From an uncultured Verrucomicrobiae bacterium (GTDB lineage: Bacteria; Verrucomicrobiota; Verrucomicrobiia; Chthoniobacterales; JAFAMB01), in NCBI GenBank assembly GCA_963762565.1, contig CAVXLD010000001.1, positions 352,001 through 416,000 on the forward strand: a stretch of 64,000 nucleotides of DNA, written 5' to 3'. Both the position numbers and the translations under genes were made by a program. Under the pieces are notes generated by a model, which saw nothing but the letters and a program-made list of their open reading frames with translations, made no database searches and had not been told where the DNA came from. How positions within the stretch are numbered: position 1 is the first letter of the stretch; each line of letters opens with the position of its first letter. Below are positions 1 to 64,000 of the stretch, piece after piece.

Positions 1-2
1 CA

Positions 3-416
3 TCGACCCGGACCTGCATGACTTGCCATTCCCAGATTTGGGCCCAGGCTCCGATCCTGGCCCCGGTTCGGGAGAGCTTAGCCGGGAGTCAGCCGATTCG
101 TTGGACCCGGGTGCATCAGCTGGCGGACTACGTGTACTTTGACCATAGCGTTCATGTGCGCAAAGGAGTTGGCTGTGTGAGTTGCCACGGTCCGGTCGAC
201 CAGATGCCAATCACTTGGAAAGAGCACACCTTGCAAATGGGCTGGTGTTTGGATTGTCACCGGCACACCGAGGCCGCTCTCAGACCACCCAGCGAAGTAT
301 TTAACCTGAATTGGAAACCGTCAGGTAATCAGAGTGCAGACGGACTGAAGCTAGCAAAGGAAGCCCGAATCAAGTCCGTCCAGGAGATTACCGATTGCAC
401 CACTTGCCACCGGTAA
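3..416 (+). CDS. actA: Alternative complex III multiheme cytochrome c subunit ActA (5'-truncated by window edge)
   Basis: Four CxxCH motifs (CMTCH, CVSCH, CLDCH, CTTCH) and the YFDHSVH motif; directly upstream of actB. Confidence 0.9.
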   Translation, partial: STRTCMTCHSQIWAQAPILAPVRESLAGSQPIRWTRVHQLADYVYFDHSVHVRKGVGCVSCHGPVDQMPITWKEHTLQMGWCLDCHRHTEAALRPPSEVFNLNWKPSGNQSADGLKLAKEARIKSVQEITDCTTCHR

Positions 417-418
417 TC

Positions 419-3400
419 ATGCGCCAAATTTTAAACGTTCATGGGGTTGATCGAACTCAATGGGGCAGTCTCGAAGAGTTAACCTCCGCTCCGGAATTCC
501 GAAGCTGGCTAGATCGAGAATTTTCAGAAGGAGCCTCGGAGTTCGCAGACCCACTGGCCAGACGCGAATTCATGAAGTTAATGGGAGCGAGTCTGGCTCT
601 GATGGGTTTCTCCGCCTGCCATAGGCCGCCCCAGCAGAAAATCGTGCCTTACCTTGAACAACCAGAATTTCTAGTCCCGGGCCGACCGCTATTCTTTGCC
701 ACGGCCATGCCGTTCAACGGTTCTGCGACTGGTATTCTCGTTGAAAGTAATGAAGGCCGTCCGACAAAAGTCGAAGGCAATTCCACTCACCCACTCAGCC
801 TCGGCGCCACCGGCATTTTCGAACAGGCTTCGATACTCGGTCTGTACGACCCGGATCGTTCGAAAACAATCTCTAATGATGGGCAGATCGAGACTTGGAA
901 CCGCCTGGTTTCAGCTTGGTTAACCGAGCAGGATCACCATCTAACTCAAGGAGGCCAAACGCTGCGCTTTTTGATTGATTCGATAACGTCACCGACGTTG
1001 AGCTGGCAGATCGCTCAACTGCAAAAGCGTTATCCCGCCGCGAAATGGTATCAATGGGAACCAATCTCTCGCGAGACCATCCTGGAGGCATACGGATCTA
1101 TCTTCGGTAAACCGGCTCAGCCGGAGTATGACCTTGGTGCTACGGATGTTATCGTCGCTTTCGATAGCGACTTCCTGTTCGACTCCCCATTTCGCCTGGC
1201 GTATACGCGAGCTTTTGCCGGCCGTCGCAACTATCGGCGGACCGATTTTTCAAATCCCAATTATCTTTACGTAGCGGAACCAAGCCCGACTATCACAGGC
1301 TCGATGGCCGAGATGCGCCTGCCAATGGCCGGATGGAAGATCAGTGGATTAGTGCAAGCACTCGCGAATCAGCTTAGCGCAAAGGAATCCAAGGCTGAAG
1401 TTGATGAGCCGGACGCCGTGGCCTGGATGCAGGAGTGTGTCGCCCGGTTACAAGCCAGTCGCGGACATTCCCTGGTAGTCGCCGGTTATCGTCAGCCGGC
1501 TCTGGTTCATCACTGGGTTCACGCGATTAATGTCGCGCTAGGAAATATCGGTAAAACGGTCAGCTATCGACAGGTCACTGGGATTTCTCTGGCATCGCCG
1601 TCCCAGGGTATCGCGAAACTCGCACAAGAGCTCGCCTCCGGGCAGGTAGAGACGTTGGTCATCCTGGGTGGAAATCCGGTGTTTGATGCGCCCGCTAACC
1701 TGGAATTCGAGAAGCTTCTATCCCGCGCCCGATTTTCCCTGCACCTCTCTTTGTACGATGATGAAACTTCAGCCGGCTGTCATTGGCATGTTCCGGAGAG
1801 CCATTTTTTAGAAAGCTGGAGCGACGCCGTTGCTAGCGATGGCAGCACTTCCATTATTCAGCCACTGATTGCTCCGCTTTATGGGGGTTATTCCCGGCAT
1901 CAGCTCTTGGCTCTCTTTCTGGGCCAGGTTTCTACCGAGGATCACGATATTGTTCGCGAATATTGGAAATCGAATGGAAATTGGGATGATTTCGAGAAGC
2001 AATGGCGGCAAGGATTGAGCGATGGGATTTTCCCGCTTAACTTAGCGCCAGTCCTCTCTAACACTTCGGGTAGCAATTCGCTGCAGCCCATCGCCCCGAT
2101 TTCCGAAGAAAGTCTCGAAATTGAGCTATCATTCCACCCGGATCCTACCTTGTGGGACGGACGCTTCGCAAATAACGGTTGGTTACAAGAGTTACCAAAA
2201 CCCTTCACTCGACTAACCTGGGAAAACCCGGCTCTGGTCAGCCCGGCACTGGCAAGGGAACTACAAGTTGTTAGCGGTGACATCGTCGAAATTCGCACCG
2301 ATACCGGTACTCTGGAGATTCCGATCTGGATTCTTCCCGGACAGGCAAAGCGGACAATTTCACTTTATCTCGGAGGAGGGCGCAGCCGAGCTGGGCATGT
2401 CGGCAACGGCGCAGGTTTCAACAGCTATCGGCTCCGAGATCTTCAATCCCTCTGGTTCGTTCGCAAAGCAACCGTTCTCAAAAAAGGCACCTTTCATCAG
2501 TTAGTCAGCACCCAGTTCCATCACGGGATGCAGGGAAGAGATCCGGTCAGAACTCGCACTTTCGAAGAGTTTAGGCAGCAGCAAATACCAAAGACGGAGC
2601 TCGCCGAGAAACCAGAACCAGACCAGACCCTGTACAATTTCGGCGAGATGCTGACCGCGGAGCACCAGTGGGGCATGGTGATCAACCTCAATACTTGCAT
2701 TGCCTGCAACGCCTGTGTCGTCGCCTGCCAGTCCGAGAACAATATTCCGGTGGTTGGCCGCGATCAGGTTTGGCATGGCCGCGAGATGCATTGGATTCGC
2801 ATCGATCATTACTACGAAGGTGAACCCGATTCCCCTAAGCTCTATCATCAACCCGTTCCTTGCATGCACTGCGAGACAGCACCCTGCGAGCTCGTCTGTC
2901 CAGTGGAAGCGACCCTGCACAGCGCGGAGGGCTTAAATCAGCAGATCTACAACCGTTGTATTGGTACCCGGTATTGTTCCAACAACTGTCCTTATAAAGT
3001 ACGCCGCTTCAACTTCCTCCAATTCGCAGATACCAAGACGCCTAGCCTCCAGTTGGGTTGGAATCCTCAGGTGACGGTACGGTCCCGTGGCGTCATGGAG
3101 AAATGCAGCTACTGTGTGCAACGGATTCGAGCCGTAGAAATCGACGCGGAAAAAGAAAATCGGCGAATTAAGGATGGCGAGATCATTCCGGCTTGCGCCC
3201 AAGTTTGTCCGGCCGAAGCCATTACCTTTGGCGACATTAAAGAGAAAGACAGCTTGGTAGCGGAACTGAAAAGGAGTCCGCTTAACTATGGTCTGCTCGA
3301 GGAGCTTAACACCCGACCAAGAACCACCTATCTGGCGAAAGTCGTACCCCTAGGTTCGCAAAAGCCGGGCGCAACTGATCAACCGCCGAATCAAGGATGA
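419..3400 (+). CDS. actB: ACIII subunit ActB (molybdopterin-oxidoreductase-like domain fused to Fe-S domain)
   Basis: Tat-like RREFMK motif followed by FSAC lipobox; C-terminal Fe-S motifs CIACNAC, CMHCETAPC, CIGTRYC, KCSYC; start taken at ATG 419. Confidence 0.92.
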   Translation: MRQILNVHGVDRTQWGSLEELTSAPEFRSWLDREFSEGASEFADPLARREFMKLMGASLALMGFSACHRPPQQKIVPYLEQPEFLVPGRPLFFATAMPFNGSATGILVESNEGRPTKVEGNSTHPLSLGATGIFEQASILGLYDPDRSKTISNDGQIETWNRLVSAWLTEQDHHLTQGGQTLRFLIDSITSPTLSWQIAQLQKRYPAAKWYQWEPISRETILEAYGSIFGKPAQPEYDLGATDVIVAFDSDFLFDSPFRLAYTRAFAGRRNYRRTDFSNPNYLYVAEPSPTITGSMAEMRLPMAGWKISGLVQALANQLSAKESKAEVDEPDAVAWMQECVARLQASRGHSLVVAGYRQPALVHHWVHAINVALGNIGKTVSYRQVTGISLASPSQGIAKLAQELASGQVETLVILGGNPVFDAPANLEFEKLLSRARFSLHLSLYDDETSAGCHWHVPESHFLESWSDAVASDGSTSIIQPLIAPLYGGYSRHQLLALFLGQVSTEDHDIVREYWKSNGNWDDFEKQWRQGLSDGIFPLNLAPVLSNTSGSNSLQPIAPISEESLEIELSFHPDPTLWDGRFANNGWLQELPKPFTRLTWENPALVSPALARELQVVSGDIVEIRTDTGTLEIPIWILPGQAKRTISLYLGGGRSRAGHVGNGAGFNSYRLRDLQSLWFVRKATVLKKGTFHQLVSTQFHHGMQGRDPVRTRTFEEFRQQQIPKTELAEKPEPDQTLYNFGEMLTAEHQWGMVINLNTCIACNACVVACQSENNIPVVGRDQVWHGREMHWIRIDHYYEGEPDSPKLYHQPVPCMHCETAPCELVCPVEATLHSAEGLNQQIYNRCIGTRYCSNNCPYKVRRFNFLQFADTKTPSLQLGWNPQVTVRSRGVMEKCSYCVQRIRAVEIDAEKENRRIKDGEIIPACAQVCPAEAITFGDIKEKDSLVAELKRSPLNYGLLEELNTRPRTTYLAKVVPLGSQKPGATDQPPNQG

Positions 3401-3406
3401 TTCGAT

Positions 3407-4798
3407 ATGCCCGACCAGAGACTAACAGAGGACGAATCAATTGAATCTTCCGGATCACCTCGTTTGTTAGTCGGTCCTGCAGAAACCTTTGAGTCCGTTA
3501 GTTCAAAAATCGGCGGGATTGTTCTGGAACGAAAGCATCCTCCGTTTTGGTGGGTTAGCTTTGCTATCGCGTTCCTTTTGTTGATGGGCCTGCTTTACGG
3601 CGTCACCGTCCTTTTTACGGTCGGCGTCGGTATCTGGGGCATCAACATCCCGGTGGCTTGGGGTTTTGCCATCGTCAATTTTGTTTGGTGGATTGGAATC
3701 GGACACGCAGGCACGTTGATCTCTGCCATTCTGCTCCTACTACTCCAAAAATGGCGCAATTCGATTAATCGCCTATCCGAAGCAATGACGCTCTTTGCGG
3801 TCGCTTGCGCGGGTATGTTCCCGCTGCTTCATCTCGGCCGGCCATGGGCGTTCTTTTGGATTCTGCCCTATCCAAACACCATGGGACTATGGCCACAGTT
3901 CCGAAGCGCGTTAGTCTGGGATGTTTTCGCGGTGGGAACCTATTTCACGGTTTCGTTAGTTTTCTGGTATACCGGATTGGTTCCGGATCTTGCCACGATG
4001 CGGGACCGAGCCCGGACGCGTTTCTCGAGAATCGTTTTTGGATTTCTTGCCCTGGGTTGGCGCGGGTCTGCCATTCACTGGAAGAACTATCAAACCGTTT
4101 ACCTCATATTAGCCGGACTTTCGACTCCCCTTGTCCTCTCTGTGCACAGTGTGGTGAGTTTCGATTTTTCAACCGCCATCCTGCCGGGTTGGCATACTAC
4201 GATCTTCCCGCCTTTCTTCGTGGCCGGCGCCGTGTATTCGGGTTTTGCGATGGTTCTCAATATCCTTATCCCGCTTCGCTACGTGTATGGACTGCAATCC
4301 CTGGTGACACCGCGTCACTTGAATTGTATGGCGAACGTCATGCTCACAACCGGCTTGATGGTCGGCTATGGGTATATCATGGAGACTTTCACCGCCTGGT
4401 ATAGCGGTGACATCTTTGAGCAGTACCTCATTATTAACCGCGCCTTTGGGCCATACGGGCCGATCTATTGGGCATTAATTCTGTTTAATATCGCCCTCCC
4501 CCAGTTGCTCTGGTTCCGGCGTATCCGAACGAACCCAATCTCTCTCTTTTTCGTTGCCCTGAGCGTCAATATCGGCATGTGGCTCGAGCGATTTGTGATC
4601 GTTATCGTCAGTCTCCATCGGGATTTTCTGCCTTCCAGTTGGGGAATCTTTGCTCCTACCGGGTGGGACTGGCTGATCCTCTTTGGCTCCGTTGGTTTAT
4701 TCGCTTCTTTAATTTTTTTGTTCGTTCGGTTTCTTCCGATGATCTCGATTTTTGAGGTGCGAGAGATTATCGCAGAACGCCAGAAGGAGACCGCATGA
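3407..4798 (+). CDS. actC: ACIII subunit ActC (NrfD/PsrC-type quinol-binding membrane protein)
   Basis: WWIGIGHAGTLISA and HLGRPW motifs, multiple TM helices. Confidence 0.92.
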   Translation: MPDQRLTEDESIESSGSPRLLVGPAETFESVSSKIGGIVLERKHPPFWWVSFAIAFLLLMGLLYGVTVLFTVGVGIWGINIPVAWGFAIVNFVWWIGIGHAGTLISAILLLLLQKWRNSINRLSEAMTLFAVACAGMFPLLHLGRPWAFFWILPYPNTMGLWPQFRSALVWDVFAVGTYFTVSLVFWYTGLVPDLATMRDRARTRFSRIVFGFLALGWRGSAIHWKNYQTVYLILAGLSTPLVLSVHSVVSFDFSTAILPGWHTTIFPPFFVAGAVYSGFAMVLNILIPLRYVYGLQSLVTPRHLNCMANVMLTTGLMVGYGYIMETFTAWYSGDIFEQYLIINRAFGPYGPIYWALILFNIALPQLLWFRRIRTNPISLFFVALSVNIGMWLERFVIVIVSLHRDFLPSSWGIFAPTGWDWLILFGSVGLFASLIFLFVRFLPMISIFEVREIIAERQKETA

Positions 4799-5337
4799 GT
4801 GCAGCAGCTCGTCTATACGGTCTTACCGCTCAGTTCGATTCGGCCGAAGAACTAACGGAGGCAGCGCGGACGATGTTTAACGCGGGGTTCCGGCGAATCG
4901 ATGCGTTTACGCCCTATCCGATCGAAGGCCTAGCCGAAATCATCGGTCACAAGAAATCCGCAGCCCCCCTGATCATGTTGATTGGCGGAATAATTGGCGC
5001 CGTGACCGCATACGGCATGGAGCTCTATGCCATGGGATATTTCTATCCGCTCAATATCGGCGGCCGGCCCTTAAACAGCTGGCCTTTATATATACCGATC
5101 ACCTTCGAACTCACCGTTCTTTTCTCCGCCCTTTCCGGATTCGCCGGACTCCTTTTTTTAAATCGGCTGCCTTGTCTCTATCATCCGCTGTTTAGTGTTC
5201 CAGGATTCGAGCGAGCCAGCACGGAACACTTCTTCCTTTGGATCGAAGCGACCGATCCTCGCTTTGAGGAACGTCAGGTCCGGGAGCTTCTCGACCGGCT
5301 GGCGGCCAGAGCGATTTGCGAGGTGCGCGGCAAATGA
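4795..5337 (+). CDS. actD: ACIII subunit ActD (DUF3341)
   Basis: DAFTPYPIEG, NIGGRP and PITFELTVLF motifs; ATGA coupling to actC. Confidence 0.88.
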   Translation: MSAAARLYGLTAQFDSAEELTEAARTMFNAGFRRIDAFTPYPIEGLAEIIGHKKSAAPLIMLIGGIIGAVTAYGMELYAMGYFYPLNIGGRPLNSWPLYIPITFELTVLFSALSGFAGLLFLNRLPCLYHPLFSVPGFERASTEHFFLWIEATDPRFEERQVRELLDRLAARAICEVRGK

Positions 5338-5900
5338 AAACGAGCGGATTCATTTGCTTGTTGTTCGCGATGGCTGCCGTGGGCTGCCGAGAAGAAATGC
5401 GGAACGATTCGCGCCTGAAACCGTTACAAGAAGATCCCTTCTTTGCCGACCGTAGCTCCTCTCGTCCACTGGTACCAGATACGGTCCCTCGCGGAGCAGC
5501 TGACAATGACGACTTCTTTTACCGTGGTGAGGTCAATGGCAAATTGGTACGGGGGGTTCCGGTTCCCGTCACCAAGGATCAACTCGATCGAGGCCGAGAT
5601 CGATTCAATATCTACTGTTCGGTTTGTCACGGCCCCACAGGCGAAGGCGATGGCATGATCGTCCAGCGCGGCTTTCCTCAGCCCCCTTCGTTTCATGAGC
5701 AACGTCTACGGGACGCTCCGGAGGGCCACTTCTTTTATGTTATCAGCCATGGCTACGGCGTCATGTACTCATACAGCGATCGTTTAACGCCGGCGGATCG
5801 TTGGGCGGTGATCGCGTACATCCGAGCGCTGCAGCTCTCGCGAAACTCAACGATCAACGATGTGCCGCCTGAGCAAAAAGCTCGGCTGATGGGGCCCTGA
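5334..5900 (+). CDS. actE: ACIII monoheme cytochrome c lipoprotein ActE
   Basis: Lipobox AVGC, single CSVCH, GYGVM distal Met; ATGA overlap at 5334. Confidence 0.88.
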   Translation: MKTSGFICLLFAMAAVGCREEMRNDSRLKPLQEDPFFADRSSSRPLVPDTVPRGAADNDDFFYRGEVNGKLVRGVPVPVTKDQLDRGRDRFNIYCSVCHGPTGEGDGMIVQRGFPQPPSFHEQRLRDAPEGHFFYVISHGYGVMYSYSDRLTPADRWAVIAYIRALQLSRNSTINDVPPEQKARLMGP

Positions 5901-5902
5901 CA

Positions 5903-7036
5903 ATGGAGAGCGTCGCTTCCAGACTGGCCGCAGCGCAAAAATTCGGTGTGCTCCTTTTTTGCATCGGCCTCCTGGTAGTAGGAGCCAGTTTGTTCCTGGC
6001 GCCAACTCACGCTTTTCCCTCCTATTTGATCGGGTTTCTCTTTTGGATGGGACTCACCCTGGGATGCTTCCCGATTCTGATGATCTATCATCTCGTCGGC
6101 GGAATTTGGGCGGTTCCGGTCCGAAAGTTTTTGGAGGCGGGGATAAGTACCCTGCCCCTGATGGCGTTCTTGCTAATCCCGCTCCTATTCGGCTTCGGTT
6201 ACTTGTATCGTTGGACTCAACCGGCGGGATTGCGGACCGATCTCTTGCTTGAGCACAAGGCCGTTTACCTCAACCCCCCGGCCTTTCTCGTACGAGCCTG
6301 TCTATTCTTCTGTATCTGGGAAACCTTATCGTTTCTTTTATTGCGTTGGTCCCGACGCCTGGTTGCAACGGCTGAGCCAACCGTCGCTCTAACTCTCCGA
6401 AAAATCAGTGCTCCCGGGCTCATTCTATTCGCACTAGCAACATCCTTCTCGGCGGTCGATTGGGTGATGTCACTAGAGCCCGACTGGTATTCCAGCATAT
6501 TTCCTCTGATCATCATCATGGGACAAATCCTCTCGGCGCTGGCATTAAGCGTCGTTCTTTCGAGAGTGCTGTTAACTTCCGGGGAGGAGGCAACGCCGGA
6601 TCAGCTGAACCAACTCGGCGATTTGCTCTTAGCGTTTGTCATGCTGTGGGCCTACATGAGCATCTCGCAAATCATTATTATCTACGCAGGGAACCTACCT
6701 CACGAGGTCAGTTGGTATCTGCACCGGATGCGCGGCGGATGGCTTGCTTTGAGCTGGATCATCGCTCTCTTTGCCTTTGGCGTTCCCTTCTTTCTTTTGC
6801 TCTTTCGCCAATTAAAACGAGCGCCGGTCTGGCTCTGTAGCATCGCCGGCAGCCTGCTGATTATGCACGCGGTTTGTGTGTTCTGGTATGTTGCCCCGAC
6901 TTTCCGCACCTCAATCTCGCTAGACTGGTGCGATCCCTTTGCCTTCTGCGGGATTGGGGGAGCCTGGGTCGTCGTTTTTTGTCGCCGATTAACCCGTGAC
7001 CCCTGGTCAAAAGAGCCGAAGGAACAATCCGCCTAA
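5903..7036 (+). CDS. actF: ACIII membrane subunit ActF
   Basis: Polytopic membrane protein with DWVMSLEPDWYSSIF motif; operon position. Confidence 0.85.
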   Translation: MESVASRLAAAQKFGVLLFCIGLLVVGASLFLAPTHAFPSYLIGFLFWMGLTLGCFPILMIYHLVGGIWAVPVRKFLEAGISTLPLMAFLLIPLLFGFGYLYRWTQPAGLRTDLLLEHKAVYLNPPAFLVRACLFFCIWETLSFLLLRWSRRLVATAEPTVALTLRKISAPGLILFALATSFSAVDWVMSLEPDWYSSIFPLIIIMGQILSALALSVVLSRVLLTSGEEATPDQLNQLGDLLLAFVMLWAYMSISQIIIIYAGNLPHEVSWYLHRMRGGWLALSWIIALFAFGVPFFLLLFRQLKRAPVWLCSIAGSLLIMHAVCVFWYVAPTFRTSISLDWCDPFAFCGIGGAWVVVFCRRLTRDPWSKEPKEQSA

Positions 7037-7048
7037 TCGAAACCTCTT

Positions 7049-7525
7049 ATGCCGCCCAACGGATCCGCCGAAGTCGCCAAGAAAGGCTACGAGACGAGCG
7101 ATGTCTCGTTTCGTCCGTGGGCGTGGTTTGTGGCCGTTTTCATCGTGACCATGGTCGTCATCTACCTGGCCGTGCTCGGTTTCATGCAAATTCTAGCGGG
7201 TCCGAATAAGGTTCTTGGTCGAACAGAACATCCGGCGGATCAGAGTCTAAGCCAATTCCCGCAACCGCGGCTTCAAACCGATCCCGCGAGCGATCTTAAG
7301 AGTTACCTAAAGCAGAAAGAAACGGAGTTAACGACCTACGGTTGGATCGACCGGAAAGCCGGTATCGTTCGGATTCCAATCGATCAGGCGATGAATACTT
7401 TTGTCAGTCGAGGCTTTCCAGTGCGGCCGGCGGACAGCGGCTTGACGGAACTCGACATTCAAATTCAAAAAGCCGGAGGCGCTAAGATCCTACCGCCTGC
7501 CGCCAGCCAGCGACAAAGCCCATGA
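7049..7525 (+). CDS. actG: ActG-like single-TM accessory subunit
   Basis: One TM helix and YGW...IPIDQAM...RGFPVR C-terminal motif resembling ActG; located between actF and SCO. Confidence 0.6.
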   Translation: MPPNGSAEVAKKGYETSDVSFRPWAWFVAVFIVTMVVIYLAVLGFMQILAGPNKVLGRTEHPADQSLSQFPQPRLQTDPASDLKSYLKQKETELTTYGWIDRKAGIVRIPIDQAMNTFVSRGFPVRPADSGLTELDIQIQKAGGAKILPPAASQRQSP

Positions 7526-8334
7526 ACCCAAGAATTTTAGCCGCAGCTCTGATTCTTGGAAGCGGCGGGATCGACAACGGTTTTGCCCAGGTGAGTGACC
7601 CTAACACTGACCCGAACCGCGATATCAAATTTGAACAACGCGTTGGTCAGATGGTCAGCGCAGACATCGACTTTACCAACGAGTCGGGCCGGCGCGCCGT
7701 GCTCGGAAACTATTTTCACCAACGCCCAATTGTTTTAGCCTTGGGCTACTATGAATGCCCGATGCTGTGCGGGGTCGTCCTAAACGCGCTCGTTCAGAGT
7801 TTGGAAGACTTACCGCCTACTTTGGCAAAGCGGGATTTTAACTTTCTCTTTGTCAGCATTGATCCCCGCGAAACGAGTGCCTTGGCCAAAGGCAAGCTCG
7901 AAGACTATCTTCGGCGTTACGGTTGGGCGCCTGCGGCTGAGCGCTGGCATTTTCTAACCGGTTCGGAGGCGTCCATTGGCCGTCTCGCCGCACAAGTTGG
8001 CTTTCATTACCGTTATGATGCCGTCTCGAAGCAATATGTTCATCCAAGCGGCCTCGTGGTCCTAACCCCTTCGGGTAGGATTTCGAGTTATCTGCTCGGG
8101 ATTGAATACCCCGCGAAAACCATCGATCACGCGATCACCCTCGCCCGCGACGAACGTGCTACCGCGCCGGCGGCAGCCTTTACCTTGCTCTGCTTTTCCC
8201 AGAATTTCGCTCCGGGAACGGTCGCATTTATCGTGCTAATGGTGCTACGCGTGGGGGCCGTCCTGACCCTGATGGGTCTGGCCATCATCATCTACCGCGC
8301 GAGCCGAGGGGCGAAGAGGAAAACCGTCCCATGA
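7522..8334 (+). CDS. SCO1/SenC copper chaperone
   Basis: CPMLC (CxxxC) plus downstream His (YVHPSG); upstream of oxidase subunit II. Confidence 0.88.
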   Translation: MNPRILAAALILGSGGIDNGFAQVSDPNTDPNRDIKFEQRVGQMVSADIDFTNESGRRAVLGNYFHQRPIVLALGYYECPMLCGVVLNALVQSLEDLPPTLAKRDFNFLFVSIDPRETSALAKGKLEDYLRRYGWAPAAERWHFLTGSEASIGRLAAQVGFHYRYDAVSKQYVHPSGLVVLTPSGRISSYLLGIEYPAKTIDHAITLARDERATAPAAAFTLLCFSQNFAPGTVAFIVLMVLRVGAVLTLMGLAIIIYRASRGAKRKTVP

Positions 8335-9305
8335 CACGGCTGGTCGTGATTGCTCAGATTCAGTTCTTCCCCAGCCAAGCCTCAAGATTGGCGAGCCAGG
8401 TGGATCTACTTGTCCTTTGTCTTCTGTTGGTGACCGGCGGCGTAGCCCTGGCGATCGCGGTTGTGACCGTTTTCTTTCTAATAAAATATCGCCGGCGGGC
8501 ATTCGCAGATCGAACGCCGCTGAAAGATTCCAGTTGGGCGGTCGAGGTGACTTGGAGTGTGATTCCATTTTTTATTTTCGTGGGTCTCTTCGGCTGGGGA
8601 GCGAAGATTTATTTTAATGAATCCCTCGACCCCCGAAACGCCATAGAGGTTCACGTCATCGGGAAACAGTGGATGTGGAAACTCGAGCATCTGCAGGGGA
8701 AGCGAGAAATCAACGAGCTCCATGTTCCGATCGGCCAAACCATTAAACTGGTGATGACCTCCCAGGATGTCATCCACAGCTTTTTCATGCCGAGTTTTCG
8801 CATCAAAGAAGATGTCCTGCCCGGGCGCTACACTACTCAGTGGTTTAAACCGACGGAGCTGGGAACCTATCCCATTTTCTGTTCCCAGTATTGCGGGACC
8901 AATCACGCCTTAATGATCGGGCAAGTCGTAGTAATGAACCCGGCCGATTTTGCCGCCTGGCTTAGCACCGGCCGGGAGACGCTATCTGTGGCGCAAACCG
9001 GAGAGCAGCTCTTTCATTCCTTTGGCTGCAGTGGTTGCCATTCGGCTCAGGCCGCCGTTCGCGCCCCTCTCTTGGAAGGTGTCTACGGCTCGCAAGTCCC
9101 TTTGCAGGACGGCCGCATCGTCAATGCCGATGACCACTATATCCGTGACTGCATCCTGGTCCCCAATACGCAAATCGTGGCGGGCTTCGATCCCGTGATG
9201 CCGAGCTTCCAAGGCCGTCTGTCGGAGGACGATCTCTTTGCTTTAATCACCTATATCAAAAGCATCGGCTCATCACGGCCGGCGTTAACCAGCCCCACCC
9301 CTTAA
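8331..9305 (+). CDS. coxB: Cytochrome c oxidase subunit II with fused C-terminal cytochrome c (caa3 type)
   Basis: CuA ligands DVIHSF and CSQYCGTNHALM; C-terminal CSGCH...MP. Confidence 0.93.
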   Translation: MTRLVVIAQIQFFPSQASRLASQVDLLVLCLLLVTGGVALAIAVVTVFFLIKYRRRAFADRTPLKDSSWAVEVTWSVIPFFIFVGLFGWGAKIYFNESLDPRNAIEVHVIGKQWMWKLEHLQGKREINELHVPIGQTIKLVMTSQDVIHSFFMPSFRIKEDVLPGRYTTQWFKPTELGTYPIFCSQYCGTNHALMIGQVVVMNPADFAAWLSTGRETLSVAQTGEQLFHSFGCSGCHSAQAAVRAPLLEGVYGSQVPLQDGRIVNADDHYIRDCILVPNTQIVAGFDPVMPSFQGRLSEDDLFALITYIKSIGSSRPALTSPTP

Positions 9306-9403
9306 GACTCGAGCTTTTAACAATGGACACTCAACGACTACTCACTAACGCCGCCGGATCAAGTCACCGGCGTCGCCCGAAGCTGTCTTAGCCGCCACGC
9401 GTT

Positions 9404-11050
9404 ATGCCGTCTGTCCTTCAAAGTGTAAATCTGAGCGACCTTGAAAATCCGCCGTCCTATCTTAGCGAGCAAACGCTCAAGTCTTGGCTGTTAACGACAG
9501 ATCATAAGCGGATCGGGCTGCTTTACCTTTTCACGATTATTCTTTTTTTTGCGATCGCAGCAGTAGCAGCAGCGATCATGCGGCTGAATCTATTAACTCC
9601 GCGCGGTGATCTGGTCCAGGCGGAAACTTATAATAAGCTGTTTACCCTTCACGGTGTATTGATGGTCTGGTTTTTTCTCATTCCGTCGATCCCAAGCGTG
9701 CTCGGAAATTTTCTAGTTCCGCTGATGCTCGGAGCCAAAGATTTAGCCTTTCCCAAATTAAATTTGTTAAGCTGGTACATCTTTATTGCCGGCGGCGGGA
9801 TCGCTCTCTATGCACTCTTAGCCGGCGGTGTTGATACCGGTTGGACCTTTTATACTCCCTATAGCAGCACCTATTCGAATTCTCATGTCGCCCTTATGGC
9901 GGCCGGGATTTTCATCAATGGGTTTTCCTCGATCTTAACCGGTCTCAACTTCATTGTTACGACGCATAAACTGCGGGCGCCCGGCCTGACCTGGTTCCGG
10001 CTTCGGCTTTTTATCTGGTCAATGTACGCTACGAGCCTGATCATGGTCTTGGCGACGCCGGTCTTGGCCATGACTTTGACCTTGATGGCGTTAGAACGGA
10101 TCTGGCACGTCGGCGTTTTTGATCCTGCGCTGGGCGGCGATCCCCTTCTATTCCAACACTTGTTCTGGTTCTATTCGCATCCCGCCGTCTACATTATGAT
10201 TCTGCCCGGGATGGGTGTGGTGAGCGAGCTCATCTGCGCATTTTCTCGGAAACGCGTGTTTGGTTACCACTTCGTGGCGTTCTCCAGCCTGGCCATCGCG
10301 CTACTCGGTTTTCTTGTCTGGGGACATCACATGTTTGTGAGCAGTCAATCCGTCTTTGCCGGGATGATCTTTTCATTCTTAAGTTTTCTGGTGGCCGTCC
10401 CTTCGGCAATAAAGGTATTTAATTGGACTGCCACCCTCTACCGCGGGTCGATCGCGTTGGATACACCCATGCTGTATGCGATCGGGTTTGTGGGTCTCTT
10501 CACGATTGGCGGCATGACCGGCCTATTCTTGGCGACACTTGGCGTCGATGTTCACGTTCACGATACCTATTTTGTCATCGCCCATTTCCACTACATCATG
10601 GTCGGCGGAATGGTGATGGCCTTCATGGGCGGTCTCCATTTCTGGTGGCCGAAGATTTCCGGGCGAATGTATCCGGAATTACTCGGAAAAATGACGGCCC
10701 TCATCACTTTCCTGGGATTCAATCTCACTTTCTTTCCTCAATTCGTTCTGGGCTACCTAGGTATGCCGCGCCGTTACCATGCGTACCCCGAACAGTTTCA
10801 GGTCTATAACGTGCTTTCCACCGCCGGAGCTTCTATTCTCGGCTTAGGTTATCTGTTGCCGCTCTGTTATTTCCTATGGTCCTGCAGGTACGGCAAACAA
10901 GCAGGAAACAACCCCTGGGGAGCCAAAGGGTTCGAATGGGAAACCACTTCTCCGCCGCCGGTCGAAAATTTTGAAACACCGCCAGTGCAAACCGAGGAGG
11001 TCTATGCTTATCCTCCCCCAAGTTCTCAACCGGTCATAGAAACGCTATGA
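9404..11050 (+). CDS. coxA: Cytochrome c oxidase subunit I, A2-type
   Basis: WFYSHPAVY (YS motif of A2 family), WGHHMF, HFHY. Confidence 0.96.
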
Positions 11051-11691
11051 ACGAGCAAGCACTTCTTCACGAGCAATTCACTGACCTCGATCAGCAGCGA
11101 GAAAGTGCAACGGCCGGTATGTGGGTTTTTCTCGCCTCCGAAATTATGTTTTTTGGCGGTCTGATGCTCGCCTTTACCGTCTATCGATTGAACTATGCTC
11201 AGGCTTTCGATGCGGCTAGCCGACAGTTGAACGTGGTTTTGGGGAGTATTAACACGGCGGTCCTTTTTACCAGTGGATTAACCATGGCGCTGGCGGAGAC
11301 CGCCAATAAAATGGGAGCGAAACGCCGCGCCATTATTCTCCTTCTGGCGACCGGAGCGCTGGGGGTTCTGTTTCTCGGAATCAAAGCCGCGGAATACCAT
11401 GAAGATTGGACTAAAGGACTCTTCCCCGGCTCGACCTTTGCTTGGACGGCCCCGGACCAAGCCCATGTCCAGCTCTTCTTCGTCCTCTATTTTATTATGA
11501 CCGGCTTTCACGCTCTACATTTAACGGTTGGAATCGGCCTTATCGGAGTGATCGCATTATTGACAGCGACCGGCTGGGTCAATCGCCAACGCTATCTGCC
11601 GCTCGATGTCGCCGGCATTTACTGGCATTTTGTCGACCTCGTCTGGATTTTCCTGTTCCCGTTGCTTTATCTGTTAGGCGGAAAGACATGA
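11047..11691 (+). CDS. coxC: Cytochrome c oxidase subunit III
   Basis: [17 protein letters not shown] and YWHFVD motifs. Confidence 0.92.
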
Positions 11692-11975
11692 CTTTGAAAA
11701 ACCGGGACAGCAAAGTCGGAGTCATCTATTCGGCCCTCCTCGGCCTTTTGTTGGCTGGGCTTGGTTCTCTCTTTATCCACTTCGGTCCATGGCAGCCGGT
11801 CATTCCTCTCTTCATCGCGGTCGCGCAGGCTACCCTGGTCATTCTTTTTTTCATGCATGTCCGCAGGAGCTCCCAATTGATCTGGCTATTGGCCGGGAGC
11901 GGGTTCCTTTGGCTGGCTATTCTTTTGGTGTTAGTCCTCGCCGAATATGCAAGCCGACCTTGGTTTCGAGGATAA
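11688..11975 (+). CDS. coxD: Cytochrome c oxidase subunit IV
   Basis: Three TM helices, FFMHV motif; ATGA overlap with coxC. Confidence 0.8.
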
Positions 11976-12327
11976 GCCATCGGTCGTCACAGCGGATTTG
12001 TAAAAGCCGACCAATCAGCTCATTAGAGCCTCGGAGCCTCCCAATCGTCGTCGGCAGAAAAAAAAGAGAGACGCGCCAAAAAGCCTCTTTCACATAAACG
12101 ACTTGTGTCCGAAACGGAGTTACTAGATCAACAGAATTACCCTCTCGGGAAACGAGGCATCACTAGAAAGCGGCCCCATAGTACTGACACACTGCTTACT
12201 GCTTACTGCTCCTGTGCGAGGATCATGGGTATGGAATTATCACGTTTCTGTGACAATTCTCATCGCATAGAAACTATCCCATCACACAGACGGGACAGCC
12301 GCCGGTATTTCGGTGTCTGTCCTGGGT

Positions 12328-13332
12328 TTATGGCTGCCCGGATCCGCCCGCTGATCCGTAGATTTGCCCAGTCGCGTAACTCGCATCGTTGGCAGCCAGC
12401 TGCACATAAATAGACGCCAATTCTGCCGGCTGGCCGGGCCGGCCCAGTGGCGTTTCGCTCCCGAATTTTTGAAGTTTCTCCTGACTGTCACCGCCACTCA
12501 CCTGCAAGGGGGTCCAAATTGGACCGGGGGCAACGCCGTTAACCCGAATGCCTTTCGGCGCAAGCCGCTTTGCCAGCGATTTAACATAGTTCATCGTGGC
12601 TGCCTTCGTTTGCGCATAGTCATAAAGATCTGGCGATGGATTGTAAGCTTGCACTGAGGTCGTCCCAATGATCACCGATCCAGGCGGCAAGTGCGGCAGG
12701 GCAGCCTTTATAATCCAAAACGGCGCATAGATGTTCGTCTTTATCGTCCAATCGAACTGCTCAGTCGAGATATCTAACAAAGACGCGTGCGATTGCTGTC
12801 GCGCGGCATTACTGACCAAAATATCCAAACCGCCCAAAGCATTGCATGCATCGAGCACCAATTTTTGGCAGAAAGATTCTTCTCTTAGATCTCCTGGCAG
12901 AGCAATCCCCTTGTGGCCCGCCGATTGGATCAAGGCAATGACTTCCTGCGCATCTGGCTCTTCGGTCGGATAATAATTGATCGCCACGTCAGCTCCTTCC
13001 CGCGCAAATGCAATCGCCGCCGCGCGTCCTATGCCGGAGTCGCCCCCTGTAATTAACGCCTTTCGGCCGGCCAAGCGGCCTGAGCCTCGATAGGTCTCTT
13101 CCCCATGATCAGGACGTGGGTCCATCTTGCTGGCCAAGCCCGGCCAAGGCTGCGACTGGCTCTTGAAGGGTGGTTTTGGATACTTGCTCAGCGGATCTTG
13201 TAGTTCTTGCATGGGAAGTTCCTGCTTTGTGGTTCGCTCGGCGGCAAAGCTTCGGGAAGCGGCTGCCGCAACCAGCCCTGCCCCTAAACCGCGAATCGCT
13301 TTACGGCGATTAATCGGACTTCGTTCGTTCAT
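12328..13332 (-). CDS. SDR oxidoreductase (YghA/YdaD general-stress type) with Tat-like N-terminal extension
   Basis: PDHGEETYRGSGRL, TGGDSGIG, YAQTK motifs; N-terminal NRRKAI plus hydrophobic stretch. Confidence 0.88.
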   Translation of the reverse strand: MNERSPINRRKAIRGLGAGLVAAAASRSFAAERTTKQELPMQELQDPLSKYPKPPFKSQSQPWPGLASKMDPRPDHGEETYRGSGRLAGRKALITGGDSGIGRAAAIAFAREGADVAINYYPTEEPDAQEVIALIQSAGHKGIALPGDLREESFCQKLVLDACNALGGLDILVSNAARQQSHASLLDISTEQFDWTIKTNIYAPFWIIKAALPHLPPGSVIIGTTSVQAYNPSPDLYDYAQTKAATMNYVKSLAKRLAPKGIRVNGVAPGPIWTPLQVSGGDSQEKLQKFGSETPLGRPGQPAELASIYVQLAANDASYATGQIYGSAGGSGQP

Positions 13333-13681
13333 AAACGGGACCTTTAGCTAAGTTTGTTACCCGATCTTTCCGCGATTCAATTCAGGCCTTGTTAGATCGC
13401 GGCGCTCGCTCGGGCTCGGTTGAGGGGTTCGCATCCAAGGCAGTTCTTGGACGGGAAGTCGCGATTGTTCCGATGGTCGAGCGGCGAAATGCTGGTTTTC
13501 CTGGGAGCTGGTTAGTCCGTCCTCGTCTTCGCTCCAATTCGCGCGACCAAACCTTAGGCTTTTTAGAAACGGTCCAGATTGCTGATTGAAGACCGCTAAG
13601 GTCTCGACCCGCGAATCTGCAATGGCATGACGGATCGGCTATCTCTCAACTACCGGGGCCGAGCAACGAAAGAGCTGGTTC

Positions 13682-13909
13682 GTGTGCGCGGACCCAAAAT
13701 CTACAAATTCTTTGAAAAAGCGTAAGAGTTCGCGCAAGCGCCATGCGCAAGCGGGTCGCTCAATCGGACCCGACCAGCCAAGAGAAGCCGCGATCGAGGC
13801 AATCGCCCGACACCTGCATGAACTAAAGCCGGAGGAAGCGGCCGTGATCACGTTGCTTCGGCAAGAGCTGGCCCGGCGCTCCGGAAACGGTCAAGGCTCT
13901 AAGACATGA
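13682..13909 (+). CDS. Small basic hypothetical protein
   Basis: ORF whose TGA overlaps the ATG of the next gene; no recognisable motif. Confidence 0.4.
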   Translation: MCADPKSTNSLKKRKSSRKRHAQAGRSIGPDQPREAAIEAIARHLHELKPEEAAVITLLRQELARRSGNGQGSKT

Positions 13910-14853
13910 GAATTGCGCTCGTTCACAATCCTAAGGCTGGTAACGGGACGTTCAAGGTTTCCGAGTTCGTTCGACAGATTGAGAACGCCGGACACCAGGT
14001 GTTGTACGTGTCGATTAAAGAAGCAGATTGGCCGAAAATCTTCGGGGAGCTGGTTGACCGAGTGATCATCGCCGGGGGCGACGGCAGCGTCAGTCGCATT
14101 GCGCCCTGGTTAGCAGCCCGGCGTTTGCCGTTTTGCATTCTTGCTCTCGGCACTGCCAATAATTGCGCAAGAGGTCTCGGACAAATGCAGGCCGCCGAGA
14201 GGCTGATAGCGAGTATTTCTTCGGCTCCAACCAGGAAGATCGACCTTGGCCTGGTCACCAGTCCGGGCGGCCAGCGCTGCTTCATCGAATCCGCCGGTGT
14301 CGGATTTTTGCCGCGTTTTATGGACGAGATGCGGGCATCCCAAAAGAAAAACGGTTCTAAATTTCGGAGCGGCGCACACAAAAGATTAGCTGACGCCAAG
14401 AAGTACCTCTGGGCTATGGCTAAAGAAACTCCGGCGTTCGAAGGTGAGATCCTCCTTGATGCAGAGAAAATCAGCGACGAAGTCCTCCTTTTCGAAATCG
14501 CCAATATCGGATTAATCGGCCCAAGTCTCGATCTAGCACCCGGCGCAGACCCAAGCGATGGCTTCCTTAACGTGGCTTGGGTAAGGGGCGAGCATCGGAA
14601 AGAATGGCTCAACTATCTAAAACACTTAAGAACAAACGGAAAAGCTTCGGCGCCGGTTGAGCAGCGACGGTGCCGACAGATCACCTTTCGCCAATTAGAT
14701 GTTCCGTTGCATGTCGACGGCAAAGTATTTCCCGAAATAGAAACGCCGTGTTGCGTCACGGTTTACCCTGGCGCACTTGATTTGATCGATTTTAGCAAAC
14801 CGTTAACCGAGACCTTGGATGTGCATTCGATCTCCTCATTGTCTAACCGGTAA
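13906..14853 (+). CDS. Diacylglycerol/lipid kinase family protein
   Basis: NPKAG, GGDGS, GTANN, HVDG motifs. Confidence 0.85.
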   Translation: MRIALVHNPKAGNGTFKVSEFVRQIENAGHQVLYVSIKEADWPKIFGELVDRVIIAGGDGSVSRIAPWLAARRLPFCILALGTANNCARGLGQMQAAERLIASISSAPTRKIDLGLVTSPGGQRCFIESAGVGFLPRFMDEMRASQKKNGSKFRSGAHKRLADAKKYLWAMAKETPAFEGEILLDAEKISDEVLLFEIANIGLIGPSLDLAPGADPSDGFLNVAWVRGEHRKEWLNYLKHLRTNGKASAPVEQRRCRQITFRQLDVPLHVDGKVFPEIETPCCVTVYPGALDLIDFSKPLTETLDVHSISSLSNR

Positions 14854-15004
14854 TTTCTACTACACAAAGGCGCCGCCGCACTCGCGGGGTTTAAACCACC
14901 TCAAATTCTTAACTTCCTGCGGATTGAGGAGCTGCGAAAATGGGCTTCACAAATTTCGCAGCCCCATTGATCCACGGGTAAAATATTTGGCGAGTTTAGA
15001 GAGA

Positions 15005-15523
15005 CTATTTTCCCGCCACCCTAGTCGCGGTGAGATTTACGTCGCTTTCGGCTACCGCCGTTAGTTTTTCGTCCGCGGCTCTCTCCTCTTCAAGTGTCTT
15101 TTGCAGGATCTCGACAATGTCATGCAGTCCCAGTCTCTTTGCCAACGTCCGAGCGGTTCCATATCCGGCCATCTCGTAATGCTCGACTCGCTGGGCGGCT
15201 CCGATTAAGCCGGCATCGCGGACATCCGGCTGGCCTTTGGCTTTGATGAATTCTTCGCCTTCTTTTACCAGACCCTTCATCGCCTCGCACGTTTCGCCGC
15301 TCGCTTTTTCGCTAAGACTCTTGAAAGCGTCGTCAAGGCGACTCACGTGCTTTCTGGTCTCTTCCAAATGGTGATTGAACGCGTTCCTCAGTTCTGTTGA
15401 GGAAGCCGCTTCGGCCATTTTTGGTAGCGCCTCAACCAGCTGCTCTTCCGCGTTGTGTAGATCGCGCAATTCAGCGATCAGAAGGTCCTTTACCGATTCT
15501 AGTTTTAGGGATGTGATTCTCAT
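15005..15523 (-). CDS. Ferritin-like DUF892 (YciE/YciF) stress protein
   Basis: HLEET, CEAMKGL, QRVEHYEMAGYGT motifs. Confidence 0.9.
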   Translation of the reverse strand: MRITSLKLESVKDLLIAELRDLHNAEEQLVEALPKMAEAASSTELRNAFNHHLEETRKHVSRLDDAFKSLSEKASGETCEAMKGLVKEGEEFIKAKGQPDVRDAGLIGAAQRVEHYEMAGYGTARTLAKRLGLHDIVEILQKTLEEERAADEKLTAVAESDVNLTATRVAGK

Positions 15524-15676
15524 ATCTTCCAGAATTCGCCGATTGGGAAGCGATCGGTTCTGTTTGTCCTGTCTATCTCGCTTATATAGCCGAACAGATC
15601 CGTTCTGCAGGAGAAGGCAGTGTTTGCTAGCGATTTGTGTCAGCCACTTTTCGGCGAGCGTTTTAAGCCGCTTATT

Positions 15677-16276
15677 TCAAAACATCGCGCTGTCGGAGTC
15701 GTCGGACAGGAGACGTGGTCCGAGTTGGCGGAAAGACCACGGCGCATCTGGGGCGATACGATCAAACCGCATCACCAAGTCGTAGCGTTCGCCATCCCAC
15801 CTGACTGGCAATCCTTTGATGGGTTGATCCCTGGCGATGGCCGGCAAAAGCGTTTTGGTGATCGCATTGTGCTCCCAGGCAATGAGCACCACCCCAGTCT
15901 CGCTCGTAACCAGCGAAGCCAATTCCAGCTCTTGTCCTACTGCGTAGTCGGTTACTATCCTAAGGCTTAATCTTTCCGCAACCGGGATCACCGTCTGGAA
16001 CGGACGTTGACTTGGTTCCTCACCGGTGGTCGCAGTTGGGTCCGCTGCATAGATCACTGAGGGTCTGGGATAGTCACCATCTCGAATGTTCCCGGCGAAT
16101 AAGGTGGCCCAGGCACCCGCCCGTTGCCAACCTCGCACAACGAGCGATTTTTCATCCTCCGTTCCTTCCGGAGTGAGGCCAGGACCTGGCCATCGATGTC
16201 CCGCCTTTTCTGCGTGCCGAATGATTAGGATCGAAAGAGAAAAGTCGCTCACCGAGTACTTGAGAGTAGAGTTCAT
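15677..16276 (-). CDS. Histidine phosphatase superfamily protein
   Basis: IIRHAEK, SQRPFQT, WEH motifs; start at ATG 16276 after AAGGAAGGGG. Confidence 0.72.
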   Translation of the reverse strand: MNSTLKYSVSDFSLSILIIRHAEKAGHRWPGPGLTPEGTEDEKSLVVRGWQRAGAWATLFAGNIRDGDYPRPSVIYAADPTATTGEEPSQRPFQTVIPVAERLSLRIVTDYAVGQELELASLVTSETGVVLIAWEHNAITKTLLPAIARDQPIKGLPVRWDGERYDLVMRFDRIAPDAPWSFRQLGPRLLSDDSDSAMF

Positions 16277-16460
16277 CCTCGAATCCCCTTCCTTAATTCG
16301 TTTCCCGTCGAACATTTGGCCGCCTTTCTCTCGCCCTTTAAAGGGCAACCGCTTCGGGGCTGGATACTATCCTCTGTCATGCTGAAGACTCGCTCCAAGA
16401 CCGGGGAACGCCTTATCCACGAACCAGGATAAATGCCCCGAAGCACCACAGAAGGTTCCA

Positions 16461-16925
16461 ATGAAAAGCCAACTTATCAGCGACAACTACGACCGACCTG
16501 CCGGAACCAATCAGAAAAGTTTTGCGATCGTTTTTGATGATGGAGATGAGGTGATAGCCGGGCTCAAGAAATTCGCCGGACAAGAACGCCTTGCAGCCAG
16601 TCATTTTACCGCCATCGGCGCGTTTAAGGACGTAACCCTTGGATACTTTGACTGGGAGAAGAAAGACTACATCAAAATACCGGTCCAGGAACAGGTCGAG
16701 GTTCTTTCGCTCATCGGCGATATTACCTTAAACGACTGGAAACCAAACATCCATGCCCACGTGGTCTTAGGAAAACGGGATGGTAGCACGGCGGGAGGCC
16801 ATTTGATCGAGGCGCGCGTACGGCCCACTCTCGAAGTGATTTTGACCGAATCTCCCGAGCACCTAATTCGACGGCACGACAAACGGTCAGGACTTGCATT
16901 GATATCACTGAGAGACAGTCAATAG
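16461..16925 (+). CDS. DUF296 / PPC-domain protein
   Basis: EVLSLIG, HAHVVLG and GGHL motifs. Confidence 0.85.
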   Translation: MKSQLISDNYDRPAGTNQKSFAIVFDDGDEVIAGLKKFAGQERLAASHFTAIGAFKDVTLGYFDWEKKDYIKIPVQEQVEVLSLIGDITLNDWKPNIHAHVVLGKRDGSTAGGHLIEARVRPTLEVILTESPEHLIRRHDKRSGLALISLRDSQ

Positions 16926-17059
16926 ATCCGATGGAATCAGCCTCATGATCGAGGTTCCAATCATTACTTCTGCTGTGTAGCCGAAGATCCGTTCCGCAAC
17001 CTGAATCCAACTTGTCTATCAGGGGAGCGTGAAGACACCGATGGACGCGCCTACGCCCT

Positions 17060-17755
17060 TCAGGGATTCCATTCAACTTTGATCACACCTGGCTCAGCGA
17101 GAATTGTCTGAAGGAATTTCGGCGGTCGTACATCGTGAGAGTAAGCACGCCACCGCACTTCGGCTCGCAGTTCGCGCTGCGAGGTGGGTTTCGTGCAGCT
17201 GAAACTCCATGGCCCGATCTCGTAACCTCCCTCTTTCAAGTTTTCGGCGATTTCATCTTCGGTGGGACCGTTCTCCTCAACCGCGACCGTCAACGTCGCA
17301 TGACGATCCTGTTTGCGGCGCTTCTCTACCAATTTTAAGCCATCCAGTGTGAACAAACCTATCACCAATACCGCCGAGCCAAGGACTAACTGTCCCCCTC
17401 CAAAACACAAACCGAGAGCGGTCGCGAACCAAAGGGTAGCTGCAGTTGTCAGGCCGTGCACTAAACTGCCTTTCCGAACAATTGCGCCGGCGCCAATAAA
17501 ACCCATGCCCGATAAAATGCCCAACGGAAGCCGCATGAGGTCTAACACGGAAAAGGATTCCGGAGTCTTGCCCGATACGGGCAACAAAAGATTAACCTGA
17601 AGCATGCTGACCGAAGCCGCCAAACATACCAGTAAGGTTGTCCGCAAACCGGCTGCGTGGCCGTGTTCGCTTCGATTAAGACCCAGGAGCGCTCCTGCTA
17701 CAACCGTAAGGAGCAGTCGCAGCGCGATCTCAGGCCATTCGATTGAATAAGGCAT
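17060..17755 (-). CDS. MgtC/SapB family membrane protein
   Basis: AGLRT, GMGFIGAG, GLTTAATLW motifs. Confidence 0.88.
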   Translation of the reverse strand: MPYSIEWPEIALRLLLTVVAGALLGLNRSEHGHAAGLRTTLLVCLAASVSMLQVNLLLPVSGKTPESFSVLDLMRLPLGILSGMGFIGAGAIVRKGSLVHGLTTAATLWFATALGLCFGGGQLVLGSAVLVIGLFTLDGLKLVEKRRKQDRHATLTVAVEENGPTEDEIAENLKEGGYEIGPWSFSCTKPTSQRELRAEVRWRAYSHDVRPPKFLQTILAEPGVIKVEWNP

Positions 17756-18015
17756 AGAATTAATAATGCCATCTGTGCGCCGATCACTCCAGCGGCCCCT
17801 CGTTGATTTCACCAGTCGACAATCTGTTTACCGATCCGCCGCGCGGCTAAAACATTAGGCTAACCACCAGTCACTTCCTGACGCACACAATCACGCGCGG
17901 CAGCCAAAATGAAGACGAGAGGCGTCGGCATAAACGGACGAAGCTTTCCGACTAAGAACTCCGAATTGGAGCTTTCTCTAAACGTTGTTTTTCAAGCGCG
18001 AAAGAAGAGCTACCT

Positions 18016-19035
18016 CTATCGGCGGACCAATAAGTTCCGCCCCAGCAGATTTAGTCCGATCGTGAAAACGCCGCACAGAACAACCGCGATTAAGGCATCG
18101 CGATGGAGGTCTGTCCAAAGTTGGGAACTCGTGGTCCGTGCCTGGCTATCAAATCGCCCATGGGCGCCATGATCGCCAGCCAGCGGTTCGTAAAGGTTGA
18201 AAGGTCGGTCCGGATTCTCTGGTTCTCCCGTTTGTTGACCCTCAAAAGCGGTATTGGCTAAATATCGGTCGAGCAGCCCCGGAAAGAGCCGGTTGCCAAT
18301 GATCGCCTTTATGGTCGGCATTCCGACAAAGATCTCCCGCCGGCGATGGCGGGAAGCGTAAACGACGGCTTTAGCTCCCACCTCTGGCTGATAGATTGGC
18401 GGTACCGGTTGGGCTTTCTTTCGGAGTCGGCTTTTTACCCAATCAAACTGCGGAGTGTTCATTGCCGGCATCTGAACCATAGTGACCCAGACCTGGCTTT
18501 TGTCATGGATCAGCTCGCTTCGCAGCGAGTCCATGAAACCTTGAATGGCGTGTTTGCTGGCACAGTAGGAAGCTTGTAGTGGAATACCGCGATACGCTAA
18601 AGCGCTGCCGACTTGAATGATAATTCCTCGATCACGCGGCAGCATCCGCTTGAGCGCCGCCAGCGTACCATTAACTACACCCAGGTAGGTAACCTCTGTT
18701 ACCCGCTTAAATTCGGCAGCCGTCATTTCTTTGACCGGCGAAAAGACGCTGGTCATCGCGTTATTGACCCAGACATCTATCGGTCCGAGCTCGGATTCGA
18801 CTTTCCCGGCTGCGGCTTCGACGGCATCGGCGTCAGACACGTCGGCGGGCAGTATCAGCGCCTGGCCCCCGAGCATTGCTACTTCGTGTTTGGCGCCCTC
18901 CAGGCCGTCTTTCCCACGCGCGATCAGCCCTATTCGAGCGCGTTCGCTGCCAGCAAAAGCTTTCGCAATTGCCCGGCCCAGGCCGGCGGAAGCCCCTGTG
19001 ATGACGATCACTCTTGGAGCATCATGACTTTTCAT
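18016..19035 (-). CDS. SDR oxidoreductase with C-terminal membrane anchor
   Basis: TGASAGLG, NNA, YCASK; start ATG 19035 overlaps GH15 gene end. Confidence 0.88.
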   Translation of the reverse strand: MKSHDAPRVIVITGASAGLGRAIAKAFAGSERARIGLIARGKDGLEGAKHEVAMLGGQALILPADVSDADAVEAAAGKVESELGPIDVWVNNAMTSVFSPVKEMTAAEFKRVTEVTYLGVVNGTLAALKRMLPRDRGIIIQVGSALAYRGIPLQASYCASKHAIQGFMDSLRSELIHDKSQVWVTMVQMPAMNTPQFDWVKSRLRKKAQPVPPIYQPEVGAKAVVYASRHRRREIFVGMPTIKAIIGNRLFPGLLDRYLANTAFEGQQTGEPENPDRPFNLYEPLAGDHGAHGRFDSQARTTSSQLWTDLHRDALIAVVLCGVFTIGLNLLGRNLLVRR

Positions 19036-20887
19036 GAGTACCTTTCGTACGATTCTTGAGACCATTTCTCGCTTCAGCAACCGCCCGGATGGCGCGGGCG
19101 TATTCAACCTGTGCAAACAAGAGTGGCGTGTTACCGAGGAAAATTTGTTCGCCGGGATCCGCCTCTTCAGCAAACACCCCCACTTCGTCGGCAATCGATT
19201 CACACTTTATTAAAATTGCTTCCGCCTCCTCGACGCGACCACACTTGGCAAGTACGTGCGCGTACCAGAACGTCGCAGGTAAGAAAGCACCCTCGTAGTC
19301 GCCGACCGGCAGCTGGTCTCCACCGAGCGTCGCGTCCGGCTGGAAACGGTAAACAAATCCGTTAACCATCAGCTTTCGTTCGATTGCCTGTAGCATGCCG
19401 GCGACCTTCGGATGTTCAGCTGGCAAGAAGTCCATCAGTGGAATCAATAGAACCGCTGCGTCCAATGCCTCAGAATCATAACGCTGCACAAACGAGTTTG
19501 CCTTGCTGCTCCACCCTCTTTTCATGACCTCAACGTGGATTGCCCTGGCGGCATCGCTCCAGCGTGCGAGGTCTTCATCGACCCCGAGACCTGTCAGCTT
19601 TGCGATATGCAGCGCTCGTTCGAGGACTACCCAGCTCAAGACTTTGCTAGCAACATAATCGGCCTGTATCGATAGTTCCCAGATCCCATTCTCGGGCAGG
19701 TGCCAGTTGGCCGAGGTGTAGTTAGCGACTCGCCTGAGTAAGCGCCAATGTTTATCTTCCCAAGTGCCGCCAGTTTCAACGTAGATACGCGCGCAGTCAG
19801 CAAAGAAAGCTAGAGAACCAAGCTGACTCTGTTTGGCAGCTCGATTCCCATACCGTACGGGTCGGCTGTCCGCGTAGCCGCGTACTGCGGAAAGCTCGAT
19901 CTCGTCGAGTCGAACCTCACCATCTATACGATAGCAAACCTGCAAAGGTGCATCCGTCGAAGAATCGAGTTCGCAGAGCCAGTCGAGATAGTGCTGCACT
20001 TCGTCGGTCTTTCCGAGCCTGGCCAGCAAGGCCAGCGAAAGAGAAGCGTCCCGGACCCAAGCAAACCGATAGTCGTAATTGCGATCGCCTCCGCGCCGCT
20101 CGGGAAGTGATGTGGTCAACGCTGCCACCGAACAGTCGTACTCGGCATGGGTAAGAAGATGAACGGTCATGGCCGAGCGATGAAGACGGGAGCCAAGTGT
20201 ACCGGCCGCATCAATGCATAAAGTCGCGTTCCAGTTCCGCCAGTATCCGAGCGCTTCTTCAAAAGCCGTCGCCACTCGTTCCAGAGTCCACGCTTCGAGG
20301 CTCAAATTCCAGGCAATCACTGCCCATAAGTCATCCTTCCAATCTTCGAGCTCTGCCCGCGCCGCCTCATCTCCAACGACTAATGGAAACGAGGTCCAAA
20401 CTGCCAGAGTGCCTTTGCGAAAGCGGAACACGACACCACCCAGCGCCGGCCTAGTCTCTTTGGACTGGCCCGTGAATCCCCATCGAGGACAGATTTCAAA
20501 ATGGATCATTTCGGCTCCAGCGCGAAGCCGACGGATAATCACCCGCGAATCACGGAGCGACCGTTCCCGATGATTGGACGGCCAAGTCATTACGTCGGTT
20601 AGCTCCGAAAAGCTATCTCCACTATCTTCGGCCCATGTGGTCGCGACTGCCGCAGTTTCCGGGAGGTAACGCTGTTGGCCCAGGCGAGCCGGCACCGGGC
20701 CGAAACGGCAAAATCCGCCCATCACCGGGTCGAGCAAAGCTCCAAAAATCGGCGTGCCGTCAAAGTTCGGCACACATAACCAATTGAGTGTACCATCCGC
20801 TGCGACTAAAGCACCCGTGCGCCGGTCCCCGATGACGCCATGGCGATTGATCGGAGGAAACGCTAGCGGTTGCTCGACTGTGTTCAT
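19022..20887 (-). CDS. Glycoside hydrolase family 15 (glucoamylase/trehalase-like)
   Basis: TTSLPE, RNYDYRFAWVRD, GIWE, FAEE, LGNTP motifs. Confidence 0.9.
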   Translation of the reverse strand: MNTVEQPLAFPPINRHGVIGDRRTGALVAADGTLNWLCVPNFDGTPIFGALLDPVMGGFCRFGPVPARLGQQRYLPETAAVATTWAEDSGDSFSELTDVMTWPSNHRERSLRDSRVIIRRLRAGAEMIHFEICPRWGFTGQSKETRPALGGVVFRFRKGTLAVWTSFPLVVGDEAARAELEDWKDDLWAVIAWNLSLEAWTLERVATAFEEALGYWRNWNATLCIDAAGTLGSRLHRSAMTVHLLTHAEYDCSVAALTTSLPERRGGDRNYDYRFAWVRDASLSLALLARLGKTDEVQHYLDWLCELDSSTDAPLQVCYRIDGEVRLDEIELSAVRGYADSRPVRYGNRAAKQSQLGSLAFFADCARIYVETGGTWEDKHWRLLRRVANYTSANWHLPENGIWELSIQADYVASKVLSWVVLERALHIAKLTGLGVDEDLARWSDAARAIHVEVMKRGWSSKANSFVQRYDSEALDAAVLLIPLMDFLPAEHPKVAGMLQAIERKLMVNGFVYRFQPDATLGGDQLPVGDYEGAFLPATFWYAHVLAKCGRVEEAEAILIKCESIADEVGVFAEEADPGEQIFLGNTPLLFAQVEYARAIRAVAEARNGLKNRTKGTHEKS

Positions 20888-22647
20888 TCCCGCATGAGGC
20901 TCCGCCCGATTGCTCCAGGGCGCGGAACCCCACGTCCATGCGTTCCGGGCGGTGAGAGATAACGCCGAATCGGGGGCGCTGACAAGTCTCGACGATCTGA
21001 GTTAAAAATCTGTTCTGCCTGTGAAATTAGATAGTCAGCGGTCCTGGCCGCCAGCGCTTGAATCGTCAGTCCCGGATTGGCAGAGCCCTGAGTCGGCAAA
21101 ACGCTTCCATCGCAGATGAACAAATTGGAAATATCATGGGTGCGTCCGAAGCAGTCCACAACAGAGGCGGCCGGATCCCGACCCATCCGCGCACCCCCCA
21201 CCAAGTGCGCATACCTAGGCTCCTGAACGACCTCTTCAGCTCCCGCCGCCGACATGACTTCGACGACCTTGTTTTTGCCAAACTCGATCAATTTCTTGTC
21301 GTTCTCGTGGAGGTTGAAACTGACTCGAGCGACGGGTAATCCAAATTGGTCCTTTTCATCCGCGATGGTCACTCGATTGTCAGCCCACGGTAGAATCTCG
21401 CCTAACAGACCGAAGGCGGCCCAATGGTTATAATCCATCATGACCCGCCGCATCCCCCAGCCCCACACCTGCTTTGCTCCCATCATGTGTTTTGCAAACG
21501 AGATGGGAAGCGGTGAGACGCTCTGAATCGCAAAACCACGCGCGAAATCCCGACGACGATCGGTTTCATAAAATTCTTCCGTCATGGCGTGGGCCGGCGG
21601 AGCTTTGTACATGCGGATAGGTTCGCTAAAGCGGCCCAGAATCACATTTCCGGCCTGAGCCATCAGAAAAAGGCCCAGCGTGCCACTGGAGTTCGCGAGT
21701 CCAGTCTCAAATCCCGAACAAGCCGAGTTCAGCAAAAGGCGGGGCGTCTCGACGGCGTACCCTGCTACAATAACAACCTTTGCTCTCTGAAAATGTTCAC
21801 GGCCTTCTCTATCGTAATAAAGAACGCCTTGAACACGGCGATCTTTGCCAAGCTCGATACGGCCGACCATCGATCGATCCCGAATTTCGGCGCCGCTTTT
21901 TAGCGCATCGGGAACATGCGTTATCAGTGTGCTTGCTTTGGCCCCGACCTTACATCCTTGCAGGCAGTACCCGCGATAAATGCAATGTGGTCGTTCCCCC
22001 CGTGAACCACTGAGAATCGCTACGGGACCACCGATGCTGACTCCGATCCCTAACTTCGTGCACCCGCGGATTAACGCGTTTCCAACCCCGCCCATCGGAT
22101 GTGGCCCAAACGGGTATCCGTGCGGATCCCCCCATGGATACCAGGCTGGACCAGCGACCGGCATTTCCAGCTCGAGCAGCTCGTAGTACGGTTTTAGATC
22201 GCGATAGGTGATCGGCCAATCCGCTCCAACGCCGTCCTCCGAATAAACTCGAAAATCGGAGGGATGAAACCGCGGGGCGAAGCCCGCCCAGTGCACCGAA
22301 CCACCTCCCACGCCTTTACCGCTATTGTTAGCCCCCAACGACAATGGATTGGCGCCGTCAATAATTCTCAAATCCTCCCAATAGAGCTTGCGCGATCCCG
22401 CCTCGTCGCTCACCCAGTCTCGCTCCGTGTCCCAAAATGGACCCGCTTCAATACCAACTACTTTAAATCCCGCTCGCGCTAGTCTCTGAATCAAGACGCC
22501 TCCGGCGGCGCCTACTCCAATGACCAAAAAATCGACGGTTTCTCCCTCGGAATAGTGACACATGGTTCGATTGATCCGTTGCATCGAACCGAGACGGTGC
22601 CGTCCACCGGTTAGTCTCTTGAAAATTCCGCCAAACGGTCTTCTCAT
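20884..22647 (-). CDS. GMC family flavoprotein oxidoreductase with Cx5Cx3C Fe-S motif
   Basis: GVGAAGG FAD motif, VGGGS, CIYRGYCLQGC, catalytic-type His (AHLVG) and Asn (ANPGLT). Confidence 0.9.
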   Translation of the reverse strand: MRRPFGGIFKRLTGGRHRLGSMQRINRTMCHYSEGETVDFLVIGVGAAGGVLIQRLARAGFKVVGIEAGPFWDTERDWVSDEAGSRKLYWEDLRIIDGANPLSLGANNSGKGVGGGSVHWAGFAPRFHPSDFRVYSEDGVGADWPITYRDLKPYYELLELEMPVAGPAWYPWGDPHGYPFGPHPMGGVGNALIRGCTKLGIGVSIGGPVAILSGSRGERPHCIYRGYCLQGCKVGAKASTLITHVPDALKSGAEIRDRSMVGRIELGKDRRVQGVLYYDREGREHFQRAKVVIVAGYAVETPRLLLNSACSGFETGLANSSGTLGLFLMAQAGNVILGRFSEPIRMYKAPPAHAMTEEFYETDRRRDFARGFAIQSVSPLPISFAKHMMGAKQVWGWGMRRVMMDYNHWAAFGLLGEILPWADNRVTIADEKDQFGLPVARVSFNLHENDKKLIEFGKNKVVEVMSAAGAEEVVQEPRYAHLVGGARMGRDPAASVVDCFGRTHDISNLFICDGSVLPTQGSANPGLTIQALAARTADYLISQAEQIFNSDRRDLSAPPIRRYLSPPGTHGRGVPRPGAIGRSLMRE

Positions 22648-22681
22648 GGCGATTCTATTCTCATGAAGGAGGATACTGGGA

Positions 22682-23413
22682 TCATTTGCTTATGCCCTTT
22701 CGATCCGGATCGGACAATGCTTCGGAGGGAGCATCCCATTCGTAGCGCTGCTCCTCGACTTCCCAGTATTCCGGTTCCCCTCGCTCAAGGCGCATATAGG
22801 CACGCGGGTAGGCTGGACCGCCGAACCCAATCTCATCCCAGCTCCACGGATGAGCGTAGTAGACTTCCACACAGTCCTGAACTAACAGCGCCCAATATCG
22901 ATCGGCCGGCAAACGTTTCCAGACATCCTGAGCTGGCGTTGGTTTGCCATCATGAATTGACTTCAAGATTTCCTCTTGCTCACGCCAGCTGATCTCCAGA
23001 AACTTGTGACCGGATAACTTTTTCGCCATGGAATTGATCGCGCGCAGACCTAACTGATAAGCTTCTCCGTCCGGCGGCATGCTGGCAAAGCGAAACCCCG
23101 GGATTCGTTTTTCATAAAGACGCTGATCGATAAACGGCACGATCGGGATGCGGTGAGACACATCACGGTCGTCCTGGGGCAAAACATGGTCACAAATGCA
23201 TTCAAGGAGACCCGCCTCTTCGCTGGAGAAAAATCGAATGGCGGGTGGCGGCTCTAGCCTGCCCAGGACAATTTCTCGGGTGGCGGCATCCCAAAACCCT
23301 TGCTGACTTAGCGTGCTGTATCCCGGATAATAGCCCGGCTGAGTTCGCGGCGAAATCGGTTCTCCGGTCTGCGGATCTCTTAGAAGGCGGTCGCTGTTCC
23401 CGATTGTTCTCAC
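22682..23413 (-). CDS. Gluconate 2-dehydrogenase subunit 3-like protein
   Basis: YYAHP..W..IGFGGP motif; adjacent to GMC flavoprotein. Confidence 0.78.
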   Translation of the reverse strand: MRTIGNSDRLLRDPQTGEPISPRTQPGYYPGYSTLSQQGFWDAATREIVLGRLEPPPAIRFFSSEEAGLLECICDHVLPQDDRDVSHRIPIVPFIDQRLYEKRIPGFRFASMPPDGEAYQLGLRAINSMAKKLSGHKFLEISWREQEEILKSIHDGKPTPAQDVWKRLPADRYWALLVQDCVEVYYAHPWSWDEIGFGGPAYPRAYMRLERGEPEYWEVEEQRYEWDAPSEALSDPDRKGISK

Positions 23414-24414
23414 GTTGTCTCTCTCCGCATCAAGCTAGCAAGAAGTCCGACCACGCCACAGGCGGCAAACAGAAGCGGCGCAAACAGTGGTGGTCCATAG
23501 ATGATGTTATACAAAAGAGTTTTCCGGCCGCCCGGCCGGCGAAACACGCCGCGAGCGTGATAAAAAAAACCGACCGCGCCGTCCGCGATTGCGCAAACCG
23601 ACATCAGCGGCAACCACGTTCGCGCTGTTTTGGGATCACCTATCGCTCCGGCAGCGGCTCCCATCAGTAGCGGCGCGACAATCACCGGCGTCCATTGCGC
23701 TTTGTAACGAAAGTTATTCTTGTAATGCGAGTAGAGCGCTTCGAAACCGCTGAAAAATGTCCCTAACAGGGTGACAGTCGCTAAATGCTTTTGAAAACGA
23801 CCTTCGCGTAAGCCTGGCGTTCCCAAAATGGCGCGGCTAACTTCGGCATACGGCGACAGGCGTCTGAAAAGGCCTGCCTTCGACGACATCTCTTCCGGCC
23901 GCAGAAACGAGGCGATGAATCCGAGATAAGCGCTCACGCCGAAAAGGAGCGGAGCAAAGACCGGAGGCCCCATCACAATGTTAGCGACTGGCAACCGCCA
24001 CCCGCCCGGCTTCCGTTGAATCCCTCGCACATGGAACAAAAAGCCGATCAGGCTGTCCAAAAGGGTCAAGCCGGACACGAAACGGAGTACCGTCCGCGCA
24101 GCCCATCGATTCAAGAAGCCCCACACCCCGGCACCGGCCAGCGCGAAACTCAATATCACGGGCGTATACATAATACGCTGGCCATAGCTCCCTTTGTAAT
24201 GCTCGTAGGCCACTTCGACTCCAGCCAGAACGCTCGAAAGCCCTGACATCAGAGAGAGCGAGCGCTGAAAGCGACCTTCCCGAATGTGAGCGTCGATCCC
24301 GGTTAAATCACGCGCAAGGGTTGATGGTGATCGTTGCTTTGATTGTCTATCCCAGAAAGGGATCTGGCTATGCGATCCTGTGGGCTTCGCGGAAGTCAAT
24401 ATTCTAAGTCCCAT
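23410..24414 (-). CDS. Internally duplicated integral membrane protein of unknown function
   Basis: Two homologous halves: REGRFQ...xHYK...TPV...HxRG...GPPxFAP. Confidence 0.8.
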   Translation of the reverse strand: MGLRILTSAKPTGSHSQIPFWDRQSKQRSPSTLARDLTGIDAHIREGRFQRSLSLMSGLSSVLAGVEVAYEHYKGSYGQRIMYTPVILSFALAGAGVWGFLNRWAARTVLRFVSGLTLLDSLIGFLFHVRGIQRKPGGWRLPVANIVMGPPVFAPLLFGVSAYLGFIASFLRPEEMSSKAGLFRRLSPYAEVSRAILGTPGLREGRFQKHLATVTLLGTFFSGFEALYSHYKNNFRYKAQWTPVIVAPLLMGAAAGAIGDPKTARTWLPLMSVCAIADGAVGFFYHARGVFRRPGGRKTLLYNIIYGPPLFAPLLFAACGVVGLLASLMRRETT

Positions 24415-24446
24415 TCACTGGCTCCATGTGTGCGTCTCCCCAGCTT

Positions 24447-25541
24447 TTAAAAATGCTGCCGGTATCGTTCTGCGTCAGCTCGACGAAACGTAACTCCTAG
24501 TCCTGGTCTTGAAAGATCAGGCTTCAACGAACCGTTGGCCGGTTCGGGAAACCCTTCGAAAAACATTCGCTCGATCCGAACGTGGTCATGAAAATATTCG
24601 GCGTGCCGAAAAGGCAGAACGGCGCATCCAGGGTGCAAATGTAGTAGGGGCGCACAATGTGAAGATAAGGGAATGCACCACGATTCACAAAGCGCTGCTA
24701 CTTTCAGAAAGCCACTGATTCCGCAACAACGGGTTGCATCTGCCATGACGACGTCGACGGCGCCTGATGCGATCATTTCCCGGAAATAGGGAAGGTCAAA
24801 GCCATATTCACCATCCGCGATGTCCATATGAGCTGGACTTCGCTGTCTTAGAAAGCGCATCCCGCTTCGATCCTCCGGTGCGAGAGGCTGTTCCATCCAA
24901 CGTACGTCGAATTCCTCAGCGAAACGCTGAATATAGTACAACGCAGTTTTTCGATCGTAGGCGCTGTTCGCATCGACGAATAGCTCCGCTCGATTACCGA
25001 TTGTCCGCCGAGCTAGAGCGACCCGCTTTAAATCCATGCCGGGCTCGCGTCCCACTTTCATCTTTACTCTTGGAATCCCTTGCTCTACCCAATCGCCGAA
25101 CTGCTGCTCTAACTGTTTTTCACTGTAGGAGGTAAAACCTCCGCTCCCATAGATTGGCGCTTCCGCACGCACCCCTCCTAACAGACTGACCAACGGCAGC
25201 TCTAATAGCTTCGCCTTTAAGTCCCATAACGCATTGTCGAGCGCCGAGATCCCCATGGCGGCCATTCCCGTTTGACCAAGGTTTCGCACCTGACGGATCA
25301 TTTCCGTCCATAGAGATACGATATTCATTGGGTCGGCCTCCTCCACTAACGGTACGAGAATGTTTCGCACAAAGGCGGCGGTGCTGACGTCCGCATAGGT
25401 ATAGCCCAGGCCGGTGATCCCTCCGGCAGCCCGGGCCTCCACCAAAACCATCGTCGTCTTGTCCCACGTCAGCGTCCCGTCTGATTCCGGAGCATCGGTT
25501 GGGACCGTGTACGCGGAAACGAAGACCTCCTCAATTTTCAT
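24447..25541 (-). CDS. Mandelate racemase/muconate lactonizing (enolase superfamily) enzyme
   Basis: KMK, VDAN, MEQP, DGEY metal-ligand pattern; HC motif. Confidence 0.9.
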   Translation of the reverse strand: MKIEEVFVSAYTVPTDAPESDGTLTWDKTTMVLVEARAAGGITGLGYTYADVSTAAFVRNILVPLVEEADPMNIVSLWTEMIRQVRNLGQTGMAAMGISALDNALWDLKAKLLELPLVSLLGGVRAEAPIYGSGGFTSYSEKQLEQQFGDWVEQGIPRVKMKVGREPGMDLKRVALARRTIGNRAELFVDANSAYDRKTALYYIQRFAEEFDVRWMEQPLAPEDRSGMRFLRQRSPAHMDIADGEYGFDLPYFREMIASGAVDVVMADATRCCGISGFLKVAALCESWCIPLSSHCAPLLHLHPGCAVLPFRHAEYFHDHVRIERMFFEGFPEPANGSLKPDLSRPGLGVTFRRADAERYRQHF

Positions 25542-25582
25542 TTTATCTTCAACACGCCGTCTTTAATTAAGGAGTCGATAGC

Positions 25583-27373
25583 TTAAGGTTTCTGCGGAAG
25601 AAGGGTTGCAACCGCGTCTTTAATCGTTTGCTTGATAATTCCTCCCTCTTCAGGATCGCCTTTCAGTAGTGCAGAGGAATAGGCAGCAGCCTGCTTGAGG
25701 GTGATGTGGGGTGGGAGCGGCGGTACGTTTGGATCTGTGTACGCCTCAAGGACAACGGGCCGATCAGCTGAGAGCGCCTCTTCCCAGGCCGGAGCTATCT
25801 CGTTGGGCTTGTCAACGCGAATCCCACGCAGCCCGAGTAACTCAGCGTAGCGGGCAAAGGGAAAGTCTGGAATATCCTGCGAGGCTTCGTACTTCGGATC
25901 GCCCTCCATTACTCTCTGTTCCCAGGTCACCTGGTTAAGATCGCGGTTGTTCAAAACCAGAACGACTAAACGGGGATCACTCCATTCTTTCCAGTACTTG
26001 CTGATCGTGATCAACTCGTTATTGCCAAGCATCTGCATCGCTCCATCGCCAACCAACGCAATTGCCACGCGGTTGGGAAAAGCGAACTTCGCAGCAATCG
26101 CGTAGGGCACCCCGGGACACATCGTAGCGAGATTCCCAGAAAGGGATGCGAGCATCCCACGTCGAATTTTCAGATCGCGGGCAAACCAATTGGCCGCGGA
26201 CCCTGAATCACTAGTAATGATGCAGTTGTCAGGCAGACGAGGCGATAGTTCCCAAAATACCCGTTGCGGATTGATCGGGTCGGCCTCTTGCATCGCCCGG
26301 GCTTCCAGCACCTTCCACCATTCGACGATTTCTTTTTCGAGGCTCTTTCGCCAGGACCTGTCTTTCTTGCGCACAAGCAAAGGAATTAAAGCGCGCAATG
26401 TCTCGGCACTGTCCCCCATTAAATTAACCTCCATTGGATACCGGATACTGAGCATCCGCCCATCAAGGTCAATTTGTACTCCCCGGGCTTGACCCTCCTT
26501 TGGCAAAAACTCCGAGTAAGGAAAGCTCGAGCCGACCATTAGCAGCGTGTCGCAATGAGTCATCATTTCCCAGCTGGGTTTTGTGCCAAGTAATCCGATA
26601 GCGCCCGTCACAAAGGGCAGATCGTCTGGCAACACGGCTTTCCCAAGCAGTGCTTTCGCAACTCCTGCGCCCAGCAAATCGGCGACCTCTACGACCTCAT
26701 TGACCGCCCCTAAAGCTCCGGCGCCGATCAGCATCGCCACCCTTTCTCCGGAGTTAAGAACCTCCGCAGCGCGCTTCAGATCGCGATCGGTCGGCACGGT
26801 TCGCGGTGTGGTGAATCCAACCCCGGAATGGACGGTGCCATGTGCGCGAGGAGGCATTTCAACGGCATCGAGCTCCTGCACGTCATTGGGAATGATGATG
26901 CAGGTGACCGTTCGCTCAACCTTGGCGATCCTCACTGCCCGGTCGACCAGATGTCGGATCTGGGCTGGATGCGATGCCATTTGGATGTATTCCCGCGCAA
27001 CATCTTTAAAAAGGGAAACCAGATCGATCTCCTGTTGATAGTTACCACCTAAGGCCGCGCGAGACTGCTGACCAACGATCGCAACCACAGATTGATGATC
27101 GAGTTGCGCATCATAGAGACCATTGAGCAGGTGCACTGCGCCCGGGCCCGACGTTGCTAGGCACACTCCCACTTCGCCGGTAAATTTGGCATGCGCACAC
27201 GCCATGAAAGCCGCCATCTCCTCATGGCGGACCTGGACGAAGTCGATCAGATCGCCCGCACGATCAAACGCGCCGACGATCCCATTGATCCCGTCTCCCG
27301 GAAATCCGTAGATCCGTTTTATTCCCCACTCCGAGAGTCGTTTCAGTAAAAAATCGCTGACTTTATCCTTCAT
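25583..27373 (-). CDS. Thiamine pyrophosphate-dependent enzyme (pyruvate oxidase-like)
   Basis: RHEEMAAF, TSGPG, GDGAMQM...NN TPP-binding motif. Confidence 0.92.
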   Translation of the reverse strand: MKDKVSDFLLKRLSEWGIKRIYGFPGDGINGIVGAFDRAGDLIDFVQVRHEEMAAFMACAHAKFTGEVGVCLATSGPGAVHLLNGLYDAQLDHQSVVAIVGQQSRAALGGNYQQEIDLVSLFKDVAREYIQMASHPAQIRHLVDRAVRIAKVERTVTCIIIPNDVQELDAVEMPPRAHGTVHSGVGFTTPRTVPTDRDLKRAAEVLNSGERVAMLIGAGALGAVNEVVEVADLLGAGVAKALLGKAVLPDDLPFVTGAIGLLGTKPSWEMMTHCDTLLMVGSSFPYSEFLPKEGQARGVQIDLDGRMLSIRYPMEVNLMGDSAETLRALIPLLVRKKDRSWRKSLEKEIVEWWKVLEARAMQEADPINPQRVFWELSPRLPDNCIITSDSGSAANWFARDLKIRRGMLASLSGNLATMCPGVPYAIAAKFAFPNRVAIALVGDGAMQMLGNNELITISKYWKEWSDPRLVVLVLNNRDLNQVTWEQRVMEGDPKYEASQDIPDFPFARYAELLGLRGIRVDKPNEIAPAWEEALSADRPVVLEAYTDPNVPPLPPHITLKQAAAYSSALLKGDPEEGGIIKQTIKDAVATLLPQKP

Positions 27374-27400
27374 TTTTGGCTGCGGGTATTGTTGTTTTCT

Positions 27401-27796
27401 TTATTGAGAGGCCACCGGGTTGCCGCTCGGGTAAGCAATGGTGGTCATCAAAGCGTTTTCGCTTTGCCTCGAATCCAAGCGGGTGTGCTGGACAACGACC
27501 GGCTGGTCCGACTCAAGCAAACTTGCATAGGAGGTCCCCACTGGAATTGCTTCCGGGTCCCTAAGATCGTTAAAACGAAAGTGCCGGGTTCGTCTGGCGG
27601 GCACCGTCAATCGATAAGGCCCTACCGGCTCACGATCGGCGTAAAAGATGGTGAGATCGATGTGCGCGTCATCATTCCCAGCGTTGAGAACGCAAAAAGC
27701 CTCATGACTGGTAAATTCGGGGCTCTTTCCGTGGCTGCGAGGAGGAATATAGCCTTCGGGAATCACCCAACGTCTCTGGCCGATCGCGTTCTCCAT
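27401..27796 (-). CDS. Sensory rhodopsin transducer (ASRT) family protein
   Basis: WVIPEGY, SHEAFCVLN, QHTRLD, ALMTTIAY motifs. Confidence 0.82.
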   Translation of the reverse strand: MENAIGQRRWVIPEGYIPPRSHGKSPEFTSHEAFCVLNAGNDDAHIDLTIFYADREPVGPYRLTVPARRTRHFRFNDLRDPEAIPVGTSYASLLESDQPVVVQHTRLDSRQSENALMTTIAYPSGNPVASQ

Positions 27797-28162
27797 CAAC
27801 ATCCTTTTGCACGAACTGAGATCCTTGGATTGAGCTGAGCTGGTTTCGCTCTGCAGTTTTTGACCGTGAACTCTTTTCTCTCAGTTCCACTGATGTTCGC
27901 CGAACACCTTCCTTGAGGTCTTATTGAGGTGGTAACAGAGCCTCGTTTTTTAAAAGAAAGTGAAACTGTGGCCTTCGGGACGGCCCCATTTTTATGAGGT
28001 TTTTGCGCCACGCTGATCAAGCAGCGAAGAGTCCGATTGGAATCAATTCGCAGTAGACGCTCTGGGCTTCGAGGTGCCGATTAAGGGGCCACATCTAGAT
28101 CCTCAACACAATCTGGAATGATGTACCGAAGATAGATCTGACCCGACTTGGCTCCCATTAAG

Positions 28163-29197
28163 CTATTTCAGGCACTCCTCGATTTCCGAGAGCTCGCCAT
28201 CAGTTAACGGGGGAAACGCAAGGCCGGCATGCAGTTCTTCAACTTGGCCCGGGCGACTGGCTCCGATAAGGACCGAAGTAATTTGCGGTTGGCGCAAGAT
28301 CCAGGTTACCGCCAGTTGAGCCAGACTTTGGCTACGTTGCCGGGCTACCGCAGCCAGTTTCCGGGCGCGTTCAACCACCTCTTGGCTAACATTCGACGGT
28401 TTCAAGAACCGGCCGGCCTTCCCCGCTCGCGAATCGGCCGGGACCCCGTCTAAATATCGCTCGGTGAGAAGACCCTGAGCTAAAGGGGAAAAAACGATAC
28501 AACCGATCCCTTCCTCTGTCAGCACCCCAAGCAGACCTTCCTCGATGTGGCGATCGAACATATTGTATCGAGGCTGGTGGAGAAGACAGGGCGTACCTAA
28601 AGCGCGCAAGATCTTTGAAGACTCGCGGGTTTGTTCGGGAGAATAATTGGAGATCCCGACATAGAGGGCTTTGCCGCTGCGAACGATCTGGTCGAGCGCT
28701 CCCATGGTTTCTTCCAGCGGCGTCTCCGGGTCAGGGCGATGCGAATAGAAGACATCCACGTAATCCAGCCCCATTCGCTTGAGGCTTTGGTCCAAGCTCG
28801 CGATTAAATATTTTCGGGAGCCCCACTCCCCGTACGGACCGGGCCACATATCGTAGCCGGCTTTCGTGGAGATCACCATCTCGTCCCGATACGCCTTGAA
28901 ATCGGCGGCAAAGATTTGACCAAAGGTGCGTTCGGCAGCGCCTTGAGGAGGGCCATAATTGTTGGCCAGATCGAAATGGGTGATACCGAGGTCGAAAGAG
29001 CGCCGTAGAACGGCGTGGCTGTTAGCGATCGGATCGGCATCGCCGAAATTCTGCCAAAGCCCAATAGAGATTGAAGGCAACAACAACCCGCTCCGGCCTG
29101 CCCGCCGAAAGGCCATCCGATCGTAGCGGGCGGTCGAGGCGACATAGGTCGTGGGTAGTTGCGGAGCCGTTGGTGATAAGAAGCGCTGGGGTATCAT
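28163..29197 (-). CDS. gpr: Aldo/keto reductase, L-glyceraldehyde-3-phosphate reductase (YghZ) type
   Basis: GLWQNFG, DLANNYGPP, STKAGYDMWPGPYG motifs; exact start uncertain. Confidence 0.85.
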   Translation of the reverse strand: MIPQRFLSPTAPQLPTTYVASTARYDRMAFRRAGRSGLLLPSISIGLWQNFGDADPIANSHAVLRRSFDLGITHFDLANNYGPPQGAAERTFGQIFAADFKAYRDEMVISTKAGYDMWPGPYGEWGSRKYLIASLDQSLKRMGLDYVDVFYSHRPDPETPLEETMGALDQIVRSGKALYVGISNYSPEQTRESSKILRALGTPCLLHQPRYNMFDRHIEEGLLGVLTEEGIGCIVFSPLAQGLLTERYLDGVPADSRAGKAGRFLKPSNVSQEVVERARKLAAVARQRSQSLAQLAVTWILRQPQITSVLIGASRPGQVEELHAGLAFPPLTDGELSEIEECLK

Positions 29198-29295
29198 GAG
29201 TAGCAGAAATCTCACGCCAAGACGCAAAGACGCAAAGGAGAAGAGTAAGAAAGCGGTGCCCGCAATTTACGTCCTTTACGTTGAAAGATCTGCCT

Positions 29296-29325
29296 CCTGT
29301 CGCGCCATAGCGAAGCGGCGGCGGA
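29296..29325. repeat. 30-bp palindromic REP-like unit
   Basis: CCTGTCGCGCCATAGCGAAGCGGCGGCGGA; 28/30 identical to the reverse complement of 62491-62520. Confidence 0.75.
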
Positions 29326-29328
29326 TCG

Positions 29329-29562
29329 CTAGAACGCACCGATATAACCGGCGAACCCGACCCCAACGGCCGCCACTAGCATGGCCAGGATGCCCAGGTA
29401 CATGGTCCAATAGATCCGATTCCCCCGCTCCAGCGCGTTAGTGCTCTCCAACAGGTCTCTGATCGGACTAACGGTTGGCAGTACTTCTGTAAGTGGTTTT
29501 AAAACAACGACTTTTGTCAACAAGTCTGACGAAATTTTTTGCATGGTTGCGTTCTCTACCAA
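29329..29562 (-). CDS. Small hypothetical membrane protein
   Basis: C-terminal hydrophobic helix. Confidence 0.45.
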   Translation of the reverse strand: MVENATMQKISSDLLTKVVVLKPLTEVLPTVSPIRDLLESTNALERGNRIYWTMYLGILAMLVAAVGVGFAGYIGAF

Positions 29563-29665
29563 GAGGACGAACTCGCACCCTCTGCTTGCAACAAATCATC
29601 AAGGCTTGAAACATTTAGCCGCCGGTTCCAGCCCCACCACGAGGATCAGCACGTGGCTAACGTAT

Positions 29666-30772
29666 TTACGGGATTCTCAGAAAACCGTGATCGGCACCAT
29701 TGGAATCTATATAATATCCGCTGAGATCGCCTTCGAAGTTGAGACCGCCCGGAATAGTGCCCTGACCACTGCCCGTGCCTGCACCCGGTACGTCAAAGGT
29801 GGTGATGGAACCGTTCGGGTCGCGAATAAATCCGTGCGATACGCCGTTCGAATCGATATAGGGGCCCGAAACTACTCCCTTTAAATTGAAGACCTCAGGC
29901 AGCGTGCCTTGCCCCGCTGCTGTGCCGGCGCCGGGAACATCGAACTCGGTGATGCTGCCATCGGGAAAACGGATGTAGCCGTGACTGGCGCTATTCGAAT
30001 CATAGTACGGGCCAGGAATAAAGTACGCATCGTTGATGCCATCGGTATCTGTGCCTTGGAAGGGACCAGTACCCGCGCCAGGGGCGTCGATTACGACGAA
30101 GGTGCCGTCAGGTTGCCGAAAATGGCCGTGCAACACATTCTGATCATCGATTATGGCGCCGGCAATCGCACCCTCCACATTCAGGCCGGTGCCCGCTGCC
30201 GTGCCGGTACCCTGACCCGATCCCGTCCCCGCGCCTGGACCCTCGAAGCTCGTGAACGATCCAAAGGGCGACCGCAGAAATCCGTGTGCTCGCCCGCCCG
30301 AGTCGAAGTAATATCCGCCGATCTCTCCCCAGAGATTAATGTTGTAAGAAAGCGTCCCTATGTTACCTGCGCCGGTAGCCGCCCCCGGGGCATCGAAGGT
30401 GGTGACACTGCCATCGGCGGTGCGGATGAAACCATGGTTGACGCTGTTCGAGTCGAGGTAAACACCCGTTATCGTGCCGAAGACATTGATGCTGACCGGC
30501 TCTGTGCCTTGGCCAGTGCCGGTTCCCGCTCCGGAGACGTCGAACGTCGTGTAGTGTCCCGATCTGCTACGAATGAATCCGTGGGCGACGCCGCTAGAGT
30601 CAACGTAGTTTCCGAAAATCACGCGGGAGTCGGTCACGTTCTGTGGAAAGGTTCCTTGGCCTTTGCCAGTACCGGCCCCTGGTGCATCAATGGCGATATA
30701 CGTCTGTGCGTGGGCGATACCCATCGCCAGAAGGGAGATAAACCCTGGCATCCATAGTTGCTTTCGGTTCAT
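29666..30772 (-). CDS. Secreted seven-repeat beta-propeller-like protein (HAF-repeat-like)
   Basis: Signal peptide ending AHA; seven ~49-aa repeats FDxPGAGTGxGQGT...G.Y.D....HGF.R. Confidence 0.8.
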   Translation of the reverse strand: MNRKQLWMPGFISLLAMGIAHAQTYIAIDAPGAGTGKGQGTFPQNVTDSRVIFGNYVDSSGVAHGFIRSRSGHYTTFDVSGAGTGTGQGTEPVSINVFGTITGVYLDSNSVNHGFIRTADGSVTTFDAPGAATGAGNIGTLSYNINLWGEIGGYYFDSGGRAHGFLRSPFGSFTSFEGPGAGTGSGQGTGTAAGTGLNVEGAIAGAIIDDQNVLHGHFRQPDGTFVVIDAPGAGTGPFQGTDTDGINDAYFIPGPYYDSNSASHGYIRFPDGSITEFDVPGAGTAAGQGTLPEVFNLKGVVSGPYIDSNGVSHGFIRDPNGSITTFDVPGAGTGSGQGTIPGGLNFEGDLSGYYIDSNGADHGFLRIP

Positions 30773-31119
30773 TGCATCCTCTCGATCTAAATTCGGTTAG
30801 AATGGTTTAATGGAGCTAGACGAATCTTGATTGGTACAGCAACCCTTCGCTCGAGGGCATAACCACTTCGATTCAAAATGACATGACCATTTTGGGTTTA
30901 AGCAGGGTCGAATCGAGCCCGGGTGAGGTCCCCGAACCAGACTTTTTGAACAGGAGCAAGCAGAGGGCCTCTGTTGTCTCCCTTAGCTCCTGGTAAGATT
31001 TTTTCCCAAGGACCGGGCAGTTGTCCTAAATGCGCGATGTCATTCGTCGGAGAATGAGGTGAAAATAAGAGCCGGCACCCCCCGCTGTTTACGACGCCTC
31101 CCAATCACTTCTCCATCCT

Positions 31120-31854
31120 ATGCCGCAGAAAATTCTGAATCAACGTGGCTCCCTATTATCAATTGAGGTGGCAATCTTGTTCCATCTGTTATTGCCCACC
31201 GCAACCTGGCAAGCCCGGGCCGAGACGGCGCAAACGCCGTATCCGGTAATGGCTCCTCTCGATCAGTATCTGATGCCGGATCAAAGCTCGGAAATCGCTC
31301 TGGCGCGAAGCGCAGCTCCCAAGTCTGTCTCTGACGAGGCCGAAGTGCTGGTTCTTGGGCGAGACGGATACAAGACCGCAGTCAAAGGCAAGAATGGCTT
31401 TGTCTGTATGGTGGAAAGATCATGGACGGCCCCGAGCGATGATCCGGACTTCTGGAATCCGAAAATCCGCTCCCCCATTTGTTTCAATGCACCGGCTGGG
31501 CGGACCTACCTGCCCATCACGCTGATGAAGACGCAATTGATCCTGGCAGGAAAATCGAAGGACGAAATGTTCAAGGCGCTCGCGTCAGCATTGGATAACA
31601 AAGAACTGCCGCCGCTCGAGAATGGCGCGATGTGCTACATGATGTCAAAGCAGCAGTACTTGAGTGACCGAGCCAACTGCTGGCATCCCCATCTGATGTT
31701 CTTTGTTCCACTCATGGCTGCTGAAAGCTGGGGAGCTAACCTTCCTGGGACACCGATTGTCGCCGGCGAGGTCCCTGAAGACCGACTGACGATCTTCATG
31801 GTTCCTGTCGGTCACTGGTCCGACGGGACGGCAGCTCCAGTGTTTGGCGACTAA
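31120..31854 (+). CDS. Secreted hypothetical protein
   Basis: Signal-like N-terminus; EIALARSAAP, CMVERSW, CYMMSK, HPHLMF motifs. Confidence 0.7.
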   Translation: MPQKILNQRGSLLSIEVAILFHLLLPTATWQARAETAQTPYPVMAPLDQYLMPDQSSEIALARSAAPKSVSDEAEVLVLGRDGYKTAVKGKNGFVCMVERSWTAPSDDPDFWNPKIRSPICFNAPAGRTYLPITLMKTQLILAGKSKDEMFKALASALDNKELPPLENGAMCYMMSKQQYLSDRANCWHPHLMFFVPLMAAESWGANLPGTPIVAGEVPEDRLTIFMVPVGHWSDGTAAPVFGD

Positions 31855-32023
31855 CGCCGAAAGATAGCTGAATAATAGCGTTGGGGCGATAGAATAGAAA
31901 CCCTACTCTATTACCGGTTTCTAAAAAAATAGCGCTCTTATCGTAGACCGGCGTCGTCCCGCAAGAAGAGGATCAGCGAAATCTTCTAGCGATAGCGGCG
32001 GGTAACCTATCTCACACAGGACT

Positions 32024-32039
32024 AGTGACATACGTCACA
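32024..32039. promoter_or_regulatory. CRP/FNR-family-like operator palindrome
   Basis: AGTGA-catacg-TCACA, 9/10 match to TGTGA-N6-TCACA; perfect palindrome TAACATGTTA at 32049-32058. Confidence 0.35.
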
Positions 32040-32324
32040 CAGGGCCGATAACATGTTAGCACCCGTCCTCCAGGCATAAGTAACATTTACCTCATTCTGG
32101 ATCTGGATCATAGATAACTATTTAACTGTCCCTGGCTAATGCTCCTCACCGCGGTAATCGCTCCTGCCCCTTTCGGCATCTGCTTAAACGCGAGAGCCGG
32201 AAATACGCTTGATGATAAAGCGCCGGCAAACCGACAATTCGCTTCATGCTCAGGATTGCTTTCGATTACAATTTTTGTGAATTTGTTGGGCGCTATCATC
32301 AAATAGCCTCGAAAGAAACAACCC

Positions 32325-33420
32325 ATGGAAAAGTTACTCATAACTCTTGTCGCTCTAGCTGTATCTGTTACGGCTTGTAAAGCGCAGATTAAGGCCCCAG
32401 TCGGCATTTTTAGCCTGACCAAAGGTGATGATGCCGAGGTCGCGAATGACCTGGGATGGACGAACAGCAACCTAAGCGGCGTAGCAGTGCGAGCTACATT
32501 CGCTTTTGTTAATAGCGGCGGCCCAGGGAGCTATACCTGGACTAATATCGATCACGCGCAAGGCGCCGCTGATAGAAACCATAAAGCTTGGGCGCTCAGC
32601 TTTGATGCGTCTCAAGCTCCCCCTTGGATCTATGGGTCGACCGGCAATGTCGCTCCGTTTAACTTGTACGACTCAACTACTCCATGTACTCAAGATGGGC
32701 AACAAATACCCGCCCCTTGGGACAACAATTTCCAGTCGATCTGGAGTGCGCTAGCGCAAGCTGCCGCTGCTCGGTACGGGAATGACCCATATCTTGCTTA
32801 CATCACCTTCAGCGGACTAGGGCAATCGGGTTGAATCGTACCTGGCGAAAAACTCTTGTGAAGACACGGAAGCTGATAACGATGGGTTCCCGGACGCTTG
32901 GATCACGGCTGCGCATACTATCATCGGAGACTGGATCGTGCCTTGGGGCCAAGGGTACGGGATTATTTGTTTTCTTGCGACCGGACAACCCACAACCGGG
33001 GATGGGACGACCACGATGACGACGGTGGCCAACTATGGTCTCAACCATTACCCGAATTACTTCGGGCTAAAATCGTGCGGTTTGGGTAATAATTATCCGA
33101 ACAACGGCTATTTCCCGCACACCACGATAGCCATCAGCGGAATCGGAGACAACACTTCCGGCTGCTGGGTGGTCTACCAGCTCGTTGGGACGGTTCAAGG
33201 CACACACGAATCACTCTATTCGATGCTGAGCAATGGCCTTGCTAACAACGCTAATGCGATCGAAGTGTACGCCGAAGACGCTAATGACCCTCAAAAGCAA
33301 ACCGTTGTTGCGGAGTTTAATCAGGACCTGATCACCGCTAGCGGCTACAGCTACTTAGAACGTACTAGGAAACTTTTGATCGCAAAGACGCAGCCAAAAT
33401 TAGAAAACAAAAGACACTAA
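32325..33420 (+). pseudogene. Secreted glycoside-hydrolase-like (GH42/clan-A TIM barrel-like) gene split by a 1-bp insertion near 32829
   Basis: Signal peptide; PPWIY, PAPWD, RYGNDP motifs; removing one G from TCGGGTTGAA gives continuous ...GLGQSVESYLAKN... joining ORF 32938-33420. Confidence 0.7.
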
Positions 33421-33500
33421 CGTTCCAAAGGACCGGGAGTCTTAACGAATTTAAGTAAAGATTTAGTTCCAAATCACGACTCTCGTTCGACTTGAAAGCT

Positions 33501-33526
33501 GGGCTGCTCCGGAAACGAAGCAGCCC
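33501..33526 (+). terminator. Putative intrinsic terminator
   Basis: GGGCTGCT...AGCAGCCC stem followed by TTAATTTT. Confidence 0.5.
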
Positions 33527-33627
33527 TTAATTTTGGCTTGCCTCCAGAATCGGGTGTTCACCAACCCGCGATCGGCAGTCCTCTTGGAGCGTCCGGCGCC
33601 TTTTCCTGGTAGGCCGGCTCAAGATTT

Positions 33628-34335
33628 GTGAGAATGGATGGCATGCCGGTTAATAGACCTCCAGTGATTAGAAGTCAGGACAGGATCGATGTCCGGCTGA
33701 CCGAGGAGGCCGAGTACCGAATCCCGTTCACGTTCATCGAGGCGCTGAACGAAGGAGCACTCGCTGATCGTCCAGCGCACGCCTTCCTTGATGCAGCACG
33801 GGAGCGCCGATTATTTCACGTTCTGAACCGGACGACCGACAACATTATTGGCACCGGCGTCATTCAATTGTCGTCCGAATCCGCGCAGCAAGCGGAGGTT
33901 GGCGGCCTGTTGTTCCACCCAGGCGCGCGCGGGTTCGGACTGGCAGCGCTCTTAGTGAAAATTATGATGGTTTACGCCATTAAAGAGAGCGGACGAGATT
34001 CGCCGGACGAAAAGTATCTCGCCCATGTGGTAGACGGCAACGGGGCTCCACTCCACGCCCTGCTCGATGCCGGCTTCAGGCCAATCGGACCTATCGACGT
34101 GAAACGGGGCGAGATCGATGCGGTCATTGATCATATGATTAAGGAGGGGGAATCTGCGGTTCGTATCCAGGGCTTTGTCTTCGATCGCGAGGCGATCGGA
34201 AGGTTAGTCTTGGCTCTTTGGAAGTTCGTTAATGAGGATGACGGCACCATCACTCGATCCGCCCCGACCGGTGATCATTTCCGAATTACGGTCGATTTTT
34301 CGCGCGTTATCCCGCCAGTCCACCTCCGTCTGTAG
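33628..34335 (+). CDS. GNAT family acetyltransferase
   Basis: AEVGGLLFHPGARGFGLA acetyl-CoA motif A; AGF motif. Confidence 0.7.
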   Translation: MRMDGMPVNRPPVIRSQDRIDVRLTEEAEYRIPFTFIEALNEGALADRPAHAFLDAARERRLFHVLNRTTDNIIGTGVIQLSSESAQQAEVGGLLFHPGARGFGLAALLVKIMMVYAIKESGRDSPDEKYLAHVVDGNGAPLHALLDAGFRPIGPIDVKRGEIDAVIDHMIKEGESAVRIQGFVFDREAIGRLVLALWKFVNEDDGTITRSAPTGDHFRITVDFSRVIPPVHLRL

Positions 34336-34353
34336 CTCCAGCAACGATCTCTT

Positions 34354-34620
34354 TTAAAGTGAGACTTGCCATTCGATGAGGAGGATTTCCTCCGCCTTAC
34401 GGAGCGCCGCTTCCGCGGCTTCACAGAGACGGGTGGACCACTTGATTTCCCCGTCCCACTCGTCGTCCGGGGCAATACGGGTAAGGCATTGCCAGCGTAG
34501 GCTCCAGCCTTTGGGATCGCTCTTTACTTGCGCTGTCCTGCCAGAATAACAACACAAGAAACGTTTATCTTCCTTTTCCTCGTCAGGAACCAAATTCCAC
34601 GTGAACAGACCAACTTTCAC
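34354..34620 (-). CDS. Small hypothetical protein
   Basis: Compact Trp/Cys-rich ORF between two genes. Confidence 0.45.
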   Translation of the reverse strand: MKVGLFTWNLVPDEEKEDKRFLCCYSGRTAQVKSDPKGWSLRWQCLTRIAPDDEWDGEIKWSTRLCEAAEAALRKAEEILLIEWQVSL

Positions 34621-34784
34621 GGGACTTCATTTTAACACGAGAGCTACCCTCGAAGTCAAGTTTCGTCAAGAGCCTAGTGCGATTCACGATCAGACGCTTT
34701 AAGAGGGTTCGCCGGCCAGAAGCCGGCGATATCTCTTCTTGAGTAGCTTCTGTTTGCCTCTTTATGGTTTGCGCCAACCGAAGG

Positions 34785-36869
34785 CTATTTGGTGGTAAAT
34801 AGGAACCCGTTAAAGGTAGCACCACCTTTGTTAACACCGTATACGGAGAAGTGATACTGCTCCTTAGGAAGCAGGTCTTTGAAAGTAATGTTTGTTTCCT
34901 TCGTTACGAAGCATTCGAAGAAATCGTGCTGGGGGAGGAATAGGCCAATGACATAGCCGGTCGCCCGTTTGGCGCTCGTCCAATGGAAAGCTGCGGAAGT
35001 GTCCGTCAGAGTGGGGTCAAAAATCCTCGAGTAGCCGGGAGGCCTGCCACCGGTCACGGACGATAAGATTTGCACCCCAAATCCGCCGCCAAAAATCGTG
35101 CCGGCCCCGGTGCAATTATTGTAACCGAACCCGGCATTGTATCCAGGCGTGCCGTACATGCTGGAGTCGCCGTTCGTGCCATCAATGACTGAGTACAAGA
35201 GAGGACCGTTAACAATGTTGTCGGTGTTATAAAAAGTGGGATTGAAGAAGCCTAGCCTGTTACCGGTTACGTATTCGAGGCCGGCGTTTAGAATGCTGAT
35301 GTACCCAGCCCACAGGGGAGTCGAGACACCTGTTCCTCCCATCTGAAGCCAACCACCGTTCATCTTAGAGTAGGCGGCAACCCCGGTAAACGGGTCGCCG
35401 ACGGCCGCTACGTCCGGCACATTGCGATAGGTCGATGATCCGCCGTTGGTGGTTACATAGGATGGAGCCTGCCATGACGGGATTGGCCAATAAGAACTGA
35501 AACCACCTCCGCTGGCGCCTCCACCACTGAAGAGCCCGAGACGATCCCAGACCGCTTCAGCCAGGCGGACTTCATGCGGGCCGGTAGACAGATTAGTCGC
35601 GCCCACACAAGTCACCAATGGCTGTGCTCCTGGATCTGTAACTTCCAGTTGTGCTGGGTAAACCGAAGTCCCAGTTTGGCCATAGGCGCCGCCGTTACCG
35701 GAGCAAGCTAGAACCGTGATGCCTTGGGCGGCCAACTGAGTGAGCGCCGTGTTTTCAGCCGCGAGCTGGGAGTCGCCTTGCGTGACTTCGTCAAGTCCGT
35801 AAGAAATGCTGAGGATCGCCGCTTTATTATCTGATGCCACTTTATCTAACGCATCAATGAGCGCGACTGCGAAAGGATCGGTCCCATCTTCGTAGACCAG
35901 TACTTCTTTGACGCCTGGGTTAATACCGATAACCAGCTCGATATCCAGAACGGCTTGCAACTCGACACTAGCGTTGTTGCGATCAACGCTGCCGTTGTAT
36001 CCGTTAACGCCGACAAATTTTACCGGGCGGTTCGGCAATTGCATCCGCTCGAGGTATTTTTGAACATCGGATGGATAGAAACCATTCTGTTCAAAAACGG
36101 CAACGGTTTGGGGAGCAACATCCCCGAACTTTGGGATCTTGTAGACCGAACGTAGGTCCGAGGGGGAATAAGCTCCGCCGGGGCCAGTTCCACCAGCGGT
36201 GTCGGTCCCGATTTCTGGAGCGATTGGATCTTCGCCGAAGGCTTGATGGACTTTGGCAAGCGGGGCGTACTGAAGACTATTGGTTAGACCAATCACACCT
36301 GTCACCTTCGCGGCGATTGGATCCGGGATGGTCGGCTCAACGCTGGCAGAGTAGAATTCCTGGCCGTCTGGTGCCCGGTAATTGTTAAGCTGAGTCTTGA
36401 AAAGGGTTTGAAATTGGGCGGCTGGTCCTCGCACGGTTAAGAACGTCCGAGCCACGGATTCGTGGACAATGGCTATCCCGTTAGCGGCTGCCCACTCTTT
36501 TAAGGTGGCGTAGTCGCCGGCATCCGCACCATATCGTTCAGCGAACTCATTGGGGGTGATGTATTGACGATAGAGCGGATCTTTTGGATTGGAGACACGT
36601 TGAACAAATTCAGCAGCGCCTTTGCTGTCACTAAGGGGTAACGAAAGGATCACACTGATTTGCTTTTCCGGATCGACCGTTGAGAGCAACGTCGAAGTAG
36701 CCACCATCGGCGACAATTCAAGAGCAGCGGCTTTAGCCGCCAGACTGCCGGTTACCGACGTTAGCGACATCAGAGCACCGAGCGCTATACTGCCTAATCG
36801 ATGCCCGATGACATTTCCAAACAAACGAACCGGTGCGGTTCGCTCCTTCTTTGTAAATAAGCCGTCCAT
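34785..36869 (-). CDS. Sedolisin (S53) family protein with prodomain and FN3-like C-terminus, catalytic residues substituted
   Basis: Pro-kumamolisin-like prodomain (YRQYITPNEFAERYG), SISYG, RNVPDVAA; QAVLD, SGNGG, GGTGVS in place of ExxxD, SGDxG, GGTS. Confidence 0.85.
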   Translation of the reverse strand: MDGLFTKKERTAPVRLFGNVIGHRLGSIALGALMSLTSVTGSLAAKAAALELSPMVATSTLLSTVDPEKQISVILSLPLSDSKGAAEFVQRVSNPKDPLYRQYITPNEFAERYGADAGDYATLKEWAAANGIAIVHESVARTFLTVRGPAAQFQTLFKTQLNNYRAPDGQEFYSASVEPTIPDPIAAKVTGVIGLTNSLQYAPLAKVHQAFGEDPIAPEIGTDTAGGTGPGGAYSPSDLRSVYKIPKFGDVAPQTVAVFEQNGFYPSDVQKYLERMQLPNRPVKFVGVNGYNGSVDRNNASVELQAVLDIELVIGINPGVKEVLVYEDGTDPFAVALIDALDKVASDNKAAILSISYGLDEVTQGDSQLAAENTALTQLAAQGITVLACSGNGGAYGQTGTSVYPAQLEVTDPGAQPLVTCVGATNLSTGPHEVRLAEAVWDRLGLFSGGGASGGGFSSYWPIPSWQAPSYVTTNGGSSTYRNVPDVAAVGDPFTGVAAYSKMNGGWLQMGGTGVSTPLWAGYISILNAGLEYVTGNRLGFFNPTFYNTDNIVNGPLLYSVIDGTNGDSSMYGTPGYNAGFGYNNCTGAGTIFGGGFGVQILSSVTGGRPPGYSRIFDPTLTDTSAAFHWTSAKRATGYVIGLFLPQHDFFECFVTKETNITFKDLLPKEQYHFSVYGVNKGGATFNGFLFTTK

Positions 36870-37020
36870 ATTTTGTAGAATGCCCAGGCTTATCAGATCG
36901 GAGGGAGAAAATTCGGAAATGACATTTCTTTGGTAGTCGGATCTGCCCGGGGAAAACCTCGTCGTGTATCATTCAAAAAATGGCTAGACAAGACTTTTGG
37001 AAAGTTTTTTGCGTAGTCCG

Positions 37021-37152
37021 ATGCCGGTCCTGCCGCAATCGGTGAGGCTCCAGCTACCAAGAGGGGAAACTGAGCTACGAATTGCGATTGCTTTTGACGG
37101 CTCTGGCAACGTCCGTGAGACGCATGTCGTCAAAAGCTCCGGCGTACCGGCT
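37021..37152 (+). pseudogene. TonB C-terminal-domain-like fragment
   Basis: IAFDGSGNVRETHVVKSSGVPA resembles TonB-C; similarity ends at the stop codon of the convergent gene. Confidence 0.4.
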
Positions 37153-37364
37153 CAACGCTTCTTCGCCGCCATCACGCGCGAAACAAAGACTTCTGCAATG
37201 GGAATCTCATCAGGATACAGCCACACGGAGATTTTCTCTTCAGTCGTGTCTGTAATCAGTTCACTGCTTTTCACTCGATAGCGGTAGGCAATCAGCCGCA
37301 TGGCGCCGTCTAATGTCAAAGAATCCAATTTGGATCCGTCGGTAAAGTGGATGACGCAGCTCAT
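37152..37364 (-). CDS. Small hypothetical protein
   Basis: 70-aa ORF from ATG 37364. Confidence 0.5.
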   Translation of the reverse strand: MSCVIHFTDGSKLDSLTLDGAMRLIAYRYRVKSSELITDTTEEKISVWLYPDEIPIAEVFVSRVMAAKKR

Positions 37365-37780
37365 GGTCTTTTCAGGTATGCGGGTTCGACGAAAGCAATT
37401 AGCGCACACTCTTGTTGAAGCCGATTGCGAATCGACGAAACAGGGGGGCCGAAATGATTCATTGTAGGAATTGTTTCCTTTGGACTACGAGCCTCCGAAT
37501 TTGTCTCACGTCACTCATTAAGCAGGCCTGATGCCCAAATCCGCTCCCAGCCGGCCTAACCCCGTTCGCGTTGCAATTCGCCTCGGGAAATGAAGATCAA
37601 CTTTCTTTTACCGCTTATAATTTAGGCCTGAGCAGATGGAAGAAAGTTTCAAAATCGGAATCCAATTGTCCCAGTCTTGGAACGCCCGAGAAACGAGCGA
37701 CAGCCGGTAAGGCGATCCGCGACGATGAGGGGATCTACGAAGGATTCGCCGGCGGCAAGCCGGCCATATGCCTTCCTAGG

Positions 37781-38073
37781 TAGTGTCCTGTCCCATAAAT
37801 AACGTGGCTTTCGCCGGCGGTCAGTTGGCTGTTTTTCAAGGCGCGAGCGAAGCGCCCCTATCTGGTTCATACGGGTCGAGCGAGCAACGCGGAAAAACAG
37901 CCAACTGGCCACGGCCGGAGGGTTGCGATGAAAATGGGCCGGCGGCTGCGTTGCTCGTCGGTTACGTATCGATCAAGATATGCGCCCTCTACCGCCAGTC
38001 CGGCTCGGACCGCCTTGCCGGCGGCCCATTTTGATCGCAACGAAAGCCACGTTATTTATGGGACAGGACACTA
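37781..38073. mobile_element. MITE with perfect 33-bp terminal inverted repeats
   Basis: TAGTGTCCTGTCCCATAAATAACGTGGCTTTCG at 37781-37813, exact reverse complement at 38041-38073; internal hairpins; no transposase. Confidence 0.85.
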
Positions 38074-38119
38074 GCTTTCGCTTTGCATCCTTGCGGTTTG
38101 GCGTGAGGCTTTTCGTACT

Positions 38120-38890
38120 ATGGCGCGCGTATTTATTACCGGATCTTCGGACGGGTTGGGCCTGATGGCCGCTCAATTGGTGTTAGAGCAAGGGCATCGG
38201 GTCGTTCTACATGCTCGGAACGAGCAAAGAGCAAAAGACGCTCTGGCGGCGGCGCCTGGTGCTGAAGCAGTGGTCGTTGGCGATCTGGCCGGCATCGCCC
38301 AGACCCGGCAAGTAGCGGAACAAGTCAATGACAAGGGCGTATTCGATGCCGTGATCCATAACGCTGCGGTCGGTTACCACGAGCCTAAACGATTGGTAAC
38401 TGACGATGGTCTACCTCACGTTTTTGCGATCAATACTTTAGCGCCATACATCTTGACCGGCTTGATTCAAAAACCGAAACGGCTGATTTACTTAAGCTCG
38501 GGACTCCATCGAAGCGGCGACATTACGCTAGACGATCTGGCTTGGGAAAAACGTCGATGGAACGGTGCCCAGGCCTACTCGGACACTAAGTTCCACGATG
38601 TGTTGCTAGCGTTCGCCGTCGCGCGTCTTTGGCCGGATGTATTCTCCAATGCACTTGAGCCGGGCTGGGTGGCAACCAAAATGGGTGGGGCCGGCGCCCC
38701 TGATGACCTGGACAGGGCGCATCGGACGCAAGTCTGGCTGGCAGTGAGCGACGACCCGGCCGCAACCGTAACCGGTGAATATTTTTATCATCAGAAACTG
38801 CGTTCTCCCAACCCGGCAACCCGCGACCTTGACCGCCAGGAAGAGCTACTCAGATTCTGTGAAAAGTGTTCCGGAGTGAAGCTGCCGTGA
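38120..38890 (+). CDS. SDR oxidoreductase
   Basis: TGSSDGLG, HNAA, YSDTK, PGWVATKMG. Confidence 0.88.
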   Translation: MARVFITGSSDGLGLMAAQLVLEQGHRVVLHARNEQRAKDALAAAPGAEAVVVGDLAGIAQTRQVAEQVNDKGVFDAVIHNAAVGYHEPKRLVTDDGLPHVFAINTLAPYILTGLIQKPKRLIYLSSGLHRSGDITLDDLAWEKRRWNGAQAYSDTKFHDVLLAFAVARLWPDVFSNALEPGWVATKMGGAGAPDDLDRAHRTQVWLAVSDDPAATVTGEYFYHQKLRSPNPATRDLDRQEELLRFCEKCSGVKLP

Positions 38891-39005
38891 GCCAACAGCC
38901 AAGCCTATGAATCTCGACCCACAAAACGATCTTGAGCTTGCGCTGATTCTTGCCGCGAAAGATCCGGCGGCGCGTCCCGCTTTTATTCGGAGGCTCGTGG
39001 AATCT

Positions 39006-39197
39006 CTACAAATAACCAACGCGTTTCAAAAACCCCGCTAATCTGGCGAGCGTACATTTATCAGGCTGAATCCTACCACACAGCCAATCCCATAAAACAG
39101 AGCGCCTGATACCTAGTTTCGTCGCCGTTTGACGATCACTCTCCTTGGAGTCCTTTGTGTACCGGCCCAACGCATCCAAAACCTCGTCGGTGGTCAT
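39006..39197 (-). CDS. Small XRE/Cro-like HTH protein
   Basis: SDRQTATKLGIRRSVLWDWLCGRIQP helix-turn-helix pattern. Confidence 0.6.
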   Translation of the reverse strand: MTTDEVLDALGRYTKDSKESDRQTATKLGIRRSVLWDWLCGRIQPDKCTLARLAGFLKRVGYL

Positions 39198-39578
39198 AGC
39201 GAGAACACGTTTTAGGAAAAATTGGGGAGATTGTCTATTCTTTTAGTGGAGAATTGATATTTTGGTCCGCGGACACCTTCGGCAGCTCAGGAATGCTGAA
39301 TCCAGATGCTTTTGCTCGAAATCGATCAATCCACCGAAACCGCGCATTGTGGAGCTGGAAATTGGGACCCGCTCTGTTGGAGGAGATGGTCAGGCGTGAG
39401 GCATCCAACTCGAAACCTGACGCGAACTTCACCTAGCCATACTCCAGCGCATCCGGGAAGAGTTGGGAGAGTGACATCCAAAATTGCAGAGAGAACTAAG
39501 GGTTCTCGGCTCACATTGAGCGTTCAAATAGCTGGTTCGCTAGCAGGGTGCACTCGTGGCCCAGTTCGTCGCGCAAAA

Positions 39579-39917
39579 TCACACGGCAGCCTCGCCGCGT
39601 TCGCCAGTCCTTATGCGAATCGCCTGCTGAATCGGAACAACGAACACCTTCCCATCGTTGATCCGGCCCGTGCGGGCCTTACCAAGGATGGCGCGGACCG
39701 TTCGATTGACGCGATTGTCGGCAACCACGATCTCAAATTTAAGCTTCGGCAGAAATTCGCTGACGTATTCGCCGCTGGGAGAGATTTCGCCATGATGGGT
39801 ATGCCGACCTAACATCTTTACCTCACTGACGGTGACTCCCTCGATGCCGATCTCGATTAAGGCTTCCCTTACGTCTGCCAACTTGAAGGGCTTGATAATC
39901 GCCTCGATTTTTTTCAT
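39579..39917 (-). CDS. glnB: PII signal transduction protein, divergent T-loop
   Basis: 112 aa, MKKIEAIIKPFKL...FLPKLK...DGKVF...IRIRTGE; RBS GGGAGG-like upstream region not clear. Confidence 0.85.
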   Translation of the reverse strand: MKKIEAIIKPFKLADVREALIEIGIEGVTVSEVKMLGRHTHHGEISPSGEYVSEFLPKLKFEIVVADNRVNRTVRAILGKARTGRINDGKVFVVPIQQAIRIRTGERGEAAV

Positions 39918-40215
39918 TTCCGGGAGGTCCTATTTCAATAAAACCCTTCAACGAAGGCGTATCGTTAGTCAATCGATTTGCCTTTGAAGCGTATGACGTG
40001 ACTAGCCAATTTCCGGGAAGGAGTTTCAAAGCCGCCGCTACGTGGAACGTGGCTCGGAGATCTCTTAAGCCTTGCTCGATCGACAGAATTAACTCGCCGC
40101 AAGGGGTCCCCCATTCTCACCTCTCATAGCAAAGCCATCACCGATCGTCCCGACCGGTGACCGTTCTTCACACTGCATCGCTCAACGCTCGGCTTGTTCG
40201 CATCACTCTGTATGT

Positions 40216-40713
40216 ATGAAATGGAAATCTTTAGTCCTATGCGCTGCGGCGCTTGCGGGTTTTGCCACACTGTATGCGCAAGATCAAAGCGCCTCGACGT
40301 CGGCATCACCGTCCTCCACAGGAGCTGAAAAACAGCATGGATGGGGCCGTCATCACCGATTTGCTCACTTCTTGAAGCAATTGAATCTGACCGATTCCCA
40401 GAAGCAGCAGCTGAAACAATATTTCTCGGATAACAAGCAAACCTTCAAGACTGACAGGTTGAATTTGCTGAAGGCGAAACAGGCCGTTAATTCGGCGATT
40501 GAGAAGAACCCAAGCGATGCTTCGACCATTCGTTCGCTTTCTGCGAACGTCGCCAGCGCGCGAACCGATTTGGTAGCTCAACGCGCGAAATTCGACGTGT
40601 TTCTGCAGTCGATTTTAACGTCGGAACAGAAGCAAACTCTAGCTGGGATGCAACAGAAGCGTGATGCAAAAATACAGGCTCATATCTATCGCCTGAGCCA
40701 GTCCGTCAGTTAA
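40216..40713 (+). CDS. Spy/CpxP (LTXXQ motif) periplasmic protein
   Basis: Signal peptide; LNLTDSQKQQ and ILTSEQK motifs. Confidence 0.8.
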   Translation: MKWKSLVLCAAALAGFATLYAQDQSASTSASPSSTGAEKQHGWGRHHRFAHFLKQLNLTDSQKQQLKQYFSDNKQTFKTDRLNLLKAKQAVNSAIEKNPSDASTIRSLSANVASARTDLVAQRAKFDVFLQSILTSEQKQTLAGMQQKRDAKIQAHIYRLSQSVS

Positions 40714-40746
40714 CAATGGTCCTCGTCTAGTTGGTGGAATAAAACA

Positions 40747-40774
40747 GGCCGCGCGCCAGTCACGGTGCGCGGTC
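40747..40774. terminator. Hairpin between convergent genes, likely terminator
   Basis: GGCCGCGCGCC...GGTGCGCGGTC stem with A-rich and T-rich flanks. Confidence 0.5.
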
Positions 40775-40780
40775 TTTCGT

Positions 40781-41242
40781 CTACTGAAATGGGTCCCCTG
40801 CTACTGGACTGAAGACAGTCTTACTGACGTCGCGCACACGGTCATTGCCGAAATGCTGAATCAGCTTTGCTTTTAGCTCGCTAAAAATCCGCTTGCTGAG
40901 TATCGACGCGCCAATCGGTGTAGGCCCACTAATATCGAGCTCCAAACGACCGGGATTTGAATACTGCCAAAGTAAGATAAATGCTATACGAGCCGAAAAG
41001 GGACTTTTCTTGCCGCCTTGATATGAAGCAATCATATCAGAGCTCACCAATACCTGCGGCTCAAGGTCGTACTCTTTGGCAGTATCTGCGAGCAACCCTT
41101 TCACGTAGAGAACATCCGTAGAGTCAATAATGAGGGCGCCGCTTTTCGGACGCACATCCAGGGCTTGCCTTTCCACACAGCCGGTGAGCGTCAAAAGGCC
41201 GAGCGACACGATCAAAGCCGCAGCTGTAGAAAATATTCGCAT
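40781..41242 (-). CDS. Hypothetical lipoprotein
   Basis: MRIF...LTLTGC lipobox. Confidence 0.6.
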   Translation of the reverse strand: MRIFSTAAALIVSLGLLTLTGCVERQALDVRPKSGALIIDSTDVLYVKGLLADTAKEYDLEPQVLVSSDMIASYQGGKKSPFSARIAFILLWQYSNPGRLELDISGPTPIGASILSKRIFSELKAKLIQHFGNDRVRDVSKTVFSPVAGDPFQ

Positions 41243-41351
41243 TTTGCTTTGATCATTACACGCGACATATCGCTGCCACGTCTCCCGCGTCACTGTACAA
41301 AATGTGCAGTTCCATGATCAGGTAGCCCTTGCAACGGCACGCAAAAAAAAA

Positions 41352-43280
41352 TCAGTTCGGGTAGTTGGGCTGAGAGGACGGTCGCGGATTAAAGTCAGTC
41401 GGGATATTGTTAGGTTTCCCGGCATCGGTAGGTGTAATGTGCAATTGAGTCTTAAGCGGGTTAGTTCCCCATTGCGGCAGTTTTGTTATATCATCATCTG
41501 GAATCAAAACGTAGCTTCGCGGAAGGACATCGCGCCCCTGCAAGCGGCTGATACTAAAAGCCGAAGTCAGGTCGCCGACTGGACTATTCGGGTCGTCTTC
41601 TGGACCGAGGTTATCCTGGTTGTAGATCTCTTTTCCTTGGGCCAGCGCTTTTTGTTCGTCCGGCAGGTCCGCGAGTGCGGGTAAACTGAAGATCAGATTG
41701 ATGAATTTGATAATCGAATTGGTATCGCCGACTTCGTGAGAAACAATGTGGGTTTGGGCGTACGGCGAAATCACGAGCAACGGGACGCGTGGACCGCGAC
41801 TGAGCTCCATACCGTTGGGATCGTAGGCAATAATCCCGGGTGGAACATGATCGTAAGTACCCTCGGAGTCATCCCAACTGATAATGATCGCGCATTGATT
41901 CCAGTACTGACTATTTGCGATGGCATTGACCACTTTCGCCACAAGCGCATCACTGATTTGTGAGTCGGCATAGCCTTCGTGGTCATCGTCGCCGACGAAG
42001 TTTTTTAGCACGGTGGCATTATTGGCGGCATTCAGCGGAACGAGTTTATACTGGTTCTGAAGACCTCCCTTGATGTAGAAGACACCCCCCGGACCGAGAT
42101 TTGAGTTACCGAGGTCGGTGAAGAACTGAGAGTAGGTGTGCAGGTTGCGATTGATCTGCGGGTTAGCAGCAACATAGCCGAAAAATTGAGGGGCGTTATG
42201 GTGCGCGATGTAGGCCTTTTGACCCCCGGCATCCGGCATGCCGCTGTTGAACCCCTCCTCATACCAGCCCCAATTGACAGAGGCCTGACCCAGTCCAGTG
42301 AGGAAGCTAATGTCGTCCTGAATGTCAGCCTGATTGGCCGTTTTATTAAGATCAAACTGCCTAAGGTTTTGAATAGCGCTGCCCGTCAGGGTCAAAGGCA
42401 AGGCAGCGAACGTCAGATTCAGCTGAGGATGGGTGCTACCCGTATCCGGCACACCCTCTTTATCATTCAATGGATCTTTTTTTGAACCCCAAAGCGGATC
42501 TTCATCTATCTCCACTGGGACGCCAATTCCCAACGCCGCGTTCGCGGGAACATTTATGGCAGCGGTGGTTGGATGCTTAACCCATTGAGTTGCGCCGGAC
42601 TGGCCGGCAATGACAGAAATATTATCCGGACTCGATGGGCCTACTATGGTTTGAAAGTGATTGTCGAAAAGCGCAAACCTGCTGGCGTAGTACCAAAGGA
42701 AGGGAATGGTATCGCCGTCAATGTAAGCCATGGTGAGCTCACCGAACTGTTTTGCGGTCTCGGTTGGAACCGCGCCCGTGTAGTGGAGGCTTTCTTCCAC
42801 CAAGGCAAATAGATTCATTGATGGTTTGCCGTTGAAGACGTTCATCTTCTGCACCAGGGACTGGTGAGAATGGCCCATGTCATCCAAATCCCAGGCATCC
42901 TCGGCTTGACCCACTCGGAAAGGCTGAATCTTGATGAACTTCCCATCCGTATCGATAAGACTCTGAGTAAACCCAGGGGTCTCGGACTCGCTCTGCGAGA
43001 ACAGGCCATGGGCCCCAGGGAATGTGCCAAACATTTGATCAAAAGCCCGGTTCTCTTGGAAAATCACGAAGACATACTTCACCTTCTCCCGTAGGAGCTT
43101 GACGATGTCCGGAACTTTAGAGGCAGCGTCTATCTTGGGATCAGTGACGTGGGGCGCGATCTCTGAATCCGGATTTGGCTGGTTTTCAACCAATGGTTCC
43201 TCCCTCGCTAAGGTCAACGCCGGCGTAAAACCAATTCCGAGCGTTATCGAAAAGCAGACAGTGTGGGTTAAGCGGCGCAT
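41352..43280 (-). CDS. Secreted phosphoesterase (phospholipase C / AcpA acid phosphatase family)
   Basis: VIFQENRAFD, GPSS, DDH, WDDSEGTYDHV, GPRVPLLVISPYA motifs. Confidence 0.88.
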   Translation of the reverse strand: MRRLTHTVCFSITLGIGFTPALTLAREEPLVENQPNPDSEIAPHVTDPKIDAASKVPDIVKLLREKVKYVFVIFQENRAFDQMFGTFPGAHGLFSQSESETPGFTQSLIDTDGKFIKIQPFRVGQAEDAWDLDDMGHSHQSLVQKMNVFNGKPSMNLFALVEESLHYTGAVPTETAKQFGELTMAYIDGDTIPFLWYYASRFALFDNHFQTIVGPSSPDNISVIAGQSGATQWVKHPTTAAINVPANAALGIGVPVEIDEDPLWGSKKDPLNDKEGVPDTGSTHPQLNLTFAALPLTLTGSAIQNLRQFDLNKTANQADIQDDISFLTGLGQASVNWGWYEEGFNSGMPDAGGQKAYIAHHNAPQFFGYVAANPQINRNLHTYSQFFTDLGNSNLGPGGVFYIKGGLQNQYKLVPLNAANNATVLKNFVGDDDHEGYADSQISDALVAKVVNAIANSQYWNQCAIIISWDDSEGTYDHVPPGIIAYDPNGMELSRGPRVPLLVISPYAQTHIVSHEVGDTNSIIKFINLIFSLPALADLPDEQKALAQGKEIYNQDNLGPEDDPNSPVGDLTSAFSISRLQGRDVLPRSYVLIPDDDITKLPQWGTNPLKTQLHITPTDAGKPNNIPTDFNPRPSSQPNYPN

Positions 43281-43399
43281 TTGAAAAGTGCTATGGCAAC
43301 TCCGGAAGATTACTCCCCTTGCTTGCGACCTGAAAGCCGAGACGCAGGCTAGTTGATCCGTTGACTAGCCGTTCCCGGACCGAGACCAGTGAGACGCAC

Positions 43400-43834
43400 T
43401 AATGTCCTGTCCCATAAATAACGTGGCTTTCGTCCGGCAGGTTCCCATGCGCGTTAACATAAGGGCGCAGGTGTTGGCCGGCCCCTGACCGGGAGGGCGC
43501 GCGTCCTCGCGCGCTGCGAAGACGTGCCGAGCTTACAGTCGTATTCCGATCACTCGATCGACAAACACGCTCGGCTTCAGGAACGACGGATCGCGGGGAC
43601 GCGATCCCTCCCAGCGCCGGGTCCGGCACGTGCCTCGCAGCTGCCGGACCCATCCCGGGGAGGGATCGCGTCCCCGCGATCCGTTGTTCTCGAAGCCCAC
43701 GACAGACCCGATCCAGCGTTAGGCTATATCCACAATTATCGACCTGTTCCCGGCGCGCGGGGACGCGCGCCCTCCCCTCGTCAGGTGCCCATCACACAAT
43801 TTCCTTATGTTGACGCCTATGGGCAGCTGCCGGA
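43400..43834. repeat. Composite nested inverted-repeat element (orphan MITE end + second IR pair + four REP-like copies)
   Basis: 43400-43432 is 32/33 identical to the MITE TIR at 37781; IR pair 43433-43464/43803-43834; GGGAGGG..CGCGTCC.CGCG copies at about 43491, 43589, 43658, 43753 in alternating orientation. Confidence 0.8.
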
Positions 43835-44008
43835 ATAGGCTATAATCTATCAACACCGAAATGCGTTGGGGGTAGACGCTTCGCGCCTTTAAGATAATCG
43901 GGCCGATAGACAATTTGCGGGGAGCGATATATCTCTTCTCGGAGAAAACCCACTTGGTTTTCCTGGTTGAAGCCGTTGGCTTCGGGAGAATCAACAGAAA
44001 GCCCCCCA

Positions 44009-45007
44009 ATGAAGAACATCTGGATCGCTATCGTCGCACTAGTGTTTTTTGTGGTGTGCCCGCCCGCGCATGCTGCCGCTAGCGGCACACACAAAAAGCC
44101 CTACAACATCGCATTGATCATCAAGGCAACCGATTCTGACTTCTGGCAGTACGTCCTTATCGGCGGCGCCAACTATGGCCTGGACCATCCGGACCAGGTG
44201 AAAGTCAGCCGGTACGGTCCGAAGTCCGAGGCGGATATCGATAAGCAGGTGGCCATCGTCGAGGACGTCATCTCCAGAAAGCCCGACGCGATCGTCATCG
44301 CATCCACCAGCTCGGACGCGACAGTGCCCGCTCTCGAGAATGCGATCGACCAAGGGATAGCCGTGGTCACGATCGATAACAAGGTTCATTCAGACAAGAT
44401 CCCAGCCTTCCTGGCAACGAACAACAAAGTGGGTGGCGGCCTCTGCGCCGACCAGATGGTTGCCGCGCTGAAGGCCAAAGGAGTCCCGCTTAAGGGCACA
44501 GTCGGCCTTATCAGCGCCATGGCAGGCATCCAGGTTCTCGGAGACCGGGACCAGGGATTCAAGGACCGGATGAAAGAGATCGCACCCGATATCAACGTGC
44601 TGCCGACGCGGTTCACGGACAACGATATCGCGAAGTCGCTCGCGGCCGCCGAAGACATCGGGACATCCCAGGGAGATAAGCTGATCGGCGTGTTTGCCGA
44701 CAATAATCATACGGGAGACGGCGTTGCCCGGATGATTACCGAGCGCAATTTGGGGGACAAAATTGTGGCGGTGGCCTACGACTCTGACCCGGAAGAAGTC
44801 AGCGCGCTGAAAAGCGGTGCACTGAAGGCACTCATCCTCCAAGACCCATACGGCATGGGCTACAAGGGCTGTGCGACCGCCGTAACACTCCTGGATGGGG
44901 GGACGGTTCCCAAATACACTGACACCGGCGCAGTTGCGGTGACCCAGGCGAACATGAACGACAAAAACATCCTGGATCTTCTGGACCCGACCCGTCTGAA
45001 GAGGTGA
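44009..45007 (+). CDS. Sugar ABC transporter substrate-binding protein (RbsB-like)
   Basis: Signal peptide, SDFWQ, VTIDN, VAYD, QDPYGMGY motifs. Confidence 0.9.
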   Translation: MKNIWIAIVALVFFVVCPPAHAAASGTHKKPYNIALIIKATDSDFWQYVLIGGANYGLDHPDQVKVSRYGPKSEADIDKQVAIVEDVISRKPDAIVIASTSSDATVPALENAIDQGIAVVTIDNKVHSDKIPAFLATNNKVGGGLCADQMVAALKAKGVPLKGTVGLISAMAGIQVLGDRDQGFKDRMKEIAPDINVLPTRFTDNDIAKSLAAAEDIGTSQGDKLIGVFADNNHTGDGVARMITERNLGDKIVAVAYDSDPEEVSALKSGALKALILQDPYGMGYKGCATAVTLLDGGTVPKYTDTGAVAVTQANMNDKNILDLLDPTRLKR

Positions 45008-45030
45008 CCGGATTTTAGCGGGAGAAACCA

Positions 45031-45076
45031 GCGCCCAATCGACCTACCGCGTGGACGCGGAGAAGTAGTTGGGCGC
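45031..45076 (+). other. Intercistronic stem-loop after the binding-protein gene
   Basis: GCGCCCAA...TTGGGCGC outer stem, CCGCGT..ACGCGG inner stem, followed by a pyrimidine tract. Confidence 0.5.
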
Positions 45077-45106
45077 GCTCTTCTTTTTCTACCCGGAATC
45101 CAGAGC

Positions 45107-46624
45107 ATGGCAGAACCAACCGTCGTCTCTATGACGGGGATTCGTAAAAGCTTCCCCGGGGTCCAGGCGCTGAAGGGCGTCAGCTTTGACGTCAAGGCAG
45201 GCGAAGTTCATGCGCTGGTCGGCGAGAACGGTGCGGGCAAATCCACCCTGATCAAGATACTGATGGGGGCATACTCGAAAGACGCCGGAACCATCACCAT
45301 TGAGGGCAAAGAGACTGAGATCCATACCCCCTTGCAGGCCAAATCGCACGGGATGGCGGCCGTCTACCAGGATGTTATGCTGGCTCGCCACTTATCTGTG
45401 GGCGAGAACTTCTTCTTAGGGAAGCTTCCTCGTACCCGAGTCGGATTAGTTGACTGGAAGGCCATCCATCAGGTGACCCGCGAGACTCTAAAGGACCTTG
45501 ACCTTTCTATCGACCCTCGGATGCGCGTGCGCAACCTCCCCCCGGCACAGCAGGAGATGGTAACCATCGCCAAAGCTGTCTACGAGAAAAGTAAGGTCAT
45601 CGTTTTCGATGAGCCGACCGCTCTCTTGACCAATGAACAAGTGACTGCGCTTTTCGGGCTGATCAGGAAGCTGAAGAATAAGAACGTCGGTATCATTTAC
45701 ATCTCCCACCGCATGGAGGAGATCTTCGCGATCTGCGATCGCGTAACCATCCTGAAGGACGGCGAATGGGTGGACACCCTGCAAGTTTCGGAGACCGATC
45801 AGGACACCATCATCACCAAGATGGTGGGTCGCAGCATCGGGGAGATGTACTCAATCAATCACCCCGATCGGGGAGAGAAAGTCCTGGAAGTGCGAGGCCT
45901 TACGCGCGAGCCACGCTTTCGAAATGTGGACTTCGATCTCTACCAGGGTGAGATCCTCGGGTTCTTTGGACTGGTTGGCTCAGGGCGGACTGATATCCTT
46001 CGCTGCATCTTCGGCGCAGACCGCGCCGAGAGCGGAGAGATAAAAATCCGGGGACGCCGGACGGCAATGACTTCCCCGCAGCGGGGCATCCGCGCGGGCA
46101 TCGGTTTGCTTCCTGAGAATCGACAGACGTCGGGTTTGGGCATGTCCTTAGCAGTGGACATCAATGTCAACTTAGCGTCTTACGACCTGATCTCCCGAGC
46201 GGGGTTCGTCAGCCTCAGGGAGGAGGCATCCCGCGCCAAGCGCTTTGTTTCCGACCTCAATATCCGCACCCCGTCTATCAAGCAGAGGGTGCGTAACTTG
46301 AGCGGAGGAAACCAGCAGAAGGTGGTGGTGGCAAAATGGCTGTCCCGCAATAGCGATATTCTCGTCTTCGACGAGCCAACCGTCGGAGTCGATGTCGGTG
46401 CGAAGATTGAGATCTACAAACTCATCCAAAGGCTCCTGGCCAACGGCAAGGCTGTTATCCTGGTTTCATCGTACTTGCCCGAGGTCATGGGCCTTGCCGA
46501 CAGGATTGTGGTTGTGTACGAAGGCAACGTGACGGGAACCCTCTTGCGAAGCGACTTCGAAGAGGAAAAGATCTTGCGCCTGGCCTCGGGTATTGTAAAC
46601 CGCGCCAACGGAGGAAAACGATGA
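45107..46624 (+). CDS. Sugar ABC transporter ATP-binding protein (RbsA/MglA-like, tandem domains)
   Basis: GENGAGKST, DEPT, LSGGNQQK. Confidence 0.93.
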   Translation: MAEPTVVSMTGIRKSFPGVQALKGVSFDVKAGEVHALVGENGAGKSTLIKILMGAYSKDAGTITIEGKETEIHTPLQAKSHGMAAVYQDVMLARHLSVGENFFLGKLPRTRVGLVDWKAIHQVTRETLKDLDLSIDPRMRVRNLPPAQQEMVTIAKAVYEKSKVIVFDEPTALLTNEQVTALFGLIRKLKNKNVGIIYISHRMEEIFAICDRVTILKDGEWVDTLQVSETDQDTIITKMVGRSIGEMYSINHPDRGEKVLEVRGLTREPRFRNVDFDLYQGEILGFFGLVGSGRTDILRCIFGADRAESGEIKIRGRRTAMTSPQRGIRAGIGLLPENRQTSGLGMSLAVDINVNLASYDLISRAGFVSLREEASRAKRFVSDLNIRTPSIKQRVRNLSGGNQQKVVVAKWLSRNSDILVFDEPTVGVDVGAKIEIYKLIQRLLANGKAVILVSSYLPEVMGLADRIVVVYEGNVTGTLLRSDFEEEKILRLASGIVNRANGGKR

Positions 46625-47622
46625 GCACTGTCCCCACGGTTTCGGACCGATCGAACCCTTGGGCTCGGTTCCTTTCAAGGGTCGTGAAGTTTCTCCGTAC
46701 GGGTTTTTCGGAAGGAATCCTGATCCTGATCCTGCTTGCGTTCTTCATCATTTTCTCGCTCACCTCTCCGAGCTTTCTGACGATTAACAACCTGTGGAAC
46801 CTGGTGCGCCAAGTCGCCATCATCGGCGTGGTGTCCATCGGGATGACAATTGTGATCATCTCAGCCGGCATCGACCTGTCCGTCGGCTCCATCGTTGGGT
46901 TCAGTAACATCGTGGTTGCTGTGTTGATGACCCACGGCGTGCCCATTATCCCCTCGATATTGATCACCTTCGCAGCGAGTGCGGCCCTCGGGATTCTCAA
47001 CGGGGTGCTCATCCACGATGGGAGGGTACCGCCCTTTATTGCCACGCTGGGCATGATGACAGCAGTGCGAGGACTCCTGATGCTCATCTCCGGAGCGCAG
47101 ATGATCGCCGGCCTGCCCAAGGATTTCTTGCGGCTTGCCCAGATAAACATTCTTTGGATGCCCTCGCTGTTTTTCGTCTGGCTCGTCGTGATTGCACTGT
47201 CGGTCGTGATGACGACGGTGACCCGTTTTGGGAGAAATGTGTTCGCGCTGGGTAGCAACCCGGAAGCCGCTCGATTGAGCGGGATTAATATCCGGGCGAC
47301 CCTTTACGGAGTGTATGCGTTCTCCGCGCTGACCTCTGCGATAGCCGGAATCCTCTATACCTCGCGGTTGGCCAACGGGATCCCGACGGCGGGCGAGGGC
47401 TACGAATTAGATGCAATCGCAGCGGCGGTGGTCGGCGGAGCCAGCCTCATGGGAGGGGAAGGGACTATCCTCGGGACTGTGTTGGGCGCACTGATCATCG
47501 CAACCCTCAGAAACGGCGGAGATCTCTTAGGAATCGATCCCTTCATTTTACAGATCGCGATCGGAGTGCTGATTGTGGCAGCCGTCCTGATCGACCAGCT
47601 CATCAAGCGCAGGAACGCCTGA
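46621..47622 (+). CDS. Sugar ABC transporter permease (RbsC-like)
   Basis: GIDLSVG, PPFIATLG, AARLSGI, YELDAIAAAVVGG. Confidence 0.93.
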   Translation: MSTVPTVSDRSNPWARFLSRVVKFLRTGFSEGILILILLAFFIIFSLTSPSFLTINNLWNLVRQVAIIGVVSIGMTIVIISAGIDLSVGSIVGFSNIVVAVLMTHGVPIIPSILITFAASAALGILNGVLIHDGRVPPFIATLGMMTAVRGLLMLISGAQMIAGLPKDFLRLAQINILWMPSLFFVWLVVIALSVVMTTVTRFGRNVFALGSNPEAARLSGINIRATLYGVYAFSALTSAIAGILYTSRLANGIPTAGEGYELDAIAAAVVGGASLMGGEGTILGTVLGALIIATLRNGGDLLGIDPFILQIAIGVLIVAAVLIDQLIKRRNA

Positions 47623-47625
47623 CTC

Positions 47626-47900
47626 GTGGAGCGCTGCTTGCAAGGCCGAAGCGGTCGGCACTGTGGAGCGCGCCTTGCTTGCAAGGCCGAAGCGGTCGGC
47701 ACCGTGGAGCGCGCCTTGCTTGCAAGGCCGAAGCGGTCGGCACCGTGGAGCGCGCCCTGCTTGCAAGGCCGAAGCGGTCGGCACCGTGGAGCGCGCCCTG
47801 TTTGCAAGGCCGAAGCGGTCGGCACCGTGGAGCGCGCCTTGCTTGCAAGGCCGAAGCGGTCGGCACCGTGGAGCGCGCCCTGCTTGCAAGGCCGAAGCGG
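47626..47900. repeat. 41-bp tandem repeat array (7 cores, 6 full periods)
   Basis: TG(C/T)TTGCAAGGCCGAAGCGG at 47635, 47676, 47717, 47758, 47799, 47840, 47881; no spacers. Confidence 0.95.
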
Positions 47901-47948
47901 CTTCGCGGAGGCGGAAAGCACAAAAAGCGCAAGAAAATCTGCGGAAAA

Positions 47949-48743
47949 CTACAGAATCGAGCGAACCACACCTCCGTCAACTCGAATGGCTGCCCCATTC
48001 GTGCCGCTTGATACCGGACTGGAATAGTAGACGACGAGAGTTGCTATTTCTTCTGGGGTGGCAAAGCGCTGGAGCAACGACCCTGGCCGTTCATGCTTAA
48101 AGAAGTTAGCCTCGATTTCCTCCACGCTCACTTTCGCTTTCTTAGCCAGATTAACTAAGAACTTTTTTACACCTTCAGTGGAAGTTGGCCCTGCCACGAT
48201 GGAGTTGACGGTTACAGCGGTACCAGCTGTGGTTTCAGCTAAACCTCGAGCTAGCGAGATCTGCATGGTTTTGGTGACGCCATAGTGAATCATATTACTT
48301 GGGATATTGACGCCGGATTCGCTGGAGATGAAAACGATCCGGCCCCATTTCTGTTTTCGCATGAGCGGCAAATAGAATCGGCTGAGGCGCACTCCGCTCA
48401 AAAAATTAACTTCGATCAACTTAAGCCAATCCTGATCTGAGATTTTCTCGAAGGGTTTAAGCTCACCGATACCGACATTATTAATCAAGATGTCTAGCTT
48501 AGGAAATTGCTTGGTCACGGCTGCCACCGATTCGCTGTCACTGACATCGGCTACCAGCGGTTCAAGTTTAGCCTCTGGGAGCTGATCTCGAATCTGGTTG
48601 CTGGCGCCATTTACGCGTTTCTTGGTGCGGCCATTAACAATGACGGTCGCGCCTTCCCGGGCCAGACCTGTGGCAATTGCCAACCCAATTCCTGCTGTCG
48701 AGCCGGTTACCAATGCCAATTTCCCAGTCAAATCCAGATTCAT
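47949..48743 (-). CDS. SDR oxidoreductase
   Basis: TGSTAGIG, NNVG, YGVTK, VDGG. Confidence 0.88.
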   Translation of the reverse strand: MNLDLTGKLALVTGSTAGIGLAIATGLAREGATVIVNGRTKKRVNGASNQIRDQLPEAKLEPLVADVSDSESVAAVTKQFPKLDILINNVGIGELKPFEKISDQDWLKLIEVNFLSGVRLSRFYLPLMRKQKWGRIVFISSESGVNIPSNMIHYGVTKTMQISLARGLAETTAGTAVTVNSIVAGPTSTEGVKKFLVNLAKKAKVSVEEIEANFFKHERPGSLLQRFATPEEIATLVVYYSSPVSSGTNGAAIRVDGGVVRSIL

Positions 48744-48934
48744 AGCGTGTGAGTAGAAAGAAATTCTAAGTTGTTGCCCTGCTTTTGGGCCAGCGTCCAC
48801 CGGAAGTATTGGAATGGCAAGCTGGTCGAGTGTTGGCCGGCAACCAAATCGTTTCCCTTGTGGGGCCGGTATATAATATACTGAACCGTGCGTTCAGACG
48901 GCGTATCCGTCCGACTTTAGAAAGGAAGGCAAAA

Positions 48935-49207
48935 ATGGCGACTCTTAAAGTTCTCTTTGCTGCTTATGGTGCGCTAGCTGGGGGCAACAAGAACGAAGCC
49001 CAAGCTTATAATGTGACATTTCAGTTGCAGGATCTCATAGATAATCAGGGTGGTATCGTCCAAATTAGTAATTCAAGCTTTGGCGATCCCTGTTTCGGCA
49101 ATGTTAAACACTTTGGGGCCTGTGTGATTCGGGATGGCAATGAGTGGTTCTTTGCTTGCCAAGAAAATCAGACAATTGATTTTAATACCGGCGGAGGCTA
49201 CGCGTAG
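48935..49207 (+). CDS. Small SUEL-lectin/DUF3395-like protein
   Basis: RBS AGGAAGG; AAYG...NVT...NSSFGDPCFGNVKH pattern. Confidence 0.55.
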   Translation: MATLKVLFAAYGALAGGNKNEAQAYNVTFQLQDLIDNQGGIVQISNSSFGDPCFGNVKHFGACVIRDGNEWFFACQENQTIDFNTGGGYA

Positions 49208-49242
49208 CTTCGCCTATTACTGGTAGTTGAACCGCCGAACTC

Positions 49243-50244
49243 TTACTGAATACTAACCGGCGTCCCGACGGTCACCAGTGTTCTGATCAAAGCCGCATCC
49301 CAATTAGCTAACCTAATACATCCGTGACTCCCGGCGCGTCCGATGGTCGCGGCATTAGGCGCGCCATGGATGCCATCACCGGGCCGATCCAGTTGCATCC
49401 AGAGAAGGCCGACCGGATTACGCGGGCCGGGAGGAAAATTATAGAAATCTTCGGTCCGCTCTCCGCGTTCCAACACCCCTTCGTCGTATCGGAACCAGGG
49501 AAACGTCGCGATCTCATCGATATGCCAATCGCCGATCGGCGCGGGATGATCGGTCGAACCGGGAGTGATAGGAAAAGAAGCAATCGTCCGATCCTTATCC
49601 AGCACCTGCAGGATTCGGGTTGAGACAGTGATTTTGATCGATCGGTCTGCCAAAGACGGATCTCTCTTCGTCGTATGCATTTTGGGCAAACTCCCGATAT
49701 CGAACGGATCAGCGACATTAGGAACGGTCAAAGCCTGGCCCGCCTGGAGCTGGTTGATATCAATCGTTGGATTAATCGCTGCCAGGAATCGCGCGGTTGT
49801 ATGAAACCGCTCGGCAATCACGTCGCCCAGATTCGTGTATGGACATGATTTCTGTTTCGCGACCTCGGCGTGATCGGTCGCCATCACGCCGACCTGCCCG
49901 AGATCTTCGGACGTTACCGTGTAAGTCGTGTAGGGCTGAATCCCGCTGACATCGGGCGGCGCATCGGCCGGTTGACCATGATTCGCATTATAAAGCGCTA
50001 GCGCTTTTTCAAAAAACTCGCCCAAGCGCCCGTCGACCATCCCTGGCCTGAAGTGATTGGCATCCAGAAAAATTTGCATCTGCACCGCGTGCGCTCGCGC
50101 TGCCGCCACTGTCGGCTGAGCGGGCTGAGCCGGCTGGGTTGGAGCTGTTGGAGGCGCCACTTTTGTGGGTGGAACAACATGAGCACAACCACCCAGCGTT
50201 AGCGCCACTCCGGCAATCGCGATTTTCCTATAAACCTTGAACAT
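49243..50244 (-). CDS. L,D-transpeptidase lipoprotein
   Basis: Lipobox LGGC; GIHG...SHGCIRL catalytic motif. Confidence 0.9.
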   Translation of the reverse strand: MFKVYRKIAIAGVALTLGGCAHVVPPTKVAPPTAPTQPAQPAQPTVAAARAHAVQMQIFLDANHFRPGMVDGRLGEFFEKALALYNANHGQPADAPPDVSGIQPYTTYTVTSEDLGQVGVMATDHAEVAKQKSCPYTNLGDVIAERFHTTARFLAAINPTIDINQLQAGQALTVPNVADPFDIGSLPKMHTTKRDPSLADRSIKITVSTRILQVLDKDRTIASFPITPGSTDHPAPIGDWHIDEIATFPWFRYDEGVLERGERTEDFYNFPPGPRNPVGLLWMQLDRPGDGIHGAPNAATIGRAGSHGCIRLANWDAALIRTLVTVGTPVSIQ

Positions 50245-50350
50245 CGCGCCACCTTTTGCTGGAGCAGGTGTCTTTCGTCAAGGCGATAGACCGTAACCCA
50301 GGAGTCGGTAGACAGGAGACGGCATCACACGGCACTCCCAAGAGGCCACG

Positions 50351-50611
50351 CTAAAAGCCGCTTTGGCTAGCCCCACCAGGTGCGCCTCCCGAGCTGGAAA
50401 ATCCATTACGTCCTCGAGACGAACCATTCCCAGGAGATTCGCCGGGGGTGGCGTTCGCGCGTGCGGCGTATTCGGCAAAGGCTTTATTTGGATCAGTGGA
50501 TCCTGTTTTGGAAGCGCGAGGTCTGTCGTTTTCACATGCGACCAGAAAGACAGTGATGCTGAGCACCACCAACTCTGTCGCCCGCCGAGATTCTTTTCGC
50601 ACCACGAACAA
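50351..50611 (-). CDS. Small low-complexity lipoprotein
   Basis: FLVAC lipobox, Gly/Ser-rich tail. Confidence 0.45.
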   Translation of the reverse strand: MFVVRKESRRATELVVLSITVFLVACENDRPRASKTGSTDPNKAFAEYAARANATPGESPGNGSSRGRNGFSSSGGAPGGASQSGF

Positions 50612-50705
50612 TTCCTTGCGCGAATTGGTGATGTAAACCGCGGTTTGGACGAACGGTCGAAATACGTTACGGCCGGAGCAGCTAATCCGGCCGGCGAAAG
50701 GCTGT

Positions 50706-51395
50706 TTAAAGCGATCCCCGACCTTCCGCCAGGATCTTTGGCTTGGCAGTCTTGCCTAGCAGGCTGCCACCGTTCTTGGCGTAATAGTCAGCGACCATTG
50801 CCGTGATCTCGCGAGCGGTTCGGGCCGTATCGTCGGTCACGCCTCTTGCTCCTGCGTTCCGGATCGCATTTGGCAAAGCTCCAAATGTCCCGCCCAGAAC
50901 CGCCCCTGGTTCTGCATTACTGCCGCCCGACGTTTCAAATTGCAGCACCGGCCCTTTCGCCAGATGAGAAAGGTCATACACTCGAACGCTGGTCTCCAAT
51001 TTCGTTCCGCCGGCGCCCAATCCGACCAAGCCTCGCAAAGCTCGACTGCCTTGATTCACCCGCACGAAGTCACCGGTAATCAGCCAGGCGTCCATGCGAC
51101 GATGCCGGGGATCGCTTTGGCGAACGGCCGATACTATCGATCTGCTAAGATCTGCCACCAAATAGTCGGCTAACGTATTTGTGGTCTTCTGTTGAAAAGC
51201 GACGAGTTCATCGCCCGAACGATTCACCTTAAACACGCCTTGGCTGGCATCAAAGTCAGCCACAAAGATTTGCTCTGGGAGTTTCGGAGCAGTTGCTGCC
51301 TGGGCTGGATTACGGACTCCTACCGACGCACAGCCGGCCAGTGTCCATAGAACGGCAGTCGCAAATAAGGCTTTCTTGGTGTTTTGACGATCCAT
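50706..51395 (-). CDS. DUF4410-like lipoprotein
   Basis: LAGC lipobox; GSRALRGLVGLGAGGTKL motif. Confidence 0.7.
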   Translation of the reverse strand: MDRQNTKKALFATAVLWTLAGCASVGVRNPAQAATAPKLPEQIFVADFDASQGVFKVNRSGDELVAFQQKTTNTLADYLVADLSRSIVSAVRQSDPRHRRMDAWLITGDFVRVNQGSRALRGLVGLGAGGTKLETSVRVYDLSHLAKGPVLQFETSGGSNAEPGAVLGGTFGALPNAIRNAGARGVTDDTARTAREITAMVADYYAKNGGSLLGKTAKPKILAEGRGSL

Positions 51396-51621
51396 ACGGC
51401 GCTTACAAGAGAACGCCGCTGATGAACAAACAATTGATCTCGCCCGGACGCGGAAACCGTCGAACAAGCGTAGGAAACCGGAGTTTAACCGCGAATGGAC
51501 GCGAATGTTTGGCTTGTGGAATCGGTTGACGCCGATCGATGCCAATACATCGCCTAACGATATTTTTTTGAACACGCACGTCGGCGGCCCTGTCTAACGT
51601 TACAGAGAGAGGTGTAGCAGA

Positions 51622-51822
51622 ATGAATAGTGAAAAGATCAGTAAAGCCCCGGTCACCGCCGGCGGAGAGGACCAGCCTCTGAAAATCGGGTCTGTGGACG
51701 AGATTACGGCTCTAGGAACTCCTGTTGGGACGTGGGGCGGTTCAAAAGATATTCTCTTAAGAATTCGTAATGGGAAAGCGATCGCAGCAAACGTTGCTGG
51801 CCAGGGTGGAGGACAGAATTAG
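51622..51822 (+). CDS. Small hypothetical protein
   Basis: AGAGAGG upstream, hairpin downstream. Confidence 0.4.
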   Translation: MNSEKISKAPVTAGGEDQPLKIGSVDEITALGTPVGTWGGSKDILLRIRNGKAIAANVAGQGGGQN

Positions 51823-51849
51823 GAGCGCCTTACCTGATTGGGGTCAGTC

Positions 51850-51882
51850 CAAAGGGGTCAGTCAAATTGACCGACCCCTTTG
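51850..51882. terminator. Strong hairpin between convergent genes (terminator or REP)
   Basis: CAAAGGGGTCAGTCAAATTGACCGACCCCTTTG. Confidence 0.55.
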
Positions 51883-52042
51883 TTTTGACTTTCGACTACT
51901 TTGGCACCGGCCAGTTAGTCGTCAGCCCAGCCGAGCAAACAAGGTCGTTTCACCGAAGAGCAGGATTTTTCGATAGCCGCGACCAAGTTTGCCGGCATAG
52001 GCCTACTCAAAAACCGTGATAAAAACAGGCATCGAAAGCTCT

Positions 52043-55009
52043 CTAGAATTTCTTTTCAACCGACACATAAAAGAAGCGCTGGATGTAGTTCGTTTCGGAC
52101 GTGTCATAGCCCTGATACCAATCTGCAGAAAACGGTGGAGCGGTGTCGAAGATATTGTCGATGCCGAAGGTCAAGGTGGTGTTCGCAAGCAGGTTACGAA
52201 TCCCCCAACGAGATCCTTCTGGTCTTGGGGCGATGGCTTTTTCTCCAACGATTCTCTTTCCTTCCTTGTCGTAACCGGGTTTTGGAGTCTCTGGGGTAAT
52301 CTCGGTTGGCTGCCCGAATTGATAGGAGATCTGCCAATCCAGTGTGGTCCAGCTACCGATGATGTGTATGTAGCCGGGAAAATCTAAGGTTTCGTTAGGA
52401 TTTGTGTTGTTCTGGCTATTCACGGCATCCTGTTCGGATCCAACGTAATGAACCGTGACGCCCGTTTTGAATGTATCGATACCGAAGAGGGTCTTGGAAT
52501 AGAAGAGGCTGCCGAGCATCTTCCAATCAGGTCCAACTTGGAAGGTGTCAGTGAAATTGAAGACTCGATAGAAGAGAGCACCGGAAGGTAAAACACCGGC
52601 CGGACTTTGCTGGGAAACGTTGTACAGATAGCTGGCACTGAACTCGAAATCGAGTTTGCCCCAATCGTATTCCTTAGTGACGTAGTTAATGCCAAACTCG
52701 ATCCCGTCATTCCGCCAATCACCCAAGTTCTCATAGGTGTTAACAATTTCGCTAATCTGGCCGTTAGGACTGCGTACTACAGATTGACCCGGGAGGTTTG
52801 CACCGGCCGCCGCCAGGTCAACGACTTCTTGCGGCTGAATCGTTCCGATTACGTTATGTTGATCAATCTGGTACCAATTAAAGTAGGCGGAAAAACCGTT
52901 AGCCCAGCCCCACCAGCTATGTTCGGGGTCGCTCGATCCAGGGTTCCAGACCCCGCCGATATAATAAGTATAGGCTTCTTCCGGTTTAAGCCTCGTGTTA
53001 CCCAAGGTCTCGCTGATCACGGTCACTCCCGATTGTCCGGTTACTGGGTCGTTGACCGCGATCTCACCGGGTAGCGCCGAAGCAAACAACTCGGGTAACG
53101 ACGGCGCCACAAACCCTTCAGAGTAGGTCATTCTGAAGGTAAAATCGTTAAATGGTTTATACCGGAAAGCGAACTTTGGTTTCGCCGCGCTACCGAAATC
53201 ACTGTAATAATCCTGACGTTCGGAAACAGTTACATCGATGCTTCGAAGTCCGGGCCAGGACCAGGGACCGCCAATGATCGGAATATCGAGCTCGCCAAAG
53301 ATGCTCCAGATATAGCGTTTGCCGCTCATTAGCGGGGCCAAGGCATTTTGGAAGTCGGTTACGTTCCCAAACTTGCTGTTCGGGTCTTCGTTCGGCACAT
53401 AACTTTCGCTGCGGTACTCGAGGCCACCGGCCACCGTGAGCGGCCCGGCCGGCAGATCGATCACCGGACCGCCGGCAATGATATGGTACTGAAAAATATC
53501 GGTCCGATTATCGTTCCAAATATTGATGACCAACTGTTTGTCACCATAGAATTCCCGGTTGACTGCCGAGACGGATTGATCCGTAAAGGGATTGAAGAAT
53601 TGACCGACATGGCCCGGGAGCGTGCCATCTAAGGCCGCTTGCATCCCAGTAACGGAGAAATTGTTATAGACAGTTTCGGTAGCGTCGCTCTCACCGTAGA
53701 GGACATTAGTATCGATATACCAGCCGTGAGGAAGCTGCACCGTAGCGCCTACCACTTCCCGAAAGGTCGTGATCGTCGTATCGGTCCGGAAAGGACCGAA
53801 CTCGTTCAGCGCTATTCCGTCGACGGTCAGCGGGATATGGAACGGGTTCCAGGGATTGTAAGCTGGTACCGTGACCCCGCCACTATTTCCAGGTGCGGGC
53901 GCATAAATACCCTCATTCTGATACGAACTGAGCTCTTCATTTCGCTGAACGATGATACTATCGTAAAGCTTCAACCAATTGTTAACATCATAGGTCAGCT
54001 TAACCAGACCACCTAGCCTGTCCTCGCGGGGAGCCAGCTGGTACCAGCTGTCATTATAATCCGGGATCGGGTTTTCGTTGATCAGGAAATCCGACGTGCT
54101 AACCGCCGGCCCCTTGGTTCCCGGTATTACTTGATAAAAGTTTCCGGCCGCGTCGCTAAACTGTCCAGGGTATTGAGGGAAAGCGGTAACGGACGATGGA
54201 TATTTAAAACTATAAAGGCTGTGGTTTAGCTGGGTATTGGCGCGATCAACTTGCATGATCGGGCTGGAGGAATAGTAATCGAAGGCAGTAACAATACTGA
54301 GCTTCGCGGTATCGCTAAATTTCTCAGTGAGTCCACTTACCAAATAGCCGTGGTAGGTCTCGTCATCGCCTCTTTGGCTGATGCCGTAATAATTGAAAAT
54401 GTCCGCCCCTTGATAGTCTGATTTCAAGATCAGATTCACCACACCCGCAATCGCGTCGGTACCATAGGTGGCGCTGCCGCCGTCGTTGAGGATTTCGATG
54501 CGGTCAACCGCTCCCAAGGGAATCGAATTTAAGTCGACGAAACTGGTAATGGCAGCCGTAGAAACCTGGGGCAGCGGGTACTGAGGATAGCGGAGCCCAT
54601 CGACCAGGATCAAGGTGTCGTTGGGAGGAAGTCCTTTAAGACCGATAGACGCTGAACCCGGTGAAAAACTGATTCCGGCAGTTACGGCAGGCAAAAAATT
54701 ACCGACCGCAGCCGGCAGATTTTGCAAAACGTCGGTCACAGTCTGGTAGCCAGTCTTTTGAATGTATTCCTGATCGTAATTGGTCACCGGTTGAGGCCCC
54801 TCGCCGACCCGCGGAATGAGGTAGCCGGTTACAGTGACCGGAGCGAGCTGTTCGCCTTCGCCCGAGGGTGAGGAATTGGCGACAGAACTCGCGTCGGGAC
54901 TAGCCGGTGGGTTGGCCGTTTGAGCTTTTGCGCCACCAGGAAAGGTGAACGTGAACAGGATAAACGCTGAGGTACCAAGCGTGCTAAGTGTCGACTCTAG
55001 TTTTCTCAT
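52043..55009 (-). CDS. TonB-dependent outer membrane receptor
   Basis: Signal peptide, TonB box PVTVTG, plug motifs (TLILVDG, RIEILNDGGSATYGTDAIAGVVN), C-terminal YVSVEKKF. Confidence 0.92.
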   Translation of the reverse strand: MRKLESTLSTLGTSAFILFTFTFPGGAKAQTANPPASPDASSVANSSPSGEGEQLAPVTVTGYLIPRVGEGPQPVTNYDQEYIQKTGYQTVTDVLQNLPAAVGNFLPAVTAGISFSPGSASIGLKGLPPNDTLILVDGLRYPQYPLPQVSTAAITSFVDLNSIPLGAVDRIEILNDGGSATYGTDAIAGVVNLILKSDYQGADIFNYYGISQRGDDETYHGYLVSGLTEKFSDTAKLSIVTAFDYYSSSPIMQVDRANTQLNHSLYSFKYPSSVTAFPQYPGQFSDAAGNFYQVIPGTKGPAVSTSDFLINENPIPDYNDSWYQLAPREDRLGGLVKLTYDVNNWLKLYDSIIVQRNEELSSYQNEGIYAPAPGNSGGVTVPAYNPWNPFHIPLTVDGIALNEFGPFRTDTTITTFREVVGATVQLPHGWYIDTNVLYGESDATETVYNNFSVTGMQAALDGTLPGHVGQFFNPFTDQSVSAVNREFYGDKQLVINIWNDNRTDIFQYHIIAGGPVIDLPAGPLTVAGGLEYRSESYVPNEDPNSKFGNVTDFQNALAPLMSGKRYIWSIFGELDIPIIGGPWSWPGLRSIDVTVSERQDYYSDFGSAAKPKFAFRYKPFNDFTFRMTYSEGFVAPSLPELFASALPGEIAVNDPVTGQSGVTVISETLGNTRLKPEEAYTYYIGGVWNPGSSDPEHSWWGWANGFSAYFNWYQIDQHNVIGTIQPQEVVDLAAAGANLPGQSVVRSPNGQISEIVNTYENLGDWRNDGIEFGINYVTKEYDWGKLDFEFSASYLYNVSQQSPAGVLPSGALFYRVFNFTDTFQVGPDWKMLGSLFYSKTLFGIDTFKTGVTVHYVGSEQDAVNSQNNTNPNETLDFPGYIHIIGSWTTLDWQISYQFGQPTEITPETPKPGYDKEGKRIVGEKAIAPRPEGSRWGIRNLLANTTLTFGIDNIFDTAPPFSADWYQGYDTSETNYIQRFFYVSVEKKF

Positions 55010-55030
55010 CCTTCCTCCGCGCCAGCACAG

Positions 55031-55138
55031 CTAGAACTTTTTCTCGATCTCCACGTAGAAGTACCGTCCGTACGCATTTGTAACGGAGGCGTCGTACCCA
55101 AACCCCGGGTTCACGACATCAACGGTTCTTTTTTCCAT
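55031..55138 (-). CDS. 35-aa mini-ORF equal to a TonB-receptor C-terminal beta-strand (relic or peptide)
   Basis: MEKRTVDVVNPGFGYDASVTNAYGRYFYVEIEKKF vs receptor end GYDTSETNYIQRFFYVSVEKKF. Confidence 0.65.
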   Translation of the reverse strand: MEKRTVDVVNPGFGYDASVTNAYGRYFYVEIEKKF

Positions 55139-55369
55139 GTCCCGCAAAATAGGTATACAATGCACACCTAAAATGCTAGAAAAATATTGCATTTTTCCAT
55201 AGATTACCGAGCTTCCCAGCAGAAGATTGTCGACGTGTCATCACAGAACCTTAGAAACAGTAGGTATGCTCCGCACACATTCCAACATGATTTGCCAAGG
55301 CCTTACCTATTGACTCGCCCGGTCCAAATTCCCTATAGTCAACAGGAAAACACCTTGGGGAAAGCACCT

Positions 55370-55903
55370 ATGGATTCGCGTATCTATATTGCGGCCCTGG
55401 CGCTCATAGCCGGCGCTCCTGTCATGCTCAGTCAGAGCAATGAGACTCAGAAGAGTCTGACTTCCAGCAGTTGGACCTATGACTCGAAAACCACCCAACT
55501 TAGCGGGGACGCAACCGGCGCACAGCGCCAGGCTGCCCAAGCCGTCCTGAACCTGGAACTAGCCGAATGCAATGCCTGGAACAACCACGACCTTCAGGGT
55601 TGTCTTTCAGTCTATTGGAATAGCCCGAATCTCATCTCCATTTCAAACAATGACGAGACGCATGGCTTCGCTGCTCTTCAGAAGGAATTGCTCGCAGCCT
55701 TTGCCGACCCAAACATCATGGGGTCGATGTCTTTAGACACCCTCAAGATTCAAGTCATCGGTGATGACTGCGCCAACACCATCGCTAGCTACGTCGTTAA
55801 AACTCAGAATTACGTTTACTACTGCGACGACACCGCAACAGTTCGGCGCTTTCCGGAAGGTTGGAAAATCGTCTTTGAGCGCACCACCTTAGTGACACAC
55901 TGA
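55370..55903 (+). CDS. Secreted NTF2/SnoaL-like (DUF4440/YybH-like) protein
   Basis: Signal peptide; AWNNHDL...YWNSP...GWKIVFE pattern. Confidence 0.7.
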   Translation: MDSRIYIAALALIAGAPVMLSQSNETQKSLTSSSWTYDSKTTQLSGDATGAQRQAAQAVLNLELAECNAWNNHDLQGCLSVYWNSPNLISISNNDETHGFAALQKELLAAFADPNIMGSMSLDTLKIQVIGDDCANTIASYVVKTQNYVYYCDDTATVRRFPEGWKIVFERTTLVTH

Positions 55904-56132
55904 AGATCGAGCGGCGATTTACATGGCCCCGATGAAAACACTTACTCTTATCGCTGCAGGCCTCTTGGTGGCAGCGAGTGGCATGGCAGCCTCGACCGTC
56001 CATCTTCTCCGAGGATCGCGCCTGGATCATACGAGCACACTTCATCGAGCAGGCGCGGGTACAACATACCCCGGCCAAAAAAGAAACCCTTCCGGTATCA
56101 CCACGGCCCATGCTTGGACTGCCAAGAGACGG

Positions 56133-56354
56133 TTAAGACCTGTCAGCTTTGAGCATCCAGGGTCCCACCAGCACTGGATGCTGTGACTTTGGGGCTGTTT
56201 GATGCAACGCGTCGAAACACCCTAGTCCAATCGCAACAGTAAGGACCGGCACCATGAGTACCCATCGTCTTGCCCGCCGCTTCGTACGGCTCCAAGCCAA
56301 AGTAGCCTGAAGTGCTTCCAAGCTATCCACGTCGTACTTATGCCTGGTTAGCAT
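56133..56354 (-). CDS. Small hypothetical membrane protein
   Basis: Basic patch followed by one TM helix. Confidence 0.4.
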   Translation of the reverse strand: MLTRHKYDVDSLEALQATLAWSRTKRRARRWVLMVPVLTVAIGLGCFDALHQTAPKSQHPVLVGPWMLKADRS

Positions 56355-56403
56355 GATGGAAAATTCAACCCGATTCGGGCCAACTGGACAAGACTAAAAT
56401 AAG

Positions 56404-56706
56404 CTAGCCTTTTATTTTCGTTGACACGTCCGATGGCGGCTCGTCTGGCGGAAGAGGCGGCACCAAGCCCGCCTGCTCCGCTTCGGCCCGCCCCACGATT
56501 ACAAAAGGTACACTGACGGTTCCTTTTCTTTCGAATGCGTCTACCAGTGCGCGTAAACACTGCCGCAACCATACCCCAGGTAAGATACCGGTCACTTTGG
56601 CGAGCCGTTCCAATCGTTGTAAATCCACTACGTAATAGCGCACACTGTGTGTTTCGAGCCCGCTTGTAGACTCGTCCTCTCCTGAAAATTTTCGTCGCCT
56701 GGGCAT
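56404..56706 (-). CDS. Putative ribbon-helix-helix-like DNA-binding protein
   Basis: Beta strand (THSVRY) followed by two helices (RLERLAKVTG...WLRQCLRAL). Confidence 0.45.
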   Translation of the reverse strand: MPRRRKFSGEDESTSGLETHSVRYYVVDLQRLERLAKVTGILPGVWLRQCLRALVDAFERKGTVSVPFVIVGRAEAEQAGLVPPLPPDEPPSDVSTKIKG

Positions 56707-56871
56707 CGGGAATCTTAACGCTGCACGCATGACTCCTGCTAAATCAAGCCATAAACGCAGGATCAGCGTTTCTGATCGACCATTCTAGGTGTGCAATGTA
56801 CATCGGATTACAGATACTCGAGCAAGGAACCTCTGGGCGCTGCTCGTGTTTGCGCTCTCTGGCGAGAATAT

Positions 56872-57318
56872 TTATTGATGCAAATCCACCAAGTCCAAGG
56901 TCAACCCGGCGAACTGCTGAAAGCCGTCATCGAATGTCGATAAGGCCAGATCGGCGGAGAGGGCAAAGGCAGCAAGGTAAGCGTCTGTCCAGAACCGGTG
57001 CCGCTGATGTAGCGAATTGGTCAGCTGCCGCCACGTATCCTCGATATCTCTGGGTTCGTCCGAGAAAGCAACCCGATCATCTCGGCAAAGTGAATCATAG
57101 CATTTCCAAGCTTGCTTTTGGCTTAGCACGGACTCTCCCATGATCGTCTGGTTAGTCAGATGCATCAGGAGAGCCATTTGGGTAACGCGACAGAAAAGAG
57201 CGTCATGTTCCCCAACGGTCTGAAACCAAGCCACGCTCACTGGGTGGTGAAGGTGGTCACTAAATACGAGCGCGAACCAAACGTTGGCATCAATCACCCG
57301 GATCCCAGAGACTGGCAT
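56872..57318 (-). CDS. vapC: PIN-domain (VapC-type) toxin
   Basis: DANVW, WTDAYLAA, TFD acidic motifs. Confidence 0.85.
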   Translation of the reverse strand: MPVSGIRVIDANVWFALVFSDHLHHPVSVAWFQTVGEHDALFCRVTQMALLMHLTNQTIMGESVLSQKQAWKCYDSLCRDDRVAFSDEPRDIEDTWRQLTNSLHQRHRFWTDAYLAAFALSADLALSTFDDGFQQFAGLTLDLVDLHQ

Positions 57319-57528
57319 CAAGTTGTTCCCTCGTGGGGTTGATCAACCGTTTACCATCGCCGCGGACGAGCGGCAGCTTGACGCGATAGCTCTTTGGTTT
57401 TGAAGAGCGCTCCGTCAGCGTCCGTTCAAGAGATACATAATAAATTCGCGGAGCTTCATCCCGCGCAGCGCGGCTTCGGCCTTAATTTGCTTAAACAAAG
57501 CGTCAGGCAAATCTACCGTCGTTCTCAT
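57290..57528 (-). pseudogene. vapB: VapB-type RHH antitoxin with 1-bp deletion near 57437
   Basis: MRTTVDLPDALFKQIKAEAALRGMKLREFI stops at 57415; shifted frame continues SLERTL...RVKLPLVRGDGKRLINPTREQLDASLWDPGD to 57290 (239 bp = 80 codons minus 1). Confidence 0.75.
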
Positions 57529-57585
57529 AAAAACATATAAGGATACAAGCAGCTTTCTAGAGCGTATCCAGATCCCACTGCCCGT

Positions 57586-59727
57586 TCAACCTGCCGATAA
57601 ACTAGAACCAACCTCGCGAAACTTGCACGCTTCCTCGAGTGAGATTACACCGGCAGCGGCTTCGCGTACGGCTTTTTCGAACAGCGAAGCTTCACCGCGA
57701 CGTTCCAATATCCGCTGCAAATGCAAGGCGGGGGCGCGTTCTTGAATGGCGATTTTTACTTCATCGTCAACAATAAGGGCCTCGAAGATCGCTTTTCGAC
57801 CACTAACCCCTGTCTTACGGCAGAAATCGCATTTCCGGCCGCGCCGGACCGAGTTCACCCCGGTTAACCATTCGGGTTTGATTCCGAGGCGCACGAGCCG
57901 TTCTTCCGGCGGCAACGGTTCCTCTATAGCACACCGGGGACAAAGTTTTTTAACTAACCGTTGTGAGATGGCTAGCTTCAAGCTGTCGGCAACCATAAAA
58001 GGTTGCGCCCGAAACAAGAATAATCGGTTAGGAACTTCGCAGGCCGAGTTAGTGTGCAGCGTCGAAATCGCTCGATGCCCGGAAGAAGATAACCGCATGA
58101 GGGCCTCGACACTTTCTTCATCCCGGATCTCCCCCATCATCACCACATCAGGCGCCTGACGCAGAATTCCCCGCGCCCACATGGCAAAACTGTAAGGGCC
58201 GTCGTCGTCAACCTGCGTTTGACTGATATTCTCTAGAACCACTTCGATTGGAGATTCTGCGGTAAGGACGTTGTTTTTGACCGCGTCTACGGCACGCAGA
58301 ATACTATAAATAGTGGTCGTTTTGCCGGAACCGGTCGGTCCGCATAGAATTAAGAGTCCATGATCTCCCTCCATCAGATCCTGGATCGCGGCTAGGTAAT
58401 GGGTGGGCATGCCAAGCTCGGCCAAGGTTTTCACGCTCCGTTCGTCACGCTGCAACCGTAAGACGGCTTGCTCCCCTTGCGCCTGATAGGACGTATTGAC
58501 CCGAAAATCGTAACGCTGGTCACCGATCTTTATTGGGAAGGTTCCGTCTTGCGGCAAGCGGACATATTGGATTTCTAGGCCGGAGATCACTTTGATTCGG
58601 GAGATAACTTGCTTGGCGATGTGGCCGGGGAAATCGCCTTCTTGGTCGAACCAGTCTCCATCAACTTTGTATCGAACCCGCAATTGTTGCGGGAATTCTT
58701 GGAACATGATGTCGCTCGATCCTAACTCGACGCCCTTATAGAGGATCGAATGGACGAACTTAATGACGGCCTCCTCATCGTGGCGATAGCGGTGACTGGA
58801 TTGCTGGAGACTATCGGCGTGAATTACTTCTAATCGTTCGTTCTTCCTATCGGCGTGATCTAGCGCGGACATGGTCCGCAGGATTCCCGAGGCACTGATG
58901 GCCATGCTTTCCGACGTGGTAATAAACCTCTCCAGGGCTTCGCCATCAGCCAGGACCTGCTCAACCGTGAACCGGTGGCGCAGAGCGCCCTCAATCTCGG
59001 CTTTAACATTGGGAGGCAATAACTTCTCGACCGCTAACGTCAGACGCCGCCGCGCGCAGTAGACCGGGCAAGCTGAATAGCGTCTTTGCAAGGTTGGACT
59101 GAACCAATGATTCACCTTACCGGAAGGCGAGACTTCATCCAGGTTAATCCAAGGAGTCCCGCCATTGGCGATATCCGTTGCCAGTCTAACATTCGATCCG
59201 TCGAGGTCCATGTTGTCCGTGACCGAATTCAGCACCTGCCTCAATTGATCGGGTTCACACCAGACGGCAGTCAGTTTGGGGACACCCCAAAACACATTTA
59301 AAAACTGAAACTCCGGCTGTTTCAGTAAGGTATCCAGGCCCGGAATCGAAGTAACGATCGTCACCTGATTCGGCGTTCGAGCAACTGGAAGCAGTGGAAC
59401 CGCCAAGGCTGGCATTCTGATTCCGTTTGGAGAGAACCGTAACAACGTGGGGTCGAACGGCGTCAACGCACTATCACGAATCAATTTCGATAGAACCGAG
59501 CCCAGCTCCAGGTCGAAGTCTTTGCAATATCGTTCCACAAGTGAATCCGCCTGCCAAATCACCATCGGATTGGCAGCATCGAAGGATTCGATGTGCTCCA
59601 ACAGAAAACGAAGCTCGCCTTCACGAACCCCTAGAAGTCGAGCTACATGAAAATGGAGCAGGTGATCTATAGTTTGAAGCGGCTCAGATTGTCGCCATCC
59701 GTTAGTCCCTGCTACTATAGAGCTCAT
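57586..59727 (-). CDS. GspE/PilB family secretion ATPase
   Basis: GPTGSGKTT, LRQAPDVVMMGEIRD, TLHTN, CxxC...CxxC. Confidence 0.92.
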   Translation of the reverse strand: MSSIVAGTNGWRQSEPLQTIDHLLHFHVARLLGVREGELRFLLEHIESFDAANPMVIWQADSLVERYCKDFDLELGSVLSKLIRDSALTPFDPTLLRFSPNGIRMPALAVPLLPVARTPNQVTIVTSIPGLDTLLKQPEFQFLNVFWGVPKLTAVWCEPDQLRQVLNSVTDNMDLDGSNVRLATDIANGGTPWINLDEVSPSGKVNHWFSPTLQRRYSACPVYCARRRLTLAVEKLLPPNVKAEIEGALRHRFTVEQVLADGEALERFITTSESMAISASGILRTMSALDHADRKNERLEVIHADSLQQSSHRYRHDEEAVIKFVHSILYKGVELGSSDIMFQEFPQQLRVRYKVDGDWFDQEGDFPGHIAKQVISRIKVISGLEIQYVRLPQDGTFPIKIGDQRYDFRVNTSYQAQGEQAVLRLQRDERSVKTLAELGMPTHYLAAIQDLMEGDHGLLILCGPTGSGKTTTIYSILRAVDAVKNNVLTAESPIEVVLENISQTQVDDDGPYSFAMWARGILRQAPDVVMMGEIRDEESVEALMRLSSSGHRAISTLHTNSACEVPNRLFLFRAQPFMVADSLKLAISQRLVKKLCPRCAIEEPLPPEERLVRLGIKPEWLTGVNSVRRGRKCDFCRKTGVSGRKAIFEALIVDDEVKIAIQERAPALHLQRILERRGEASLFEKAVREAAAGVISLEEACKFREVGSSLSAG

Positions 59728-59732
59728 TCTAT

Positions 59733-61476
59733 TTAGATATTGCCGAACACGTCACTACCCCAGTCTGCCACGACCGTCTGTAAGTTCGCTGGAGTGATAA
59801 TTGAGGCAGCCGGTGAATCGTCGCCAAGGTTGAAATCGCCGGCAATAATGATCGGATGCGGGCTCACAATCGAAAGAGAACGAGTTAGTGCTTGCGCCCC
59901 TCTGATTAAGATGACTGCGTTCGGCAACGGATTACCGGCTGGATCCTGAACCACTAGAAAAACGGACCCAAGCTGAGTGACGCCTAAACGCGCATAATCC
60001 AAAGCCAAAATAGTTTGAGAGGGATTCTGGCTATTCGGGGCAGCAGCGAACGGAACGGTTTGCTGGGCGGCAGTCGATTGGCTCTCTGAAGGCGCTTTAT
60101 TCGCCATTGGATAGGCTAGGTGTGCGCCGCCAACATTACCTACCACTGTTACCAAGCATCCCTTCTTCCCATTGGGAGCAGTGATGGGAATATCCGGTCG
60201 CGCCACTACCAACACCTCGCATTGGGTCTTCAGCAGCGACAGGTTGAGTCCATTCGAAGTGGCCGAGCCACGGTTACCAGCTCCATAGACACTGTTTAGG
60301 GCGGCAGAATCAACCGGGAGAACGTTACTGGTAACGACCCTGGAATCCAGCGAGGTTCTGGCATCAGGCAGGAAGTTCGCGTCTTGTGTGTCCGTGGAGA
60401 GCTTAACCGATGGGCCATTATCGGATGGATCCTTGATCTGAAGCGAGCCCCCGGCAAAATCGACGTTTTGACCGGCAATGACGGCAAAATCGGAAGAGAA
60501 ATTTCCGGTTATGGAAAGGTTGGATTCAGTGAAGACCCTTCCGATATCCTGACTAAAAACCGCATTTCCGAGAGTAACCGGGTCACCAGCAGAGAAAACG
60601 GTGAACTGCGACACCGGAATTTCTCGAACCGCTATCTGTGGACGATCGTTAACCGTGAGGTTTGGCAGTCTTACACTTGGGACAGTGGATAGCGCCGTGA
60701 TATCCACGTCGATCAGGGTGACCCGGGCATGCGCTTGGCCAAACAAATCTTGGCTGGCGAGCGCAGGCAGTTGCACGACCTCCGTAGAATTAGCGAATGG
60801 TTGGACTTGCAGGACCTCGCTCCCATCGCCGTCCGTTTTGGAACTCAGGCTTAGCGAAATACCGGAGAGAGTCTCCGAGCGATTTAGGCCGGCCAACTTG
60901 ACTTCACCGGTTGCAATTAGCTCGCTTCGGATCGCTGACTCCAGGCTCAAAAGGGCCTGCTCGGTCGAAATACGCAATCCATCTTGATTAAGGTTACGGG
61001 CGGTGCGAGCCCGTTCGTTGTCCACGAAGGTGAGATAAGATGCGCCGATTAGCCCGGCGATCACCACAAGCACCAAAACGTAGACTAGTACCGAACCCGA
61101 TGCGCCGTGCTCTTCGGGTTCAATTCTAGAAAGAGATCTGTTGATCGACAGAAGCTGTTCTTGACCACGAAGTGGTCCGACAGAACAGCCCAGCGCTTTA
61201 GCCCTGGGTAACCGCCCGTGACATGCCTCGCCCTGAAAGGGCGGCCGAACGGGCCTTACGCGTTGGCGTCGTGATTTGTTGCTCTCGGCAAGCCAACTTG
61301 CCAAAGGCCGTGCACCGTAGTCATCGCGATATATTGGATCTAAAGAGCACGTCGATCGGCCGCCCCTGCAGGGCGTTTTATTGACGGATGCTTTCCCAGG
61401 GCTAAAGCCCTGCTGTTCTATAAAGCCATTCCATGGCCGCCACACCGTAAATTTGGAATAAGGTAGCCTGACTCAT
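59733..61476 (-). CDS. PilX/GspK-like large minor pilin; 5' region contains a repeat doublet and a 2-bp frameshift
   Basis: G|SVLVYVLVLVVIAGLIG class III-like signal; ATG 61476 coupled to upstream stop is in frame only if 2 bp are restored at 61412; alternative GTG at 61445. Confidence 0.65.
61163..61438. repeat. REP-doublet (REPIN-like) inverted repeat
   Basis: Arm 61163-61248 (AGAACAGCCCAGCGCTTTAGCCCTGGG...CGCCCTGAAAGGGCGGCCGA) inverted against arm 61356-61438. Confidence 0.8.
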
Positions 61477-62042
61477 TGCATCTGTAGCGGTACACCGAAA
61501 ACATTGAACGGGACCTGATCAACGGTGGTGGTCACGTCCCACTGAGCCTGAACGATGCCGGAGCCCGAATTGAATATCGGCTTATTATTGTTCCGGTCAT
61601 TGTTAGTCTGGTCATTAGTAGAGGTTCGCGACGCTCCCGGAAACACTCGTTTTTGAACCGGGCCATTCCCCGTTTGCTGGTACTCGATCTGGGCGCCATC
61701 GAAATGAAACTCGGCAGTCCCGTTTTGATTAACGCAAACGAGCCAATCTCCGGATGAATTTCCGGGAGGAAGCGGACTGCTGGGATTGCTAGGAGGAGCC
61801 GTTTCATAAATTTGGAAATCAACAGCGCTCTTAATGGAATCGTCCATGATTTCCGCTAGAGCTTCATGCTGGGCCTCTAAAGAGGTTGCTTGTAGAACAG
61901 CTGCTTGGCGCTGCATGGCTGTAAGCAGGAAGCCGGTGGCGGCGCTGACCACCAGAAAAACGCCCAGCATCGCAGCAAGCATCTCAGCCAGCGTAAACCC
62001 GGATTGGCCGGAGTATGGTGTTGCAGGTTCCACAAAGATCAA
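61473..62042 (-). CDS. Prepilin/pseudopilin (PilW/GspJ-like)
   Basis: G|FTLAEMLAA N-methylation motif. Confidence 0.8.
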   Translation of the reverse strand: MIFVEPATPYSGQSGFTLAEMLAAMLGVFLVVSAATGFLLTAMQRQAAVLQATSLEAQHEALAEIMDDSIKSAVDFQIYETAPPSNPSSPLPPGNSSGDWLVCVNQNGTAEFHFDGAQIEYQQTGNGPVQKRVFPGASRTSTNDQTNNDRNNNKPIFNSGSGIVQAQWDVTTTVDQVPFNVFGVPLQMQ

Positions 62043-62794
62043 GGATTCAGCACTACCGTCTTCGTCATCTGTCGAGAGGCTTGGGTTCCGTAGCTTGGAA
62101 CGGTATAGGTTAGAACCAACTCACTTGTCCCCGGTGCGGTTCCGTTTGTCATCGAGACCGAAAACGGAATCAGATTCCCAAACGAGCCTGTGCCGGTCTG
62201 ACCGGCGATTAACCGGGGATGATAGAGGTAGCCAGTTATCGGGGTTTGCTGTGAAGACTCGTTTACTGTGAAAGGTCGAGAGTCCGGCGGCCCAAACGTC
62301 TGTAGTTCATAGTATTGGCGGAGGATGCGCTCAGCCCGGCTATCCAGGCGAGTTAAGAGTTCCTGGTAATCAGCCAACCGCCACGCGGCGGTAATTCCGA
62401 CGGCGGAAAGGGTTAGAATGAACAGGCTGGCTAAAACCTCGACGAGCGAGAAAGCGGCTTGAAGGCGAATCCGCGGAGCGTTGCCTCGCTTCCGCCTCCG
62501 CTTCGCTACGGCGCGACAGGTGCGAGGCCGTGGTGAACAGAGAAACTTAAGTAGGTAGAGCCCTTCATCGTAGTGCGCCCTGTCGTCTACGGGTTGCGAC
62601 GAGTTGGGGGCCAGCCGTGCCCGCGAGATCGCGTCACGTTGGACGTCCTCGATCGGCGCGATACAGAGCGTAGACCGTCGAATGGCGCGAGTGATGATAA
62701 GACGCTGCTCACCACGGCCTCGCAAGCGAGGCAGCGCTCCACGGTTCCGACCGAGGCAGAGGCGCTCAATCCTTGTCGGGCAAGTCCAACTCAT
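62039..62794 (-). CDS. Prepilin/pseudopilin (PilV/GspI-like) with abnormally long repeat-derived leader
   Basis: A|FSLVEVLAS motif; nearest in-frame ATG is 62794, upstream of the repeat element. Confidence 0.7.
   Translation of the reverse strand: MSWTCPTRIERLCLGRNRGALPRLRGRGEQRLIITRAIRRSTLCIAPIEDVQRDAISRARLAPNSSQPVDDRAHYDEGLYLLKFLCSPRPRTCRAVAKRRRKRGNAPRIRLQAAFSLVEVLASLFILTLSAVGITAAWRLADYQELLTRLDSRAERILRQYYELQTFGPPDSRPFTVNESSQQTPITGYLYHPRLIAGQTGTGSFGNLIPFSVSMTNGTAPGTSELVLTYTVPSYGTQASRQMTKTVVLNP
62471..62744. repeat. REP-doublet inverted repeat with a nested 30-bp insertion
   Basis: 40-bp arms 62705-62744 and 62471-62540, the latter interrupted by 62491-62520. Confidence 0.85.
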
Positions 62795-63995
62795 CCTTTT
62801 GAGTCTTTCGGTTCTGCTTGTCAGGGCCATTCAGCGGAACGGGCGGCGGCTCCCCTGGTAGATTGGATTGGTCCTGCAGACTTCGTCTTTCGCTTTCACC
62901 CAACCTGTCGAACCGGTGATCGTCCGCGGGTATAATCGTCGGACAAACAATTACGATAAGATTTGTCCGCTGCTTTGAGTAAGATCTTGTTCTGAAAACA
63001 TATCCGAGAAGAGGAATTTTGGAAAGTCCGGGAACCGCATTTGCAGTGAAAGTCACGCTATCCTGCAGAATCCCACCAATCACGGCGGCTTCACCGCTTC
63101 GCACGGTCACATCCGCAGTCGTGCTTCGCGTAGAGACGATCGGTATCTGAGTGCTGGTACCAGGTTGGGCCGCGCTGGTGCCTGAGATCGTAGACAGGGC
63201 CGGGTTTAGATTAAGGTCTATCAGCCCTCCTGCCAAAATCCGAGCCACGATATCAACCGTCAGACCAGTCGTAAATGTATATGGTACAGTGCTAGGTCCG
63301 TAGGCCTGGGTACCAGGCGTCTGTAAGAAAATCGTCTGCTTGGTGTCAGAACGTATGGTGACCGGCATCCCGCTCTTTGCTACCGTCATGGGCGAATTGT
63401 TAGTTCTAACCCGGCCCTTAGCCTTCAAGGCTTGCAAAGTGACTTGAACATTGGACATGTTCAGCACCAATCCATTTGTGAAAAAGCCGCCGCCATGGGC
63501 GTTGAGCGCGCCGGTTATGGTCTGAAGGTTAGATGCCGGTGGAATTCCGGCACTTCCGGTGAGCGAAAACGTGGCGCCTTGCCCGGGCTGTAACCCGAGA
63601 GTTTGGCTCCAGTCCAACCCTCCCCCTATGGAGTTAGTATCTGTGACTTCAACAATGTAGGTCTTGATGAGAATCTGCTCCTCCGCAACATCGAGTCGCT
63701 GCAGCTCAGTACTAATTAGGTCATGCTGCTCCGGGGTGGCACGAACAACCAAAGAGTTAGTGCTTCGCTCCACGAACACGGCACTTTGACCACTTTTTTC
63801 GAAACCACCCACCGACAATGGAGCATCAAAAGGTACGCCAGGTTCATAGCGGGGCTGGCTTTGATCCGAACTAGTTCCAGATGTCCCCAGAGCGTCGGGT
63901 GTCACCGTCGTATTTTCCGGTTTCGGATAGGCCGGAAAGTTGCTTTGAGCCGGTATCACTTTTATCCCTAAATAATTTGCGATTGGTTGAAGCAA
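62766..63995 (-). CDS. Secretin (GspD/PilQ family), 5'-truncated by window edge
   Basis: ERSTNSLVVR, AAVIGGIL, VPGLSKIPLLGYVFR, NLIVIVCP. Confidence 0.9.
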   Translation of the reverse strand: MLQPIANYLGIKVIPAQSNFPAYPKPENTTVTPDALGTSGTSSDQSQPRYEPGVPFDAPLSVGGFEKSGQSAVFVERSTNSLVVRATPEQHDLISTELQRLDVAEEQILIKTYIVEVTDTNSIGGGLDWSQTLGLQPGQGATFSLTGSAGIPPASNLQTITGALNAHGGGFFTNGLVLNMSNVQVTLQALKAKGRVRTNNSPMTVAKSGMPVTIRSDTKQTIFLQTPGTQAYGPSTVPYTFTTGLTVDIVARILAGGLIDLNLNPALSTISGTSAAQPGTSTQIPIVSTRSTTADVTVRSGEAAVIGGILQDSVTFTANAVPGLSKIPLLGYVFRTRSYSKQRTNLIVIVCPTIIPADDHRFDRLGESERRSLQDQSNLPGEPPPVPLNGPDKQNRKTQKDELDLPDKD

Positions 63996-64000
63996 AAGCT

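Follow-up and report, generated by a model that had tools for sequence, protein, structure and literature searches.

The 64,000-nucleotide stretch of Verrucomicrobiae DNA analysed here (the window) encodes on its minus strand a 694-residue protein built like a sedolisin, the S53 family of peptidases, in which the catalytic Glu, the oxyanion Asp and the nucleophile Ser are all replaced. Its homologues and codon substitution patterns give good grounds for regarding it as a selected, non-catalytic protein. A plausible though still tentative role is that of a secreted sedolisin-fold protein that is kept in its pro-form and binds without cutting, probably through its fibronectin type III (FN3) domain and outer surface. 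The gene comprises the following parts.

34785..36869, minus strand: whole open reading frame (ORF), with signal region, prodomain, linker, pseudo-sedolisin domain and FN3 domain; 694 aa, frame open.
36726..36869, minus strand: likely signal peptide, residues ~1-48, from hydropathy and reading by eye.
36270..36722, minus strand: pro-kumamolisin-type prodomain, residues ~50-200 (PF09286 at 60-197, E = 8e-28).
36174..36269, minus strand: linker, residues 201-232, aligned to the pro-kumamolisin linker and kept across the dead clade described below.
35055..36173, minus strand: sedolisin-fold domain, residues 233-605, without the Glu, oxyanion Asp and Ser; TM 0.81 to 1t1e.
34788..35054, minus strand: C-terminal FN3 domain, residues ~606-694 (PF00041, E = 2e-6).
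34902..34946, minus strand: FN3 hairpin, residues 642-656, a candidate binding surface that is near-invariant in the dead clade and its intact sisters.

The Pfam matches are Pro-kuma_activ (60-197), Peptidase_S8 and fn3 (620-684), and the best solved relative by sequence is pro-kumamolisin 1t1e (phmmer, E = 8e-44). A predicted model of the protein (mean pLDDT 81, pTM 0.86, prodomain mostly above pLDDT 88) matches the same structure (Foldseek E = 9e-35, TM 0.81 by target length). Phmmer, Pfam, the predicted model and Foldseek together identify an S53 fold with a pro-kumamolisin-type prodomain. A first-pass annotation of this DNA had described an intact frame that retains the prodomain, the fold and an FN3-like tail, and the 694 open codons, the Pfam matches and the 1t1e alignment agree with that description. 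An atlas search with the FN3 part returned nothing beyond generic FN3 clusters. The N-terminus has a charged n-region, is hydrophobic from residue 28 and ends in an Ala-rich stretch (hydropathy, by eye), and the protein is likely to be secreted.

Four codons define the state of the active site.

35955..35957, minus strand: Gln305 (CAA) at the catalytic Glu (1t1e alignment).
35943..35945, minus strand: Asp309, the triad Asp, kept (1t1e alignment and homologue columns).
35694..35696, minus strand: Asn392 (AAC) at the oxyanion Asp (1t1e alignment).
35328..35330, minus strand: Gly514 (GGT) at the nucleophile Ser (1t1e alignment).

In the phmmer alignment with 1t1e, QAVLD lies opposite EVELD, SGNGG lies opposite AGDSG, and GGTGVS falls on the nucleophile helix. 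The EXXXD motif, which in S53 peptidases holds the catalytic Glu and Asp (PMC7804941), reads Gln305-x3-Asp309 here; Asn392 occupies the place of the oxyanion-hole Asp, and Gly514 that of the nucleophile Ser of GXSXXXP. Judged by these residues, the protein does not belong among the active S53 peptidases. Close intact relatives have GAA, GAC/GAT and AGT at codons 305, 392 and 514, each one base away from the codon in the 694-aa ORF. The first-pass annotation had given the positions and codons of the three substitutions, and their single-base distance from the catalytic codons, correctly; its account is corrected here in that the fourth catalytic residue, Asp309, is retained.

Two nearby residues had been named as possible stand-ins, the Glu of VELQ (Glu303) and the Ser of GVST (Ser516). 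Among the 120 homologues listed, 106 of the 108 intact proteins have Glu303 and 96 have Ser516. Residues common to nearly all intact enzymes are not replacements for those lost, and we rule out both. That other residues, such as Cys389 or Ser516, run a new or weak reaction is highly unlikely. Cys389 lies close to the oxyanion position in the sub-branch that contains the 694-aa ORF, and Asp309 and Glu260 are retained, but position 389 may be Cys, Ser or Thr within the dead clade, Glu303 and Ser516 are also present in intact enzymes, and none of the catalytic positions has become fixed for a new residue.

The sequence GYNNCTG had been read as a degenerate Ca site, and this reading is not borne out. 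Positions 560 and 584, which we take to be Asp Ca ligands and placed through the 1t1e alignment, are Ser560 and Asn584 in the 694-aa ORF, and most intact family members also lack these Asp residues. At position 584, Asn occurs in 65 and Asp in only 20 of the 108 homologues that have all four catalytic residues. A change that is family-wide in intact homologues is rejected as part of the catalytic loss. Separately, Cys586 is invariant in much of the Verrucomicrobia-type family, intact enzymes included, while the acidic Ca-ligand positions are replaced; the Ca site of this family may have been remodelled. Covariation between Cys421 and Cys586, which could form a disulphide in place of Ca, is not clear.

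The substitutions are not peculiar to one gene. A homologue search yielded 529 proteins, and the residue counts rest on the 120 that are listed: 108 of these are intact, and the remaining 12, which are not, all lie within the best 14 matches. Similarly substituted homologues, which the first-pass annotation had suggested looking for, thus exist as a 12-protein clade. This dead clade consists of the 694-aa ORF and 11 proteins 78-96% identical to it, none with an intact Thr-Ser nucleophile motif. It is nested among intact sisters of 76-83% identity (FastTree support 0.98 and 0.996, motif columns removed), and on the catalytic domain alone its UFBoot value is 72. One record, P0002, was excluded from the trees for an internal duplication in which both halves carry Gln, Asn and Gly (Q/N/G) at the three sites.

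The lesions differ among members of the clade. Q/N/G occurs in the 694-aa ORF, P0003 and P0004, and Q/D/G in P0005. P0006, P0008-P0010 and P0014 combine Q with deletion of one residue of the Thr-Ser motif. In P0011, P0012 and P0015 the one-residue Thr-Ser deletion stands alone, and since Glu, both Asp residues and a Ser remain, this sub-branch may be only impaired and not fully dead. Within the 90% cluster of the 694-aa ORF, all 10 full-length members have Q/N/G, and sequencing error or a single mutation is rejected as its source. The other three records of this cluster are pieces from two loci that look broken (P0382 with P0386; P0384). Two of the 12 loci in this closest cluster are therefore apparently broken, either in reality or by assembly error, and broken copies of the same ambiguous kind are found among intact alleles too.

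The genes have nevertheless remained under purifying selection. DNA was on hand for four dead genes and three close intact ones. Pairwise dN/dS among the four dead genes is 0.21-0.26 over codons 150-640 (upper bootstrap bounds <=0.35; dS 0.19-0.48). A codon branch model of the catalytic domain (codons 233-600; 363 codons from four dead and two intact sequences, one of the latter, L033, frameshifted) makes the shift in selection across the loss measurable, with dN/dS of 0.12 for intact branches, 0.57 for the stem and 0.29 for the dead clade. A value of 1 in the dead clade is rejected (LRT 97, p = 6e-23), and the branch of the 694-aa ORF itself has dN/dS 0.27 (p = 4e-7). The dead-clade value is about twice that of the intact sisters, and equality of the two is also rejected (p = 4e-5). 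The catalytic domains of the four dead genes have accumulated ~186 synonymous changes and contain no stop codons where ~7.6 would be expected under neutrality, a count that is biased because three of these genes were found via protein similarity. Contigs from soil run X7, an independent study, span positions 35060-36230 without a gap and contain a relative with 48 differences from the 694-aa ORF. Among the 40 of these differences that are listed there are 30 synonymous and 8 non-synonymous codons, with none at the three sites.

Because neutrality is rejected and few changes are non-synonymous, the fold is evidently still selected, with a constraint looser than that of the enzyme. The 694-aa ORF has the marks of a pseudoprotease, catalytic residues lost in an open frame and purifying selection afterwards. 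The first-pass annotation had proposed a selected, non-catalytic protein in place of random decay, and it would have given this up for a dN/dS near 1 together with a lack of similarly substituted homologues. The substituted homologues and the values of 0.21-0.29 in dead genes, far below 1, support its proposal.

The looser constraint is concentrated near the former active site. A set of 97 distant intact homologues served to class the sites, and a tree of 12 dead and 11 intact sister sequences to count the changes. At catalytic-domain sites that are invariant in the family, the defining residues excluded, there are 27 changes in the dead clade versus 8 in the intact sisters; at variable sites the corresponding counts are 117 and 235 (Fisher p = 6e-7 for the invariant-versus-variable contrast). 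Of the 27 changes, 19 fall on the 50 sites within 6 residues of the cleft motifs, which leaves 8 for the other 78 sites; the cleft-motif positions are those we presume from the kumamolisin structure. Relaxed sites beside these motifs are positions 262, 311, 354, 389, 391, 424, 453 and 518, and S415A and T453S near the cleft are fixed or nearly so. Even so, 110 of the 133 invariant sites are unchanged in the dead clade, within which the rate of change at variable sites is six times that at invariant sites.

Outside the catalytic domain, relaxation of the prodomain in the dead clade is not significant (p = 0.29). Linker residues 220-228 have no changes where 8.4 are expected; in pro-TPP1 the equivalent linker passes through the substrate groove (PMC2635056). 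FN3 residues 644-652, a region picked after a window scan, likewise have none where 7.6 are expected. Among dead and intact sister alleles the surrounding hairpin, 642-656, hardly varies, yet it differs greatly from paralogue to paralogue; since the intact sisters conserve this loop too, it is no gain of the dead clade. A loop at 551-557 that by eye seemed to have gained constraint in the dead clade was dropped, being absent from the top windows of the scan. Dead alleles also keep the signal-like N-terminus (hydropathy, by eye).

These patterns are most compatible with the bind-without-cutting role. Sedolisins cleave off their own prodomain, and an inactive kumamolisin mutant reportedly remains a precursor. 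For both reasons the exported protein, if its signal-like N-terminus functions as such, would be unable to remove its own prodomain, and the linker would then hold the cleft closed. With the linker staying over it, the cleft would be free to drift. The FN3 loop, common to the intact alleles, could recognise the same target as theirs, and the dead allele would then be a targeted protease reduced to binding, as an adhesin, scaffold or shield. The 694-aa ORF has likely been caught early in its divergence from the enzyme.

The first-pass annotation had also offered a peptide-binding sensor or an inhibitor decoy, options that are weakened because the relaxation falls around the cleft. One form of this idea, in which trans cleavage of the linker by an active paralogue opens the dead cleft to trap peptides or protease inhibitors, is decidedly unlikely. 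It could draw on the conserved linker, on eight intact paralogues able to process the protein and on the known trans-activation of subtilases (PMC10580911), yet relaxed sites together with S415A and T453S crowd the cleft motifs, drift of a kind not expected if the cleft were selected to bind.

The same rates bear on whether the allele has any job at all. Selection against misfolding and recombination with intact alleles might suffice to preserve an activity-loss allele that is slowly on its way out. The different lesions of the sub-branches, the doubled dN/dS and the broken copies among dead and intact alleles would all fit, as would the Ser-to-Gly change, recurrent and one transition away, and the patchy, accessory distribution of the gene: out of 43 genomes of the taxonomic family, many of them incomplete, 5 have the protein family at E <= 1e-100. 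We nonetheless regard this explanation as unlikely, given the absence of stops over ~186 synonymous changes (subject to the bias noted above), the sixfold rate difference between variable and invariant sites, the retained upstream DNA and signal region, and the persistence of other dead lineages, such as a paralogous cluster typified by C7:103690 with Asn/Gly throughout its covered members.

The dead and intact forms are recombining alleles of one gene. Residues 1-130 of the 694-aa ORF are 97-98% identical to those of an intact protein with four records (P0013, P0413, P0415 and P0417, from ENA, JGI and Logan); over the catalytic domain the identity to this protein falls to 79-81%. Trees of the N-terminal and FN3 parts mix dead and intact sequences, whereas the dead catalytic domains group together; catalytic domains have thus moved between gene backgrounds. 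This exchange with intact alleles makes conservation of the prodomain and FN3 a weaker test of selection after the loss than that of the catalytic domain, as prodomain and FN3 conservation may partly reflect time spent in active genes. Such matched natural pairs (97-98% identity over the first 130 residues, ~80% over the catalytic domain) make it possible to ask what stays when catalysis goes. The closest intact orthologue, L002:1501-3580 from a genome of the same genus (G004), has a frameshift in its FN3 directly after the conserved loop; two records (P0411 and P0412) support the frameshift, and P0020 reads through.

Loss of the nucleophile recurs in this family. The source genome assembly (G000; 6.1 Mb, 54% GC) has 11 full-length family copies, eight intact and three dead. 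Apart from the 694-aa ORF, the dead copies are C7:103690 (Asn and Gly) and C12:169396 (Thr for Glu, Glu for Ser).

G000 C7:103690-105798: dead paralogue, in tandem with an intact copy.
G000 C12:169282-171402: dead paralogue, in tandem with an intact copy.

C7:103690 acquired both Asp-to-Asn and Ser-to-Gly independently of the 694-aa ORF, and its cluster of eight records has Asn/Gly in all that cover those sites. Among representatives at 50% identity, the Ser is missing in 4 of 42 from the core family versus 0 of 99 from distant S53 (p = 0.007, with kin that are not independent). Nine representatives gapped at the Glu column were left uncounted as alignment shifts in which the Ser is kept, and P0176 carries the nucleophile Ser. 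The family tree contains seven separate nucleophile losses, four of them Ser-to-Gly, one transition away; P0308, which is not placed on the tree, is a probable eighth. A genome of the same genus also has 11 copies, and none of the 10 with a readable nucleophile site has lost the Ser. Elsewhere in G000, C5:489559-489895 is a frameshifted fragment of another family member that preserves only the start of the prodomain.

With so many active copies at hand, the dead protein or its freed prodomain might act as a regulator that inhibits, chaperones or pairs with intact sedolisins. The eight intact copies beside three dead ones in G000, the tandem position of the other two dead copies and the constraint kept on the prodomain in the dead clade are consistent with this idea. 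Propeptides inhibit subtilases (PMC10580911), and the analogous Csp pseudoproteases, which work with CspB, dimerise (PMC12880746). We consider it fairly unlikely, however, for a gene that stands alone, whose nearest G000 paralogues are 58-59% identical and lack its FN3 loop. The same-genus genome, with no Ser loss in its 10 readable copies, implies that dead copies are not required, and the constraint covers the entire catalytic fold and not the prodomain alone.

Returning to a bind-only protein, the recurrence raises a broader possibility, which we hold as doubtful: a targeted-protease family of soil Verrucomicrobiota may repeatedly yield bind-only versions, with cutting and bind-only domains as exchangeable alleles and with each paralogue having its own FN3 recognition loop. 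If so, recombination would let a strain convert a targeted protease to an adhesin or shield, and the losses, at least seven of them independent and four of them Ser-to-Gly, would form a natural series for watching pseudoenzymes arise.

Genomic context adds little on function. No gene neighbourhood of the 694-aa ORF is conserved across dead and intact alleles; a neighbour that we take to be PEP-carboxykinase-like is common to two dead alleles, and the other alleles differ. The bases directly upstream of the ORF are conserved in dead and intact alleles despite these different neighbours. Promoter and terminator scans gave counts not above those of shuffles. Among the 20 sequencing runs listed for this DNA, the best matches are soil metagenomes and none is an RNA run, which bears neither way on expression.

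36870..37016, minus strand: ~150 bases upstream of the ORF, likely expression signals; 77% mean column identity in 6 sequences.
34709..34729: GC-rich hairpin, 55 bases past the stop codon, a possible terminator or a dispersed palindrome, with a similar copy at 37741.

A pattern scan of the genome contigs found 53 stretches, none of them related to the 694-aa ORF. The window contains several other features. A MITE-like element of ~300 bases at 37778-38076 is bounded by 36-base inverted repeats (97% complementary) and has two further inverted repeats inside, and at 47634-47900, after a sugar ABC-transporter-like operon, a GC-rich unit of 41 bases is repeated 6.5 times in tandem with 96% matches. 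On the plus strand at 32325-33420 are two consecutive ORFs of 169 and 160 aa with no Pfam match, the first with a signal-like start; a frameshift near 32830 may have divided a single secreted gene into the two. On the minus strand at 29666-30772, a likely secreted protein of 368 aa with about six similar repeats and no Pfam match may be a beta-propeller.

Pseudoproteases are well known as a class, and pseudoenzymes are usually found long after the split from their enzymes. A natural bacterial pseudo-sedolisin, or any paper on the pro-S53-FN3 family, was not found in the largely open-access literature searched. The MEROPS lists, which lie beyond that literature, may well contain S53 homologues that are not peptidases, since a filter of fungal sedolisin homologues by catalytic hallmarks and structure is reported to retain only 204 of 230 (PMC6278154).

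The solved S53 enzymes (pro-kumamolisin, kumamolisin-As, sedolisin and TPP1; MEROPS S53; PDB 1t1e, 1gt9, 1sio, 1ga4 and 3edy) resemble the 694-aa ORF in prodomain, linker, fold and triad Asp. The 694-aa ORF differs from them in the replaced Glu, oxyanion Asp and Ser and in its extra FN3 domain, and the second acidic Ca-ligand position is Asn in most of its family, intact members included. Its architecture is that of the pro-S53-FN3 proteins of soil Verrucomicrobiota, which are named 'subtilase family serine protease' or 'kumamolisin'. Unlike those enzymes, the dead clade lacks the nucleophile motif, yet its named members still carry protease labels, under which they would enter counts of soil nitrogen-cycling peptidases.

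The closest analogue is the CspC/CspA system of Clostridioides difficile (family S8). Both have the subtilisin-clan fold and lost catalytic residues in nature while relatives stayed active; the Csp pseudoproteases do not autoprocess, and the same is predicted for the 694-aa ORF. CspC, which pairs with CspA (PMC12880746), has kept its prodomain and carries a Gly, G485, in place of the nucleophile (PMC7200643); the 694-aa ORF matches it in both respects. The 694-aa ORF is not of the Csp type, with its S53 fold, no peptidase neighbour and no conserved context: Csp proteins are S8 spore proteins encoded in an operon with active CspB, whereas the 694-aa ORF stands alone, is likely exported and bears an FN3 domain. 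The Csp pseudo-sites are also fixed across a bacterial family, whereas for the gene of the 694-aa ORF dead and intact alleles occur side by side and recombine. What is distinctive in the dead clade is this early stage, with the same architecture as the enzymes, recombining dead and intact alleles, and repeated origins.

What the first reader, a model, noticed from the sequence alone, without database searches (positions are those of the whole stretch)
62445..62794. Palindromic mobile element translated in-frame inside a prepilin leader peptide
Seen: between the secretin end and the A|FSLVE cleavage motif lies a ~274-bp inverted-repeat doublet. The frame is open across it, and there is no in-frame ATG/GTG/TTG between the element and the cleavage motif, so the leader would be ~113 aa. 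Known: class III leaders are normally short and are removed by prepilin peptidase. Inference: the disposable leader is a safe haven for REP-type elements (compare Rickettsia palindromic elements in coding regions), and the long hairpin could tune pilin translation.
Basis: partly seen in the sequence, partly recalled or inferred. Interest (0 to 1): 0.75.

Follow-up and report, generated by a model that had tools for sequence, protein, structure and literature searches.

The report
Palindromic repeat inside pilin leader peptide
A small palindromic repeat element lies in frame within the stretch of a pilus-protein gene that encodes the cut-off leader, and related soil bacteria show that this leader has become a long, fast-changing landing place for such repeats.

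Summary
On the minus strand a 288-nt inverted-repeat element (62466-62753) lies between the secretin stop (62766-62768) and the QAA|FSLVEV motif (F codon 62450-62452). The pilin frame is the only one of six frames without stops. No ATG/GTG/TTG lies between the element and the motif.

Two corrections apply. An in-frame TTG (62725) sits inside the element. An in-frame ATT (62470) sits at its edge, 6 codons before F.

Comparison supports in-frame translation.
- Distant Chthoniobacterales relatives (4 of 4 loci) have a 9-aa leader whose ATG overlaps the secretin stop.
- All 6 close loci carry 82-316-nt insertions. Each keeps the same phase and has no in-frame stop and no nearby canonical start. 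No near-cognate codon is conserved.
- The mature part is under purifying selection (dN/dS about 0.1, dS about 1).
- 94 of 116 protein clusters carry called leaders of 13-112 aa that are Arg-rich and highly variable.

The element belongs to a dispersed family. Its arms resemble a 41-nt REP-like intergenic array at 47623-47900, and 8 unrelated ORFs elsewhere encode the whole element.

Translation itself is inferred, not shown, and ATT initiation in this genome is not excluded. This is a new variant of in-frame palindromic insertions of the Rickettsia RPE type.

The parts
62766..63998 (-). 3' part of the secretin gene (cut by the window end); stop TGA at 62768-62766
   Evidence: ORF. Pfam Secretin E 2.2e-31. 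NCBIfam GspD-like match below its cut-off.
62792..62794 (-). ATG embedded in the secretin 3' end, 26 nt before the secretin stop. It is the most likely start of the pilin precursor (MSWTCPTRI...). A second in-frame ATG lies at 62830-62828.
   Evidence: The same ATG sits at the same 26-nt offset in L001-L004. It corresponds to the ancestral ATG that overlaps the secretin stop in L006-L009. 49 of 94 long-leader protein clusters contain it.
62453..62794 (-). Inferred leader-coding region: 114 codons, 24 Arg, net charge +18
   Evidence: Residues 1-112 are predicted unstructured, pLDDT below 50.
62705..62753 (.). Secretin-proximal arm: REP-like unit with a 7-bp GC-rich hairpin (62717-62732). The in-frame TTG 62725-62723 lies in its loop.
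   Evidence: Similar to the 41-nt units of the array at 47623-47900.
62541..62704 (.). 164-nt core between the arms
   Evidence: No second DNA copy in the 173 kb held. Its peptide recurs in 8 ORFs of other contexts and in orthologous leaders.
62466..62540 (.). Pilin-proximal arm: an inverted copy of the unit with a 30-nt insertion in the hairpin loop (62491-62520)
   Evidence: The 30-nt piece has a second copy at 29296-29325, 93% over 30 nt. Close relatives lack it as an in-frame 10-codon gap.
62468..62470 (-). In-frame ATT, 6 codons before F, at the outer edge of the inverted repeat. It is the candidate non-canonical start of the rival explanation.
   Evidence: The Pfam N_methyl match begins one residue later, profile position 2. 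Not conserved in L001-L005.
62039..62452 (-). Mature pilin-like protein: 137 aa (FSLVEV...VVLNP) plus the stop codon. The stop overlaps the TTG start of the next prepilin-like gene.
   Evidence: The model has helix 9-59 plus a 4-stranded sheet, pLDDT 85.7. dN/dS 0.10-0.11.

Best explanation
The pilin-like gene downstream of the secretin gene is translated from a canonical start that lies upstream of, or within, the repeat. The most likely start is the ATG at 62794, embedded in the last codons of the secretin gene. This is the old, translationally coupled start of the gene. TTG 62725 or ATG 62830 are possible alternatives.

A REP/MITE-like palindromic element of about 288 nt was inserted just downstream of the secretin stop, which is the usual landing place of such repeats. 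Because pilin and secretin overlapped, the insertion fell inside the leader-coding codons.

Only insertions and later indels that keep the frame open survive. The element is therefore read as a 91-126-aa, Arg-rich, unstructured leader. The leader stays in the cytoplasm. Prepilin peptidase removes it after the Ala at -1, so its content is nearly neutral.

Shown: the anatomy, the conserved frame and phase, the loss of any proximal canonical start, purifying selection on the mature part, and the dispersed nature of the repeat.

Inferred: the actual start codon, translation of the element, and cleavage.
For: 1. Ancestral state. In 4 of 4 distant loci (L006-L009, 45-47% identity) the gap from secretin stop to F is 19 nt. 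An ATG 9 codons before F overlaps the secretin stop, giving a leader of the MNNCRHSRG|F type.

2. Derived state. The window and L001-L005 have gaps of 313, 97, 316, 82, 82 and 142 nt.
- 10 of 10 loci keep (F - stop) = 1 mod 3.
- 6 of 6 derived loci have 0 stops in the pilin frame. The other same-strand frames have 4/2, 1/0, 2/3, 0/0, 0/0 and 2/2 stops.
- In the window and L002 the pilin frame is the only open frame of six.
- Chance of openness from dinucleotide shuffles: 0.083, 0.58, 0.086, 0.58 and 0.235 for the five distinct spacers.

3. Start codons. 0 of 6 derived loci have a canonical start within 12 codons of F. The nearest lie 91, 42, 43, 18, 18 and 51 codons upstream. In L001 and L005 the only canonical candidates are ATGs embedded in the secretin 3' end. 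Near-cognate codons within 20 codons of F are ATT -6 (window), ACG -17 (L001), CTG -16 (L005) and none in L002 and L003, so none is conserved.

4. The gene is alive. dN/dS is 0.10-0.11 with dS 1.0-1.2 between the window and L001-L004. Neutral sites are saturated, so openness is not simply inherited.

5. Proteins (120 clusters).
- 116 of 120 have the motif.
- 94 of 116 have called leaders longer than 12 aa, ranging from 13 to 112.
- 49 of 94 contain the secretin-embedded ATG, at 23 different distances from F (19-112 codons).
- Only 4 of 120 are called from inside the mature part.

6. Indels between near-identical relatives are whole codons: gaps of 14, 3 and 10 residues against P0001 and P0003.

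7. The leader diverges faster than the mature part, for example 76% against 98% for P0005 and 45-60% against 77-83% for others.

8. Control. Gene 3 of the same operon keeps a proximal ATG in 66 of 80 relatives. In L002 an insertion before gene 3 carries in-frame stops.

9. No promoter-like or terminator-like site lies in 62000-63000.

10. Literature. Leaders end in Gly or Ala, vary in length, stay cytoplasmic and are cut at the cytoplasmic face (PMC10191384, passages read).
Against: - No expression, proteomic or ribosome data exist.
- This genome has an in-frame ATT at -6 that would give a textbook 6-aa leader. The Pfam N_methyl match starts right after it.
- No clear Shine-Dalgarno sequence precedes ATG 62794 (by eye).
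- Conservation of that ATG is confounded, because it lies in conserved Asp-Asp/Glu codons of the secretin.
- The protein-cluster counts are biased. Gene callers need a canonical start, so loci with a blocked frame would be called short or not at all.
- The unbiased DNA set is only 6 loci with 5 distinct spacers, and these share ancestry.
- The element is also open in this frame in 8 ORFs of other contexts. Part of the openness may therefore be a property of the element rather than of selection at this locus.
- Five of the six frames of the hairpin unit are stop-free (read from the sequence).
- Leaders of about 100 aa are far beyond those described: up to 18 aa for type IVa and about 15-30 aa for type IVb (PMC4471445, passages). 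Processing of such leaders is not shown.
- No prepilin peptidase gene lies in the window.
Confidence: 0.68

Rival explanations
1. The element is an ordinary intergenic repeat in the untranslated spacer between secretin and pilin. In this genome the pilin starts at the near-cognate ATT 62470, giving a normal 6-aa leader (M)RLQAA|F. The open frame across the element is a by-product of GC-rich, intrinsically stop-poor repeat sequence.
For: - ATT is in frame at -6.
- The Pfam N_methyl profile aligns from the next residue.
- The same Ile is present in the closest relatives P0001-P0005.
- Gene 3 of the same operon also lacks its ancestral ATG, having ATC at 61145, and has an ATT at 61124 near the expected start. 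Near-cognate starts might therefore be used in this organism.
- The element family is open in this frame elsewhere.
- The chance of openness for this one spacer is 0.083, not negligible.
Against: - The residue at that position is F, P, R, L, H or V in relatives.
- L002 and L003 have no near-cognate codon within 20 codons of F, yet their genes are under purifying selection.
- Phase is kept in 10 of 10 loci, and all 6 derived spacers are open.
- The ATT lies at the edge of the inverted repeat, so it arrived with the element.
- ATT is a very poor initiator in the bacteria studied (recalled, not checked here).
Confidence: 0.15
2. The long N-terminal extension is translated but is not a disposable leader. 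It is either not cleaved, with Ala at -1 and a very long leader leaving the protein as a bitopic membrane protein with an Arg-rich cytoplasmic tail. Or the RNA hairpin or peptide has a regulatory role, for example setting the pilin-to-secretin ratio.
For: - The arms are better conserved than the core in the leader alignment.
- The L003 and L004 spacers are identical over 82 of 82 nt, although synonymous divergence in the mature part is 0.24. This hints at constraint or repeat homogenisation.
- The hairpin is predicted to be stable.
- All called leaders have net charge 0 or above, mean +9.7.
Against: - Leader length and content turn over between near-identical mature proteins, for example 37, 43 and 81 aa on branches of 0.01-0.04.
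- The leader is predicted unstructured.
- Ala at -1 is a normal cleavage residue (PMC10191384) and predates the insertions. Short-leader relatives P0026, P0050 and P0086 also end in Ala.
- Glu at +5 and the hydrophobic stretch are invariant.
Confidence: 0.1
3. In this genome the gene has been silenced by the insertion and is a recent pseudogene. The open frame is a remnant.
For: There is no canonical start near the cleavage site and no expression data.
Against: - The mature sequence is intact and 98-100% identical in five independently assembled relatives that carry the same element.
- dN/dS is about 0.1 across the clade in which all loci carry insertions.
- The 114-codon frame is open while the five other frames carry 2-5 stops.
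Confidence: 0.05

Closest known systems
Rickettsia palindromic elements (RPEs): palindromic repeats inserted in frame in protein-coding genes (Ogata et al. 2000, as summarised in PMC10969869, passages read)
   Same: A palindromic, non-autonomous repeat of about 150-300 nt with one open frame, found inside a functional ORF as a translational fusion. Its peptide recurs at other loci.
   Different: No sequence relation, and a different phylum (Verrucomicrobiota, Chthoniobacterales). The insertion lies in the cleavable class III leader rather than in the mature protein. The site shows repeated, varying insertions across a clade.
REP / REPIN / BIME elements, including intragenic REPs (PMC3733652, abstract and passages; PMC3337134, abstract in a search listing)
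   Same: Short GC-rich hairpin units that sit just downstream of stop codons, form tandem arrays (47623-47900) and form inverted doublets. REPs inside genes have been described.
   Different: No GTAG or CGTC tag was established. The doublet encloses a 164-nt core, longer than typical REPIN spacers. No RAYT gene lies in the window. Placement inside a signal or leader peptide did not appear in the papers I saw.
MITEs that carry ORFs and fuse in frame with host genes (ERIC, BOX and others; PMC10969869)
   Same: Terminal inverted repeats, about 290 nt, non-coding for a transposase, dispersed copies and in-frame fusions.
   Different: Target-site duplication and a parent IS were not identified. Copies elsewhere were seen only through translated ORFs.
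Long class III leaders: type IVb pilins at about 15-30 aa and some type IVa at up to 18 aa (PMC4471445); a 26-aa archaellin leader called unusually long (PMC12448462)
   Same: A hydrophilic, positively charged cytoplasmic leader ending in Gly or Ala, followed by F-S-L-V-E and a hydrophobic helix.
   Different: Inferred lengths of 18 to more than 110 aa, hypervariable between close relatives, and built from repeat DNA.

Membership tests
Type 4 pilin / class III signal peptide (prepilin) | Leader ends in Gly or Ala, followed by about 20 hydrophobic residues, often with Glu at +5 | tested here: met
   ...QAA|FSLVEVLASLFILTLSAVGITAAW. F, S, L and E are invariant in 30 sequences. Criterion from PMC10191384.
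Type 4 pilin / class III signal peptide (prepilin) | Match to the curated N-terminal methylation motif model | tested here: inconclusive
   Pfam N_methyl gives 18.7 bits against a cut-off of 21.2, E 0.0012. NCBIfam gives no hit.
Type 4 pilin / class III signal peptide (prepilin) | Lollipop fold: a long N-terminal helix packed on a beta-sheet | tested here: inconclusive
   The model has helix 9-59 plus 4 strands, pLDDT 85.7. Foldseek against PDB gives no match at E <= 0.001; pseudopilins appear only weakly at ranks 3, 13 and 47. A PDB sequence search gives nothing below E 0.3.
Type 4 pilin / class III signal peptide (prepilin) | Encoded with type 4 filament machinery | tested here: met
   Secretin, a second prepilin-like gene, a PilX-like gene and a GspE/PilB-type ATPase are adjacent. 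The same order is found in L001-L009.
Type 4 pilin / class III signal peptide (prepilin) | Short hydrophilic leader (below about 30 aa) | tested here: not met
   With any canonical start the leader is 91-126 aa here. It would be 6 aa only if ATT 62470 initiates.
Type 4 pilin / class III signal peptide (prepilin) | Cleavage by a prepilin peptidase present in the genome | not testable with these tools
   No Peptidase_A24 among 53 window ORFs scanned (48, 5). The rest of the genome is not available.
REP / REPIN | Short imperfect palindromes in many copies, mostly just downstream of genes, often as arrays or inverted doublets | tested here: met
   Hairpin units at 62705-62753 and 62466-62540. A related 41-nt array starts right after a stop codon at 47623 between convergent genes. 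One further copy lies in L002 at 6512-6546. Copy number in the whole genome is unknown.
REP / REPIN | Associated RAYT transposase and its GTAG or CGTC tag | not testable with these tools
   No transposase domain among 53 window ORFs. No tag is evident by eye. The genome is not available.
MITE | Terminal inverted repeats, size 100-400 bp, no transposase, dispersed copies | tested here: met
   Arms of 29 nt at 83% and 20 nt at 95%, span 288 nt. 8 of 9 hits of the leader peptide are ORFs without the pilin motif that encode arm-core-arm.
MITE | Target-site duplication and a parent IS with the same ends | not tested
   The flanks show no convincing duplication by eye. No empty site of exactly this element is in the DNA held.
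RPE-like coding palindromes | Inserted in frame in a functional gene and translated | tested here: inconclusive
   In-frame insertion and a functional gene are supported. Translation was not observed.

The most novel reading that the evidence does not exclude
In a widespread clade of soil Verrucomicrobiota (Chthoniobacterales), the cleavable class III leader of one pilin-like protein has become a recurrent, selection-filtered landing pad for REP/MITE-type selfish DNA. The result is by far the longest and most variable prepilin leaders known, 18 to more than 110 aa, all translated from the ancestral start codon embedded in the secretin gene and discarded by prepilin peptidase. Cleaved leaders would then be a general safe haven in which mobile repeats persist inside coding DNA. 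The resulting RNA hairpins may set the secretin-to-pilin expression ratio.
Probability: 0.5. Interest if true: 0.72.

Novelty: new variant of a known kind. Interest (0 to 1): 0.6.

Why it matters
If the leader is translated, two things follow.

First, prepilin peptidases and the SRP/Sec route would have to accept leaders three to four times longer than any described. That widens the rules used to recognise type 4 pilins, since tools that cap leader length would miss these genes.

Second, a cleaved leader would be a place where selfish palindromic DNA can live inside a gene at almost no cost. This extends the Rickettsia RPE idea to a new niche and a new phylum.

There is also a practical point. 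Genes whose overlapped start lies in the upstream gene can look start-less or be mis-annotated once repeats are inserted. The organisms concerned are abundant, uncultured soil bacteria.

Tried and rejected
- Rfam: no family at gathering score in the whole window. Only two chance-level hits (E 1.1 and 2.7) in 62300-62900. No known RNA family.
- Promoter and terminator scan of 62000-63000: none found. The hairpin is not a recognisable intrinsic terminator.
- Naming the pilin subtype: NCBIfam gave nothing, a PDB sequence search gave nothing below E 0.3, and Foldseek against PDB gave nothing at E <= 0.001. The subtype is left open.
- A second DNA copy of the 164-nt core: none in the 173 kb held. 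Copies elsewhere were seen only as translated ORFs.
- I suspected by eye that the insertion in L002 resembles the palindromic cluster at 43491-43786. blastn-short did not report it, so I dropped the idea.
- A secretin-pilin fusion by frameshift was considered because the phase is conserved. I rejected it as biologically implausible and unnecessary, since an in-phase ATG is present.
- The antisense ORFs 62573..62935(+) and 62604..62861(+) were considered. They overlap the secretin end, and nothing supports them.
- Literature searches (listings and passages only) turned up no report of a repeat element inside a prepilin leader. One search failed on term format and was not repeated.
- Not checked: metagenome contigs and viral contigs (closed), the rest of the source genome, and the 'longer' and 'shorter' protein length classes for the pilin.

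Full report
**What is there.**

The finding lies on the minus strand at the head of a type 4 filament operon:
- secretin, 62766..63998, cut by the window end;
- a pilin-like ORF, 62039..62830;
- a second prepilin-like ORF, 61473..62042;
- a PilX-like membrane protein, 59733..61445;
- a GspE/PilB-type ATPase, 57586..59727.

The rest of the window is ordinary chromosome: alternative complex III, cytochrome oxidase, dehydrogenases, an ABC sugar transporter and a TonB receptor. It holds no prepilin peptidase and no transposase among 53 ORFs scanned.

The pilin-like ORF holds ...RIRLQAA|FSLVEVLASLFILTLSAVGITAAW, with Glu at +5. Pfam N_methyl matches at 18.7 bits, just under its 21.2 cut-off. A model of the short form shows a long N-terminal helix on a four-stranded sheet (pLDDT 85.7). 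No solved structure matches it significantly.

**The repeat.**

Between the secretin stop (62768-62766) and the F codon (62452-62450) lie two inverted copies of a hairpin-bearing unit, 62705-62753 and 62466-62540, around a 164-nt core.
- The left copy has a 30-nt insertion in its hairpin loop. That piece has a second copy at 29296-29325.
- The pattern is far above chance: 2 matches against 0.02 expected, and 2 against 0.04.
- The RNA is predicted to fold into one long hairpin (-164.6 kcal/mol, z -3.78).
- No Rfam family matches.
- No promoter-like or terminator-like site is found.

**Is it a mobile or dispersed element?**

The arms resemble the 41-nt units of a tandem array at 47623-47900. That array begins right after the stop codon of an ABC permease gene and lies between convergent genes. 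Its hairpin stem differs from the one here by a change on both sides that keeps the pair. Another unit lies in L002 at 6512-6546.

The 164-nt core has no second DNA copy in the 173 kb I held. A search of 1.84 billion representative proteins with the 114-aa leader gave 9 hits. Eight of them are ORFs without the pilin motif that encode arm-core-arm at 42-71% identity, one of them with the loop insertion.

So the whole doublet is a member of a dispersed MITE/REPIN-like family with one open frame. I could not establish a target-site duplication, a tag, or a transposase.

**Start codons.**

In frame, upstream of F, the only canonical starts are ATG 62830, ATG 62794 (both inside the secretin 3' end) and TTG 62725 (in the loop of the secretin-proximal hairpin). 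None lies between the element and the motif. An ATT at 62470, six codons before F, sits at the outer edge of the inverted repeat. The Pfam motif match begins one residue after it.

**Comparative evidence from DNA.**

Four distant loci (45-47% identity):
- They show what I take as the ancestral state.
- The gap from secretin stop to F is 19 nt.
- An ATG nine codons before F overlaps the secretin stop.
- The leader is of the MNNCRHSRG|F type.

Five closer loci (64-80% identity) and the window:
- They have gaps of 97, 316, 82, 82, 142 and 313 nt.
- In 10 of 10 loci the phase between secretin stop and F is the same.
- In 6 of 6 derived loci the pilin frame has no stop. The other frames carry stops in the longer spacers.
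- In the window and in L002 the pilin frame is the only open frame of six.
- Dinucleotide shuffles give chances of openness of 0.083, 0.58, 0.086, 0.58 and 0.235 for the five distinct spacers.
- In the window and L001-L004 an ATG sits exactly 26 nt before the secretin stop, in the conserved Asp-Asp/Glu codons. In L005 it sits 11 nt before.
- None of the six has a canonical start within 12 codons of F. In L001 and L005 the ATGs embedded in the secretin 3' end are the only canonical candidates.
- No near-cognate codon is conserved near F.

The mature part is under strong purifying selection, with dN/dS 0.10-0.11 at dS 1.0-1.2. The gene is therefore in use throughout the clade, and neutral DNA would have been scrambled since the lineages split.

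**Comparative evidence from proteins.**

The search returned 120 related clusters.
- 116 have the motif.
- 94 of those have called leaders of 13-112 aa.
- 49 of the 94 contain the secretin-embedded ATG, at 23 different distances from F.
- 7 start at the hairpin-loop codon and 4 start in another frame of the same hairpin.
- 4 of 120 are called from inside the mature part.
- Leaders are 19% Arg, with mean net charge +9.7 and never negative.
- The residue at -1 is Ala in 76 and Gly in 18 of the long forms. Short-leader relatives also use Ala in 7 of 22 cases, so Ala predates the insertions.

A FastTree of 106 mature sequences was built. I left out 4 clusters without the motif and 11 with a truncated mature part. 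Resolution is low. The tree needs at least 6 changes between short and long leaders. It places leaders of quite different length and content on near-identical mature proteins.

In an alignment of 16 precursors that share this element, gaps are whole codons by construction, so they add no independent evidence. The arms are better kept than the core. The leader diverges faster than the mature part, at 45-76% against 77-98%. The leader is predicted unstructured, though the model is of low confidence overall.

These protein counts are biased, because gene callers need a canonical start. I use them as support only.

**An internal control.**

Gene 3 of the same operon keeps a proximal ATG in 66 of 80 relatives with a recognisable membrane segment; 14 of 80 are called longer. 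In L002 an insertion before gene 3 carries in-frame stops, and the gene keeps its own GTG. Insertions upstream of a start codon are therefore not kept open. At the pilin they are.

**Mechanism.**

REP-type repeats tend to sit just downstream of coding regions (PMC3733652, abstract and passages). Here the pilin start overlapped the secretin stop, so "downstream of the secretin" meant "inside the leader codons".

The leader stays in the cytoplasm and is cut at the cytoplasmic face after a Gly or Ala (PMC10191384, passages). Extra residues there should therefore cost little, provided they keep the frame open, stay hydrophilic and stay positively charged.

I therefore read the element as translated from the old start and discarded with the leader (confidence 0.68). 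What is shown is the anatomy, phase, openness, loss of proximal starts, selection on the mature part, and dispersal of the repeat. What is inferred is the start used, translation, and cleavage.

**Rivals.**

- ATT 62470 may initiate in this genome (0.15). It fits a textbook leader. Gene 3 here has also lost its ATG, having ATC at 61145. But the position is not conserved, and relatives lack any such codon.
- The extension may be translated but uncleaved or regulatory (0.10).
- The gene may be a recent pseudogene (0.05).

**Comparison and novelty.**

Palindromic repeats in frame within genes are known:
- Rickettsia RPEs and ORF-bearing MITEs (PMC10969869, passages);
- intragenic REPs (PMC3733652).

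Leaders described so far reach about 18 aa (type IVa) or 15-30 aa (type IVb) (PMC4471445). A 26-aa archaellin leader was called unusually long (PMC12448462).

My six completed literature searches showed no repeat element in a prepilin leader. I rate this as a new variant of a known kind, with interest 0.6. The metagenome and viral collections and the rest of the genome stayed unchecked.

Noticed in passing
window 61050-61472 (minus strand), gene 59733..61445: Gene 3 (PilX-like) shows a parallel case. The proximal ATG of relatives (SMSASRPRIK...) is ATC at 61145 here (SINRSLSRIE...). The nearest canonical starts are TTG 61304 and GTG 61445. The frame is open from the previous gene's stop through another inverted-repeat element (arms 61191-61219 / 61384-61412). 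The closest relative, P0121 (97% identity, 581 aa), shares this. An in-frame ATT lies at 61124.
   Followed up: partly
window 47623-47900: A tandem array of about seven 41-nt hairpin units starts right after the stop of an ABC permease gene, between convergent genes. The units resemble the arms of the element in the finding. The stem differs by a change on both sides that keeps the pair.
   Followed up: partly
window 37778-38076 and 43399-43433: A second MITE-like element has 36-nt terminal inverted repeats, 97% complementary, with 227 nt between them. A third copy of the same end lies at 43399-43433.
   Followed up: no
window 43491-43786: A cluster of GC-rich palindromes, with 61-nt arms at 43573-43633 / 43637-43697 (85% complementary) and related repeats nearby, lies upstream of a periplasmic binding protein gene.
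   Followed up: no
L003 7396-7477 and L004 9934-10015: The 82-nt secretin-pilin spacers of two MAGs are identical (82 of 82), while synonymous divergence in the adjoining mature pilin is 0.24. This suggests constraint or repeat homogenisation.
   Followed up: partly
L004 10016: The residue after the cleavage site is Val (VSLVEV) instead of the otherwise invariant Phe.
   Followed up: no
window 29296-29325: A second copy (93% over 30 nt) of the 30-nt piece that is inserted in the hairpin loop of the pilin-proximal arm. It lies in an intergenic stretch.
   Followed up: partly
window 62039-62042: The stop codon of the pilin-like gene overlaps the TTG start of the next prepilin-like gene. This fits tight translational coupling along the operon.
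   Followed up: no
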